From NCBI GenBank assembly GCA_965202585.1, contig OZ241832.1, positions 62,806,001 to 62,870,000 on the forward strand: a stretch of DNA of 64,000 bases. The letters are read 5' to 3'. Below the pieces are notes generated by a model. The model ran no database searches. It was not told where the DNA came from and was given only the letters and a program-made list of their open reading frames with translations. Made by a program: the position numbers and the translations under genes. This stretch comes from Thalia democratica (lineage: Eukaryota). Within the stretch, counting starts at the first letter, position 1; each line of letters begins with the position of its first letter. Of this stretch, positions 1 to 64,000 are shown in pieces.

Positions 1-1215
1 AGTATAGAATCGATTTTTTTTACATACGAAGTCAAATAAAAATTTACTAAAAATAAATATCAACAGATTATTTTATTCAAGAGATCAACAACTTTTATTA
101 AGCAAAGAAATATAAAAGTATTGGAAAGATTGGTTGAAATTTTTGAAGGGTCTTGATTATTCTGATCTTAAGGGACAGCATTTTTATAGTATTATAAATT
201 GTCCTTGGTATCATAAGAAATGACAAGTGAAAGTAAAACTTTCTAAAACTTTGATAAACTACTATAATGTTCAAACAAGCTTACTTGAGGACACTAATTT
301 TTAAAATTTATAAAGTTTTTACTCGTATTGTAAAAATATTTATTTAGTAATATTAGTCATATATAAAGTTTACTCATTAACTCTAATTTATTTTGGACGT
401 TTAAGAAGCTTTACACTATGAAGTTTTTATTTGTATACTTCTCAAAGTTAAATTTATTTTTTGTAAAGTTAACTAAAACAAATGCTTACTAAGTTTTGTT
501 AATTCTATTTTCAACTAAACTAGTTTCACACACTTTTACAATAAAATAAAAAGTAATGTAATTTTTACTTATAAAACTAAGTTATCTTATAAAAACAATA
601 CAATATTCATTTCTCCACATACAATATTCATCAGCATAAATATAACATATAAGGAAAAATTAAACAAGCAAGGGTTTTGAGAAAGTAATATTGGAGCAAC
701 TACATGCCAGTCTCTACATTTTTGGAAATTTTAGTTGTTATTTTTAATTGTATAATATAAAATTTCTTTTTAAACAATAAAAAAGTTTTAATTAAGCAAG
801 TAGAATACTTTCATAAGTTTTATATTTCTTTTTTCCAATCATTTTAAATTTATTGCTCAATATAAAGTGTTTTGTTCACACAAGTTACACCTGCTTATAG
901 CTACCTTCTTAAAATATTTACTTTTAGTTTCTCAAGCATTGATTATTTTATTGACTTAAGTAGTTTTTACTTTATATTTATATATTTCAATTATATTTGT
1001 TCAGTTATTTCTTTAAATAGAGAAAAATCTTCATTACATGTGTGCCTAGTTTTTACTTAATAGTTGTAAAAAGCTCTTACATTATTAAGACTTGTATTAG
1101 AAAGCAACTATTAGATGTAAAGTTATACAAAATATTAAGTATTTATTACGTCAAACACTAATAGTCAAAATAAGATATTGCCTTGCAGTGAGCCCAAAAA
1201 GTAAACACCCTAAAG

Positions 1216-1460
1216 CAGCGGTTCTTAACTTTTTTCATGCTTTAACCCATTTCGGAAAATTATTACCAAACTTACCCATTTTAAATAGTAATTACCGAAC
1301 ATATCCCCAAAATATAAAAAAATGTTTAATTTTTTAGACTGTTATAGAGGTGAAAAACTAGACTTTTAGAACTTTAAGCTTATTAAATCTGGTTGACAAT
1401 CTGCCCACAGACAACCAAACTGAACTTTCGGATATTGGGTCACCAATACCCCCTGGTTTC
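1216..1460 (+). mobile_element. hAT/Charlie-like fragment (left end only)
   Basis: Begins CAGCGGTTCTTAAC, which resembles Charlie-type termini. No clean right TIR or TSD found; the right boundary is a guess. Confidence 0.3.
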
Positions 1461-3027
1461 AGGTTTAATAAAAGTAAAATTTCTCACTAAGTTATGTTAG
1501 TTTGTCAAATATGTAGAATGCAACATATTTTGAAATTTTTATACTATTGTAACTATACTACTAAATTAAAAGTATACAATTAAACTAATCTCGCAAACAT
1601 AAGAAAGTTATTTTTTTAAATTTTCAAAACTATTAATTGTTAAAAAAATGTTGAAAAAAAGTAATAGCATTCGAGAATTACTCTATAATAAAGATTATGT
1701 CAAAATTGGTTAGCTGGTTTAAGAGAAAGAAAAACATGTAGCTACTACTTAAAACATAAATATTTAAGTTTCTTTTCAACAAAATTATACGGTTTCATAA
1801 TATTTTAAGCACTATACGTTTGAATAAATTGATAAACAATTCATAATTAAATTTTTTACATAACAAAGTTATACAATACTAACTTCGTTACAAATGTTGA
1901 TCGTGTATAAATAAAAATTTATAAATTCTTTGATTCTAAAGTATACTTAAAACTTAATTCCTAACACAAAGCTTCGATTCATATTTATATTTGATTAGTC
2001 AGTATAGTTACAAATTACGAAAATTGTAAATACTTTTATTAAGTGTTACCCACGACTTTTGAATTTAACTTACTATAACAGCTATAAAAGCTGTAAGTTA
2101 TAAGAACCAAAACTAATCTACTTTTTATAGGAGCAAATAAGTAATTTCAACTTTAAATTGAAAAAACTTTTCAACTTATAAAATTATACTAACTTTATTT
2201 GCTTGTCGTAACTATTAACCTTAGATATACAAAACTAACTATACATTAAAGCAAAGTATATATATATTAGATGACGATAAACTTGTTAAGATTTGAAAAG
2301 TTTGTTTAGTTTTACTATTATTTACGATTGTATCAAATAATACGCAAAAATATAGTGAGCAATGTTTTATTCTAAAATCGATCATAATACAACAAAAAAT
2401 AACTCTGAAATTTTTAAAATTTTAAAAATCTTGTGTACTTTATAATTAATTTTCTTTATTTATAAACTTGTTTTATATAAGGGCATTAGTGTTTTTTTAT
2501 CATATCAAAATAAAAAACTTTATTATTTTTCAGGTATTGTTACCTTATAACAAAAGTAAGCTTATTCTACAATAGTTCTACAGTTGTGGTCAAATTAAAA
2601 TAACAAATATACTTTAATTCTTTAAAACTATCTTACACTAAACACCTCTTTCTAAGTATAAAATCGAAATTTCTACATTTAAGTCATATAAAGCTTACTA
2701 AACAAAAATATTTTAGAAGGATACATAAGCGTTTATACCAATAAAATATGAAACGTAACAAATTTATTCATTTTATTTACCAAATGATATTTTTCGTCTC
2801 GATCTTAAGAAATTAGCATATTTAAAATTTTGTTTAGTATTAATAAAAACGACATACTTACTTTTTAAATAGCATAAGAAGACTAATAAAAATAAATATT
2901 TTAAGAAATTTAAATAATAATATAATTAAAGTCTTAAAATTTGTTATTTTAAATTTTTGAGTTTCAAAAGTTTACAAAATTTTTACATATCAATATAATA
3001 ATAGTCATCAAGTTAATCACAATTATA

Positions 3028-4435
3028 TTAATACAAAGGGACTTTGACAGTTGAGTAGTGACGAACGTTTTTAGTAGCTTCACATGACTCTTTTGACCAT
3101 TTATTTATATCAGAATCATAACATAGTATGACTTTTGAAATATTATAAAAATTCAATATTTTACCCCCAACTAAAGAAGATTCGCCTTCAAATGAAAAAA
3201 AACTTCGTCCTTGAAGTGTTACAAACATATTGCTAGTTTTATCAAAAACTTCACAATTAGCGTTTAAATCTGCACCACCAATGACAAACAATTTGCTTTT
3301 AACACAAACTAAACTATGATTAGCTCTCTCTTCAATCATACTTGGCATTGGTGTCCAAGTATCACCATATACATCATATGATTCTACTGTTTTTAAAACA
3401 TTTAAATCATCTCCACCACCTGAAACTACAATACTTTCTTCAAATATTGTACAAGCTGCACAAGATCTTTTTTCCTTCATTTTTGCAATTTGTTTCCATT
3501 TAAATAATTTTGCATCAAATTCAAGACTAGAATTAAAACAATCAGTTTCATTATCATCACCACCAAAAAGATAAATATTATCAACATAAGCACACGAACA
3601 AAAGTTTAGACGTTCATCAGGTATATCAGTTACTTTAATCCATGTATTAGTTACAGGTGAATATTTTTCAACTGATTTGATAGGACCTTGTTTATTAAAT
3701 CCACCAAAAACATATATTTCTCCTTTAAGGTATACTGATATTAAATAATACCGTTCTTCTAACATTGGAGGAAGATCCTTGTGTTTCTCAAAATTGTTCA
3801 CATCTAACACCTTTACTTGATTTATGGCTTTTTCTTCCTCATCATCTACACCTCCACAAATAAGAGTATTGAACATGTTTTGGTTACAGTGTCTACTTTT
3901 ATTATGAATAAACGGTAAACGGTACACATTCTGGTAATAACAATCTCTGTTTTTCAATACTTCAAGACAATCCTTATTCTTTGAAATACAAGAAGAAAAA
4001 CTTATGAGATGTTTTAAACACTGATCTGATAAAAGATTAAGACGAACTCTTAATAATAATTGTTTTGCGAATTTGCTACGTTCTTCTATCTTGTAACTCA
4101 ACCATTTATTTGATGTATTGTAAATTTCAACTTCTGAATCAATTTGTAAACTAGAACTTGCAAGTATTTTAAAGACAGTATTAAAATCTAACTCTAGAAA
4201 GCTTTCTTTTTCAACTATCATACTAAAACAACGTTCTATGTATCTAAAAACAGTTAAGTAAAGATCTGACAGGTTGAATTTTGAGGCTAGCTGATAAAAC
4301 AATACTGCATTTTGAATTTGTAGTTTTTCGTTTAGTTTTTCAACTGCTTTACTTATCGAATGTTCATTTAATGAATGTTTAGTTAATTTCATAGCTGATG
4401 TTAGTTCACAATGCTCTCGAGTCGACTCATTTCAT
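3028..4435 (-). CDS. Kelch-like paralogue 1, exon 2 (BACK + 6 Kelch blades); frameshifted relative to exon 1 at the canonical acceptor
   Basis: 454-aa ORF 3028..4392 with a BACK motif (YIERCF...FLELDF...SEVEIY...KWL...VRLNLL) and Kelch GG/W repeats. Acceptor TTTCAG| at 4437-4436 is homologous to those of copies 2 and 5. A 5-nt insertion (TCGAC, 4425-4421) puts TAA 4403-4401 in frame after splicing. Confidence 0.85.
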
Positions 4436-5329
4436 CTGAAATTTTTTAACTCAAATTAATTCAGTTATAGTATATTTAGCTGTTGATAGGTGTTACCAAG
4501 TACATTACCTACATTATATGTAATTTTTAGCTAAAATTAAATAATTACTACTTGTTTATAAAAAATAACATTAATTAGTTAATGTAGAAGTTTTAAAAAT
4601 TTTGAAGTTTTGAAAAATTTTTTGTGTTTTTTATTATCCGTTTTTTTTATGTTTAAAATATTAAAATTGTATTATATTATAATTGAATAATTTTTTCTTA
4701 TTATGTTATACAAGTTACAAATGTCAATTTAAATAATAATATTTCTGCAAATCAAAAACATACAACACACATCTTTACAAAAAGATTCATTTCTAAGATA
4801 TCAGCAAACATTATCATTATGATTTTAAATATACATTTTTAACACTAACGTAAAAAAAACTACACCACAGTACTTGCATTATACTTTAAATACTAAAAAT
4901 ATAAAAATTGTTTATATAAATAGCAAAAGCATCTTAAAATGTGTTAGTATAACTTACTTTTTATCAAATTAATTAGTGTTATATATTTGAAGCATTTAAT
5001 TATAACATGTACTTAACAGATATTACATATCTAACACAATTTCTTAAAAAAAAACTTGAATAATTATGTTTTAAAACTAAATATTTGTTGACTAAACAAC
5101 GGATACAGTTAAAACAACAATTAAAATCTAATCTGCAATACTTTATTGTACTGTAAGAGTCAGTTAAGTAAGTATAAAAAGTATGCATTACACTAATTGA
5201 AATCAATTTTCAAAGTTCATTTCTATAAAAAGGTTAAATTAGATAAACATAACTGTTTTTCTCTTCAAAGTTATTAGTTGAACAATATGTACAGAATAAA
5301 GTTGTTACTTACACATAACACTGACTTAC

Positions 5330-5498
5330 CCATCTTATTAAAGCCATCAGAAATTTGCAAAGTTTTACCTTGGAAACTAACTTCAGAATTTTCCTTGCAT
5401 AATTTTAGAAAACTATTACGTTTATCAACATTACAAGCGTTCAAATTTCCTTCACAATTCTTCACACCACTTCCGCTTAAACTGATTCTCGCAGACAT
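5330..5498 (-). CDS. Kelch-like paralogue 1, exon 1 (56 codons + 1 nt)
   Basis: MSARISLSGS...SFLKLCK...FNKM followed by G|GTAAGTC donor at 5329. Homologous to the exons at 22468, 37921 and 57795; same AAAGTC-ATG-TCT start context. Confidence 0.85.
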
Positions 5499-6732
5499 GA
5501 CTTTAAAATTTTTATTATCCAGTATATTTTTACAGCTGTACTAAAAGTAATTTAACACTTTTAACAGTTAAAACTAATAAGTCAAAGTTTGAATATTTTT
5601 GAAATAAAAACCATTTGTAACTAACTGTTTTTTTATTTTATTAATACTATTTTCTTTTTAAAATACTTTAATACTAGTATTTAAAATATATTTAACGTCT
5701 AGTTATTAATATGATAATATTTAGGGTGTACGGTTAAGGTATAACTAAACTAACACTAACAATTATATTTAAATTTATTTTAGAACTAAATGATATTAAA
5801 AGTATTATTACCAATTGAAACAACTAGGCATGAACTTTGTTGGTTTTATTTATCTTATCTAACACTAAAAATATATCAAGAACATCATACTTTATATAAT
5901 ATTTTATATGTAGTCAAAACTTTTAAACAAGAATCAAATTTAACAGGAATAAACTTTAAGAAGGGACAATTATCTACTTGGAATTCAAATCAAAACATTA
6001 ATGGAACAATAGTTAAACTTTTTTAAAAAGAATTTTTACAATAAACAATGTAATAAAAGATTAAGTCTAATTCTGGAACTTCATCTAAAAGGTCTAGACT
6101 GAAATATCTCTTGCAAACACACTGTGGCTGGTTAATATTGCTACATGTAAATAATGTAAACTTGCAGAAAGTCAACTTGCTTTATGGTTGACTGATTTTA
6201 TAATTTTTAATTTAAACTAAAAGTAAAAGCAGTGTTACCATTTTAGAAGACAATCAAACTCTTTTCTATTTCTCCCTTTTTGCCATTAGAAAATCTCTAT
6301 ACATTCTTCTACTTTATTATTGATAGTAGAATAAAGAGGAGAAGGTATTGTTGTTTTAAAATGTACAAATTTCCCTATTTCTATTCAGTTAAAGCATAAA
6401 GATACAAAAATTTAAAAAAATATATAAAAATACAAATTGTGTCCTTGTAAATTTATAGTTTCCTGAAATAAAACATTGTCACTTACTTTTTGTGACAAAA
6501 AACTTAAACTGAGTCAATACCCTCTGTGGTTTACTTTTTAATTTCTCTGTAGAACTTTTATAAATGCGCTTGATTGCTAGAACTAAATAATACTTCATTA
6601 GTATCTTATAATTATTATAAAAACTAAGCATTACTTTTGGTGGTAATAATTTATATTAAAGAACATACCAAACACCAAATATCTATTTTATTTACATACC
6701 AAATACTAAAAAGTATTTAAATAACATCATAC

Positions 6733-7125
6733 TAGGGTTGCCACTCAAATTTTTCAAAAGTTTCTCCAGGTCTTCATAAGTACACATTTTTGGATCTACT
6801 TTAAGTATTAAGTTAAGTTTGAGGTAAGAAAGTGTGTTAACAAGTATAAAATCATTAAAAAGATACTGTTAAGCTACTTTAAATATGTTTTTAACTAAAA
6901 AATAAATTGATGATGAAACATGTATTTTATTTTATGATAATTTTTTTAAATCAAATCAAAATTTTACTACTTTACATAAAAAAAGGTTAAGATCAGAGGT
7001 TTATCTAGATTAATATTTTAATTTTTGTTCAAAATTCCATTTTTTTTCAAAATTTATTATATTTTAGATTTCTTTTTTGCCTAAATTGTCAAATTTCAGG
7101 TTTTTCAGGTAAAGTGGCAACACCG
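6733..7125. mobile_element. ~390-bp MITE, TIR (T/C)AGGGTTGCCAC, copy in array unit 1
   Basis: TAGGGTTGCCAC 6733-6744 and GTGGCAACACCG 7114-7125; subterminal TTTCCAGG-type repeats. Confidence 0.7.
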
Positions 7126-8230
7126 TACTTCTTAAAATACATTTTATGTGGTAAAAAATTTTACACAAGATTTAAATTTAAGAGTAATGTACTTTAAGAA
7201 TGTATATTTTCTTACTTGTAATTGAATCAAAACATTATTTGAACAATAATTGAAATTCCTTGAATAAAAACTTTACAATAAACAATGCAATAAAAAACAA
7301 AGTCTAATTCTGAAACTACATCTGAAAGGTTTTGACTAGAATATCCACTGCAAACACAATTTGGCTGATTAATGTTGCTATATGTAAAAATTTAAACTTC
7401 AGAGATCAACTTGCTTTCTGGTTGACTGATTTTCTAATATTTTATATTCAACTTAATGGAACAGCAGTGTAACTGGTATTGACCACTGTAACAGCACAAA
7501 ATATAAAAAAGTTAAAAAAACAAACAAAAAGCTAAAATTGTATTGATACTATATAAAGAGGGAATACTTAAGAAGATAGTAATAAAAAATCAAATTAATT
7601 TAAAGAAATGATTTTAAAGTTCTGAGTTAAAGAATGTTACAGTTTTACAAATTTGTTTTTAAAATTATTTAGAATGTTTAACTTTAAAGATTTTCAAAAA
7701 CTAGGCAAAATTATGACACTAACACTAAAATGAAAACATATTTTTAAATTAAAAGATCAGATAATGTCATGTCTATGCAAACTCCTATAAAACAAATTAA
7801 AAAAAAAAAATTTCATGTTACTGGTATTTGATGTATGATTTATTGATAAATATCTTCTTTATCTATTATGCTATTAATTTTAAAGATTCTTAGTTAAAAT
7901 TTAACATAATTAATTGTGACTAAAGAATGTCATTAGATATATGTAACTTATTAAAACTTAAATTGTGTCTTTGTACCATTGTTGTTTCCTTTAATTAAAC
8001 ATTGTCACTTATCTTATGTGACTTAAAAACTTGAAATATGTCAATACCCTCTGTGGTTTACTTTTTAATTTGCCTACAGAACTTTTATCAATGTGCCTGA
8101 TGGCTAGAACTAAATAATAGTTTAATAGTACTCTAAAATTATTATAAAAACTAGGCATGACTTTTGATGGTTATGATTTATTTTAAAGAACATACCAAAT
8201 ACTAAAAATCTTAAAATAACATCATACTTA

Positions 8231-8578
8231 TAGGGTTGCAACTCGTTTTTTTTTCTAGTTATTTTAAATTTTTTCCAGCTTTTTAAAGTATACATTTTTG
8301 GGTCTATTTTTAGTAAAAATTTAAGTTTTAAGTAAGATACTGTGTTAACAAGTATAAAATCATCGAAAACATACTGTAAAGTTACTTTAAATATGTTTTT
8401 AAGTATAAAAATAGATAATGACCATTTTATGATTATATGATAAATTTTTTGAGTCATATCGAAATTTTATTACTCAACATGTGAAAATTGTTAGAACTCT
8501 AGGTTTTTTTAGAATTTTATAGTGATTTTTGTTTAAATTTCCAGGTTTTTTGAGGTTTCCAGGTAAGTGAAAACCTTG
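8231..8578. mobile_element. MITE copy in array unit 2
   Basis: TAGGGTTGCAAC ... GTGAAAACCTTG at the same site in the unit as the other copies. Confidence 0.6.
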
Positions 8579-8829
8579 AACTTCTTAAAATACATTTATG
8601 TGGTGAATACTTTTACACAAGAATGAAATATAACAAGAACATACTTTTAGAATATATTATTACCTACTTTGAATTCAAAAAAAAAATTAATTAAAACAAT
8701 AATTAACAATTTTACAATAAACAATGTAATAAATAAAAAAGTCTGATTCTGGAACTACATCTAAAAGGTCATGGCTAGAATAATCCTGCAAAGATACTTT
8801 AGCTGGTTAATACGGCTAAATGTAATATA

Positions 8830-9159
8830 TTTTAAAGTACACATTTTTGGGTCTATTTTTAATGTAAAGTCAAGTTTTAGGTATGAAACTGTGTTAAAAA
8901 GTATAAAATCATCGAAAAGATACTGTAAAGCTAATTAAAATGTGTTTTTAAGTATAAAAAAAATTATAATGATTATTCTTTTTTATTATATGATAAATTT
9001 TTCTAGTCAAATCGAAGTTTGACTACTTAACATGTAAAAATTGTCAGAATTCTTGGTTTTTCCAGTTTTTTTTAGTGATTTTTGTTTTGAATTCCAGGTT
9101 ATTTCAAAATTTCTCAAATTCCAGGTTTTTCAAGGTTTTCAGGTAAAGTGGCAACCCTG
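8830..9159. mobile_element. Left-truncated MITE copy in the shortened array unit 3
   Basis: Perfect right TIR GTGGCAACCCTG 9148-9159; left end removed by the deletion that shortens this unit to 592 bp. Confidence 0.6.
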
Positions 9160-10259
9160 TATTTCTTAAAATAAATTTTATGTGGTCGAAAGTTTTACAC
9201 AAGAATTAAATTACAAAAACATACTTTAAGAATAAATATTTACCTACTTTTAATTGAAACAAAACATTAATTAAACAATAATAAACATTCCTGAATAACA
9301 ACCTTACTATAAACCATGTAATAAATAATTACGTCTGATTCTAGAACTACACCTGAAAGGTCTTGACTAGAATATCTCCTGCTAACACATTTTGGCTGGT
9401 TAATATGGCTATATGTAAAAAACTTAAACTTATAAGAGATCAACTTGGTTTCTGATTGACTAACTTTATTATGTTTGATTTTTAAGTAAATGGAACAACA
9501 GTGTAAATGGTATGCATCAGTTTAATGGCACAAAATATAAAAAAGTTATATATGTCTTGATACTATAGAAAGAGTAAATTTTTAAGTAGATAGCAATAAG
9601 AAGATTAAATACTTTCAAGAAATGATTTTAAAGCTCTGAGTTAAAAATTAATAAAATTTTACACATTTTTATAAAATTACTCAAAATGTTTAATTTGCAA
9701 AGATTTTCAATTACTAGGCAAAATTATGACACTAACACTAAAATGAAAAATTTTTTTTTAAAATTAAAAGATCAGAAAATTGTCATGTCTACACAAACTC
9801 CTATGATACAAATTCCTAAAAAAATTATCATACTACTGGTATTTGATGTGTTATTTATTAATAAATATTGTCTTTTTTCTATTATGCTATTAAGAAGTCT
9901 TATAATATTTAGAGACTTAGTTGAAATTAAATATTATTAACTGTGACTTAAACAATTTCATTTAATATGTGTGACTTATTAGAATTTAAATTGTGTCTTT
10001 CTACTTTTGTTGTTTCCTTTAATTAAAACATTGTCACTTACCTTCTGTGACTTAAAAACTTAAAATGTGTCAATACCCTCTGCGGTTTACTTTTTGATTT
10101 CCCTATAGAATTTTTATCAATGTGGCTTATGCTAGATTTAAATAATATTTCAATAGTGTTCTATAATTATTATAAAAACTAGGCATGACTTTTGGTGGTC
10201 ATGATTTATATCAAAGAACATACCAATTACAAAAAAGTATATAGATAACATCATACTTT

Positions 10260-10646
10260 TAGAGTTGCTACTCGTTTTTATAAAATTTTTTCAAGTTTTT
10301 AAAATTTTTTTCTAGCTTTTTAAAGTACACATTTTTGAATCTATTTTAGTATAAAGTTATGTTTAAGGTAAGAAATTCTGTTAAAAAGTATAAAATCATT
10401 GAAAAGATACTGTTAAGCGACTTTAAATATTTTTTTAAGTAAAAAAAGAATTGATGATAAAATTTTTTTATATAATCTGTTATATTTTTTAAGTCAAATC
10501 GAAATTTTACTACTTGACATGTTAAAATTGTTATAATTGCAAGTTTTTCCAAAATTTTTAAGTGATTTTTGTAATAAATTCCAGGTTTTTAAAAATTTTC
10601 TCAAATTTCAGTTTTTTCAAGGTTTCAAGGTTTAGTGGCAACACTG
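10260..10646. mobile_element. MITE copy in array unit 4
   Basis: TAGAGTTGCTAC ... GTGGCAACACTG followed by TACTTC. Confidence 0.65.
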
Positions 10647-11734
10647 TACTTCTTAAGATAAATTTTATGTGGTCAAAACTTTTACACAAGAATTAAATTT
10701 AACAGGAATGTACTTTAAGAATGTATATTTACCTACTTGTAATTGAACCACAACACTATTTGAACAATAATTGACATTCCTCAAATAAGAACTCTACAAT
10801 AAAAAATGTAATAAATAACTATGTCTAATTCTCGAACTACATCTGAAAGGTCTTAGCTAGAATATCTCCTGCAAACACACTTTGACCGGTTAAATGGCTA
10901 CATGTAAAAAATGTAAACTTGAAACAATAAAATTGCTTTTTGGTTGACTGATTTTTAATATTTGATGTTCAACTGAATGGAACAGCAGTGTAACAGCAAA
11001 AAATATAAAAGAGTTTAAAAAAACGTACAAAAAGTTAAAAATGTCTTAATACTGTATAAAGAGGAAATATTTAATTAGATTGCAATAAGAAAATAAAATA
11101 TTTTCAAGAAATGATTTAAAAGCTTTGAGTTAAAAACTGTTAAAATTTTACAAATTTCTCTGTAAAGTTATTCAGAATGTTTAATTTGCAAAGATTTTCA
11201 ATAACTAGGCAAAATTATGACACTAACACTAAGATGAAAATTTATTTACAAATAAAAAGATCAGACAATTGTCATGTCTATGCAAACTCCTATGATACGA
11301 ATTCTTAAAAAAAAATTATCATGCTGCTTGTATTTGATTTGTTATTTTTAAAAATATAATCTTTTTCTATAATAGTAATAAATGTTAGAAGACTTACTCG
11401 AAATTTAACATAAATAACTGTGACTAAATACTCGTCACCAGCTTTATGTGACTTATTAGAACTTGAATTGTGTCTTTGTACCTTTATGGTTTCCTTTAAT
11501 TAAAATATTGTCACTTACTTTCTATGACTAAAAACTTAAAATGTGTCAATTCTATCTGTTATTTACTTATTAATTTCCCTGTGAAATTTTCTAAATGTGC
11601 TGATGGCTAGAACTAAATAATACTTCAATAGTAATCTATAATTAATATGAAAACTACCCATTACTTTTGGTGGTTATAATTTATATTAAAGAACATACTA
11701 AATACTAAAAAGTATATAAATAACATCATACTTC

Positions 11735-12121
11735 TAGGGTTGCCACTCATTTTTCAAAAATTTATCTAGTTTTTCCAAATTTTCTCAGGTTAAATCTAGT
11801 TAAAGTACACATTTTTGGGTCTATTTTTAGTATAGAGTTAAGTTTTAGGCAAGAAAAGGTGTTAACAAGTATAAAATCATTGAAAAAATACTTTAAACCT
11901 ACTTTAAGTATGTTTTTATATATAATCAAAAAATATCATGACCATTTATTTTTATTACATGATAGACTTTTGGAGTCAAATCGAAATTTTACTACTTAAC
12001 ATATGAAAATTTTTTTAGTGATTTTGATCAAAATTCCTTGTTTTTTTCAAAATTTCTCACATTCCAGTTTTTTCTGCCTAAATTTTTAGATTCCAGGTTT
12101 CCAGGTAAAGAGGCAACCCTG
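11735..12121. mobile_element. MITE copy in array unit 5
   Basis: CATACTTC-TAGGGTTGCCAC ... GAGGCAACCCTG-TACTTT. MITE-free units (e.g. near 22050-22070) show a single TACTT site. Confidence 0.7.
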
Positions 12122-15100
12122 TACTTTATATATTCATGCTTGATTGTCACACCCTCAGGATAACTAAAGTTAGTTAGAGAATTTTGGAAATCTTAAAAAG
12201 ATTTAATATTTTCAAGATAATTTAGACCAGTTGAAAATGAATAAACACTCATAACTACAAAGGCAAGTTTGGCTTATTTGCATAAAAAATCAGCATAATT
12301 TGAAAATTTTTTTAGAAAATTTCAGCTTGTGATTTTTAGATCTTAACTGGATTTTTTTTTATAATTTCAATAGTGTCATATATTATTGCCAATTTTGTTA
12401 AAAATCTTCTTTAGAACTATGTTATAATTAAAAACTAATGAATTTGAAAATTCTTAAAAACATTGTATCAGGAAAATTTAAAGTCTATTGAAGATAGTAT
12501 TTTTGGGTAGCTTTTTTTAATTTCGCGAGCGTACAAAATTGCACGAGGGGATAAAATTGTACAAAGGTTAAACTGCAGGAAGATAATTTTGCACGATAAT
12601 TTTCACATATTAATTATACTTTCTATAAAAAGTTGTTAATTCATTTGAGTTTAACTTGAACTACTAACTAGGAATCTTAATTTTTATTTTGTGTAAATTT
12701 TAAAGGCTTAAATTTAAATAATTTTATTAGAAGGTTTATAACATGAGAACTCAAAATTTTTTTTTAAACATTCTAGACATTGACTAAAAAACATTTTCAT
12801 GTTTTTAGTATAATTCTGTGTGACTTTGAAATAAAATTAAAACTTAATTATCTTGTGAAAATTAAAATTAACTTTCAGTTACACATTTTTAACTACAACA
12901 AAAAAATTTTTGTTGCTGAATTATTCCAATTTTTTATATTTTTTCAGTTTTAAAATTTTATTTGAAAAAAAAAGTTGTTAATTAAAACCTTGTTTAACTA
13001 TTTATTCTTAAATTCAGTAAATAATTGGGTTAAAGAGGATAGTTTGAGATTTAAATTTAAACTCTGAATAGTATTGATTTTTTTTAATAGTAAGGTAAAT
13101 TAAGGAACTTTTTTAAAATTTATCGCTAGTTTTGTGAAATTTAAACCGTTTTTGACTTTAAATTTTTTTTAATAACATGTCTAATGTTAAATCTATGATA
13201 TTTCAGGTGTTCAAAATTTATTAATATGGTCTTTTTTCAGTGTTTTGCTCTTACTACTTTTTGGTATTAGATAAAAAGATCTTTATTCTCAGAAAGTATC
13301 ATTCCTGTTTATAGTACAATATAAAATTGTTGTATCGCAAAGTATGTATTGCAATTTAAGTTTTATTATTTCCAATTTGCTTATAGTACAGCTTTTACTT
13401 ACTTAAACTAACATTTTAATTATACTGGGCCAAAATTTAAAATTATTTGAAATTAATAACAATCTTTAGTTAATTACAGTAAGGTATTCAATTTTATTGC
13501 ATAATATCCATTTAAAGTTATTGTAAAGTTTAAATGTGCTCATTTGAATTCCTTAGAGGAAAACTATAAAGAGTAATTAGAGCTAAAGTTCAGATCAATT
13601 TTTATACTGCTAAATATATCATTTTTAATTAGAAAAAAAGTAGGTTAAGACATTTAATTTTGAAATAATAGTTTGTCTTTCATTCAGACTACTCAGGATA
13701 ACTTTTAGACTAGTTTAGATTTTTTAAAACTTGTACAATGTATGATGACCTTTTTTGAAGACTTATATTGATAAATATATTAAATATTTAAACAAAAATA
13801 TAGACTTTTTTTTATGTTTTTCTAAATCTTTTGCAACTTTGAACCTTAAAACACTTTTATTTATTAAGTCATTTTAATCTTTTAAGTTTTAATGATTTAC
13901 ATTTTAGCTATATTATTTTTTTATTTGTAGCTAACGTTTCATTTTAAATTTTGGATTACTTAATGAATCTCAGACTGGCTCTTTCATTTTTAATAGAGAC
14001 AAGTCTATCACAAAAGCCTATCTAAAAATATATATCAGGTTTTCCACACAGAATATTTTAATGCGGGCTGACTAGGGATAGTTTTGGATTTTTATCACTA
14101 TTTTAAAAATGTATTTTGTTGTTTGTACTAATATAATCTACATAGTTGAAAGCTGTCTCATTTAAACGATATAGTAACATATTTTTTAAGTATGACTAAC
14201 CTTTTTTAATAAATATATAAATTTTTTGTTTGAGTCTTTTAAAATTTGTTCATGTAATGAGTTTTTTATGGATAAATTGTTATATTACTTATTTTGGAAA
14301 GCTAGCGATTAAAATACAAAAAGATTACTGCTTAATACTAGTACAGTACTTACTTTACTTGTATATGATAATTGTGTATAAGAAATATTCTTATACCTCA
14401 ATATTTTTGATTTCATATTTAAGCAGAGTAGTTTGTTACACTTCTAAGCTTTTGTATAAAAAAATCCAAAATTTTGTGAATTAATATTTACAAAATGATT
14501 ATTTTTATATAAAATGATTATAATCTAATTTACAAACTATTGTATTTTGTTTTCGTCTCCGATAATTCTTGTAATTTTAAATTGAACTAAATTTTTTGAA
14601 CTAAATGTTAAATAATTACATTTTACCATTTAGTGTGTTAAAAAAATTCTTTAGTTAGCAGGAAAATGTACTGGAGTTTTATTTTTTCCAACAATTTAAA
14701 AACTTCTATGCCGGTCATACACTTATTAATAACTTGTCTATAAAGTTAAAAAACAACTTTAAAATAAGATTAGTAAGAAGAATTCGTAATGGTAATAATA
14801 AACAATGTTGTTTCGTTACTTAAAAATTTAAAACAATCTTTAATAAAATTTTCAATTTGTAGGATAGTTTAAGTTTTTTTTGTAGTTTTCTGTACAATTC
14901 AAGTTATTAAAATTAAACATAAATTATAAATTTAGTTTATATTGTGCGTAGATATTTTCAATTTTTTTATATTATTATCTAATTTCAAAGAATATTATAT
15001 CACAACACAAACTTCACATATCATATTCAGGATAACTCATGATATTATAAACTTTTTCAAAAACCAGGAGTCAGGACTCAAGACACTCAAAAGTTTAAAG

Positions 15101-17796
15101 ATATTTTGAAATATTTCAAAAAATCAGGAATAATTAAGATAAGTAGGAATATTTTGATTGTTGTTTTAAAATCTGGTTGACGCAAAATAGTTTTGATTTT
15201 TATTTTAAACAGACTAATATCACTTTTTCTGATCATTCCAGTTTTTTCTACTAATTAAAGAGATTTGATAGATTGAGTTTTGATGTTGTTAATTTATAAG
15301 TATTTTTGTTAAAAGTTTTGAAATTTGTTTATTTTTTTTATAAGCATTAAAAATACTTATGATGACTCAGGACAGTTTTGGTGACTCTGCACAGTTTTTT
15401 GAATAAAAAAAAAGCAAGCTTTGTAATCGCATACCAGTTACAATCGGTTCCATTTAGATGTTTAGTTCCAATAGTTTAGTTAACACAAATATAAAATATT
15501 GAAATATCAGTCAACCGAAAAGAAATTTTACATTTCTTGCATAAATCTAAAGAAAACAGCCACAATGTGAGTGCAGGTGATATTTTAATATAACCTTCAA
15601 TATGTTGTTACAAAATTGGACTTGAAATTATTATTTTCATTGTTTACTTTAGAGCTTTTTTTATAATTTTTATACTGTAAAATTAATTTTTGATTTCCAA
15701 GTATGTAGTTAACTTTCTTTTTTTAAAGTATATTCCAGAATCATTTAATTTTAAGTTATGTTAAAAAAAATTATTATTATTAATATTAATTTAGTTACAG
15801 TATAACTCCACACCTTGAACATTATCAGTAATAATCTAGGGATTAAAATTAATTAGTTTTTTAAGTTATAGGTAGTTTAAAAATAAACTGGTATCTGTAT
15901 AATTTAAAGTAGTTAGTAACCAATGCATTTTTAATTCTGATATTATCTAGTTAGACAATACAGTAAATTATGAAAATAATTTGTTCAAGTATACCATCCT
16001 TTATCTTTAAGACTGTATTTATAATTTTTTTGTTTCATATTTTGTTATAATGTAATTTTAAATTATAGTGCTATTTATTTGACAGAGTATTTAGAGAGTT
16101 TTTACCATTTAACCTTTAATTAAAATTAAAAAAAAAAAACTTTTGATTACTATCTGCCCTTTTTAAAGCCTTTTGGTTTTAACCAATATTATTTAAAATC
16201 AGGCAACAAGTGGTCGTATTGAAAAAATTCAAAAAGAATATCATTGAGTAATTTACAGAGGGTATGACACAATTCAATTTTGAAGTCAACAAAAGTAATA
16301 GACATTAATTAAGTCAAAGTAAAACACCAAGATATAAAGACACAGTTTAAGTCCTAATAAGTCACAAATGTTATTGACACAGTATAAGCCCTTAAGATTC
16401 AGAAAATTGGTGACAAAGTTTAAGTCAAGTGAATTACAAAGGATATAATAAAGTTGTAAGTTTAAATAAGTCAAAACAGAAGTAGCAAATAGGTTTCCCC
16501 CAAGTTCGAAGGAGAATTGACAAAATTTGATCTTCTGCAAATTTGTATTTTTACATCAAGCAGCAATAGTGTAATTGTAGTGATATTCTAGTCAAGACCT
16601 TACAGATGTAGGTCTAGAACTAGACTTAACTATTATTTATATTAATTGTAAAGTTTAGTCTTTAACAGCATATAATATGTTTAATTAATTTTTTGATTTG
16701 ATATTTAAGTAGTTTACTGTGAATTCTTTTAGTATATTTCTGTTCGAAATAATTGTGTCTAAGTTTTGGTCACATTTAAAGTAATTTGAGAAGAATATTC
16801 TACCTGATATTTTTTTTGTTTAATAAATTTTCTTTATAACCAAAAGTCATGCATAGCTTATATATGAAATACAGAATACTTTTAAATATCATTTAGTTCT
16901 TATATAAGTTTTAATTAAAACCTTGATTTAGTGTTAGTCACACTATAACCCCACAACCTGAATAATATCAGTAATAGACTAGACATTAAAAGGTGTTTTG
17001 TTATTTAGTTATATGGTATTTTAAAATTCAACTAGTAGAAATGTATTATAGAAAAGTTAATAACTAATGCTTTTATAATTCTAATATCATAGAACTAGAA
17101 AAGACAATAAATTACCAAAATAATTATTCCTAGTATATTCCCTTAATTGTTCAAGTATTTATCAAACTTTTACCTCATATTTTTGTAACTATGTCATTTT
17201 TATTCCTTAGTGTATTTTATTAAGAAGAAGACTTAAAGAAATTTTTATTACTGAAGTTTAAACTCAAATTTTAAGAACATCACTAAAATTCATGGCCGCT
17301 CTTTTCAAAGCCTTAATTAAAAAGACATGGTGATTAAAAATATCAGGCTATAAAGACTTATATTACTAAGAATTCCATTGGGAGTATTGAAAAGTAAACC
17401 ACAAAGGGTATGGACACATCTTAAGTGTTTTAGTCACATATATTAAGTGACAAAATTTAGGTTAATGTAAAGAACTGGTGAATAGTTTTATTTGAAGTAG
17501 ATTTTAAATTAGTAAATTATTTTTTTTTTCATTTCATGGGTTTGGTTAATTATTAATTTAGCAAGAAAATATACCGCAATTCCCTTATGCTAACATGTTT
17601 AAAATTTATCAGTGGGTCATATAACCATTAACAATTTGACTAAACAAAAATAAAATTAAACTAATAAGGATATTTTAATGAAAATTTTTTAAAAGTAATA
17701 ATTAATAACATTTTGTTTTACTTAAAACTAATAAAAAACGTTTTATTTTTATCTTGAGTTTTTTTTTTGAATTTAGGTGACTCGGCAAATTATTAT

Positions 17797-19553
17797 TAGT
17801 GATGTACCGGACCTACAATTTTGGGTCCGGCCGAACCCGGATCCGGACTTTTTTTTCAAGTTAGAATCCGGCCGGAACCGGACCCGGACTTTTTTTAACA
17901 TATTAGAATCCGGCCGGAACCGGATCCGGACTTTTTTTTCAAATTAGAACCCGGCCGGATCTGGATCCGGACTTTTTTTTTCAAATTAGAATCCGGCCGG
18001 ATCTGGATATCAGACAAAAATGGTAATATCCGACCGGACCCGGATAGTGAGTCCGCTACATCATTAGTATAAACTAGCCTGAGTCAGAATGAGGTTTTTA
18101 TAAAATTAAAAAATAAAAAGAACTTTAATATAATAATAAGTAGAACAGCTAGCCACAAGGTTTACAAATTTAGGTGTTATTTACACTTAAAAATATGAAA
18201 TTAAGTTCTTAAACAAAATACACTAGAAAATTACCAAATATTGAAAACTAGATCAGCTCAAACTCATTCAAAATTTAAAAGAAAACTAGCCTGAGTTTTT
18301 GTAAAAAACTAAACTAGCCTGAGGCAGTCCAAGATTTTCTAAAATTCCCAAAAATTTTCAAACTAGCAGGGTTGCCACCGTTTAAGTCAATAAAACTAGC
18401 CAGAAAGAGTCTAAAATAGCCTGAGTCAGAATGAGGTTTTTAAAAACTGAAAAAAAATACTTTAATCTAATAATCAGTAGAACAGCTAGCAAAGGTTGAC
18501 AATTTGGTAGTAAAGTTGTGGACTGATTGTGGTACACTTAACTTATTAGTACTACCAATCATAATTAAATCCTACCTTATTTAATTAATATCTAACAAAT
18601 ACTATATCCTAACTGAGAATACTTTCTATAATCAGACACGACAGTTTTGAGTGATGAATCTTATATATAAAACACAACAAGAAATACCAGCATATACAAA
18701 ATTATTAATTACTTTGGTAACACTTTAAAAACTGGAAGCTATTTAAATCTATATCAAATGACTTAAAACAATAAACTAAAAATTAAATAAAACTTTTAGT
18801 AAACAAGAAACTGTAAAATTTTTAATAAACTATTAAACTATAAACCTGGCTTGAATATTTATACAATTAAACACTAGTTGAAATATTCACTTTTAAAACA
18901 AAACACTACTTACAATAAGCATTTACAAAAAAGTTCAAGATATTTTGTTGCTTCAAGCTGCCCACCAAACTAACTAACTGCTTACATATAAACTGCCTGT
19001 CATGTTCTGATGTTTTGTTGCATCAGTATTTAGTTTTAAACATTTCATCATATGATTCTCATTGACTCGTACATTCAACCATATTAACTCTAAATATTCT
19101 CTGAGCTCAACTTTTAACAATAAATAATGCAAGTATTCATTCCAAAGTTTTCAATTTTACAACATATGTAAAGAGTTGCATTTCATGAAATGTTTAATTC
19201 ATAGTTTAAATGTAAACAAATGTGAATCAGTCACGTGTACAAAATGAGCCAATCACGGTAGGTGTTTAATTTTAACTGACGAAAATGACTCTTATTAATT
19301 TACACAGGGTTTGTTTTTGAAAAAATACTTTTCAGTATGCTCTTTTTTACTAACTAAATCCGGGTCCGGACTTTTTTTTTCAAATAAAGATCCGGCCGGA
19401 ACCGGATCCGGACTTTTTTTTCAAATTAGAATCCGGCCGGAACCGGATCCGGACTATTTTTTCAAATTAGAGTCCGGCCGGATCCGGATATCAGACAAAA
19501 ATGGCAATATCCGGCCGGACCCGGACCCGGATAGTGAGTCCGGTACATCACTA
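17797..19553. mobile_element. 1757-bp composite non-autonomous hAT-like element with 8-bp TSD
   Basis: TIRs TAGTGATGTACCGGAC / GTCCGGTACATCACTA (16-bp perfect). TSD ATTATTAT at 17789-17796 and 19554-19561. ~40-bp CCGGATCCGG subterminal repeats at both ends, and an internal decayed right TIR at 18051-18066. Confidence 0.85.
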
Positions 19554-20439
19554 ATTATTATTGACTTAAAAAACAGCAACCCTTTTAATGGAGTACAAGT
19601 TACACTGCTGTTTCATTTAGTTGAATATAAAATATTACAAAATCAGTCAACCAGATAGAAAGTTTATATTTTTGAATATAGCAGTATAAACCAGCCACAG
19701 TGTGAGTGCAGGCAATATTTTAACATAAGCTTCAGGATATGACTCCGAAATTGAAATTAGTTATTATTTACATTGTTTATTTTAAGCTTTTTTAAAATAA
19801 TGTTTTTTACTGTATAATATTTTTTTTTATTTGATCTCCAAGTAGTTAATTGTACATTTTTAAAGTATACTCCTGTTAGATTCAATTTAGTGTAATAGTT
19901 TCAATAGACTTTATATAATTTTTAGTATTTGATATGTCCTTGATATAAAATATAACCACGAAAAGTCATGTAGTTTTATAACAAGTATAGAATTCTTTTA
20001 AGTATCAATTTGTTCTAATTATGTCTATTATTTATGGTTTTTAGTACTAACTTAGTTACACTATAACCCAACAACCTGAATAACATAAGTAATAGACTAA
20101 GCATTAAAATATATAGTTTTTAAGTATTTTAAAAATAAACTTGTATCAATATAATATAAATTTGTCAGTAACCAATACTTTTATAATTCTAATATGATCA
20201 AGTTAGACAAGACAGTATACTATCAATATAGTTTGTTCAGTATATCATCTTGAATTTTATGTGAGTATTTATAAAAATTTCATCTCACATTTTTGTACCT
20301 TGTCATTTTTATTTTATAGTGCATTTTATTTGATGGAAGATTTAGAGAATTTTCCCATATAATCTTCAATTTAAATTTACAAACAATACTCAAGTTTACT
20401 ATCTGCCCTTTTTAAAGCCTTTAAGGTTTAACCAATACT

Positions 20440-20836
20440 CAGGATTACCACTTTACCTGGAAATGTCTAAAAATTTATAATTTGACATTTTAGGCAAAAA
20501 ATAACTGGAAAAACCTGGAATTTGAGATAACTTGAAAAAAAAATATGGAAAACCTGGAATGTTAAAATTTTTACATGTTCAGTAGTAAAACTATGATTTG
20601 GCTCAAAAAATATTTTATTTAAATTAGAAATTTTTGTCATCATAAAAATGTTTTTTTAAACATGTTTAGAATATCTTTACAATATTTTTTCAATGTTTTT
20701 ATTTTACTTTTTAACACAGTTTCTTAACTTAAACTTCACTATAAACCAAAAATATACTCAGAAATGTGTACTTTTAAAACCCTGAAGAAATTTAGAAAAT
20801 CTGGAAAAAATTTAGAAAATTCCAGTGGCAACAAAG
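20440..20836. mobile_element. Independent, inverted copy of the ~390-bp AGGGTTGCCAC MITE
   Basis: CAGGATTACCACTTTACCTGG ... GTGGCAACAAAG. The interior is the reverse complement of the array copies and it sits at a different site in the unit. Confidence 0.65.
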
Positions 20837-22467
20837 AATACTAGAAATTTATAGCGGATTAAAAAAATCAGGCAACAAATTTTCTTTTTGAAACATTTCC
20901 AAAAGGGCTTTAATTAAATTACAGAAGGTATTGACACAATTTAAGTTTTGAAGTCAACAAAAGTAAGTGACATTATATAAGTCAAAGTAAAACACAAAGG
21001 TATAAAGACACATTTTAAATCTTTTGTCACAGAAAGTTAGTGGCAATGTTTGAGCCAAAGTAAGCCACAAATGTTATTGACACAGTTTAAGCCCTTAAAG
21101 TACAGAAAGTTGGTGACGAAGACTAAGTCAAATATATTATAAATGTAAAAGTAAAATTATGAGTTCAAATAAGTCACAATAGAAGTAGCAAAATATATTT
21201 CCCGCAAATTTTCAATAAAACTGACAAAATTGAATACACAAAAGTCACAATAGATCTGACAAAATTAAGTATACAAAGTCATTATAATGATGACAAAATG
21301 TTAGTCCAAATTAGTCACAAAAAGTTGAGACAAAGTTTATGTCCCTGTTATTCATAAAAAAGTTCATTAAAGGCTATTAACTCTTCATAGCATAATATAA
21401 AAAGACTATATTTGGTATTAACTGAGACAGAAAAGATCAGTAATAGACTGAAATATTTAGGAATTTGTATCAAAGGCGTTTGCATAGGCAGCATGTTAAT
21501 ACAGTAATTTTTTAACTTGGAAATTTAATAATCCCCTTTAGTGTTGATAATATTATTTAAACTAATTATTAAAAATCATTGCAATATACATATTTTCAAA
21601 TAGTTTATAGAGAATTTTCAGATTTAATGTTGATTTAAATTTAGTTCCATTTAGTTTAATATGAAATATTATATAATCACTAGAAAGCAAGTTGATCTTA
21701 AGCAAATTATATTTTACATCAACCAGCCATAGTGTAATTGCAGTGATATTCTAGTCAAGACCTTACAGATGTAGATCTAGAATTAGAATTATTATTTATA
21801 TTAATTGTAAATTTAAATTTTTAATAGTGTGTAACACTGTATAATTAATTTTTTGATTTGAATTTCAAGTTGCTAATTATACATTGAAGTTGTTTTAACA
21901 ATAAATTTTTAAAGAGGTTCACAATTAAGGAGCCTTTATACAATTATGACAATAATTAAATTGTTAAAAAGTTTAAAAGCTAATTATACATTCATAATGT
22001 ACATTTATGTTAGATTTAATTTTTGTTTATAAGTTTTGACCACATTTAGAGTATTTTAAAAAGTATGATGTTCTTTATTGACTTTTTAGTATTTGATATG
22101 TTGTTTGATATGAAATATAACCACTAAAATTTATACATAGTTTTATAGTTAGTATAGAATACTTTAAAGTATCATTTAGTTTCAACTTTAGTAAAAACTA
22201 ATTATGGATTTTAGTGTTATTTTAGTTATACTTTACCCCAACACACTGAAAATTATCAGTAATAGACTAGACATTTAAAATATTTTTTTTTTGGTTTTAA
22301 AGTATTTAAAAAACAAACTGATATTAATATATTGCAAGTAGTTAGTAGCAAATGCTTTTAAAACTTAAGCATTTATGTTTTTCGGAAATTAATTTAAATA
22401 ATTAAAAATGTTTAATTACGTTTAAAACAGTTGTAGAAATATAGTGTACAACAAAAATTTTAAAGTC

Positions 22468-22651
22468 ATGTCTGCTAAAATTAGTTCAAGCGGAAGTGAT
22501 GTGAAGAATAATAAAGCTTGCAAAATCGAAAAAAATTTGAAAATTGTTGATGATGATAAACACAAAAGTTTTCTGAAATTTTGCAAACAAATTTCTGAAG
22601 TATATTTTCAAAGAAAAAATTTGCAAATTTTTGATGGCTCTAATAAGTTAG
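22468..22651 (+). CDS. Kelch-like paralogue 2, exon 1 (61 codons + 1 nt)
   Basis: ATG 22468, MSAKISSSGS...SFLKFCK...SNKL, donor G|GTAAGTC at 22652. Confidence 0.9.
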
Positions 22652-22954
22652 GTAAGTCAATATTTAAAAAAAAAATTAACAATATTTTTATTGGACATAG
22701 TGTTCTACATGCAAATTAGAAGAAAATATAATTGTGTTTATTTAAGTTTCAAATATAATTTATGTAAGTTTTTTAAGAAAATTGTGTTAGATATTTAAAA
22801 TATTTCGAACACTTTTTTTGAATGCTTAAATATATACAAAACTGTTCGATAGTAAAAAAGTAAGTTGTATATTTAAACCTCTTAAGATGATACTACATTT
22901 TTTTATAAATTTATAATTAAAAAAATTTTCAAGTAAAAATAAACTAAAAATTTC

Positions 22955-22972
22955 TATATATATATATATATA
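22955..22972. repeat. (TA)9 microsatellite in the gene 2 intron
   Basis: Directly visible. Confidence 0.9.
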
Positions 22973-23402
22973 TTATTTAACGCATAGAAAACTTGTAGTT
23001 TAGTCAGTAAGTACTGTAATAAGGTTTGTTTTACTTAAGTTTAAAAAAAGAATATATAATGTTAATAATTAGACTGGTTAGTATTTGTAAGAAACGACTT
23101 TTATTGCGAAGATGTCTCATATATGATTTTGATGTTTTGTAGAAGTATTATAACCTAAATTTTTACATTAAATACTTTAAAAAGCAAATAACAATTGCAA
23201 TGTACCATAACACAACTTTAAGATTTTATAAAATTTAAAACGGATAACAATAAAAACAGACAAATTAAAAAAAACTTTAATTATAGATTTAAAAAAACCT
23301 TTGTATTAGATTACATAAGTTATAGAACATAACAAATACTAGTATTAAACATCAGCAACTAAGTATAATACTACTGTTATAAATTAAGTTATGATATTTC
23401 AG

Positions 23403-24820
23403 ATGTAATGAATCGAGAACGTTGTGAAATAATTTCAGCTATCAAATTGACTAAACATTCATTAAATGAACGATTGATAAGTAAAGCATTTGAAAACTTC
23501 AACGAAAAGCTACAAATTCAAAATGCAGTACTGTTTTATCAGCTAGCTTCAAAATTCAACCTGTCAGATAGTAAAATTACAAGTTTTAGATATATAGAAC
23601 GTTGTTTTAGTATGATAGTTGAAACAAAAAGCTTTCTAGAGTTAGATTTTAATATTGTCTGTAAAATACTTGAAAGTTCTGGCTTACAAATCGGTTCTGA
23701 AGTTGAAATTTACAATGCAGCAAATAAGTGGTTGCATTACAACATAGAAGAACGTAGCAAGTTTGCAAAACGATTGTTACTGAAAGTTCGTCTTAACTTT
23801 TTATCAGACCACTGTTTAAAATATCTCATAAATTTGTCTTCTTGTATTTCTAATAATACAGATTGTCTTGAAGTGTTGAAAAACAGAGATATTTTTCATA
23901 AGAATGTGTCTACTATTCACAATAAAAGTAGACAATGCAACCAAAACATGTTTAATATTCTTATTTGTGGAGGTTTTGATAAAAAGAAAGAAAAAGCTAT
24001 AAATCAAGTAAAAGTATTAGACGTGAACAATTTTAAGGAACTCAAGGATTATCCTCCAATGTTAGAAGAACGATATTATTTAAAATTAGTATATCTTAAA
24101 GGAGAAATATATGTTTTTGGTGGATTTATTAAAGAAGGTCCTATCAAATCAGTTGAAAAGTTTTCACCTGTAACTAATACATGGATTAAAGTAACTGATA
24201 TACCTGATGAACGTCAAAACTTTTGTGCTTGTGCATTCATGGATAAAATATATCTTTTCGGAGGGAATAGTCGTACATCCGGTTTTGCTAATTCTTGTCT
24301 CCAATTAACTACCCTAAAATTAAAATGGAAAGAAGTTGCAAAAATGAACGAAGTAAGATCACGTGCAGCTTGTGCAATATATAAAGAAAATATTGTTGTT
24401 TCAGGTGGAAATAACTATGTTAATGGATACACTTCAAACACCGTAGCATCATATAATGTTTTTGCTGATACTTGGACACCAATGCCAAGCATGGTTGAAA
24501 AAAGAAGTGAACATAGTTTGGTTCGTTTTGAAAGCAAATTGTTTGCAATAGGTGGTGCAGATTTATATTTGAGTTGTGAAGTTTTCGATAAAACTAGCAA
24601 TATGTTTGTAACATTTGAGACACCTGAATTTTATTCATATAATGTTACAGCTAATTTAGTTAGGAGTAAAATATTTGTTCTTCAATGTTGTAATATGTTT
24701 AAAAAATGTCCCAAAGTTGTATTATGTTATGATGTTAATAAAGATGAATGGACAAAAGAATCATGTAAAGCTACTGAAAATATTATAGAATGTTCATCTG
24801 TTAAAATGCCTTTATATTAA
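23403..24820 (+). CDS. Kelch-like paralogue 2, exon 2; intact join(22468..22651,23403..24820) = 533 aa half-BTB/BACK/Kelch protein
   Basis: Acceptor ATATTTCAG| 23401-23402; G+AT=Asp, GTA, then in frame with the 470-aa ORF; total 1602 nt. Five GG motifs (ICGG, VFGG, LFGG, VSGG, AIGG) plus a sixth GG-less blade. Confidence 0.92.
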
Positions 24821-26984
24821 TATAACCAACATACACTCTATGTTATTTTATAGTTATTTAGAAAACTTGACATTTAAGAATTTAAAAAAGTGACATAAGA
24901 AGTTGACTAATAGAATTTGTTCATTTAAATATACTTATTTGTCTCTTTATGTTTTAAGATTTTAATTTTCATCTCTGTTAGGACAAAATATTTTTTTTAA
25001 TTCTAAATACGATATTTTCAAGCTCAAAAAATGAGAGGCTTTTTAGATGTATACACTTATCTACTTATCATTTTCTTTTAGTCTATAAAGTTTATTTATT
25101 GAAAACAATTTCAATGAAATTTTATTAGTGTTGTATGTAGGAAAGTATTATTCTACAAACAAACGTTTTTAGTTAAATAATAAATAGGATAAAATTAGTT
25201 TTGTTTTATAAATATTATAAAATGTTTAAACTTTTATATAATTTTTTTTCTTATATGGTTTAATTACTGAAACAACAAAATTTATGTATTTTTCCTTGAT
25301 AAAATAAATTTAACTTAAACTCCCATTTTCCATATAAATTTATGTTTTTAGAAAAATTTCTAAGACGTAAAAAAATAGATGTTTAAATGTTAGAAACTAA
25401 CAAATTGTTGTTATTCTTCTTTTATGTATTTTGAAATAAACTATTGCAAATTTTACAGCTGTGTATATATAATAAATCTGCAGCTTAATTTAAACAATTA
25501 TTAATATATAACCTTTGTTAAGGTATTATCTGTATTGTTTATTACTATCTGTGGTTACTTTAATCATTAGTAAAAATCAGACCTAAAGTTAGCAAAAATT
25601 ATTAGTACCCAATTTTTCAAATATTTTTTTAAATATATGACAAATTTTACTTACAAACAGCTAATTGTTATCACTCGTAGTAAAATCAGTACAACAATGC
25701 TGATTGCAAGTTTTTTATTTGTATTTCAAATATCTTGTTTGCTTTAGAAAATAAAGGAGCATAGTTTATTATAATTTTAGCTTATTATTTAGCTAAAACG
25801 GGTAAACGTTTTCGATTAACAACTTGAGATACTTTATAGCATTTATGTAACTATTACTTATACTGAAGGCTTAAAATTTGTAAAATGTTTAAATAAGTTA
25901 TATCAAATCAAATCTAAAAAATATTAATATTCTAAAGCACTAGAAGACTATTAGTTATGCTTTTTTAAAAATAGTCATTTTTAGTCGAAAATTAAGGCAT
26001 TTTCAAAAACAGGTTAATTTTAATTTGTTTTAAGAAAAACATACATTCTAATTGATAGATAAAGTATTTGAATTTTCACCATTTATTTTATATTCAATGA
26101 GATAAATTAATCTTTTGAGTTATGCTAAGTTATAATGAATATTATTATTGAAAGTAGAGTACCGTTTTAAATATTTAAAACAATTATAGTACAAAATTTC
26201 TAATAGATATAAAGTCCTAATAGTAAGGTTCTTTTCCTTGTTTATGGAAATTTTCGCCAAGCTTAATTTCCACTGCTTTGTCTATGATTGACTTATTTGT
26301 ATGTTTGTCAGTTTCTTTAGACAGTTTTTTTTTCTTTAACTTCACTAAATTCGGTGTTTCAAAAGCGTCAATTTTGTGCTTATAGTGACGTAATGAATTA
26401 TTTTGAATTGACTAGACAGAATAGCAACCATAAACGATTTATCGTAGTTGCTCGCTACTTATTAAACGATTTTTACGATCTCCTCTTGTATACTAGGTAA
26501 AAAACAATTTATTCTAAAATATATTACATACATCAAGCTTTTTTTACTAAATAAGATTGTCTCAATAAGATTTGTGTTGTCATCGAAACCTTTTCGCTAA
26601 ATTATTCACTTAAAATATCAACTGATGAGTAAATAGAGTTTATTTTTACTTTTTAACATACATACTTTGAATTAAAACTTACCAAATGTTTATCTTTATA
26701 AAAAAAAAATACTTTTTACAACACCTACAGATATTAAACAACATTATAGTATTAATAGGTACTATTATATGTTGTTAGATACTATATTAATAGGTACTGT
26801 AGTATTACTTATCTACATTCTAAGTTTTTTAACTAACTAACCAAAATTTCAACATGCTTTTTTACCAAATTATTTGAAGTGAATTACAATTTTTAGCAAA
26901 AGCGTCGCGTTAGAACAGTGATCAACTTAAAATAATTAACAAAATTATAATAATTTGTAAAAACGTCGAAGTTTTATCAATAAT

Positions 26985-27305
26985 GTCTCGATTTTACCTA
27001 CAAACGGTCGCTTTAGTGCTTATGTACTTTATTCCGCTTCGTTAGATGTCCACCACAGCTTTATTATCGCGATTATAAATATAGTTCTGTTAACCGGTCG
27101 TGAGTTATATTGCATTCTGTTGTTATTGGTCGTGTAGTGGAGTACATTATTTATTGTTGATGAAGCTATAAATCTTAACTTTGTTGATAAGGACCGAAAA
27201 AAGTACTGGTTAATTATGTAGATAAAATGTTTAGAATATTTATTTATTTGTACCTGATGATCTGTTTTTGCCAGTGACGCTTATTTGTGCTGTAAACATT
27301 TAAAT
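26985..27305 (+). mobile_element. Decayed, circularly permuted monomer of the 327-bp hammerhead repeat
   Basis: Colinear matches to the minus-strand unit: CAAACGGTCGCTT.AGT.CT (27001), AACCGGTCGTG (27092), AATCTTAACTTTGTTGATAAGGACCGAAA...TACTGG (27171-27210), GACGC...GCTGT. The catalytic core is lost. Confidence 0.65.
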
Positions 27306-27810
27306 GAATACAAACAATTGTAAATAAAAGTTTGCAACTTTGGAACTATTCACATTTTAATCGAAAAACAGCATCATTTCAAGTACTACTTATACAAGTT
27401 CTCACGAAAATTAAACTTAAATAAAAATTAGTTTGTGTTAAAAAAAACTTATTATAAAATTAAAATTTTTAATTATTTATAAAAACAAAGTTCTTTAAAC
27501 TTTTTCTAACTGTTTACAACTTTGTAAATGTTATTATCAGTACACAGTCATTTTTAAACTTTTAGCAAATAATCTCCCATAAAATTATCTGTAACTAAGT
27601 TTTACTACTTACATAAGTTTATGTGCGTATTTTACCAAATAAAAGTAACAATATTTAATTAAAATGTCCTCGGAATTTACGTGATCTAAAGCTTAGTAAC
27701 CTAAATTGTTATCAGAAAATCGTAACAAAATAACTTGAGCATAAAATTTTAAATTAAGACAAACAAATTTTTATATATTCTTCAGAGCTTTTATTAGTTG
27801 ACTTCTGACA

Positions 27811-30800
27811 GTCCTGATATAAAGTAGCTTTCTTAAACTTTATTGTTCTATTTTTTTAAAAAGAAAGAATTTAAAATATTTCGTTATTGACCCCATAGTT
27901 ACAAGCTAATATTAATGTGTAAATTTTAAACAATACAAAACTATTGATATTTTGATACCGTTCAATTCTTTATTTGGTCAAATAACCTTCACATAAAGTT
28001 TCATATAGTTATAAATATTCTAAATTAATGTAATATAAAAAAAATAAAGTGTTTTTTGTTAACAGTTCTAATAAGTTATTATTATTTTTTTACATTAAAT
28101 TTATTTTGAATATAAATTGAACATTCTCAACTTTAAATACTTACTTAAATTTGAACGTTATAGTTTTGATATAGTACTAAACCAGTTTCACTTGCTGTTC
28201 CATTTAGTTTAATGTTGAATAAATAAAATAAGTCAACTAGAAAGCAAATTTTTCTGGTGTAAAGTTGAACAAAATTTAGAACAGATCCATATAAATTACC
28301 CATAGAGAGTGTTAAGAGATTTAGATCAAGACCTTCAAGATGTATCTGTAAAGTTAAACTTAATTGTTATTTGTATAATTGATTGTAAAGTCTTTTTTAT
28401 GTATTGTAATTTTTATAATTAATGTTTATTTAGTTTCTAAGTAAATTATTCTTAATTTAATTTATGCATTGTTAAAGTATATTCCTAATAGATTAAGTTT
28501 TGTTTATTTTTTTTTCCATTTAAAATCATTCTAAAGTTGGTGTTATTGATAAATTTGTTAGTGTTTCTATCTGTTATTTATATAAAAAATAACCAATAAC
28601 CGTAATGTCTAGCTTTAAGAAGTAGTATAGTAAAACATTTATGTATCATTAAGTTATATGTTAAGTTTAAATCTAATTATAATTTATATCAGGGTTTCCT
28701 AAACTAATTTTAAAAGGCCTTGTTCAAACAATTTAAAATGCTATGGTCTTTTTCTAACATGATTACTCCAAAAACTACTATTGAAAACGCATAAGACCTT
28801 TTGCACTTCATCACCAACTCTAGAATATCTAGTGTATGACTCAAATTATGACTAAATGGCTACCTGTGGCTCCTTTACTGCTAAACCCACCCCTACCACC
28901 TTTGCTGCTCATGCCCCAATATCTGCCATGGTCCACTTTCAGAAACCTTGTTTTGCAGTAAACTCTTGTGTAACATAAAATTTTTTCTTTTAAACAAATC
29001 GTAGTTGTGGATTTCCAGATATATTTTACAATTATTAGTGGAATAATCCTAAAAATATTTTTCTGTTGACATTTTTACTGTATGCTTTTATTACTGCTCA
29101 TTTTAAATAAATTTAAACTTGACTTAGAACTTATTGATAGTTAAATTCTTTACTGTACAACTTCTATAAGCTCGACATGACAGTTATAGATTATTTTATA
29201 AAAAAAACAGGTAGAAAAATCTAAAAAATTATCAAGAGTAATATTACCCTCCTCATTCTTTGGCCGCTTTTTCGCTCATAGCTCCTGAATATCTGTGTGG
29301 GCTTTCGACTCTTTTTTGGACACCCTGATCTAAGCAATATACATTTTGATGCACTTTATGGTGTCAAAACATTTGAAACTTATAATTTTAATTTTATATG
29401 TGTTTCTTCTATTTAGGGATGATCTAGACTGGTTTTATTGAGCCTGTTTTACCCATAAAAATTGACATAAAAAGTAAGCTTAAAGAATAAAAATAAAAAC
29501 AGATGTGTATTACTATTTTGATAAAGTTACATTTGTTAAGAAGTCGTCTGTATAAATAAAGTATGAGCAGTTGAAAATGTTTTGATAACTAATTTTTAAT
29601 TTAGTTAGTACTCCAGAATATCTAGTGTAAGTTTTGAATTATAACTTCCCCTTTTACTGCTTATGGTAGCATAAATTTCCTTTTTTCCTAATATTTTCAA
29701 AACTATGTTTTAACCTACCATTAAAATTGCCTAATACCTATGTTTTCTGTTTTCTTTCCATTATTAACACAAGTTTATCTAATTCAAGTTTCAATGCATG
29801 ATCTAATGGCCCCCTGCGGCTCCATTTTTGCTCTATGTCTAGGCCACCTAAATTGGGGGCGACTTGTCCCAGTTTAGAAAACCCTGAGTTAGATAGAAAT
29901 AAAGTTAATAACAATTAGTGTTTTAGGCTAATCTACATTTTTGAGTCTATACTAAATTTAAAACTAAAAAGAAAATCTAGCAAAATCTTTAAAGATTCTA
30001 TGTTGTTTTTCTGTGTGAAAAAGTTTCTTTTTAAAAAACTTTATAGAAAAAATAAATTTATGGAAATAGTAATCGGTGTTTTTGTGAACTAGTTTTTGTT
30101 CGAAATATACTATTTATTTTTGTTAACATACTCAGTTTCAATTATTTTGTCTGCTATATTTAAAAAAGTTACTTAGTTACTTTTATTTGAGAAATATCAA
30201 GATATTTTTTTTTGCAGAACATGAAGTTTTTTGAGAAAGATAAAAATGCCCTGATAAAATAAATACTAAACACACTTTAGGATGTTCATAAATATTGAAA
30301 CTATATACTTAATTATAATTGAAATTTGAAAACTATTTTTTAAAGTTTGTAATCACTATTATCTATGTTCATTCCCTACCCTCATGAAAAAAAGTGTTTT
30401 TTTGTTTATACTATTATAATATAAATAAATAAATACTATCTCAATAAGGGATGTAGTAAACATATCTTTCTATTTTATATGGCTATCCTTTTCTAATAAA
30501 TATATACTTTTTTTGTCGTTTTAAGAAACTTGTTGTTGTAATGAGCTGTTCAGGAATAATTTAATAATTTTCTTATTTTGAAAAGTTAGCTATTTAACAA
30601 AAAATCCATTCTGTTAAATAGTTTTAGTTATCTTATTGCTATTTGATAATTTTATTTATTAAACAGTTTAATATACTTATGTTTTGTTTGGAAATTTTAG
30701 TATAAGTAGTTCCTAATTAACTCAAAACTTTATTTTTAAAAATTGTCATAGTTTTTGAGTTTATTTTTTACCTAATACTTTTTGCATATAAAATAACTTT

Positions 30801-32150
30801 AATCTAGTTGTTAAGCTATTAAGCTTTTTATATCTTTTTCGTTTCCAATATTTTTAATAATTTTTGGTACAAAATAGTAATTTTTAAAGTAAATATAAAT
30901 GTTTACTGTATTTTTTCTTTTCTGTAGTAGGTTCTGTAAATTATTTAGCTAGCAAGAAAATACATATAATTTTTTTTCAGTAAACTTGTTATATATTTCT
31001 TTGCGGGTCATATGGTCCAAAAAATGTTGACTATAAATTATAAAATCCAATTCTGAATAAATAATAAAAAATATTTTAATAAGACATAATTAAAAGAGGT
31101 AATTGCAGGTTTTTTTACTTAATTTTTTTTTCATTTCTTTCAATTTTGTCTTGAATTTATATTAAAATTAAAGTTTTTTTCAGTCTTTTTTACTATATTA
31201 AGGGTGTTCAAAAAAAATATTATTAATATTAAGGGTGTTCAAAAAAACTCATTTTCTTAAAACTTTTGATAATATTAGAAGTTAGGTTAGGACACTCAAT
31301 CAATATAACTCAAAATAACTAAAGACCAGTAAATTTGTTTTGAAATTACTAAAAACAGTATTATTATTTTGAATTTTTTCTTATACTACTCAGACTATGA
31401 ATAGTTTTGATTATGATTTTATTCACAATAGTTTTATTATTTCTGAAAACATCCTGTAATTTTTTCCTAAAGATTGAGAAAGATTTGGTAGATTTAGTTT
31501 TAATAATTTGTTATATTTTGAACATTTTCGTTAGACAAGTCAGTTTTTATTGTTTTCAAAAATATCTTAAGTTTTTCTTATTAGACTTAATAAAACTTAA
31601 GATGACTCAGGACTATTTTCTGTGACTCTGAAGAGATCTTTTGACACTAAATAGCAACCCTTGTAATGGAATACCAACTACATAGCTGTTGCATTTAGTT
31701 GGACATCAAATATTAGAAAATCAGTCAACCAGAAAGTAATTTGATCTGTTGCAAGCTTAAATATTTAACTTAAAGCCATTTAAACCAGCCACAATGTGAT
31801 TGTAGGAGACATTCTAACAAGACCTTCCATACGTAGTTACAGAATTGTACTGAGTTTTTATTTACATGTTGTTTTCTATTAAATAATGTTTATAACTGTA
31901 TGGTTATTTTTTTAATTATAATTTCAAATAGTTAGTTGTACATTGCTATAGTATATTCCTGTTGGATTAAACCCTTCTGTAAAACTTTTGACCACATTTT
32001 AAGTGTTATAAAAAGTATGGTGCTCTTTATATACTTTTTATTTTGTGAAATGTTCTTTAATATAAAATATGATCACCAAAAGTCTTTCCTGGCTTTTAGA
32101 AGTAGTATATAAAACTTTCAAAAATTATAAAAGCTTAGTTTAAATATAAT
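27811..32150 (+). repeat. Segmental duplication, copy A (partner 33800-37740)
   Basis: Colinear shared blocks, e.g. GTCCTGATATAAAGTAGCTTTCTTAAACTTTATTGTTCTA (27811/33800), AATATTACCCTCCTC (~29240/~35435), and the near-identical 31400-31700/37025-37330. Confidence 0.85.
28690..29886. mobile_element. hAT/Charlie-like non-autonomous element
   Basis: TIRs CAGGGTTTCCTAAACT / AGTTTAGAAAACCCTG (15/16). Flanks ATTTATAT / AGTTAGAT match 6/8. An extra internal right-end-like motif lies near 28930-28950. Confidence 0.5.
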
Positions 32151-32154
32151 TATG

Positions 32155-33805
32155 CAGGGTTGCCACTTGGTCAGAAAAGTCAGGAAATAAGGAAGAGTCA
32201 AGAAAAATTTTAAAAAATGACAAAAGTCAGGAAAAGTCAGGAAAAAAGGGGGTGTTGAATAAAAGTCAGGAAAGGCCAGGAAACTTAATAAAAATTAAAA
32301 AAAGTCAGATTCTGTCAGTTTAGATTTACAAAATTCCTTGTTTTTCAAAGCCTTCAAATGGTAAAAATTAATTAAAAGTCATTTAAAGTCAGAAAAAAAT
32401 TCCAAAGTTTTCCTAAAAATTTCAAAATATTTTATTTTTTTTCCAATGCCTTCATCTGATATAAATTAGTAAAATGTCTTTTATAAAACTGCAAAAATTT
32501 TCTATTAGCATATTGAAGAAGTACCCTACTTGAACAAGTAGTTTTTGTAAATTTTTTAGTATTGATGATCTGTAGCAAGGACACTTCCATAGTGAAACTG
32601 TGATATATACACAAAAATTTATCTAGCATAATTTTAGAATTAAAGTATTTTCGTCTAAGTAAATAATTGAGTTCTTTATAACTAAGCAGTTAATTCAGTA
32701 TTTTATGTAATAGTTAATGTGAATACTTTGCCTCTTTATATTTCTTTAAAGCTGTTTAAATTTATATAATAAGTTATAAGAGAGGTGTATGCCAAGATTA
32801 AGTTTACTTATTATTTGTTTTTTTTGTAGAGTAACTTAAGTTTTAAAAGTAAATAACAGTAAATTTATTTGTTACAAATTTTATACTAAATGATAAGAGG
32901 AAGTATTTTATACAACAGATATATAGTTTACTTTTTTACGTCTTTTTTTTACAGTTACTTAAGTGTATTCCTTTTTTAATTGATTTTTAGTTAAAGGATT
33001 TTATATTATATAGTTTGGGTTGTATTTTATTAAACTAAGTGAACAGTCTATTTAAGTAAAATATGTTTTAAGTAAACACTTTTTATTATTAGATATTTTT
33101 AACTTCTATGTTGTTTTTCAACTTATATGCTAAGTCTGACTACAGTTTACTTTTTTAGTTAGATAAATAGCTTACTATTGGTAGAGAGTAAATTTATTTT
33201 TTGTATTAAGGTGTTAGAATAGAATTATTTTTACAGAAAACTATTATTTTATTTATTAGGTTTTCAAACTCAGACAAACCATCATTATTTTTTCAGATCA
33301 GTATTATTTTTTTTATTTATGCCAAAGTTTACATATTCTAAAAAATTTTGTTCTTTATTGTTTTAAGGTTCAAATGTAACAGTTTGTTAATGTTATTGTT
33401 TCAAGACTTTAGTTGTGAAAGTTCGTTATTAATTTAAGGTTTTAATTGTAAAAGTTCCTTATATTTAGTTTGCTTATCTAGATACATTTATGCTAAGAAA
33501 TGCTACAAAATTGTGTCTTTTTTCAGACAAGCTGTGTTTATAAGGTAATAATACAAATATTTTGCTGATAGAGCTGTTTATTACAATCATCAATCATAGA
33601 CAGATGGTTTAAGCTATGTACTGGGAGTTTGATGATAGAATTCAGCAAAAAACTGTTGTTTTTAACCTGTATTAAAATTAGATTGAAAGCTTTATATAGT
33701 TTCAAGTGTTAGATTGTGTATTTTAGAATAAGTTTAATTTTTGAGTTTAATTTAGAAAAGTCAGGAAAATTTTGTCAAAAGTCAGGATTTATTCTGGAAG
33801 TCCTG
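32155..33805. mobile_element. hAT-like element with AAAAGTCAGGA subterminal repeats, between the two duplicated segments
   Basis: Left TIR CAGGGTTGCCAC at 32155; AGTCAGGA repeats at 32170-32400 and 33757-33790. The right end (CTGGAAGTCCTG) is degenerate and no TSD is seen. Confidence 0.5.
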
Positions 33806-36800
33806 ATATAAAGTAGCTTTCTTAAACTTTATTGTTCTAGTATTAATCAAAAAAGAATTTAAAACATTCTGTTATTTACCCCATAGTAACAAGCTTATTT
33901 AAAGCAGATACATATTAATGTGCAAATCTTTAACAAATAAAAACTATCGATATTTTGATACCTTTTAAGTCTTTATTTGAGCAAATTGTCTTTATATAAA
34001 GTTTCTTAAGATAAAACTATTTCAGATAGATGTAATTTAGAAAATAATTATCGTGTTATTTGTTAAAAGTTCTTTTAAGTTAATTATTTTATATTTTGTT
34101 TAAGGTTTATATTGAATCTGAGTAGAAAATTTTCAACTTTAAATACTTACTTAAATTTGAACGTTATAGTGTTGATGTACTACAAAACCAGTTTCACTCG
34201 TTGTTCCATTTAGTTTAATTTTAAATACTATAAAATCAGTCAACCAAAAAGCAAGTTTTTGTGGTGTAAAATACGAGCTTGAACTAAGCTCAAGAGCGTT
34301 TTTTAGGAATTTTATAAAAAGTCCAAACTTAAGACCCAATTATTTTCCCTACCTTAATAAATAATTAAAACTTTGTTTTTTATTCTAGAGAACGGTCCTT
34401 TGTCTTTAATTTAAAAAATCCATTGAATCGGGGTTTGACCTTTTGAGTGGGGCCTATTCAATTTTTTTTGTTTTTTTCTATTTTACTATTTATACAATTT
34501 TCTTAATTTTTTTTTTTTTTTAATTTTTATTTTTTAACATACTTAACATTTAAATTGAGTTAAATAATGCTAAAAAACTTGAAACTTTTTTTTCAATTTT
34601 TTTTATACCATAAGCCTAAATAAATTTTTCAGAAAAATTCCAATTTTGTACGATTTTTGTTTTTTAGATATACAACTTTTTGTCAAAATTATTTTTTTTT
34701 ATTAATTTATATTTTTAACAGATTTAGATAACTCTGCTTTATAATGTTGTGATATTTTTTTCCTAATTTGTTATTGCTTTTAAAATATATGACCCATACA
34801 AGTTTTATCTAAATTCTTAGCACTTGAGCAAGATATCCATCAAATAGTGTTGCTAAGAATTTAGATAAAAATTGTATGGGTCATTTATTTTGAAATCAAA
34901 AGTAAACTGGGAAAAATATCACAACATCACAAAACAGAACTATACAAATCTGTTAAATATAAAAATCAATAAAAAAATATTTCATACCTATACCTTTTTT
35001 TGCACTTCATCATCAACTCAAGAATATCTAGTGTACGTTTCAAATTATGACAAAATTGTCACCTGGGGCTGCTCATGTCCCCTAGAGTATCTGTCATGGA
35101 CCACTTAGGGAAACCCAGGTTTACAGTAAAATCTAGTTCAATATAAGATGTTTTTATTGTAAAAAAAAATTGTGGTTTTGAATTTTCAAAAATACCTTAC
35201 AATTTTTAGTATAATAATCCTTAAAATGTTTTTTTATGATATTATTACTGTATGCTTTAATTACTGCTCATTTTAATTAAATTTAAACAAAACAATAGTT
35301 AATAAATTTGAATTTATTGTTTTATAAAGTTAAATAATATTTTACTATACTACTTCTAAAAGCTAGAAATGACAGTTATTTGTAATATTTTATAAAAAGA
35401 ACAGATAGAAATAATTACAAATTTATCAAGAGGAATATTACCCTCCTCCCTCTTTGGCCCCTTTATTTGGTCATGGGTCATGAAAATCTGTCATAGCTCC
35501 AAAGGAGGCTATCGACCCATTTTGGGATCCCTGATCTAAGCACTATACATTGTGATGCATTTGAATAATTTCAAAATATTTGAAACTTATTCTTTTAATT
35601 TTACTTAGTTTCTTTCTACTAGTTTCTTTGGGATGATCATAACTGGTTTTATGGAACCTGTCTTACCAAAAAAATAGATATAAAAAATAAGTCTACTTTA
35701 AAATATAAAAACAAATGTGTATTTGTAATGTGATAAAATTAGATTTATTAAGAAGTCTGTATAAATAAAGTTTAAGCAGTTTAAATCGTATTGATAACTA
35801 ATTTTTATTTTACCTAGTACTCCAGAATATCTAGTGTAAGTTTAAAATTATGACTCTCCCTTTTACAGCTGTTTTTTGTTTGTAATCACTATTATCTATA
35901 CTTATTTCCTACCCTCATATGAAAATGTTTTCTTAATTATACTATTATAATCTACATAAATATATACTATCTAAATAAAGGATATAGTAAGTACATCTTC
36001 CTATTGTATATGGCTAAGCTGTTCAAAAAAAATATACTTTTTTGTTGCAGTTTTATGAAACTTGTTGTTGTAATGAGTTGTTCAGGGATAATTTATAATT
36101 TTACTTATTTTGAAAAGCTAGCTATTAAACAAGAAATACATTTCTGTTTAAAAGTTAATCTCTATCATACTGCTACCTGATAATTTCATTTATTATTAGT
36201 ACAATTTATTAATATTTTGTTTTGAAATTTAAGTATAAATAATTCTGAGTAAGTTTAAAGCTTTTTTTGAAAGGTCATTTTAGTTTTGGAGACTTGTTTT
36301 TTGCAAAATACATTTTGCATTTAAAATTATTTTAATCTAATTGATAAACTATTTAATTTTTTATATTATTTTTGTTTCCAATATATCTTATAATTTTTGA
36401 TTCAAAATAATATTTTTTAAGGGAATTTTAAATTTTTACTGTACTTTATTTTTTCATTTAGTGGGTTATGTAATTTGTTTAGCTAGCAAGAAAATTAGCA
36501 TTTTTTTTCTATAAACTTGTTAAAAACCTCTCTGCGGGTCATATAATCCTAAAAATTTCGACTTTAAGTTTTAAAATCCACTTTTGAATAAAGTTATAGA
36601 GAAGATTTTAGGAATTAGTTAAAAGTGATAATTGACAAAGTTTTTTTTTACTTAATATTTTTTAAAAGTTTCTAGAATTTGTGTTAAAATCAGAGTCTTT
36701 TTTCAGTCTTTTATACTAAAAAAATTATTGAAATTGAACATAGATAAAAAATATGATCTACATTGTATTAGATATACTTTAAAATAAATTATTATTAATT

Positions 36801-37740
36801 GATATTAAACAATATTATTTCAAACAGCTGTCACAAATTTCATCAAAAGTGTTAAGGATGTTCAGAAAACTTTAGAAATTAAAGATGTTAGTAATATTAG
36901 GAGTTAGGTATCCAAACGTTTGGACACTGGAGATTACTCAAAATAACTAAAGAACATTAAACATATTAAGAAATTACTGAGGACAACTTGAATATTTTGA
37001 GTGTTTTCTTATACTCCGCAGGCTATGAATAGTTTTGATTTTGCTTTTATTCACAATAGTTTTATTATTTCTAAAAACATCCTGTAATTTTTTCCTAAAG
37101 ATTGAGAAACATTTGATAGATATAGTTTTAATAATTTGTTATTTTTTGAAATGTTCGTTAGACAAGTCAGTTTTTTATTGTTTTCAAAAATATCTAAAGT
37201 TTTTCTTATTAGACTTAATTAAACTTAAGATGACTCAGGATTATTTTTAGTGACTCTGAACAGATCTTTTAATACAAAATAGCAACCCTTGTAATGGAAT
37301 ACCAGTTACATTGCTGTTGCATTTAGTTGAACACTAAATATTACAAAACTAGTCAACCAGAAAGTAATTTGATCTGTTAGAAATATAATTTTTTAACATA
37401 AAGCTATAAAAACCAGCCACAATGTGATTGTAAGAGAAATTTTAACAAGACCTTCCGTACGTAGTTACAGAATTGTTCATAGTTTTTATTATTATTCTTG
37501 TTTTCTAAAAAAATGTTTATTACTGTATAATTATTTTTTTATTTCTATTAAAATAGTTAATAGTACATTTTAAAAGTATATTCCTATTAGATTTGACTCG
37601 TCTGTAAAACGTTTAAAATATTAAAGGTTTTATATAAAGTGTGATGTTCTGTATAAACTTTTAATGTTTGATATGTTCTTTAGTATAAAATTTTACCACC
37701 AAAAGTCATGCCTGGCTTTTGAAGCAGAATATAATACTTT
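33800..37740 (+). repeat. Segmental duplication, copy B, leading into gene 3 exon 1
   Basis: See 27811-32150. Differs by a replaced block (~34270-35025 versus ~28260-28820) and by loss of ~29650-30350. Confidence 0.85.
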
Positions 37741-37920
37741 TCTATTTTAGTTTTGAAATATTTTTTATTCAAACTGGTAATTATATAAAAAAATTAGTTA
37801 CAAATGTTTAGAAAACTTTTATATGTCAAAATTTTGAAAAGATAGTTTAAGTAGTTTAAAAATGATCATTTACATTCAAAACAGTTATAATATTATACTT
37901 AGGAAAAAAGTTTTGAAGTC

Positions 37921-38104
37921 ATGTCTGCAAAAAACAATTCAAGCGCAAACGACGTAAAGAATTTTAAAATTGCAAAAACCAATGAAAATTTAAACATTTC
38001 TTATGTTGATGAACACAAAAGTTTTCTAAATTTTTGCAAGCAAACTTCTGAAGTTAATTTCCAAATTAAAAATTTACAAGATTCTTACGGCTCTAATAAG
38101 TTGG
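37921..38104 (+). pseudogene. Kelch-like paralogue 3, exon 1 (open; the gene is a pseudogene)
   Basis: MSAKNNSS...SFLNFCK...SNKL, 184 nt, donor G|GTAAGTC at 38105. Confidence 0.85.
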
Positions 38105-38994
38105 GTAAGTCAATGTAATGTGTAAGTTACGATATTTTTATTTGTATAGTGTTATACTTATAACTTAAAAATGAAAAATAATTATGTTTACTTAATTTCA
38201 GTTTTTTTTATACAACTTAAAGTAAAATGAATCGTATATAATATAATGCAGATTATATGTTTTTATTTGATTGATATTTTCAGTACAAAATCTGCTTTAG
38301 ATTAATTCATAACAGTTGTTTTAACTGCATTCGTTGCTTAATTACAAAACTATTATATAATTTTTTTATGTTTTTATCTAATAAGTTATGTTCAACTTTT
38401 AACATCTATTTTATGCTTGTTTTTAAAATTTATAGATGTATGACAGTAATTATATGATCGAAAGTAGACCATATATTGTAAACGCCTTAAGATTACTCCA
38501 CTAATCTTTTAACATTTTTGAAATATTAAATATTTAGTTCATAGAAAACCTGTAGCTTAGGCAGTAAGAGGTGATATAGTTTTTTTAGGGGAGTTAATAA
38601 AATACGTATAAAATAATAGTCATGAAGTTTCTTTGTATAAATAAGAAATTACTAATTTGTTAAAATGTATGTTGTATGTATTTGATATTTTGTAAAAGTG
38701 TCATTAATTTTAACTTTACATTAAGTACTTGTATAATCCTATTAGAAAACAATTAAGACAACTTTTAGATTTTTCTAAAAAAAAAAACGAATTGTAAGAA
38801 AAAGAGACTACATTAAATCATAGTTTTAAAATAACGTGTAAACTATTTAACTAATTATTAATAAGTTAAATTTGAAATAACTACTTAACTTAGCCTGAAA
38901 AATACGAAATTAGAGAACATTGAAAAAAACTTGGTAAGAAACACTAACAGTTATATGTACTATAACTGTAATAACTTGAGTTATGATATTTCGG

Positions 38995-40390
38995 ATTAAG
39001 TGAATCGAGAATATTGTATACTAACATCAGCTAACAAATTAACAAAACATTCATTAAATGAACATTTGGTTAGTAATGCATTAAAAAACTTCAATGAAAA
39101 GCTACAAAATCAAAATGTAGTATTGTTTTATCAACTAACCTCAAAATTCAACCTGTCAGATAGTAAAATCACAAGTTTTAGATATATAGAACGTTTTTTT
39201 AGTATGATAGTTGAAACAGAAAGCTTTCTAAGGTTAGATTTTTGTACTGTCTCTAAAATACTTGGAAGTTATAGCCTACAAATCGATTCAGAAGTTGAAG
39301 TTCATAATGCTGCAAATAAATGGTTGAATCACAACTTTGAAGAAAATTGCAAGTTTTCAAAGCAGTTATCATTAAAAGTTCGTCTTAGTCTTTTGTCAGA
39401 ACATTATATAAAACATCTCATAAATTTATTTTCGTGTTTTTCTAAGAATAACGATTGTCTTGAAGTGTTGAAATACAGAAACTGTTTTTATCAGAATAGT
39501 TCTATTATTTATAATAAAAGTACACACTGTAACGAATACATGTTCAATATTCTTATTTCTGTAGGTTTTTGTCAGAGAGAACACAAACCTATTAAACAAG
39601 TAAAACAATTTTTGGAGATACTTTAGAAGAACTAAAGGACTCTCCTTTAATGTTAAAAAATCGGTGTTTTTTTAAAGCAGTTTATTTTAAAGGAGAAGGG
39701 TATGTTTTTGGTGGTATATGCACTGAAATATATCCTATTAGGTCAATTAAAAAATATTCACCTGTTAGTAAAACTTGGAATTATGTTTCTAATATGCCTG
39801 ATGAACGTCAATAGTTTTGTGCTTGTGCATTTATGGATACAATTTATCTTTTTGGTGGTCAAAGTTATGACTCTGGTTATTTTAAATCTTGTCTTCAGTT
39901 TGATCCCAAAACATTGAATTGGATAGAAATTGTGAAAATGAACGGACCGAGATCACATGCAGCTTGTTCAATATATGAAGAATATATTGTTGTTTCAGGT
40001 GGACGTTATTATAACAGAGATTCGAACTAAGTAGAATCATATGACGTTTTTGCTGATACTTGGACACCAATGCCAAATATGAATGAAAGAAGAAGTGATC
40101 ATAAATTAGTTTGTGTTAAAAGCAAAATTTTTGCAATATTTGGAGCAAATTTAAACACATATTGTGAAGTTTTTGATAAAACTAGCAATATGTTTGTCAC
40201 ACTTGTGTCACCTAAATTTTGTTTATCTGGCGTTGAAACTATTTTAGTTCGGTGTAAAATAATGGTTTTTCAAGTCAACGCACAAGATGTATTATGTTAT
40301 GACGTTGATAAAAATGAATGGTCAGATAAATCTTGTGAAGCTACAGAAAATATTGGTTATTTTTCATTAGTTAAAGTGCCTTGTTATTGA
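38995..40390 (+). pseudogene. Kelch-like paralogue 3, disabled exon 2
   Basis: Acceptor TTTCAG mutated to TTTCGG (38993-38994); TAA 38997-38999; ATG changed to GTG; frameshift near 39600-39626; nonsense TAG 39812-39814 and TAA 40028-40030. The ORF pieces 39000, 39833 and 40070 align to copy 2. Confidence 0.92.
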
Positions 40391-40857
40391 TATGACTAGC
40401 ATAAACTGAATGTATATTCGCAGTAATTTATAAAATGTTTGTAATTACTTACACTTAGGTATTCAACTAACGTTATATAAAAAATTCAGAAGTAAGATTC
40501 TTTATTTAAATTATAAAAAATTAATATATTTATTAGTTTCTATATGGCTATTAAGTTTTAATTTTGCCATTTAATTCTAAACTAAAGATAGTTTAAAAAA
40601 GCTAGAGATGATTTTCTCAAGATTAAAACCAATAAGGCTCTATTGAAATCTAAGTAATGCACTTTTTACGTTTTACTTGACATACAACGTTTTAATAACA
40701 GTTTAAAAAAAAATTTTATCAGTAAATTTTTATATGATTGTTATTGTTTAACATTTTGATTATAGACACAAACAGACGTATTTAGTAAGAAAAGTTTTGT
40801 AAACTTAAAGTTATAATAAACAATGAATTTTACCGCAAGATCAACAACAACAGCATC

Positions 40858-40918
40858 CGAGACAATCCTACGACCAGTTTCGTCCTTATTAGGACTCATT
40901 AGGTAGAAATAGTCGCGA
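40858..40918 (-). ncRNA. Type I hammerhead ribozyme, unit 1, core mutated (CUAAUGA, G5A)
   Basis: Minus strand: uuucuac CUAAUGA GUCCU AAUA AGGAC GAA AC UG GUC guagga. Stem I is fully paired (6 bp); putative cleavage site lies between 40872 and 40871. Confidence 0.85.
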
Positions 40919-41184
40919 GAAACCGCTATTGTGATCCTAGACAAGCGGGCTTAAGTACGAAGTACTGAAGCGACCGTTTGTGGGCAAAGTTGAAAAAAAT
41001 GACACAGCTAAATCATTCACAGCCCAGCGTCTCAGACATTGTCAGCTTGTTGTGAGATTATAGTCCGCGCTCGTTTGATCAGTTTTAGCCAGTATTTATT
41101 TCGGCCATCATCAACGAAGTTAAGATGTTTTATGCAATCGATAATAAACAATGAACTTTACCGCAAGATCAACAACAACAGCAT

Positions 41185-41245
41185 CCGAGACAATCCAACG
41201 ACCAGTTTCGTCCTTATTAGGACTCATCAGGCAGGAATAGTCGCG
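41185..41245 (-). ncRNA. Type I hammerhead ribozyme, unit 2, intact catalytic core
   Basis: Minus strand: gcgacuauuccugc CUGAUGA GUCCU AAUA AGGAC GAA AC UG GUC guuggauugucucgg. All conserved core nucleotides present, 5-bp stem II with G-C closing pair, minimal self-complementary stem III; site between 41200 and 41199. Confidence 0.9.
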
Positions 41246-41759
41246 AGAAACCGCTATTGTGATCCTAGACAAGCGGGCTTAAGTACGAAGTACTGAAGCG
41301 ACCGTTTGTGGGCAAAGTTGAAAAAATGACACAGCTAAATCATTCACAGCCCAACGTCTCAGACATTGTCAGCTTGTTGTGAGATTATAGTCCGCGCTCG
41401 TTTGATCAGTTTTACCCAGTATTTATTTCGGCCATCATCAACGAAGTTGAGATGTTTTATGCAATCGATAATAAACAATGAACTTTACCGTAAGATCAAC
41501 AACAACAGCAATTGCTCATTACATTGTCTTCTGACATTATCAAAGTTTATAGTATTAAATAGGGACTCTAATTTTAATTATCTACATTCTAATTTTTCTG
41601 ATCTGACCAACCCGAATTTATGAAATACTTTTTTAACTAAAAGGTTTAAAGTGAATTGCAACATTTAACAAAGGCGTCGCATTAGAACAATGCTCGACCT
41701 AAAATAAATGATAATCTAAGTAGACTTTTTTTTATATGTCGAAGCCTTATAAATAATGT

Positions 41760-41900
41760 TTTCGACTTTATCTACAAACGGTCGTTTCAGTGCTAATTTA
41801 CTTTATCCTGCTTGGTTACATGCTCACAGCTGTTTTACTCTCAAGTATAATGTTAACTTAAAGTAAACCTTATTAGGACCGGTCGTGGATCGTCTCGCAT
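41760..41900 (+). mobile_element. Decayed partial copy of the hammerhead repeat, inverted relative to the young array
   Basis: TTCGACTTTATCTACAAACGGTCGTTTCAGTGCT and CCTTATTAGGACCGGTCGTGGATCGTCTCG match the unit. GAAA and CUGAUGA are lost. Confidence 0.7.
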
Positions 41901-44444
41901 AAAGTAAAAAGTTTACAAGTTGATGTTTTAAATAATTTTTAATTAAAAAATATATTAGCAATAATTTTTTTAAATTTTGTTCTTGAGTATAAAACTGTAA
42001 ATTATTAGAAAATTCTATACATATTTTATTCGCTTTTTGAATCTTTCGCTTTACTTTTTATTTCATTGCTTTGTCCGCCATTGCATTTTTGGCTACTTCT
42101 GTTAATTTTAAAGTTTCACCAACCAACTTCAATTAATTATTTCACCATTTGGTTCATTTTAGAAGGTATTATCGTATTTAGTGACGCAATAGTATTGAAT
42201 ATTTAGTGTTGGGTGGTCAGTACAGAATAGTAATCTTAAACGATACGGCTACCCTTCTGAAAATATAGTCAGTTAAAATATTTTAGCTGAGTTTTAACAC
42301 ATACGTCACGCAAATTTTTACTGATTAAATTTTTCTCATTAAAACAGTGACGTCACGAAAAATTTTTTGTGAATTTTGCTTTTTTTTTCCAGCAAACTAT
42401 CAACTCTTTTGTAACAACCTAAAACGATAATTCTTACAATCGCTTCGTTACAACATAACATTACATACAATAAAATTTCACAATATAAAAAAAATTGATT
42501 ACTACTAAACATGTTAATCAGTATAAGATGTATTACATTTGAATTCATTAGCTTAATTTGTTAAGATTTAAATGCAAAACTGAATTTTAAAACACAAAAT
42601 TTTAGAAACGTTCCAACAAGCATAAAACTTTTGCATATCAAAATTCAAAACAACATTAGGCGAAAAAAAAGTTTAAAATCTAGAAAGTTTTATGTTTTTT
42701 AGTTTAACTAGTTGATATTTTATTTATTATCAATTATTTCAATACAGATTTTATCATTATTTATGCGCTTATTTACCTTTAATTATTAAAAGATAATACT
42801 AAAAGTTTATCTTATTACTACCGGATCTGCTGATATCATTAAACATGATTTTATTGATAAATACTTGAGTAAATTTTACATTTTTGATTTGATTAACCAG
42901 ATTTAAAATTAATTTTTTATAAAAAATAATTTAGAAGTAAAAGTACAATGTCTACTGCAGAAAAAATGCATAAATTATTAATTTTTTTACATAAATTTAG
43001 CATCTTAGAATTTTTGATTAATAATTTATTTTATATGTTAGTATAGGAATACCTGTTTCAAATAGAATTACGTTAGTTGTAGCCTTAATATGAGATCATA
43101 AGAAACTTATTCTATAAAACTCGGTTACAAGAAAGCACAAGCAAATCAAAAAACATTTTTTCTAAACAAATTTTCTGTTGAAAAAAAAATTGTAAAAATT
43201 TTAAACTATTTTTGTTTTCTAAAAGATAAAAGGCCCTGAAGCGTAATTTTATACACTAACACAAAATATTTTTTATATATAATTTAAGAAGAAAAAAATA
43301 TAGAATATAAGAAGAATATAATAATGAAATATTTTTTGTTTTTCAACTTAATTTTTATCAAATAGTGCTTTTCTACATATTACCCGCTTATATTAAATTA
43401 TTTTACGATTGTTATATTTACTTATACTTTAAAACTAGACAAAACAAAAAGTTCAATAAACTTTCACCGTTACTCGATTAAATGAGTATCAGTTTTTGTG
43501 ATGTTAGTTTGCACCTAGTGGTAGATACTCAGTTTTGTTTATATAATTATAATTTTTTTTTTAATATTTTAAACTCCCGTTGCAGCAGTTTTAAAACTTC
43601 GTTTCTAAAAAAATTAAAAAGTGTGCAATTTATTTTAAGTTTAGATAAATTGACAAAATATGAAGTATTTATAAAAAAAAGGTCTTTTTTATCGCTAAAT
43701 CTGATACGGTAAATAAAAATCAGAAAAATTTAACAAACTTAGTTATGTAAATTTTATTTTGATCAAAAGTAAACTGCACAACTATTTAAAAAAAACTTTT
43801 AAACATATTTTTTTTTTATAAAACATTTGATTACTAAAAAACTTGTTTTGAGTTTCTGAGTTACTTGCAATTAGTTAGTTACAATTAATAACAGGTATAA
43901 AAAAATTAAAATTATAAGGTAGATTTTTTATAAACAGTTTATAAGTGTGTCTTTATCTGTTTACTGTTTAAAAAATTCTGTAATTAATTTCCGTATTTAA
44001 CTTTAACTAGTATATTGCTTTATAACATAATATTAAATTAAAAAATTTCCAAAAATAAGCTCTGATTAAAATATTTCAACTTTCATAAGAGCTTGGTCGG
44101 TTAAATAACTGTAAATAGTTATAAACACTTTGTAATATGTAAAAACATACGTTAGCACTAATCGTCAACTAAAATTGATTATAAAATTCGATTTAATTCA
44201 GTTTAGAATACGAAGTCAATATTTCACAAACTCATTACTTCTTTTCAATTTTTTAAAATATAGAAACTGAGCTGACATGTTAATATTTCTAAATATCTTG
44301 CACACTTGCTACGTTTTTATAATTATTAAAAACCTTTTAAACTTACCAAGATAATGTTAAGGGCCAGTATCGATTGTACTTCTACAATTAAAACCATGTT
44401 ATCAGTACATGACTGAAAAAATCACAAGTCGCTACTATCTAGAA

Positions 44445-44580
44445 TTGGGTTTCCTAATGTGGTCCATATGACCACTTCTGGGGCTTTTTAGCAACTCAGG
44501 TGGCGATTAACTGCAAAGATGCGAAATGGTGGCCATGACTAGTATAAAATAAAAAAGGGATACTTAGGGACATTTTCGCG
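44445..44580 (+). mobile_element. Charlie-like terminal fragment
   Basis: GGGTTTCCTAATGTGGTCCATATGACCAC resembles the reverse complement of the ends at 35093-35118 and 28925-28950. Confidence 0.3.
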
Positions 44581-46444
44581 AGAAATAAAAAAAAATATAT
44601 TAATAATTCTGGGTATTGCAATTGTTAGGGGCAAACGAATTTTTTTTAAAGAAGGTGTTTATGCCAACTCGTTTCGGAAAACTAGATAGAAAATTAGTTA
44701 TTTGTTAATTTTTTGTTTTTGTTTTATATTCTCTAAATTTACATTTGATTTCGATTTAAATGTTAGAATAAAAATGTTGTTACAAAAGTATTAGTAATAT
44801 AAATTATTATTTTTAATGAAATATAAGTAGTTCGTATTACTTATTTAACTAAAATTTACGAACTGCGTATAATATTACTTAAAAATTTGTTTTGTTTCTA
44901 TTTTTATTATTATAAAAAATAGTAATTTAGTGTAATTTTTACATTCTTTATGCATAAGTTAAAATAGAAGGCTTGATTTCATTACAAAAAGTGTTTAAGA
45001 ATGTCTGGAAATGGTTATGTATATTTTTAGTTTAGGAAGCTCTAAAATATAATTTAATACAATTGTTTGTTCTACAAGTGGTTTGAAACAGTGCTTGTGC
45101 ACAACTACGTGCACCAATTTATAGTATATTGTAAACAAAAAAGTGCGCACAGTAGAATTTTATTAATTTGGCAGGAAGAGATCGCTTTTTTCTACAGTGG
45201 ATTATGAAAAACAGAAATCCCAATTTAAAAGAAAGTAAGCTATTAAAATTTTTAATATTTTATGTTATGAAACTAAGTAATTAAAGATAGTTTAACTACC
45301 ATATTTCTTGATACATTTTTAATTAATTTGTAGTTTTACTCACAAATAAAAGCAAAATTTCAGTATATTAACTTTGCTACAAACGTTAAAGATAATAAAT
45401 ACTAGTTTACAGTTTTACTTTCTTTTAAAATAAATTTAAAACTTTATCCATTTTCATCTTCAACTCTTATATAAGTTTTCAACATGTCAGTATGATTATA
45501 GACTACACAAATGCTAATACTAAAACTAAGTGTATACCACAACTTAAATATTCACTAATTAGAAAACCTATAAATTTTAAAAACTTGTTAGTGCTAAATA
45601 AAAGCAAACAAGTTATATATATATATAAACTAAACACATTCAAGTATAATTGTTGTACTGACTTTTATTTCTTATCATAATTAATAGCTGTTTTTATGCA
45701 AATTTAGTCGTATATTAAATCTTACATTTTATATGTACTTGGTATTGTTGGTTTTGTTTTAAATTAACCGTTTACTTTAATAACTGTTAATAGAAGCCAA
45801 AGATTATAATGGATAATGCACAAAATTGTAGAAAGCAATGGTCTATTTCAATTTACATAAGAAAAAAACAAAACAATAAAAAACGTAAACGTATTTAGAA
45901 AGTAAGTTACATTGTTTTTATTAAAAAAACATTTATCAGTTTTTTTGATGATTATAACTTTATCAAACTTTATAAGAAAAATTTTTGTACAAAAGTTATA
46001 GACATATGATAATGTTTATAAAACAACTAGATTTCAATTTAAAAAACTTTTTTAAATTAAGCATGTCTATTTCAGTATAAGTTAGACGTGTTTTCAAACA
46101 AAATCATAAAAGAAAATCCGAACAAAAATGTTCTCAACAATACTTATCATTTAAAGCGTATAATATGAAACGAGTTGAAAAATTAGCTTATATTTCTAAA
46201 ACCCCTTGTTAACTTCAACAAAACAAAAATAATTTTAGCAAGTTTTAATTTCTTTTGACACTTATAAATAAAATAAATTCAACATCTAAAAAACCTAAAT
46301 AAGTATGTTAATTTTATAAAAAAATTTATAAAGAACAATTTTCAATAACTATTTCAATAGTACTAACTTAAACTCCTTAACTTTGAATAAAAATAGAATT
46401 ATCACTAATCGCTATAAAAACAACCACATAGAAAAATTTTAACA

Positions 46445-47835
46445 TCAGTACAAAGGGACCTTTACAGTTAAATAACCTGAAATATTTTCAGTAGCTTTAC
46501 ATAAATTTTCTGACCATTCACCTTTATCAACATCATAACATAATACAACTTTTGTAAAATTTTGAAAGAAAAATATTTTACTTCCAACTAAAATAGATTT
46601 GATGTCAAATGAAACGAAATCAGGCGATTTAAGTGTTACAAACTTATTGCTAATTTTATCAAAAACTTCACAATCTGTGTTTAAATCCGCACCACCACCG
46701 ATTGCAAACAGTTTGCTTTTAAGACAAAGTAAACTATGATCACGTCTTCTTTCAATCAGACTTGGCATTCGTGTCCAAGTATCAGTAAAAACATTATATG
46801 ATTCTACTGTGTTCAATAGTCCATTGTTATATCCGCCAGAAACTATTATATTTCCTTCAAATATTTCACAAGCTGCACGTGACTTTGCTCCGTTCATTTC
46901 TGCAACTTCGTTCCATTTCAATGTTTTAACATCAAATTGAAGGCAAGTTTTTAAATAACAGTTCGCTAAGTTATGTCCACCAAAAAGGTATACTTTATTC
47001 ATAAATGAACAAGCACAAAAGTATTGGCGTTCATCAGGTAAATTACAAACATAACTCCAAGTTTTATTAACAGTAGAATATTTTTCAACCGACTTAAAAG
47101 GATTTTGCGCAGGACTAAATCCACCAAATACATATACTTCTCCTTTAAAACAAACTGCTTTTGAATAATATCGTTTTTCTAACATTATAGAAGGTCCCTG
47201 GAGTTCTTCTAAATTATTTGCACATATCTCTTTTACTTGGTTAACATATTTGCTTTGTTTTCGACAATAACCTCCACAAATAAGAATATTGAACATTTTT
47301 TGGTTACATTGTCTACTTTTATTAAAATAACTAGACACATTCTGACTATCTCTGTTTTCAAACATTTCACCACATTCATTGCTTTTAGAAATACATGAAG
47401 ACTCATTTTGGAGATATTCTAGTACTTGTTCTGATAAAAGATTAAGACGAACTTTTAATAACAACTGTTTTGCAAATTTGCTGCGTTCTAGAATGTTATG
47501 ATTTGACCATTTAACTGCAGCATTATAAACTTCAACTTCTGAGTCATATTCTAAACTAGAACTTGCAAATATTTTTAAGACAAAAGATTTTTCTAACTCT
47601 AAAAAGTTTTGAGTTTCAATTACCATAACAAAAAAACGTTCTATATAATTAAATATTGTTTTCTGAAGACTTAGTAAGAAGAACAACCCAGAAAACTGAT
47701 AATAAGTTGCAGCATTATGAGTTTTTAGTTTCTTATTGATAACATCGCATACTTTACTCATATTTTTCTCTTCTAAAAACAATGAACTTGATTTAACTAT
47801 CATCATAAGTTCTGAATAATCGTTCTTCATTTTAC
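46445..47835 (-). CDS. Kelch-like paralogue 4, exon 2; intact complement(join(46445..47835,48932..49109)) = 522 aa
   Basis: Acceptor TTATTTCAG| at 47837-47836; G+GT=Gly, in frame with the 468-aa BACK/Kelch ORF; total 1569 nt. Confidence 0.9.
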
Positions 47836-47939
47836 CTGAAATAATTTTCATTTAAGTTACATACAAATTTAACTTTGTATTTTACTTTCTATTTAACAAC
47901 TACGAAGACTTTGTTCGTGTTTTTCAAATAAAAATTTAA

Positions 47940-48520
47940 GATTGCCGGATACTAGTATTTGAATTCGGTTTCGGCCGGATGTTTATTAGAAATTGTTTTC
48001 GGTTAGGCTAAAAGTTTACAAGAAAAATTATGCGGATCCGGCAGCATCCTATTTGAAACAATACTAACTTGATCCGTCTTAATCCGTATGTTATATTTCT
48101 AGTAGGTCACTAAATTTACTTCATTATCTTTTTCTTCAGAAGAAAGGTAAATGACATTTTACAAAATTTATGTACTAGATGTTCTGCATTCATGATGAAG
48201 AGCAAAAAAAAGTCTCAGGCGTATTTGAGCTAGTTTTAAAACTTACACTAGACACTACGAAAAAAATCGAAAACCATATGTAACTTACACTAATTAAATT
48301 GGAGTTTATGATTAAAATGATAAACAGCAATAAAAGGAATTATTTTGAATCATTTAAAGTTGAAAAGTCTGACAGAATTCGGCCAGATCTAAATATTAAG
48401 TAAAACAAGGATCTTGATCTGGCTAGATGCTAATTTTTAAATTAGATTCCAATTTTAATTTAAAAATGAGATACTGAATCGGATACGACCGGATTCATAT
48501 TTTTCTGGGTTCGGTAGTTC
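47940..48520. mobile_element. Degenerate CCGGA-repeat (hAT-like) remnants in the gene 4 intron
   Basis: Scattered CCGGAT/CGGCC(G/A)GAT motifs similar to the 17797 family; ends not resolved. Confidence 0.3.
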
Positions 48521-48931
48521 TTTTACAAAAATAATTAACTCAACTTAATATTAACTCAACAATTAAAGAGTATCAGCCTTCAATCTACATAAAATAAATT
48601 TAGTTTAAGTTGTTTGTTTTAAAAGTAGTTTTTATTGTAATTTTTGAAGTTTATTACTAATTATTTCACAAAGTATGTTTCAGAACTATTTGTTAAAGAT
48701 TCAAAGTTTATCGGTAAAAAAACAAAAAGTATTATTTCTTTTAGAGAGGCAAATAAATTTTGTATGTAATTAATGTAATTTTAAAATAAAATTTAAGTAC
48801 TTATTCAATGATAAGGTGCATTTACTAACTAAGTATTTTTACTACGTTTACCAATTTAGTTATGAATAGTTTAAATTAGTGGTATAAGACAAGTGCAAGT
48901 TTTATAAATAATTATCTTAATCTTTACTTAC

Positions 48932-49109
48932 CAGACTTGTTGAAACCTTGTAATTTTTTCTTTGTAGTTTTCTTGCAAAACGTTAAAAAGTTCACAAAGA
49001 TGTTTAATGGTAGTGATATTTCTTCTAGTTTTATTTTCTTTAAATCAATATCATTCTGTTTGTTTTTAGTTGAGCTAACGTCATGTAGTTTAACTGCAGT
49101 TCTTTTCAT
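48932..49109 (-). CDS. Kelch-like paralogue 4, exon 1 (59 codons + 1 nt, divergent)
   Basis: MKRTAVK...KKIKLEEIS...NFLTFCK...FNKS with G|GTAAGT donor at 48931; same phase and F-x-x-F-C-K motif as the other exon 1s. Confidence 0.8.
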
Positions 49110-50199
49110 ATTAATTTTAATAATCTAAAAAAATGTCAATTTTCAATAAATAAAGTTTTATACAATGTGCATGAAAAAAATTCAAAATATAGTTATTAAA
49201 TTCTTGTATATAACTTTTTGATATATTAATATGTGTACTAAAACAGTTAGCTTAGATAAACATGACTTCTAGTTTAATATTATAAAGTACAATATAAAAA
49301 ATTTTATCAGTTTTTTTGAGTATAGTTAATTTTTATAAATAGTTTAAATAAACTATTTATTTATATATGTCCATCAAATTATTTTTTTTTGTATCTAGCA
49401 AACAAATACTGTAATGCTAAATATTTATTATATAAAAGTATACGAAGTACAAAACTAAAAGAACTTTCTTTACATTATTTAACGTACAACATTAGAACGA
49501 ATAAACAGTTTCTACTTTTTTTTGTAACACACTACCATAATACAAATCTAATTTTTTATGATTGAAACTAAACAATCGATCATTTTACTATAACTATTAA
49601 TAAGTGTGTGAGAATTCAATTTGAAAGAAATTGAAGTTAGAACTTAAATAAATAATTATAATTAAAAAAACTAATTTTTCAAAATACGTTATGGAGTTAC
49701 TAATTCCAAATCAAATAAAATTCTAAGCAGAGACTAATTTATAAAGAAGTTTGTTATAACTTAAGTCAGTGGTCGTCAAGTTAATCAAAATCTGTGGACA
49801 CTAGAGTGCATCTGTTACCCGACCTTTAAATTTCGCTTTGTAAAATTTTTGACGTTGGGAAATCACATAAACAGACAGCAAAAAAAAAACTTTCTATCTT
49901 TATGCCTGCTGAAGCAATTATGCCTGCTTAAGCAAAATACCTTTGAAAATTTTGCTTTATATCGGTGTACTCATAAAGAATAAAAAAGACTTTTTTACTA
50001 AAAACTTATTTTCTCCTACAATTTCGAGATAATTAATTAAAACGGTTAGGAAATGTTTTTTGCCATACTTAGAAAATTATGTACAGAGAAAATTTAAAAA
50101 AATAAGAATCATAAAAAATCTAAATTTCTTAAGTTAGTTTTGCACAAAGTTTTTATTTCTTTAAATGCTAATATTATCGTTATCATAATAACATAAGTT

Positions 50200-51830
50200 A
50201 AACCTGAAATAATAAAACAAACTTTAAAAATCTGAGTCATAAAAGCATATGGATATTTAACAATAATATTAAAACTAGTTTAAGTTTGAAAAAAAGACAT
50301 ACTCAGTCAAATTGTATTTTGAAGAAAATTTAAATCTTTATTTATAAAGAAAATCTTTATAAATATTTTTTTACTTAGATATAGTGTTTGATAAAGTAAT
50401 TTAAACAAAGTTGGCTAAAGAAAACTAAAAATTTAATCAATTCAAAAAGATCTCATTTAAGATCTAGAAATACAATGGACTAAAATTTTCAAACATTTTT
50501 GAAATTAAGCTGAGTTTTTTATTTAAAAAATTAAGCTGTCTTGAGTTATTTTGAGTGGTTTTATTATTATAAACTAATCTAAATTAGCCTGAAATATACC
50601 AAATCATGCTGAAATTTTTAAAACACTTTAACTAACATTAGTTATCCTGAGTGTGTGACAACCTAGCATGAGTTAAATCAAACTAGCCTGGGTATTTTAA
50701 ATTTTTGAAAAAGCTGAAAAAGTATAAAGCTAATCTATCCTGAAAAAAATCATCATCATTAATATAATCAGCTAAATTGGACGTACAACAAAAAAAAGAG
50801 ACTTTAAATATCTGAGTCTTAAAAGCATCTGGAGATTTGACAATAATATCAAAACTAGTTTAAGTTTGAAAAAAAAGACATAATCAGTCAAATTGTATTC
50901 TGAAGAATAGTTTCAACTAGCATGAATGAAAAGCAACCTTTACTCGTAATAAATCTTAGAACTGAATATTAACAGAGGTAAAAAGTAAAGAGAAAAGACT
51001 TTTTTTAAAGTAAAAGTATCAATTTACATAGAATAAAAACTGAGATTCTTAATTAGTATTATAAGTTAAATCAAAATATTTTAATGATGATTTATAGTGA
51101 GTATAATTTATAGCCGTTTTTAAAACCAAAAAAATCAGTCTGAGCAACCATAACAAGCATCAGCAGGGTTGCTACTTTTTAAATCAAAATACTTTCTTAA
51201 ATTACTTTAAACCGTATTTGGTCATCTTTAATTATAATCCTTAAAATAAAATTTATTTTAAAAATGTTTATATAAATAAGATTCAAAACAAAGTCAGTTT
51301 AATAACACCAAATAATAAACCTAACTTTAAAAAATTTTGAAATTGTCTAAAAAATAATTGACTGAAATTAAAAAAAAATATTTGAAAGTATGATGAATTT
51401 TTTAATTAAAACCCTCAACTTGTTATAAGTGATTTGTTAATTTTAAGTTAGTCTTTACTTGCTTTGAATATACCAAATCATCTTTATATTTTCATAACCT
51501 AACTAAATTTATCCTGATTGTGTGACAAACTAGCATTACTTACATCGAACTAGCCTGGCTAATCAAAGTTTTCGAAAACATAAGAGAAAATTTAAAGCTG
51601 AAAAAGTTTAAATAAAATCTATCCTAAGTTCTAAAAACTATTACTGTTATAATTAAATAAGTAAGACCTAAATTGAAATAAAAACATTTAAGTATACTTT
51701 TATCCTAGTCATAAAAACACCTGCAGATTCAATAAAACTATTAAAACTACTTAAAGTTTTGCAAAAAAAAAAAGACACCCTTAGTCAGATTGTATTTAAA
51801 AATAGTTTTAACTTGCATGAGAGAAATCCA
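50200..51830 (+). repeat. Local cluster of 2-3 copy direct repeats (AAACTAGCCTG family)
   Basis: 50220-50330 matches 50800-50910 and more weakly 51700-51810. 50570-50740 matches 51480-51620. The ACTAGCCTG motif also occurs at 18070-18430. Confidence 0.6.
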
Positions 51831-54800
51831 ACCCTGGCTCAAAAGAAAATACATGTCTGGATATCAAAATGTTTGCAATTTCGTGTAGTAAAAATATTAG
51901 TCTGATTGAAAATAAATCTAGCCGTAGTCTATCCGGACTTTATGAAAATAAATATTATAGACAAATTTTAAAAACTTAGATATATACAGTTGACAAAGGA
52001 CGAATCCCTTAGTTTATTTTTTTTTTGTTATAACAAAAAAACTAACTACATAGAGAATAATAGATAGCTTTGAAAAAAGTAAGCTTTCAAAGTCAGAAAG
52101 CAAAAAGTCTAGCTTTAAATTAATTTAAAAAACTTATCAACTAGAATAAGGTTTGCAAAATTTCGTTAAGAAAACCAAAGCCAGCAATTAAAGTATAAGT
52201 AATGTGTAAAATTATATTGATACTAAAATCTTTAAAGATTAAATAGTATAGTACTGTTTTTTTATAATACATATGACTATTTTGGCTTTAAACATTTAAG
52301 AACCATTTTCAGAGACATTTAAACTATTAAAATACAACGGTCTTACTATGTTTTTTTTTTTTTTTTTAATATTTGGTTAAAACTTCGATTTAAAGCATAA
52401 GAAATTATTAAAAAACTTTTTATTTAAATATCTCATATTTTTTATTTATTGTTTTAATTTTAATCATTAAATACGCGAAAAATATTAATTTTTTAAATAA
52501 TGGTCAAAAATAATATTAGTTATTTATATTTATAAAATATTTATTTTTTTATTCATTTAATTTTTTTTTGTCGTTTTACCTGTTTTTACCAGTGAAACGT
52601 AATCTTAATAAAAAAGCTTAAATTAACTTAAAAATTATTAGTTAAAAATTTATTTTTTTTCACTTTGTTACAGGTTGGTCAAAATAAATTATCATTTTAA
52701 GAGCTACTTTTTCAAGTTCTCACCAAAAAGTAAACTGAAATAAAAAGTTTTTTTTTTAACGAAAACTTATTATAAAATTGTTTTTTTTTAACTTTTTGTA
52801 GCTATTTACATCTTTGTAAATGTTACTTTAAACTTAAGTTTATTGGCTTTTTATAAAGAGAAATGCTATGTTGCATTAAAGTAGCTCTAACAAAATATTA
52901 CTACTTATATAAACTTATGTAAGCATTTTTCACAAATAATTTTTAAATTTCTAAATTATAATATACTCGAAAGTTATGTGATCTAACGCTTAGTTACCAG
53001 ATTTCTAATAGAAAACCGCAACATAATAACTCGAGCATGAAATTTTAAATTAAGACTAATAATTTTTTTTGAGTGTTCAGAGCTTTTCACTTTTGGAATT
53101 ATGACAATCCTGATCTAGAGTAGCTGCGTTAAAATTTGTTGTTCTAGTTCTTAAACAATAAAGAATTTTATAGAACCTCTTAACTACCTCATAGTTAAGA
53201 ACTTAATTAAAACAGGTATATACTACTGTGAAAATATTTAACAACTCTCAAATTCTTTTAATATTTTCATACCTTTTTAGTCCATATTCTAGCAAATAAC
53301 TTTCACGTAAAAATACTTAAAAGATTTATTTATATAAAAAACCGTACAATAGAAAAGTTTGAAAGTGTTTTTTAATGAAATTTAGTAAAGTTGTTTACTT
53401 TATACTTAGCTTAAAGTTGACTATGAATTTAACTTGGGTAATCTGAACTTTATATTTTTACTTAAACTTAAAAGTTTTAGTGTCGAAGAAAAAAAAGAAT
53501 TTTATAAATCAAACGTAGTAATTACGTTATTTTTTTTAAATAAATATATTGTTTTAGAAATGGAAAACTTCTAATGTTTTTTTATTTATCAAAAATGTAT
53601 TTTTTAATTATAAAAACTGGTAAAAACTTTACCTTTCTAAAAAGAATATAAAATTTACGAAAAAAAGTTTCTGTCAAAATTATTCATATAGAGATTTGTA
53701 AACTTTCAGCAGCAAAACAAAAGTTAAGTAAGCTAATTTTAATGTTTGAACCATCAGGTTTTTTTTAGAAGTTTTAAAGTAATTTTATTTATAATTAACC
53801 AATGTTTTATTTTTAATAGAAAATTTAAGTAAGAGACATTAAAATATATATATATGAAATAATTTAATATAAGTAAAAGTTTACAAGATATCATAATAGT
53901 TATAATTAAAATAAAATTTTTTAGTTAATCTTTAGTACTGTAAATCTGTTTTTAATTTGTACAATGGTATATTATTTATTTTGAGATTTTTAAGTTTTTT
54001 TTTTTAATTAAATAAATTTTTTGAAATGGTAGGCCTTTAAATTACTTTTAGTCTAAGCAATATATACTGTAATACATATTTTTAATTTGAAAAAGGTTGA
54101 AGCTTTTTTTTCTATTTTTAGATGACCTAGGCTTGTTGGAAAATAAGTAGGTAAATAATAACTTTACCCTGTGAGACTAAAAATAAACAAAAAATAAAAG
54201 TTTATTTAATTTAAATTAAACAAGACTTCTAAATTTTTATTTTTTTATTATTTTATTCCTGTATTTTTGCACCTAAACAATAATTAAGTGAATTTGTTTG
54301 CAGTTTGACTTAACAGATTATCTTCAAATTTTTAACTACTTTTATGTATGTTAGACCAATATTTTATTTTTAACAATTTATTCAAGTATGAGATTTACAA
54401 AACCTTTTAATATAAGAAGTATCCTATATAAGTAATTTTAAAAAGGTGTAAAATAGGAATCAAAACTATTACTAAAATACACACCTTATTAGCAGATGTT
54501 ATTAGCTTCCAATAAATGGTATTTAATGCTACGTTTAATTCAAACTTATGAAAGCTTATTAATCAAAAGAAACCCTGCAACTGTTAAAAGTCAGTATTTT
54601 GTTTTAATATTAAATGCAATTGATATATAAGTTTATAGTTTTAAACTCAATACTGTCATTTTAATTTTAATAATATGCATTATTATGTTATTAATGTTGA
54701 GTTAGATTTAGTTTTTTAGGCTAGTTATATAAATTTGGAAAATTTATGTTTTGTATTTTGTCATTTTATAATTATTTTTATTAAAAAACTTGATTTTTAA

Positions 54801-54899
54801 AGAAGTTCAAAGTTTTTCTTATAAACATTAAAAAATCTGGATGAACTTAAAAAGCACAGTTTTTTTTATTCAAAAAAATTGCAACCCTTGTAATAAAAG

Positions 54900-57700
54900 T
54901 TATCATGCTTTTTTATTTAGTTGAACATCAAATATTATAAAATAAGTCAACCAAAAAACTATATACTAATTACAAATGACATTTTTGATACATAGCTTTA
55001 CAAACCAGCCGTAGTATGATTGCATCATATATTGTAATCAAGGCCAGATGTAGTTTCAGAATTAGACTTAATTATTATTTATTCCAAGTAGTTTATTGTA
55101 CATCCTTAAAGTATAACCCTGTAAGACTTAAATTTTTGTGTAAAACTTTTAACAACAATTGAAGTATTTAATAAAGTATGATGTTCTTAAATGTTGTTTA
55201 GTATTTGATATGTTGTTAAATATAAAATATAACCGCTAAAAGTCATGTCTAACTTTTGTGTAGTATAGAATAATTTAAATTTTGAGTTGTTATTCAATTA
55301 ATTATTTTAAATTTAATTACTGTTTTAGTGTTAGTTTCACTATATACCAACATCCTGAATCTTATTAGTAATAAACTAGTCTTAAAAGTATTTTATATTT
55401 CAGTTTTAAAGCACTTAAAAAATAAACTGGTAATGATATAGTAAAAAGTATTTAGTAACCAATGTTTTTATAATTCAAACATGTTCAAATTAGACAATTT
55501 AGTAAATTAACAAAATACTTTATACATTAACTTTTGTTTTTAAGGCAGTATTTATCAATTTTTACTCATTTTTGTTATTTTTATACCATACTTCTTTGTT
55601 TTTAACAGTAGACCTAAAGAAGTTTTACCATTAAAACTTGGATTTAATGTTTTAGAACAAAACCAAAGTTTACTATAATTCATTTCGGTTTAACGATAAC
55701 TAGAAAAAGTTAAGGGGTTAAAAATCTATTATACAAATAGATCATATTGATAAAAGTTTCAAAGGGAGATTAAAAAGTAAAACACAAAGGATAACGACAC
55801 AATTCAAGTTTTTAAAATCTCAGAAGCAAGCGCCAATACTAAAGTTAGAATAAACCACTAACTTACAAAGACACAACTTAAGTCTCAATAAGTCACAATT
55901 AGTTGATTACAAGGTTGAAGTCGAAGTAAGCTGCAAATTGTATTGACACTATTTAAGTTCTAAAGTCACAGAAAAGTGGTAAAAAAAAATTGAACTAGAT
56001 ATTTCACAAAGGGTAGAGTCCCAGTGTAAGTCAAAATAGAACTGACAAAATAGAAGTCCGCTAAATTTTCAACAAAACTTACAAAATTAAATTACAAAGT
56101 CACAATAGAACTGAAAAAATTTAGTTAACATAGTCGTAATAGATCTGACAAAGTATCAGTACAAATAACTTACAAAAAGTGGTTACTAATTTTAAGTCAC
56201 AGTAGATTTGTTAATATTCGTGTATGACTCTTAAATCTTATCAGAATTATAGAAAAAACCAAACTTATTAGTAATTAGACAGCAAAGGCCGTAGCATGCT
56301 GAAAATTTTGAGGAAGTTGTTTCGTAAAGGTTTGTATGGGCATGACATTTGAGTGTTTTTGTTTATGTGTCTTTTATTATTTTTTGTCTTTTAAGTGCTG
56401 CAATCTCTATAGATCATGTTTATTATAATTTTGAAGTTTAAACACATTAAAATAATTATGATTATAACAAATAAAAAGTTTTTTAGAATTAAAAAACTTT
56501 TTTTTGTTATTTGTTCAGTAATTCTTTTTTTTAAATTAATATACCTTTTTTATTGACAAACAATAATAATATATTTGTGACCATTTTAAACTCTTATATG
56601 TGTTATTTTTTCTCTTTTTTTCAAAAGGTAGTACGAATGATATCTTCAGTTAAAAAAAATGTTTGCATTTTGTAGATGTGATTGTATTGCCTAGGTATGT
56701 AAAAAAAATTAAAATCAGCTCTTTACATTTACTAGTTGAGCAATATTTTTTAGTTAAGACAAATAACTGTAATACCTAATAATTAAATACCTTTGCAAAT
56801 TCAATATTTCCAAAAAAGGTTTTAATAGAATTATAAGTATATTTTTTTAGAGCTATAAAACCATGTATTGAAATAGTTGCTTTCTTTTCTTAAAGCTATC
56901 TATCTGTATAAACAATACCATTTTAATTAGTTTTAACATTAAGTCTAACTTTTGTATTTTCTTAACTGTATTTATATTTTTGCTGTTGATTTTTATATAT
57001 ATAAGAAAAATTGTACTTATTAACAATAAAAATTGCTTATTCTGCGAGCTAAAATAAATAAAAAGAGTAAGATCAGGTACTCTTCAAAAACTGCAAGAAG
57101 AAGTTGTGTAAATAAATGTCAGTTTCACTGCTGTTCCATTTAGTTGGACATCAATTATTGTAAAATCAGTCAACTAGAAAGCAAGTTGTTCGTAAGCAAG
57201 TTCCAATTTTAACATATACCTAAATGCAGGAGATACGTTGTTTATTGTATTGTAAAGTTTTTTATTAGATTCTCTTTAGTACTGTATAAGTGCTTTTTAT
57301 TTAAATTTAAAGTCATTCACATTCTTAAATGTGTTCCTGTTAAGTTTAATTCTTGTGTAAAAGTTTTGACAACATTTAAAGTATTTTATGTTGTATGATG
57401 TTTACATATGTTTTTCAAGTATTTGATATGACCTTTAATGTAAAATAAAACCATTAAAAGTCATGCCGAGTTTTTATAAATAGTTTAGAATTGTGAATAT
57501 AACTTAGTTCTAAGTTAAGTTTAAATTTATTTATTTTTTTAATGTTAGTTTAGTTGCACTATATCCCTACACCTTGAATACTTTAAGTAGTAGACTAGAA
57601 ATTAAAAGTATTTTAAAATTTAATTTGAAAGTAACTTAAAATAAACTTGTATTTATATAAAAGCAGTTAGTTACCAATACTTTGATAATTTAAATGTATC
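54900..57700 (+). repeat. Further copies of the ~1.4-kb unit running into gene 5 exon 1
   Basis: Core motifs at ~54915-55070 and ~57125-57240; AAAAGTCATG motif near 55240 and 57460. Confidence 0.75.
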
Positions 57701-57794
57701 TAAAATTTAAAAAGTTAATTTAAATGATTTAATAATGTTAAACTACTTTTAGAACAGTTGTATAAATATACTTGAGAACAAAGATAATAAAGTC

Positions 57795-57978
57795 ATGTCT
57801 TCAAAAATCAATTCAAGCAGAAATGATGTGAAGAAAAAAGAATTTGCGAAAATTGAAGAAGTTTTGAACATTACTGATGCCGATGAACATAAAAGTTTTG
57901 TAAAATTTTGCAAGCAAGTTTCTGAAGTTAATTTCAAAAGTAAAAATGTGCATATTTTTCGTGTTTCTAATAAGTTGG
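57795..57978 (+). pseudogene. Kelch-like paralogue 5, exon 1 (open; the gene is a pseudogene)
   Basis: MSSKINSS...SFVKFCK...SNKL, 184 nt, donor G|GTAAGTC at 57979. Confidence 0.85.
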
Positions 57979-58856
57979 GTAAGTCAATGTTTTCTGTGTG
58001 TGCAACAATAATTTTGTGTACATAGTGTTCTACTAATATCTTAAAAGTGAAAAATAATTATGTTTGATTTTTAATCTTTTTTAAAACTTAATGGAAAGTA
58101 AATTATAAATAATAGGATACAGGATTTATGTGTTTCCAAAATTGATTGCTACAATACAACAAATTGTTGCAGATTAGCTTTTATTATTGTTTCTATTTTT
58201 TTGATGTTTAATTAATAAACATTTAGTTTTAAAATATAGTTCAAATTGCGGTAAATATCTAACATCTATTCAATGCTTGTTTTATCTAAACGATTTAAAA
58301 TATCTGGTGCTAATCATTATGATTAAAATTACTTCATACAGTTTCAAGCCTCATAGTAACAAGTTTTATATATCCAAATTAATAAGTATATAAAACTTGT
58401 AGTTAAAGCAGTTAGTACTGTGTAATTATGCTTTTATATTTACTTATAAAAAAATATATAAAAGTTAATAATAACATTTGTTATTATTAACAAGTATAAT
58501 TATTTTTATTAAGATGTGTGATGTACGATTTAGATTTGCTGAAGTATTACTATTTCCAACTTTACATTATATACTTTTAATAAACAATTAACGGATTACA
58601 AAACATTATAACAAAATTTTAAAATTTTAATTAAAAACAGTGGATAATAAAAAAAAATTACGATTACTTAAATTTCAAAATATAGCCTTAAAAAAAGCGT
58701 CCTTTTTTTTTTATGTAGTTATTTTATGCAAGAAATTTTTAGTAACTGCTAAATCTTACCAGAAAATTACATAAACTACATAACATCAAAAAACAGTTGG
58801 TAAAAATTATTAATTAAGTGAGCTATCACTGTGAAAACTTCATATCGATATTTCAG

Positions 58857-60250
58857 ATGAAATGAATCGAGAACATTGTGAACTAACATCAGCCATCAAG
58901 TTAACTAAACACTCATTGAATGAACACTTGATTACTACAGCGCTTGAAAACTTCAACGAAAAGCTACAAATTCAAAATGTAGTATTGTTTAATCAGCTAG
59001 CCTCAAAATTCAACCTGTCAGATCTTCACTTTACTGTTTTTAGATACATAGAACGTTGTTTTAGTATGATAGTTGAAACAGAAAGCTTTCTAGAGTTAGA
59101 TTTTAATATTGTCTCTAGAATATTTGCAAGTTCTAGTTTACAAGTTGATTCAGAAGTTGAAGTTTATAATGCAGCAAATAAATGGTTGAATCGCAACATA
59201 GAAGAACGTAGCAAATTTGCAAAAAACTTTTACTTAAAGTTCGTCTAAATCTGTTATCAGATCAGTGTTTAAAATATCTCATAAATGAGTCTTCGTGTAT
59301 TTTTAATAATAATGATTGTCTTGAAGTGTTGAAAAACAGAGATAGGTTTTATCAGAATGTGTCTACTATACATAATAAAAGTAGGCAATGTAACCAAAAC
59401 ATGTTCAATATTCTTATTTGTGGTGGTATAGATGATGAGAAACGAAAATCTCTAAATCAAGTAAAATTACTAGATGTGAACAATTTAAAGGGACTTAAAG
59501 ACTCACCTTCAATGTTTGAAAAACGATATCTTCTAATGGAGTTTGTTTTAAATGAGAAGCTTATGTCTTTGGTGGTTCAAGTTCTGTACGAAGTCGTCTA
59601 AAGTCAGTTGAAAAATATTCACCTGTTAGTAAAACTTGGAGTTATGTTTGTGATATGCCTGATGAACGTCAATACTTTTGTGCTTGTGCATTTATAGATA
59701 AAATGTATACTTTTGGTGGTTACAATTATATGTCTGGTGATGATTTAGAATCTTGTTTTCAGTTTGATGCTAAAATATTGAAATGGATAGAAATTGAAAA
59801 AATGAACAAACCCAGAGAACTTTTAGCTTGTACAAAATTTGAAGGAAATATTGTAGTTTCTGGTGGAAATAACAATGGATTTGATTTAAACACCGTATAA
59901 TTATATGATGTATACGCTGATATTTGGACACCAATGCCAAGTATGATTGAAAAAAGATGTAGGCATAGTTTGGTTTGTACTAAAAGTAAATTGGTTTTGG
60001 TGGTGATAATAACAACACAAATTGTGAAGTTTTTGACAAAACTAGCAATGTGTTTGTTACACTTGAAACACCTGAATTTTGGTCATATGGGGTGAAAGCC
60101 ATTTCATTTAGAATTAAAATATTTGTCTTTTTAAATTTTACTCAAAAAGTTTTATGTTATGATGTTGTTAAAGATGAATGGTCAAAAGAATCATGTATAG
60201 TTACTGAAAATATTTCAGATTATTCAGCTGTCAAAATACCTTTATTTTAA
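58857..60250 (+). pseudogene. Kelch-like paralogue 5, disabled exon 2
   Basis: Intact acceptor TTTCAG| 58855-58856. 1-nt loss in the A-run 59221-59226; second frameshift near 59535; nonsense TGA 59553-59555 and TAA 59898-59900; third frameshift near 59995. Confidence 0.92.
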
Positions 60251-62868
60251 AAAACATAGCATGAACTAGATGTTTCTTTTTTTGATGAGGTATTAAACTT
60301 TGAGTAAGCTAACTTAAACAACTAATTATTATTATTGTTTAAGTTTAAGCAGTTATTTCGTTTTTCAGTCTCTTTATACTTGTTAAGTGCTAAACTTGTT
60401 TTTTTAATTAGTACTAAAGATAATTGAAAAAAATTTAACGATGATTTTTAACATCAAAACAAGCAATTTCCTTAAATAAAATTTAAACTAACCGATTTAA
60501 ATACGTTTTGTGTTTATTAATAACAATTTAGCTACCGTTAAAAATTTTTTATATCACTTTTTGTTTGTAAACTTTATATATATTTAAAAGCTTTAATAGT
60601 TTCATAAATTTATAAACTTATACTTATACTTATTAAACGTTTTGACTGAATAGAAATTTCATGAAATAATAGTAAAGAATTTATTTTATGAATGTTTTTT
60701 ATGGTGTATAGTTTTCGAACATAAAACATTCGTATAAAGTTAATAAACCTACTAAAGTTATTGTGTTTCTACTTAATATGAAAATTATTTGACTTCTTAC
60801 TTTCTTAGTTCAATAAATCTGTATAACCTATATAAAGAAATTTGTTACAGTGTAAAAGACGTTAAAAGGTATCTGTGGTGTGCGACTAGATAACCGAAAG
60901 GTTTTTTTATGCAACAGGTCCTATTTATCTTTTTTTTACGTCAGCGACTTTTTTTCGTGAAATAAACTATACATGACGTAAACAAGATGTTAAAAAATGA
61001 TATACTTTTCAGAGTTGATAAAATTTTACTATTCCGATCTGATAAAATTTTAAATATTACTGAAATGCTTACTGCATTTACTAGCTCTATTTACAAAAAC
61101 TCGTAAGCACTTTAAATATTTATAAAAGTTTTAACTATTTAAAAACCTTAAGCATTTTTTTGTTATCAAGTATTTAAAGTATCTATTTTATATATGATTA
61201 CTTTTACACGTAAAAAGCTAATAGTTATGACATTTAATTAATTTCAGTACGAAAATACTATTTGCAAGTATTATTTTAATTATTTTTATATTAAAAAGCA
61301 CGTTTTATTCTAAACAAAATCAAAATAATTTTAAATTAAAATAACCACAACTTTCTATTAAGTAAAAAAAGAAGTTAAAACGTGTGCTTAACATTAGTAA
61401 TTAATAATTTTTTTACTTATAATTATACTAAAAGAATCAAAGTTGATAATAAGAATTGTTAGATTTGATCTAGAAAAGATAAGGATCTTGATCTAGAAAA
61501 TTTTAAATAATGTTATGTTTTTTAGGTAATAATTTGTATAATTTGGATTTTTTTTCTTAAAAAAAAAGTTACTGTAATCAATTTCATGTTACGAATTAAA
61601 AATCAGCATTTAATAAGAGCTATTAAATAGCTATATAAAAAAGACAAAATTGAAAATATTTCACAATTTTTAAAAGCAAATTAAAAATCAGATTGAAAAG
61701 TAAAAGTACTTATTTCGTTATACGATTGGGACATTGAAAAGGATACTTAAATTTTGCAGTAATTATTTAAACAGTCTTGTATAACTAATTTTAAAAAATT
61801 TTTGAAAATATTGTAACATATACAAATGTATCTACAAAAAAAAAGTGTTTGTTTAAAACTCTAAACTAAAATTTAAACAGTAGTTATATTATTATTCATC
61901 CTATAAATAAAAACAAATTGTTCAGTAATCTTCTTTTGTTGTACAACATATGTTTCTGTGTGTTAATGAATCAAGACACTTTAACTGGGTTCTGTAAAAA
62001 ATTATTACTGTAATGAAAGAATAGAAGCATAGAATAATATGGGTGTATACATGTTTTTTATCAAAATAAAATAATTTCTACAAATAATAGTTGATAATAG
62101 GTAAAATATTTAATATTAAATCCGACTGTTATAAAACTATTTAATATTTGTAATTATTAAGTCTTAAACAAGTAAAGTAAACTAAAATACACAACAAAAC
62201 AATAAATCATAATATAAACAAAGCACTCACGTTAATGGGAAAGATAACTGATTCAAATTTACTGTTGTTAAGCAATGAAGGAAATACATTCTTTACATTT
62301 AATAATTACGTCACAATATAAATGAGGTTGTTTCAACTGTTTAATTTGTATTGCAAAGTTTGTCAATTTAGTTTTTATGTTTGTAATCTATTTGAACAAA
62401 ATAAAACATCAACCATTAGTTAAAGAATTAATAAAATTTAATAAAACTTAACAACGGCGAAGACAATAAAAGTCACAAAAACTCAATGTAACATGTTTTT
62501 ATATATTAAATGCTTGTAAAGGTTAAATCAAAGTTATGTACAATTAGGAAGCAGATTTAGTTTAAATGTAAAACTAAAACATTAAAAAGTTAAAATTTAA
62601 GAAATCAAAACACAAAAAAAAACAAACTTGTTATTGACTTACAAACTACTGACCGATAATTAAGTTGCAGCGACATAAATAAAATCACAATGACTAAAAA
62701 TTACATATAAACTGTGTTTAATAATTATAAAAATATAAAAAAATAATTGGTTGATAAAGTAGCAGTCGGGTGTTTAAATTAAATGTCTCATATAGATATT
62801 TTAAATATTTAATAAGTAAACATGTGTTATATATGAAAGTTAAAATGTAAAATAACAAGGTGGTTATA

Positions 62869-63902
62869 CAGTAACCTCTCGCTTATTTACGCACATTGTG
62901 TCCACAGAAAAAGTGCGTAAAGATATGAGAGATCGTAAAGATACGAGAGGTATCAAATATACTTACTATAATGGCTGTTTTTTTATATTGCTTCTAGTTA
63001 AAAGCAGACTGGGGACTTTCCCATTTTTCACAATTTGTTTACTTTATTTATAAATATGAAAACAAAAGATAAAAATATGCATATATTTAAAAAAGGAAAT
63101 TAAATAAAGATATATATAAAACAATAGTACTTTTAACGTTATAATCCAATTTTAAATAAATAACACTTGTAGAAAAATTCTACTAATTTTAATAACAAGT
63201 AGATTTTATCTTTATATTTGTTTATATGTGACTAATTTTAGTACTTAACATTTATATTCTATTCTACTTAGCAAATTCAATTTATAATTAAGCATTGTTT
63301 ATAATTAAGAAATGCTGTGGTGTTTATATTAAAATGTGCTTATATAACCTCATAGAAAAATATGCATTTGGTGCTATAATAGATTTCTTCTTTTGAATAA
63401 AAGTATATAAAGAATAAGAAAAATGTTAAATAAAAATTGTTTATTTTACAACAACTTTTTTTTAATTTGACCTTTGCCCACATAAGGATAAACCTGTCTT
63501 GCATGGAGTGCACTTTTTGCTAAAAAGTTTCATTAGATTTCATTTTTTGATGTTTAGTCATATAAAGGGCAAGAGTGCTGTATTATTTATCTGTGTCTTA
63601 AACTCTTATTATTCGAGTTTACTTTCATTATTTGACACAGTCATATTTCAGAATTTTAATTTAATCTCTTATTGTTAACAAAATTTCTGATATACTGAGG
63701 TATAACTAAATGTTTATCAATTTAGTAAAGGAACATAAGTTTACAAAGTCTAAAGATATATAAAGGTGAGTTAGCATTTAAAAATATACAATAAACCTAA
63801 CTTCAGCAATATTAAAAAAAAAATATTCTTTAGAATTCTAAAATGCGTAACTAAACGAGAGTGCGTAACGTCACGAGTGCGTAAAGATCCGAGAGGTTAC
63901 TG
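62869..63902. mobile_element. 1034-bp Tc1/mariner(pogo)-like MITE with TA target duplication
   Basis: TA-CAGTAACCTCTCGCTTATTTACGCAC ... GTGCGTAAAGATCCGAGAGGTTACTG-TA (23/26 TIR match); repeated GTGCGTAA subterminal motifs. Confidence 0.8.
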
Positions 63903-63917
63903 TATGCTAAGTATAAA

Positions 63918-64000
63918 CCTGCAGTAAAAAACCTACTAGCTCTCTTTTACGCCTTTTTACCTACTACGCCCAAGAGAGCTAGTAGGTTTTTTACTGCAGG
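63918..64000. repeat. Perfect 29-bp inverted repeat with a 25-nt spacer
   Basis: CCTGCAGTAAAAAACCTACTAGCTCTCTT (63918-63946) and its exact reverse complement (63972-64000). The arms may extend beyond the window. Confidence 0.95.

What the first reader, a model, noticed from the sequence alone, without database searches (positions are those of the whole stretch)
40813..41510. Retrozyme-like tandem repeat encoding hammerhead ribozymes
Seen: a 43%-GC island of 2 x 327/328 bp plus 43 bp with no credible ORF. The minus strand of each unit reads [stem I]-CU(G/A)AUGA-GUCCU AAUA AGGAC-GAA-AC UG GUC-[stem I'], with a distal stem I extension (ucgcgac/gucucgg) beyond an internal loop. Established: this is the type I hammerhead topology. 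Non-LTR retrozymes of metazoans are tandem repeats of a few hundred nt with one type I hammerhead per unit; their multimeric transcripts self-cleave to monomers that circularise, and they are thought to be mobilised by Penelope-like RT. Inference: a young, possibly undescribed retrozyme family inserted ~420 nt downstream of, and antisense to, the gene 3 pseudogene.
Basis: partly seen in the sequence, partly recalled or inferred. Interest (0 to 1): 0.88.

Follow-up and report, generated by a model that had tools for sequence, protein, structure and literature searches.

The report
Decayed hammerhead retrozyme copy
This is one older, partly broken copy of a very abundant small non-coding mobile repeat that carries a self-cutting hammerhead RNA; the repeat belongs to a class described in animals in 2020, so it is real but ordinary.

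Summary
Window 40813-41510 is a 2.13-unit tandem of a 327/328-bp non-coding repeat (41% GC in 24-27% GC flanks). Each unit carries a type I hammerhead on the minus strand.

The family is a typical animal non-LTR retrozyme:
- It has at least 1,561 exact copies of the ribozyme core in this 802-Mb genome.
- Young arrays have 99.6-100% identical units.
- 3' ends are fixed, 5' ends vary, and 14 of 15 loci show 8-14-nt target-site duplications.
- Many insertions are head-to-head composites with a ~54-nt tail on one arm. These are Penelope-type marks, and the genome's own Penelope-like elements show them too.

This particular copy is not young within the family. It is about 5% from the typical unit, with no sibling and no clear target duplication. 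One ribozyme carries a G5-to-A change in the catalytic core. The other has a stem I mismatch. Both have a weakened palindromic loop III, so release of a 328-nt circle from this locus is unlikely.

RNA-library contigs from three studies carry the family but not this locus, and contigs cannot show circles. No Penelope element with the same hammerhead was found.

The scan had already found and followed up this family on other DNA of this genome (s1-291866, s1-274414) with the same reading. Verdict: new member of a known kind, low to moderate interest.

The parts
40813..41510 (-). Whole insertion: 2.13 tandem units of the 327/328-nt retrozyme repeat. Counting the monomer (M) from the ribozyme cut site, the 5' end is at M17 (41510) and the 3' end at M59 (40813).
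   Evidence: TRF; blastn mapping of the monomer (L001); an independent run's contig crosses 40700-40842 with no differences (table 8).
41177..41248 (-). Hammerhead A. The core CUGAUGA (41230-41224) is intact. Stem II hairpin lies at 41223-41210, GAA at 41209-41207 and ACUGGU at 41206-41201. The predicted cut is after C 41200. Position 41197 carries A1.3-to-U, which gives a U.U mismatch in stem I.
   Evidence: Rfam HH9, 31.3 bits; comparison with the family-typical unit; the majority letter at 41197 and 41204 differs in DNA contigs (table 3).
40849..40920 (-). Hammerhead B. The core reads CUAAUGA (40902-40896), with G5-to-A at 40900. Two stem I changes keep the pairing. The predicted cut site is after C 40872.
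   Evidence: Rfam HH9, 33.4 bits; G5-to-A occurs as 22 scattered singletons genome-wide against 1,561 intact cores.
40872..41199 (-). The 328-nt monomer between the two predicted cut sites. This is the unit that would form the circular RNA.
   Evidence: MFE is -90.7 kcal/mol, z = -2.96, against -103.5 kcal/mol, z = -5.37 for the family-typical unit.
41511..41541 (-). 31 nt of unassigned sequence between the array's 5' end and a weak candidate target-site duplicate (AACTTT, also found directly after the 3' end at 40812-40807).
   Evidence: no alignment to the monomer on either strand. The 6-mer has a chance probability of about 0.08 by my estimate. One search found no TSD at the boundaries.

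Best explanation
The stretch is a single, 5'-truncated insertion of a non-autonomous, non-LTR retrozyme.

How the family most likely works (the retrozyme model):
1. Arrays are transcribed as multimers.
2. The type I hammerheads cut them. Helix III is only an A-U pair capped by the palindromic loop CCGG, so two neighbouring ribozymes must pair to form a double hammerhead before cutting.
3. The 327-nt monomers are circularised by a host RNA ligase.
4. A Penelope-like reverse transcriptase/endonuclease copies circular or multimeric RNA into nicked target DNA. Copying starts at a fixed template position 59 nt downstream of the cut site, which yields tandem arrays with variable 5' ends.

What is shown: repeat anatomy, hammerhead motif, copy number, fixed 3' ends, target-site duplications, inverted arms and tail, presence of intact Penelope-like genes, and family sequence in RNA libraries.

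What is inferred: self-cleavage, circularisation, and the identity of the mobilising enzyme.

This copy has since decayed. In a double hammerhead, core A (intact) would pair with substrate strand B and could cut after 40872. Core B (G5-to-A) could not cut after 41200. The locus can therefore at best be cut once and probably no longer releases a circle.
For: Anatomy and ribozyme:
- Motif and sub-threshold but significant Rfam hits here; the family-typical unit scores higher, 38.4 bits.
- The family-typical ribozyme has all core nucleotides, a 5-bp stem I followed by an internal loop and a distal stem, a 5-bp stem II, and ACCGGU at helix III. This is the 'canonical metazoan type I' architecture that needs dimers (PMC4209133; PMC7229834).

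Family size and age:
- 1,561 exact 31-mers of the core, with none in the reversed control.
- 2,624 first-look candidates for the array.
- Intra-array identity is 99.6-100% in 12 of the 15 arrays with two or more full units.

Insertion marks:
- 3' ends fall at M57-60 or M110-117, while 5' ends lie anywhere in the unit.
- 45 DNA contigs of an independent run leave the repeat at M59 (table 7).
- TSDs of 8-14 nt occur in 14 of 15 loci, against 20 of 210 (7 nt or longer) in mismatched controls.
- Eight head-to-head composites each carry the ~54-nt tail on one arm only. These are the marks listed for Penelope-like elements (PMC8557442).
- The genome's own RT plus GIY-YIG elements show the same head-to-head pairs, with a ~68-nt tail on one arm.

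RNA:
- The monomer RNA is unusually structured (z = -5.4).
- Family contigs lie in RNA libraries of three studies, one crossing the cut site.

Decay of this copy: (helix III duplex -3.2 against -8.3 kcal/mol).
Against: - No Rfam family reaches its gathering score.
- No cleavage or circle was observed. The RNA data are assembled contigs, many of which run into other loci's flanks, so they may be read-through transcripts or DNA carry-over.
- None of 18 Penelope-like loci sampled shares sequence or any hammerhead with the repeat, so the mobilising element is not identified.
- This copy lacks a clear target-site duplication and has no sibling copy.
Confidence: 0.85

Rival explanations
1. It is ordinary satellite DNA that happens to carry a hammerhead (as newt satellite 2 was first read), spread and resized by unequal crossing-over and segmental duplication rather than by retrotransposition.
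For: The arrangement is tandem, head to tail, with a roughly 330-bp unit. Some arrays hold about a dozen units (L026-L030).
Against: The arrays are short and scattered over all large contigs. Each is bounded by its own 8-14-nt duplication, with fixed 3' ends and variable 5' ends, and units within an array are identical. DNA-level satellite dynamics do not give these features.
Confidence: 0.05
2. It is the leftover terminal repeat (pLTR) of a 5'-truncated autonomous Penelope-like element, not a separate non-autonomous family.
For: Penelope-like elements carry hammerheads in their pLTRs and insert as partial tandems with inverted copies and tails (PMC4209133; PMC8557442). Xenopus retrozymes are sister to pLTRs (10.64898/2026.07.22.740005).
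Against: The 327-nt unit repeats up to about a dozen times with no ORF attached. 18 resident Penelope-like loci have no similarity to it and no hammerhead. tblastn with two resident RT proteins finds only stray fragments near the arrays.
Confidence: 0.07
3. It is a DNA copy of an autonomously replicating viroid-like or delta-like circular RNA (a 'retroviroid'), not a genome-born retroelement.
For: The RNA is small, highly structured, carries a hammerhead, and is found in RNA libraries.
Against: The ribozyme is present in one polarity only. There are thousands of germline copies with retrotransposon insertion marks. RNA contigs run into genomic flanks.
Confidence: 0.02

Closest known systems
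Metazoan non-LTR retrozymes (Cervera and de la Pena 2020, PMC7229834)
   Same: Tandem repeats of 150-450 bp with one type I hammerhead per unit, no ORF or LTR/PBS/PPT, GC below 50%, TSDs longer than 4 bp, a highly self-paired monomer RNA, and co-occurrence with Penelope-like elements.
   Different: Circular RNA was not shown here. This locus has a core-mutated ribozyme. The species is not among those named in the parts of the papers I read, and I could not identify it.
Newt / axolotl satellite 2 hammerhead (HHR_Amex1 type; PMC7229834, section read)
   Same: A unit of about 330 bp. Helix III is reduced to one base pair capped by a palindromic tetraloop, so the ribozyme is expected to act as a dimer in multimeric transcripts.
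   Different: The unit sequence and host are different: a marine planktonic animal, judging by the runs that hold it. The loop is CCGG. Copy number is in the low thousands, not about 60,000.
Penelope-like elements and their pLTR hammerheads (PMC4209133; PMC8557442)
   Same: Insertion architecture: 5' truncation, partial tandems, an inverted 5'-truncated copy, an extension (tail) at one end only, and TSDs.
   Different: There is no RT/EN ORF. The hammerhead is the canonical type with a 5-bp stem II, not the minimal PLE type with a 7-8-bp stem II. The resident PLE family sampled has no detectable hammerhead.

Membership tests
Hammerhead ribozyme, type I | Invariant core C3 U4 G5 A6 N7 G8 A9 ... 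G12 A13 A14, A15.1-U16.1, H17 | tested here: met
   Hammerhead A (41235-41195) and the family-typical unit have every position. Hammerhead B fails at G5 (A at 40900).
Hammerhead ribozyme, type I | Three helices around the core, with helix I open and helices II and III closed | tested here: met
   The Rfam HH9 alignment spans the full model with stems I and II paired. Helix III is only A-U (C-G) with a palindromic loop, as in many metazoan type I motifs (PMC4209133).
Hammerhead ribozyme, type I | Score at or above a curated Rfam gathering threshold | tested here: not met
   31.3-33.4 bits here and 38.4 bits for the family-typical unit, against 52 bits. E-values are still 1e-5 to 5e-8 locally.
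Hammerhead ribozyme, type I | Site-specific self-cleavage | not testable with these tools
   Needs in vitro transcription of monomer and dimer constructs.
Metazoan non-LTR retrozyme | Short tandem repeat (150-450 bp) with one type I hammerhead per unit, non-coding, no LTR | tested here: met
Metazoan non-LTR retrozyme | Dispersed copies flanked by target-site duplications longer than 4 bp | tested here: met
   Family: 14 of 15 loci, 8-14 nt. This copy: none at the boundaries, only a weak 6-mer 31 nt away.
Metazoan non-LTR retrozyme | Expressed as unit-length linear and circular RNA | tested here: inconclusive
   Family-type contigs lie in RNA libraries of three studies. None comes from this locus, and contigs cannot show ends or circles.
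Metazoan non-LTR retrozyme | Co-occurrence with autonomous Penelope-like elements | tested here: met
   69 GIY-YIG matches. [quoted passage not shown]
Penelope-type insertion | Variable 5' truncation, partial tandems, adjacent inverted 5'-truncated copy, tail at one end only | tested here: met
   Family: with the same pattern in resident PLEs. This copy shows only tandem units and 5' truncation.
Penelope-like element pLTR | Sequence continuity with an RT/EN-coding element | tested here: not met
   No similarity to 18 PLE loci. No RT next to the arrays beyond stray fragments.

The most novel reading that the evidence does not exclude
The retrozyme family is mobilised in trans by a resident endonuclease-positive Penelope-like family that itself has no hammerhead and shares no extended sequence with it. 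Under this reading:
- Recognition would rest on a short 3'-terminal motif (CATTGTTTATTAT in the repeat, CATTTTTATTTAT in the element) or on RNA shape.
- Reverse transcription would start at a fixed internal site, 59 nt past the ribozyme cut, on a circular or multimeric template.
- The ~54-nt tail would be added only when an inverted arm is also made.

This would give a clean natural system for dissecting Penelope-type target-primed reverse transcription on circular RNA.
Probability: 0.2. Interest if true: 0.55.

Novelty: new member of a known kind. Interest (0 to 1): 0.3.

Why it matters
The family adds one more animal genome in which thousands of recent hammerhead retrozyme insertions carry clear Penelope-type scars. 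That supports the proposal, still inferred rather than demonstrated, that Penelope-like enzymes mobilise animal retrozymes. The young arrays elsewhere in the genome, not this locus, would be good material for showing circular RNA and for mapping where reverse transcription starts. The copy in this window is a decaying relic. Its main use is to show how such copies die: a core G5-to-A change, a stem I mismatch and loss of the palindromic loop.

Tried and rejected
- **Rfam at gathering thresholds on the whole window:** no hit.
- **Search for the autonomous partner.** The hammerhead pair that note s1-317344 placed at a Penelope tail (L031 about 7940 and 8275) is not recognised by either method and is unrelated to this family.
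- **Sibling copies of this locus.** A 22-mer with two of its diagnostic letters hits only two other places, and those are not siblings.
- **Remnant of an inverted arm or tail beside 41510:** no alignment.
- **A 76%-identical relative (L032 5866-6153)** was examined for covariation. Its ribozyme has a G8-to-A change and its stems are unchanged, so it is uninformative.
- **Bacterial promoter/terminator scan:** no better than shuffles, and not relevant to an animal genome.
- **Species identity:** could not be established with these tools.

Full report
**1. Observation**

Tandem Repeats Finder reports one array at 40813-41510, with period 327, 2.1 copies and 97% matches. Read on the minus strand it consists of three parts:
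- a 5'-truncated unit of 311 nt;
- a full unit of 328 nt;
- 59 nt of a third unit.

The two long units are 97.4% identical. GC is 41.4% against 24-27% in the flanks and 24.3% for the window. The ORFs inside the repeat (85, 85 and 67 aa) match no Pfam family. On the + strand, BACK and Kelch ORF pieces end at 40390, about 420 nt before the array.

**2. The ribozyme**

The minus strand of each unit reads stem I, CUGAUGA or CUAAUGA, GUCCU-AAUA-AGGAC, GAA, ACUGGU, C, stem I'.

- Rfam gives no hit at curated thresholds.
- In E-value mode Hammerhead_HH9 aligns over its full length at 33.4 and 31.3 bits, E = 2e-6 and 1e-5.
- A whole-genome search with the same model gives E of about 4e-4 and 2e-3 for such scores.
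- The core pattern occurs twice in the window against 0.02 in shuffles.
- No ribozyme is found on the + strand.

The score falls short of 52 bits mainly because helix III is nearly absent.

**3. The family**

The genome (801.8 Mb, 1,833 contigs) holds a large family.
- The array query gave 2,624 first-look candidates, of which 35 were scored, yielding 122 matches at 84-100% identity, most of them 92-97%.
- The 31-nt core of the ribozyme occurs 1,561 times exactly, and 2,308 times if stem II may vary. The reversed control gives none.
- In 18 non-overlapping loci I mapped the monomer (M), counted from the predicted cut site.
- 12 of the 15 arrays with two or more full units are 99.6-100% identical internally, and the most central natural unit averages 98.75% to all others. 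The family has therefore amplified very recently.

The family-typical unit scores 38.4 bits with HH9. It has every invariant core nucleotide, a 5-bp stem I, a 5-bp stem II, and ACCGGU at helix III, which is one A-U pair capped by the palindromic loop CCGG. Cervera and de la Pena describe exactly this as the usual metazoan type I architecture. It cleaves poorly alone and well as a double hammerhead in tandem transcripts (PMC4209133; PMC7229834).

The 327-nt RNA folds far better than shuffles: -103.5 kcal/mol, z = -5.4, 0 of 100 shuffles as good. A long helix extends stem I and closes the molecule.

**4. Insertion marks**

- **3' ends.** They fall in two narrow classes, M57-60 and M110-117, whereas 5' ends lie anywhere in the unit. 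Divergent subfamily copies (83-86% identical) also end at M59. 45 DNA contigs of an independent run leave the repeat at that point (table 7).
- **Target-site duplications.** 14 of 15 loci have an 8-14-nt direct repeat at the two outer junctions. Only 20 of 210 mismatched flank pairs reach 7 nt, and none exceeds 8.
- **Head-to-head composites.** Nine loci are composites bounded by a single duplication, so each is one event. In the eight with canonical ends, one arm stops at M59 and the other, always the longer, at M110-117. That is a tail of about 54 nt at one end only.
- **Single arrays.** All eight end at M57-59.

Craig et al. list just these features for Penelope-like elements: strong 5' truncation, partial tandems, an adjacent inverted 5'-truncated copy, and an extension present at only one end (PMC8557442).

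**5. Resident Penelope-like elements**

The genome's own Penelope-like elements behave the same way.
- PF01541 (GIY-YIG) finds 69 matches, many in head-to-head pairs, with open frames up to 918 aa.
- One 857-aa ORF has a C-terminal GIY-YIG domain.
- Its centre aligns with an RVT_1-positive ORF across the YxDD region, E = 1e-10.
- In seven copies the shared sequence stops about 457-466 nt after the stop codon.
- Three copies, including one arm of each of two head-to-head pairs, carry a further ~68-nt tail. The outer flanks of the pairs repeat each other.

However, none of 18 such loci shares sequence with the repeat or holds any hammerhead. This was tested by blastn, by Rfam and by a stem-checked descriptor that recovers 7 of 7 positives. 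The mobilising element is therefore inferred from architecture, not identified.

**6. This copy**

Against the family-typical unit, both window units share 8 differences, and the array carries about 10 further private ones. Most of the differences are transitions.
- No closer relative exists among the scored hits; the best is 97% over 698 nt.
- A diagnostic 22-mer finds no sibling.
- It is the one locus of 15 without a boundary duplication. A 6-mer, AACTTT, abuts the 3' end and recurs 31 nt beyond the 5' end. The chance probability is about 0.08 by my estimate, and the 31 nt between match nothing in the unit.

Ribozyme A (41177-41248) keeps its core but has A1.3-to-U at 41197, giving a U.U mismatch in stem I. 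Ribozyme B (40849-40920) has G5-to-A at 40900. Both have ACUGGU in place of ACCGGU, which lowers the computed dimer helix from -8.3 to -3.2 kcal/mol. The DNA contigs of an independent run show the majority letters at 40900, 41197 and 41204 (table 3).

Genome-wide, the G5-to-A core occurs 22 times, always as a lone unit, against 1,561 intact cores. This fits post-insertion decay rather than a propagating variant.

Established knowledge of the double hammerhead is that the enzyme strand comes from one copy and the substrate strand from the other (Forster et al. 1988, as cited in PMC4209133). From this I infer:
- Core A with substrate B, whose stem I is CCUGC/GUAGG as in the family-typical unit, could cut after 40872.
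- Core B cannot cut after 41200.

This agrees with the other first-stage note on this stretch (s1-301227). One cut does not release a monomer, so a circle from this locus is unlikely. The monomer's fold has also weakened, to -90.7 kcal/mol, z = -3.0.

**7. RNA**

31-mer indexing finds the family-typical unit at shares of 0.31-0.56 in eight runs filed as RNA-Seq, from five studies of marine metatranscriptomes, plankton and fish gut; one of these runs is only guessed to be RNA. The window's own version is held at only 0.05-0.18. The family is also held at high share by runs labelled as four organisms.

I laid three of the RNA runs and one organism run on 40700-41650 at 90% likeness or better.
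- The RNA libraries gave 14 contigs on the repeat. None reached 99% or more, and all carried family-majority letters at the window's private sites. None touched the unique flanks.
- Several contigs leave the repeat at M59 or at other loci's 5' junctions, so they include read-through or DNA-derived sequence.
- One 214-nt contig crosses the cut site uncut.
- Contigs cannot show ends, strand or circles.

So the family is present in RNA libraries, this locus is not shown to be transcribed, and circular RNA remains untested.

**8. Comparison and verdict**

The stretch meets the sequence-level definition of metazoan non-LTR retrozymes (PMC7229834). A 2026 preprint argues that such retrozymes derive from Penelope pLTRs (10.64898/2026.07.22.740005). 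Its ribozyme works like the newt/axolotl dimeric type.

Rival readings are disfavoured by the insertion marks, the absence of any attached ORF, and the single-polarity ribozyme. They are plain satellite DNA, a truncated Penelope pLTR, and a DNA copy of a replicating viroid-like RNA.

The scan had already reached the same reading for this family on other DNA of this genome (s1-291866, s1-274414). I re-derived it independently from this locus. I added that this copy is an old, crippled one, and that the sampled resident Penelope family shows the same tail asymmetry but has no hammerhead.

Verdict: a real feature, a new member of a known kind, of low to moderate interest.

Noticed in passing
L045:4873-7626 (-), L046:2420-4990 (+), L047, L048, L049 (G000 C8:46.44 Mb, C9:31.61 Mb, C1:2.66 Mb, C5:59.77 Mb, C2:73.1 Mb): A young endonuclease-positive Penelope-like family with open frames of 779-918 aa, 91-100% identical 3' regions and head-to-head pairs. 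A ~68-nt tail sits on one arm only. No hammerhead is detectable by Rfam or a minimal-hammerhead descriptor, which is unusual for canonical C-terminal-EN Penelope elements.
   Followed up: partly
L003, L005, L007, L009, L011, L017, L018, L026-L030 (retrozyme composites): In 8 of 8 head-to-head retrozyme insertions with canonical ends, the ~54-nt tail (end at M110-117) is on the longer arm. 8 of 8 single arrays end at M57-59 with no tail. So the tail appears only when an inverted arm is also present.
   Followed up: partly
window 41511-41541: 31 nt between the array's 5' end and a weak candidate target duplicate match nothing in the repeat on either strand. They may be filler from the 5' junction, or simply flank.
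   Followed up: partly
window 39000-40390 (+): BACK (E = 1e-16) and Kelch (E = 3e-9) ORF pieces lie in different frames. This is a KLHL-like gene that either has short introns or is broken; which was not decided.
   Followed up: no
It is not recognised as a hammerhead by Rfam (E up to 1) or by a stem-checked descriptor, and it is unrelated to this family.
   Followed up: partly
L032:5866-6153 (-); L054, L055: Older relatives of the repeat (76-86% identical) exist. L054 and L055 end at the same M59 position. The L032 copy has a G8-to-A core change.
   Followed up: partly
runs X10-X13, X16, X17: Near-identical 31-mers of the family-typical unit are held at shares of 0.53-0.94 by runs labelled as four different organisms. 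These may be close relatives, one species under several labels, or prey and contaminant DNA.
   Followed up: no
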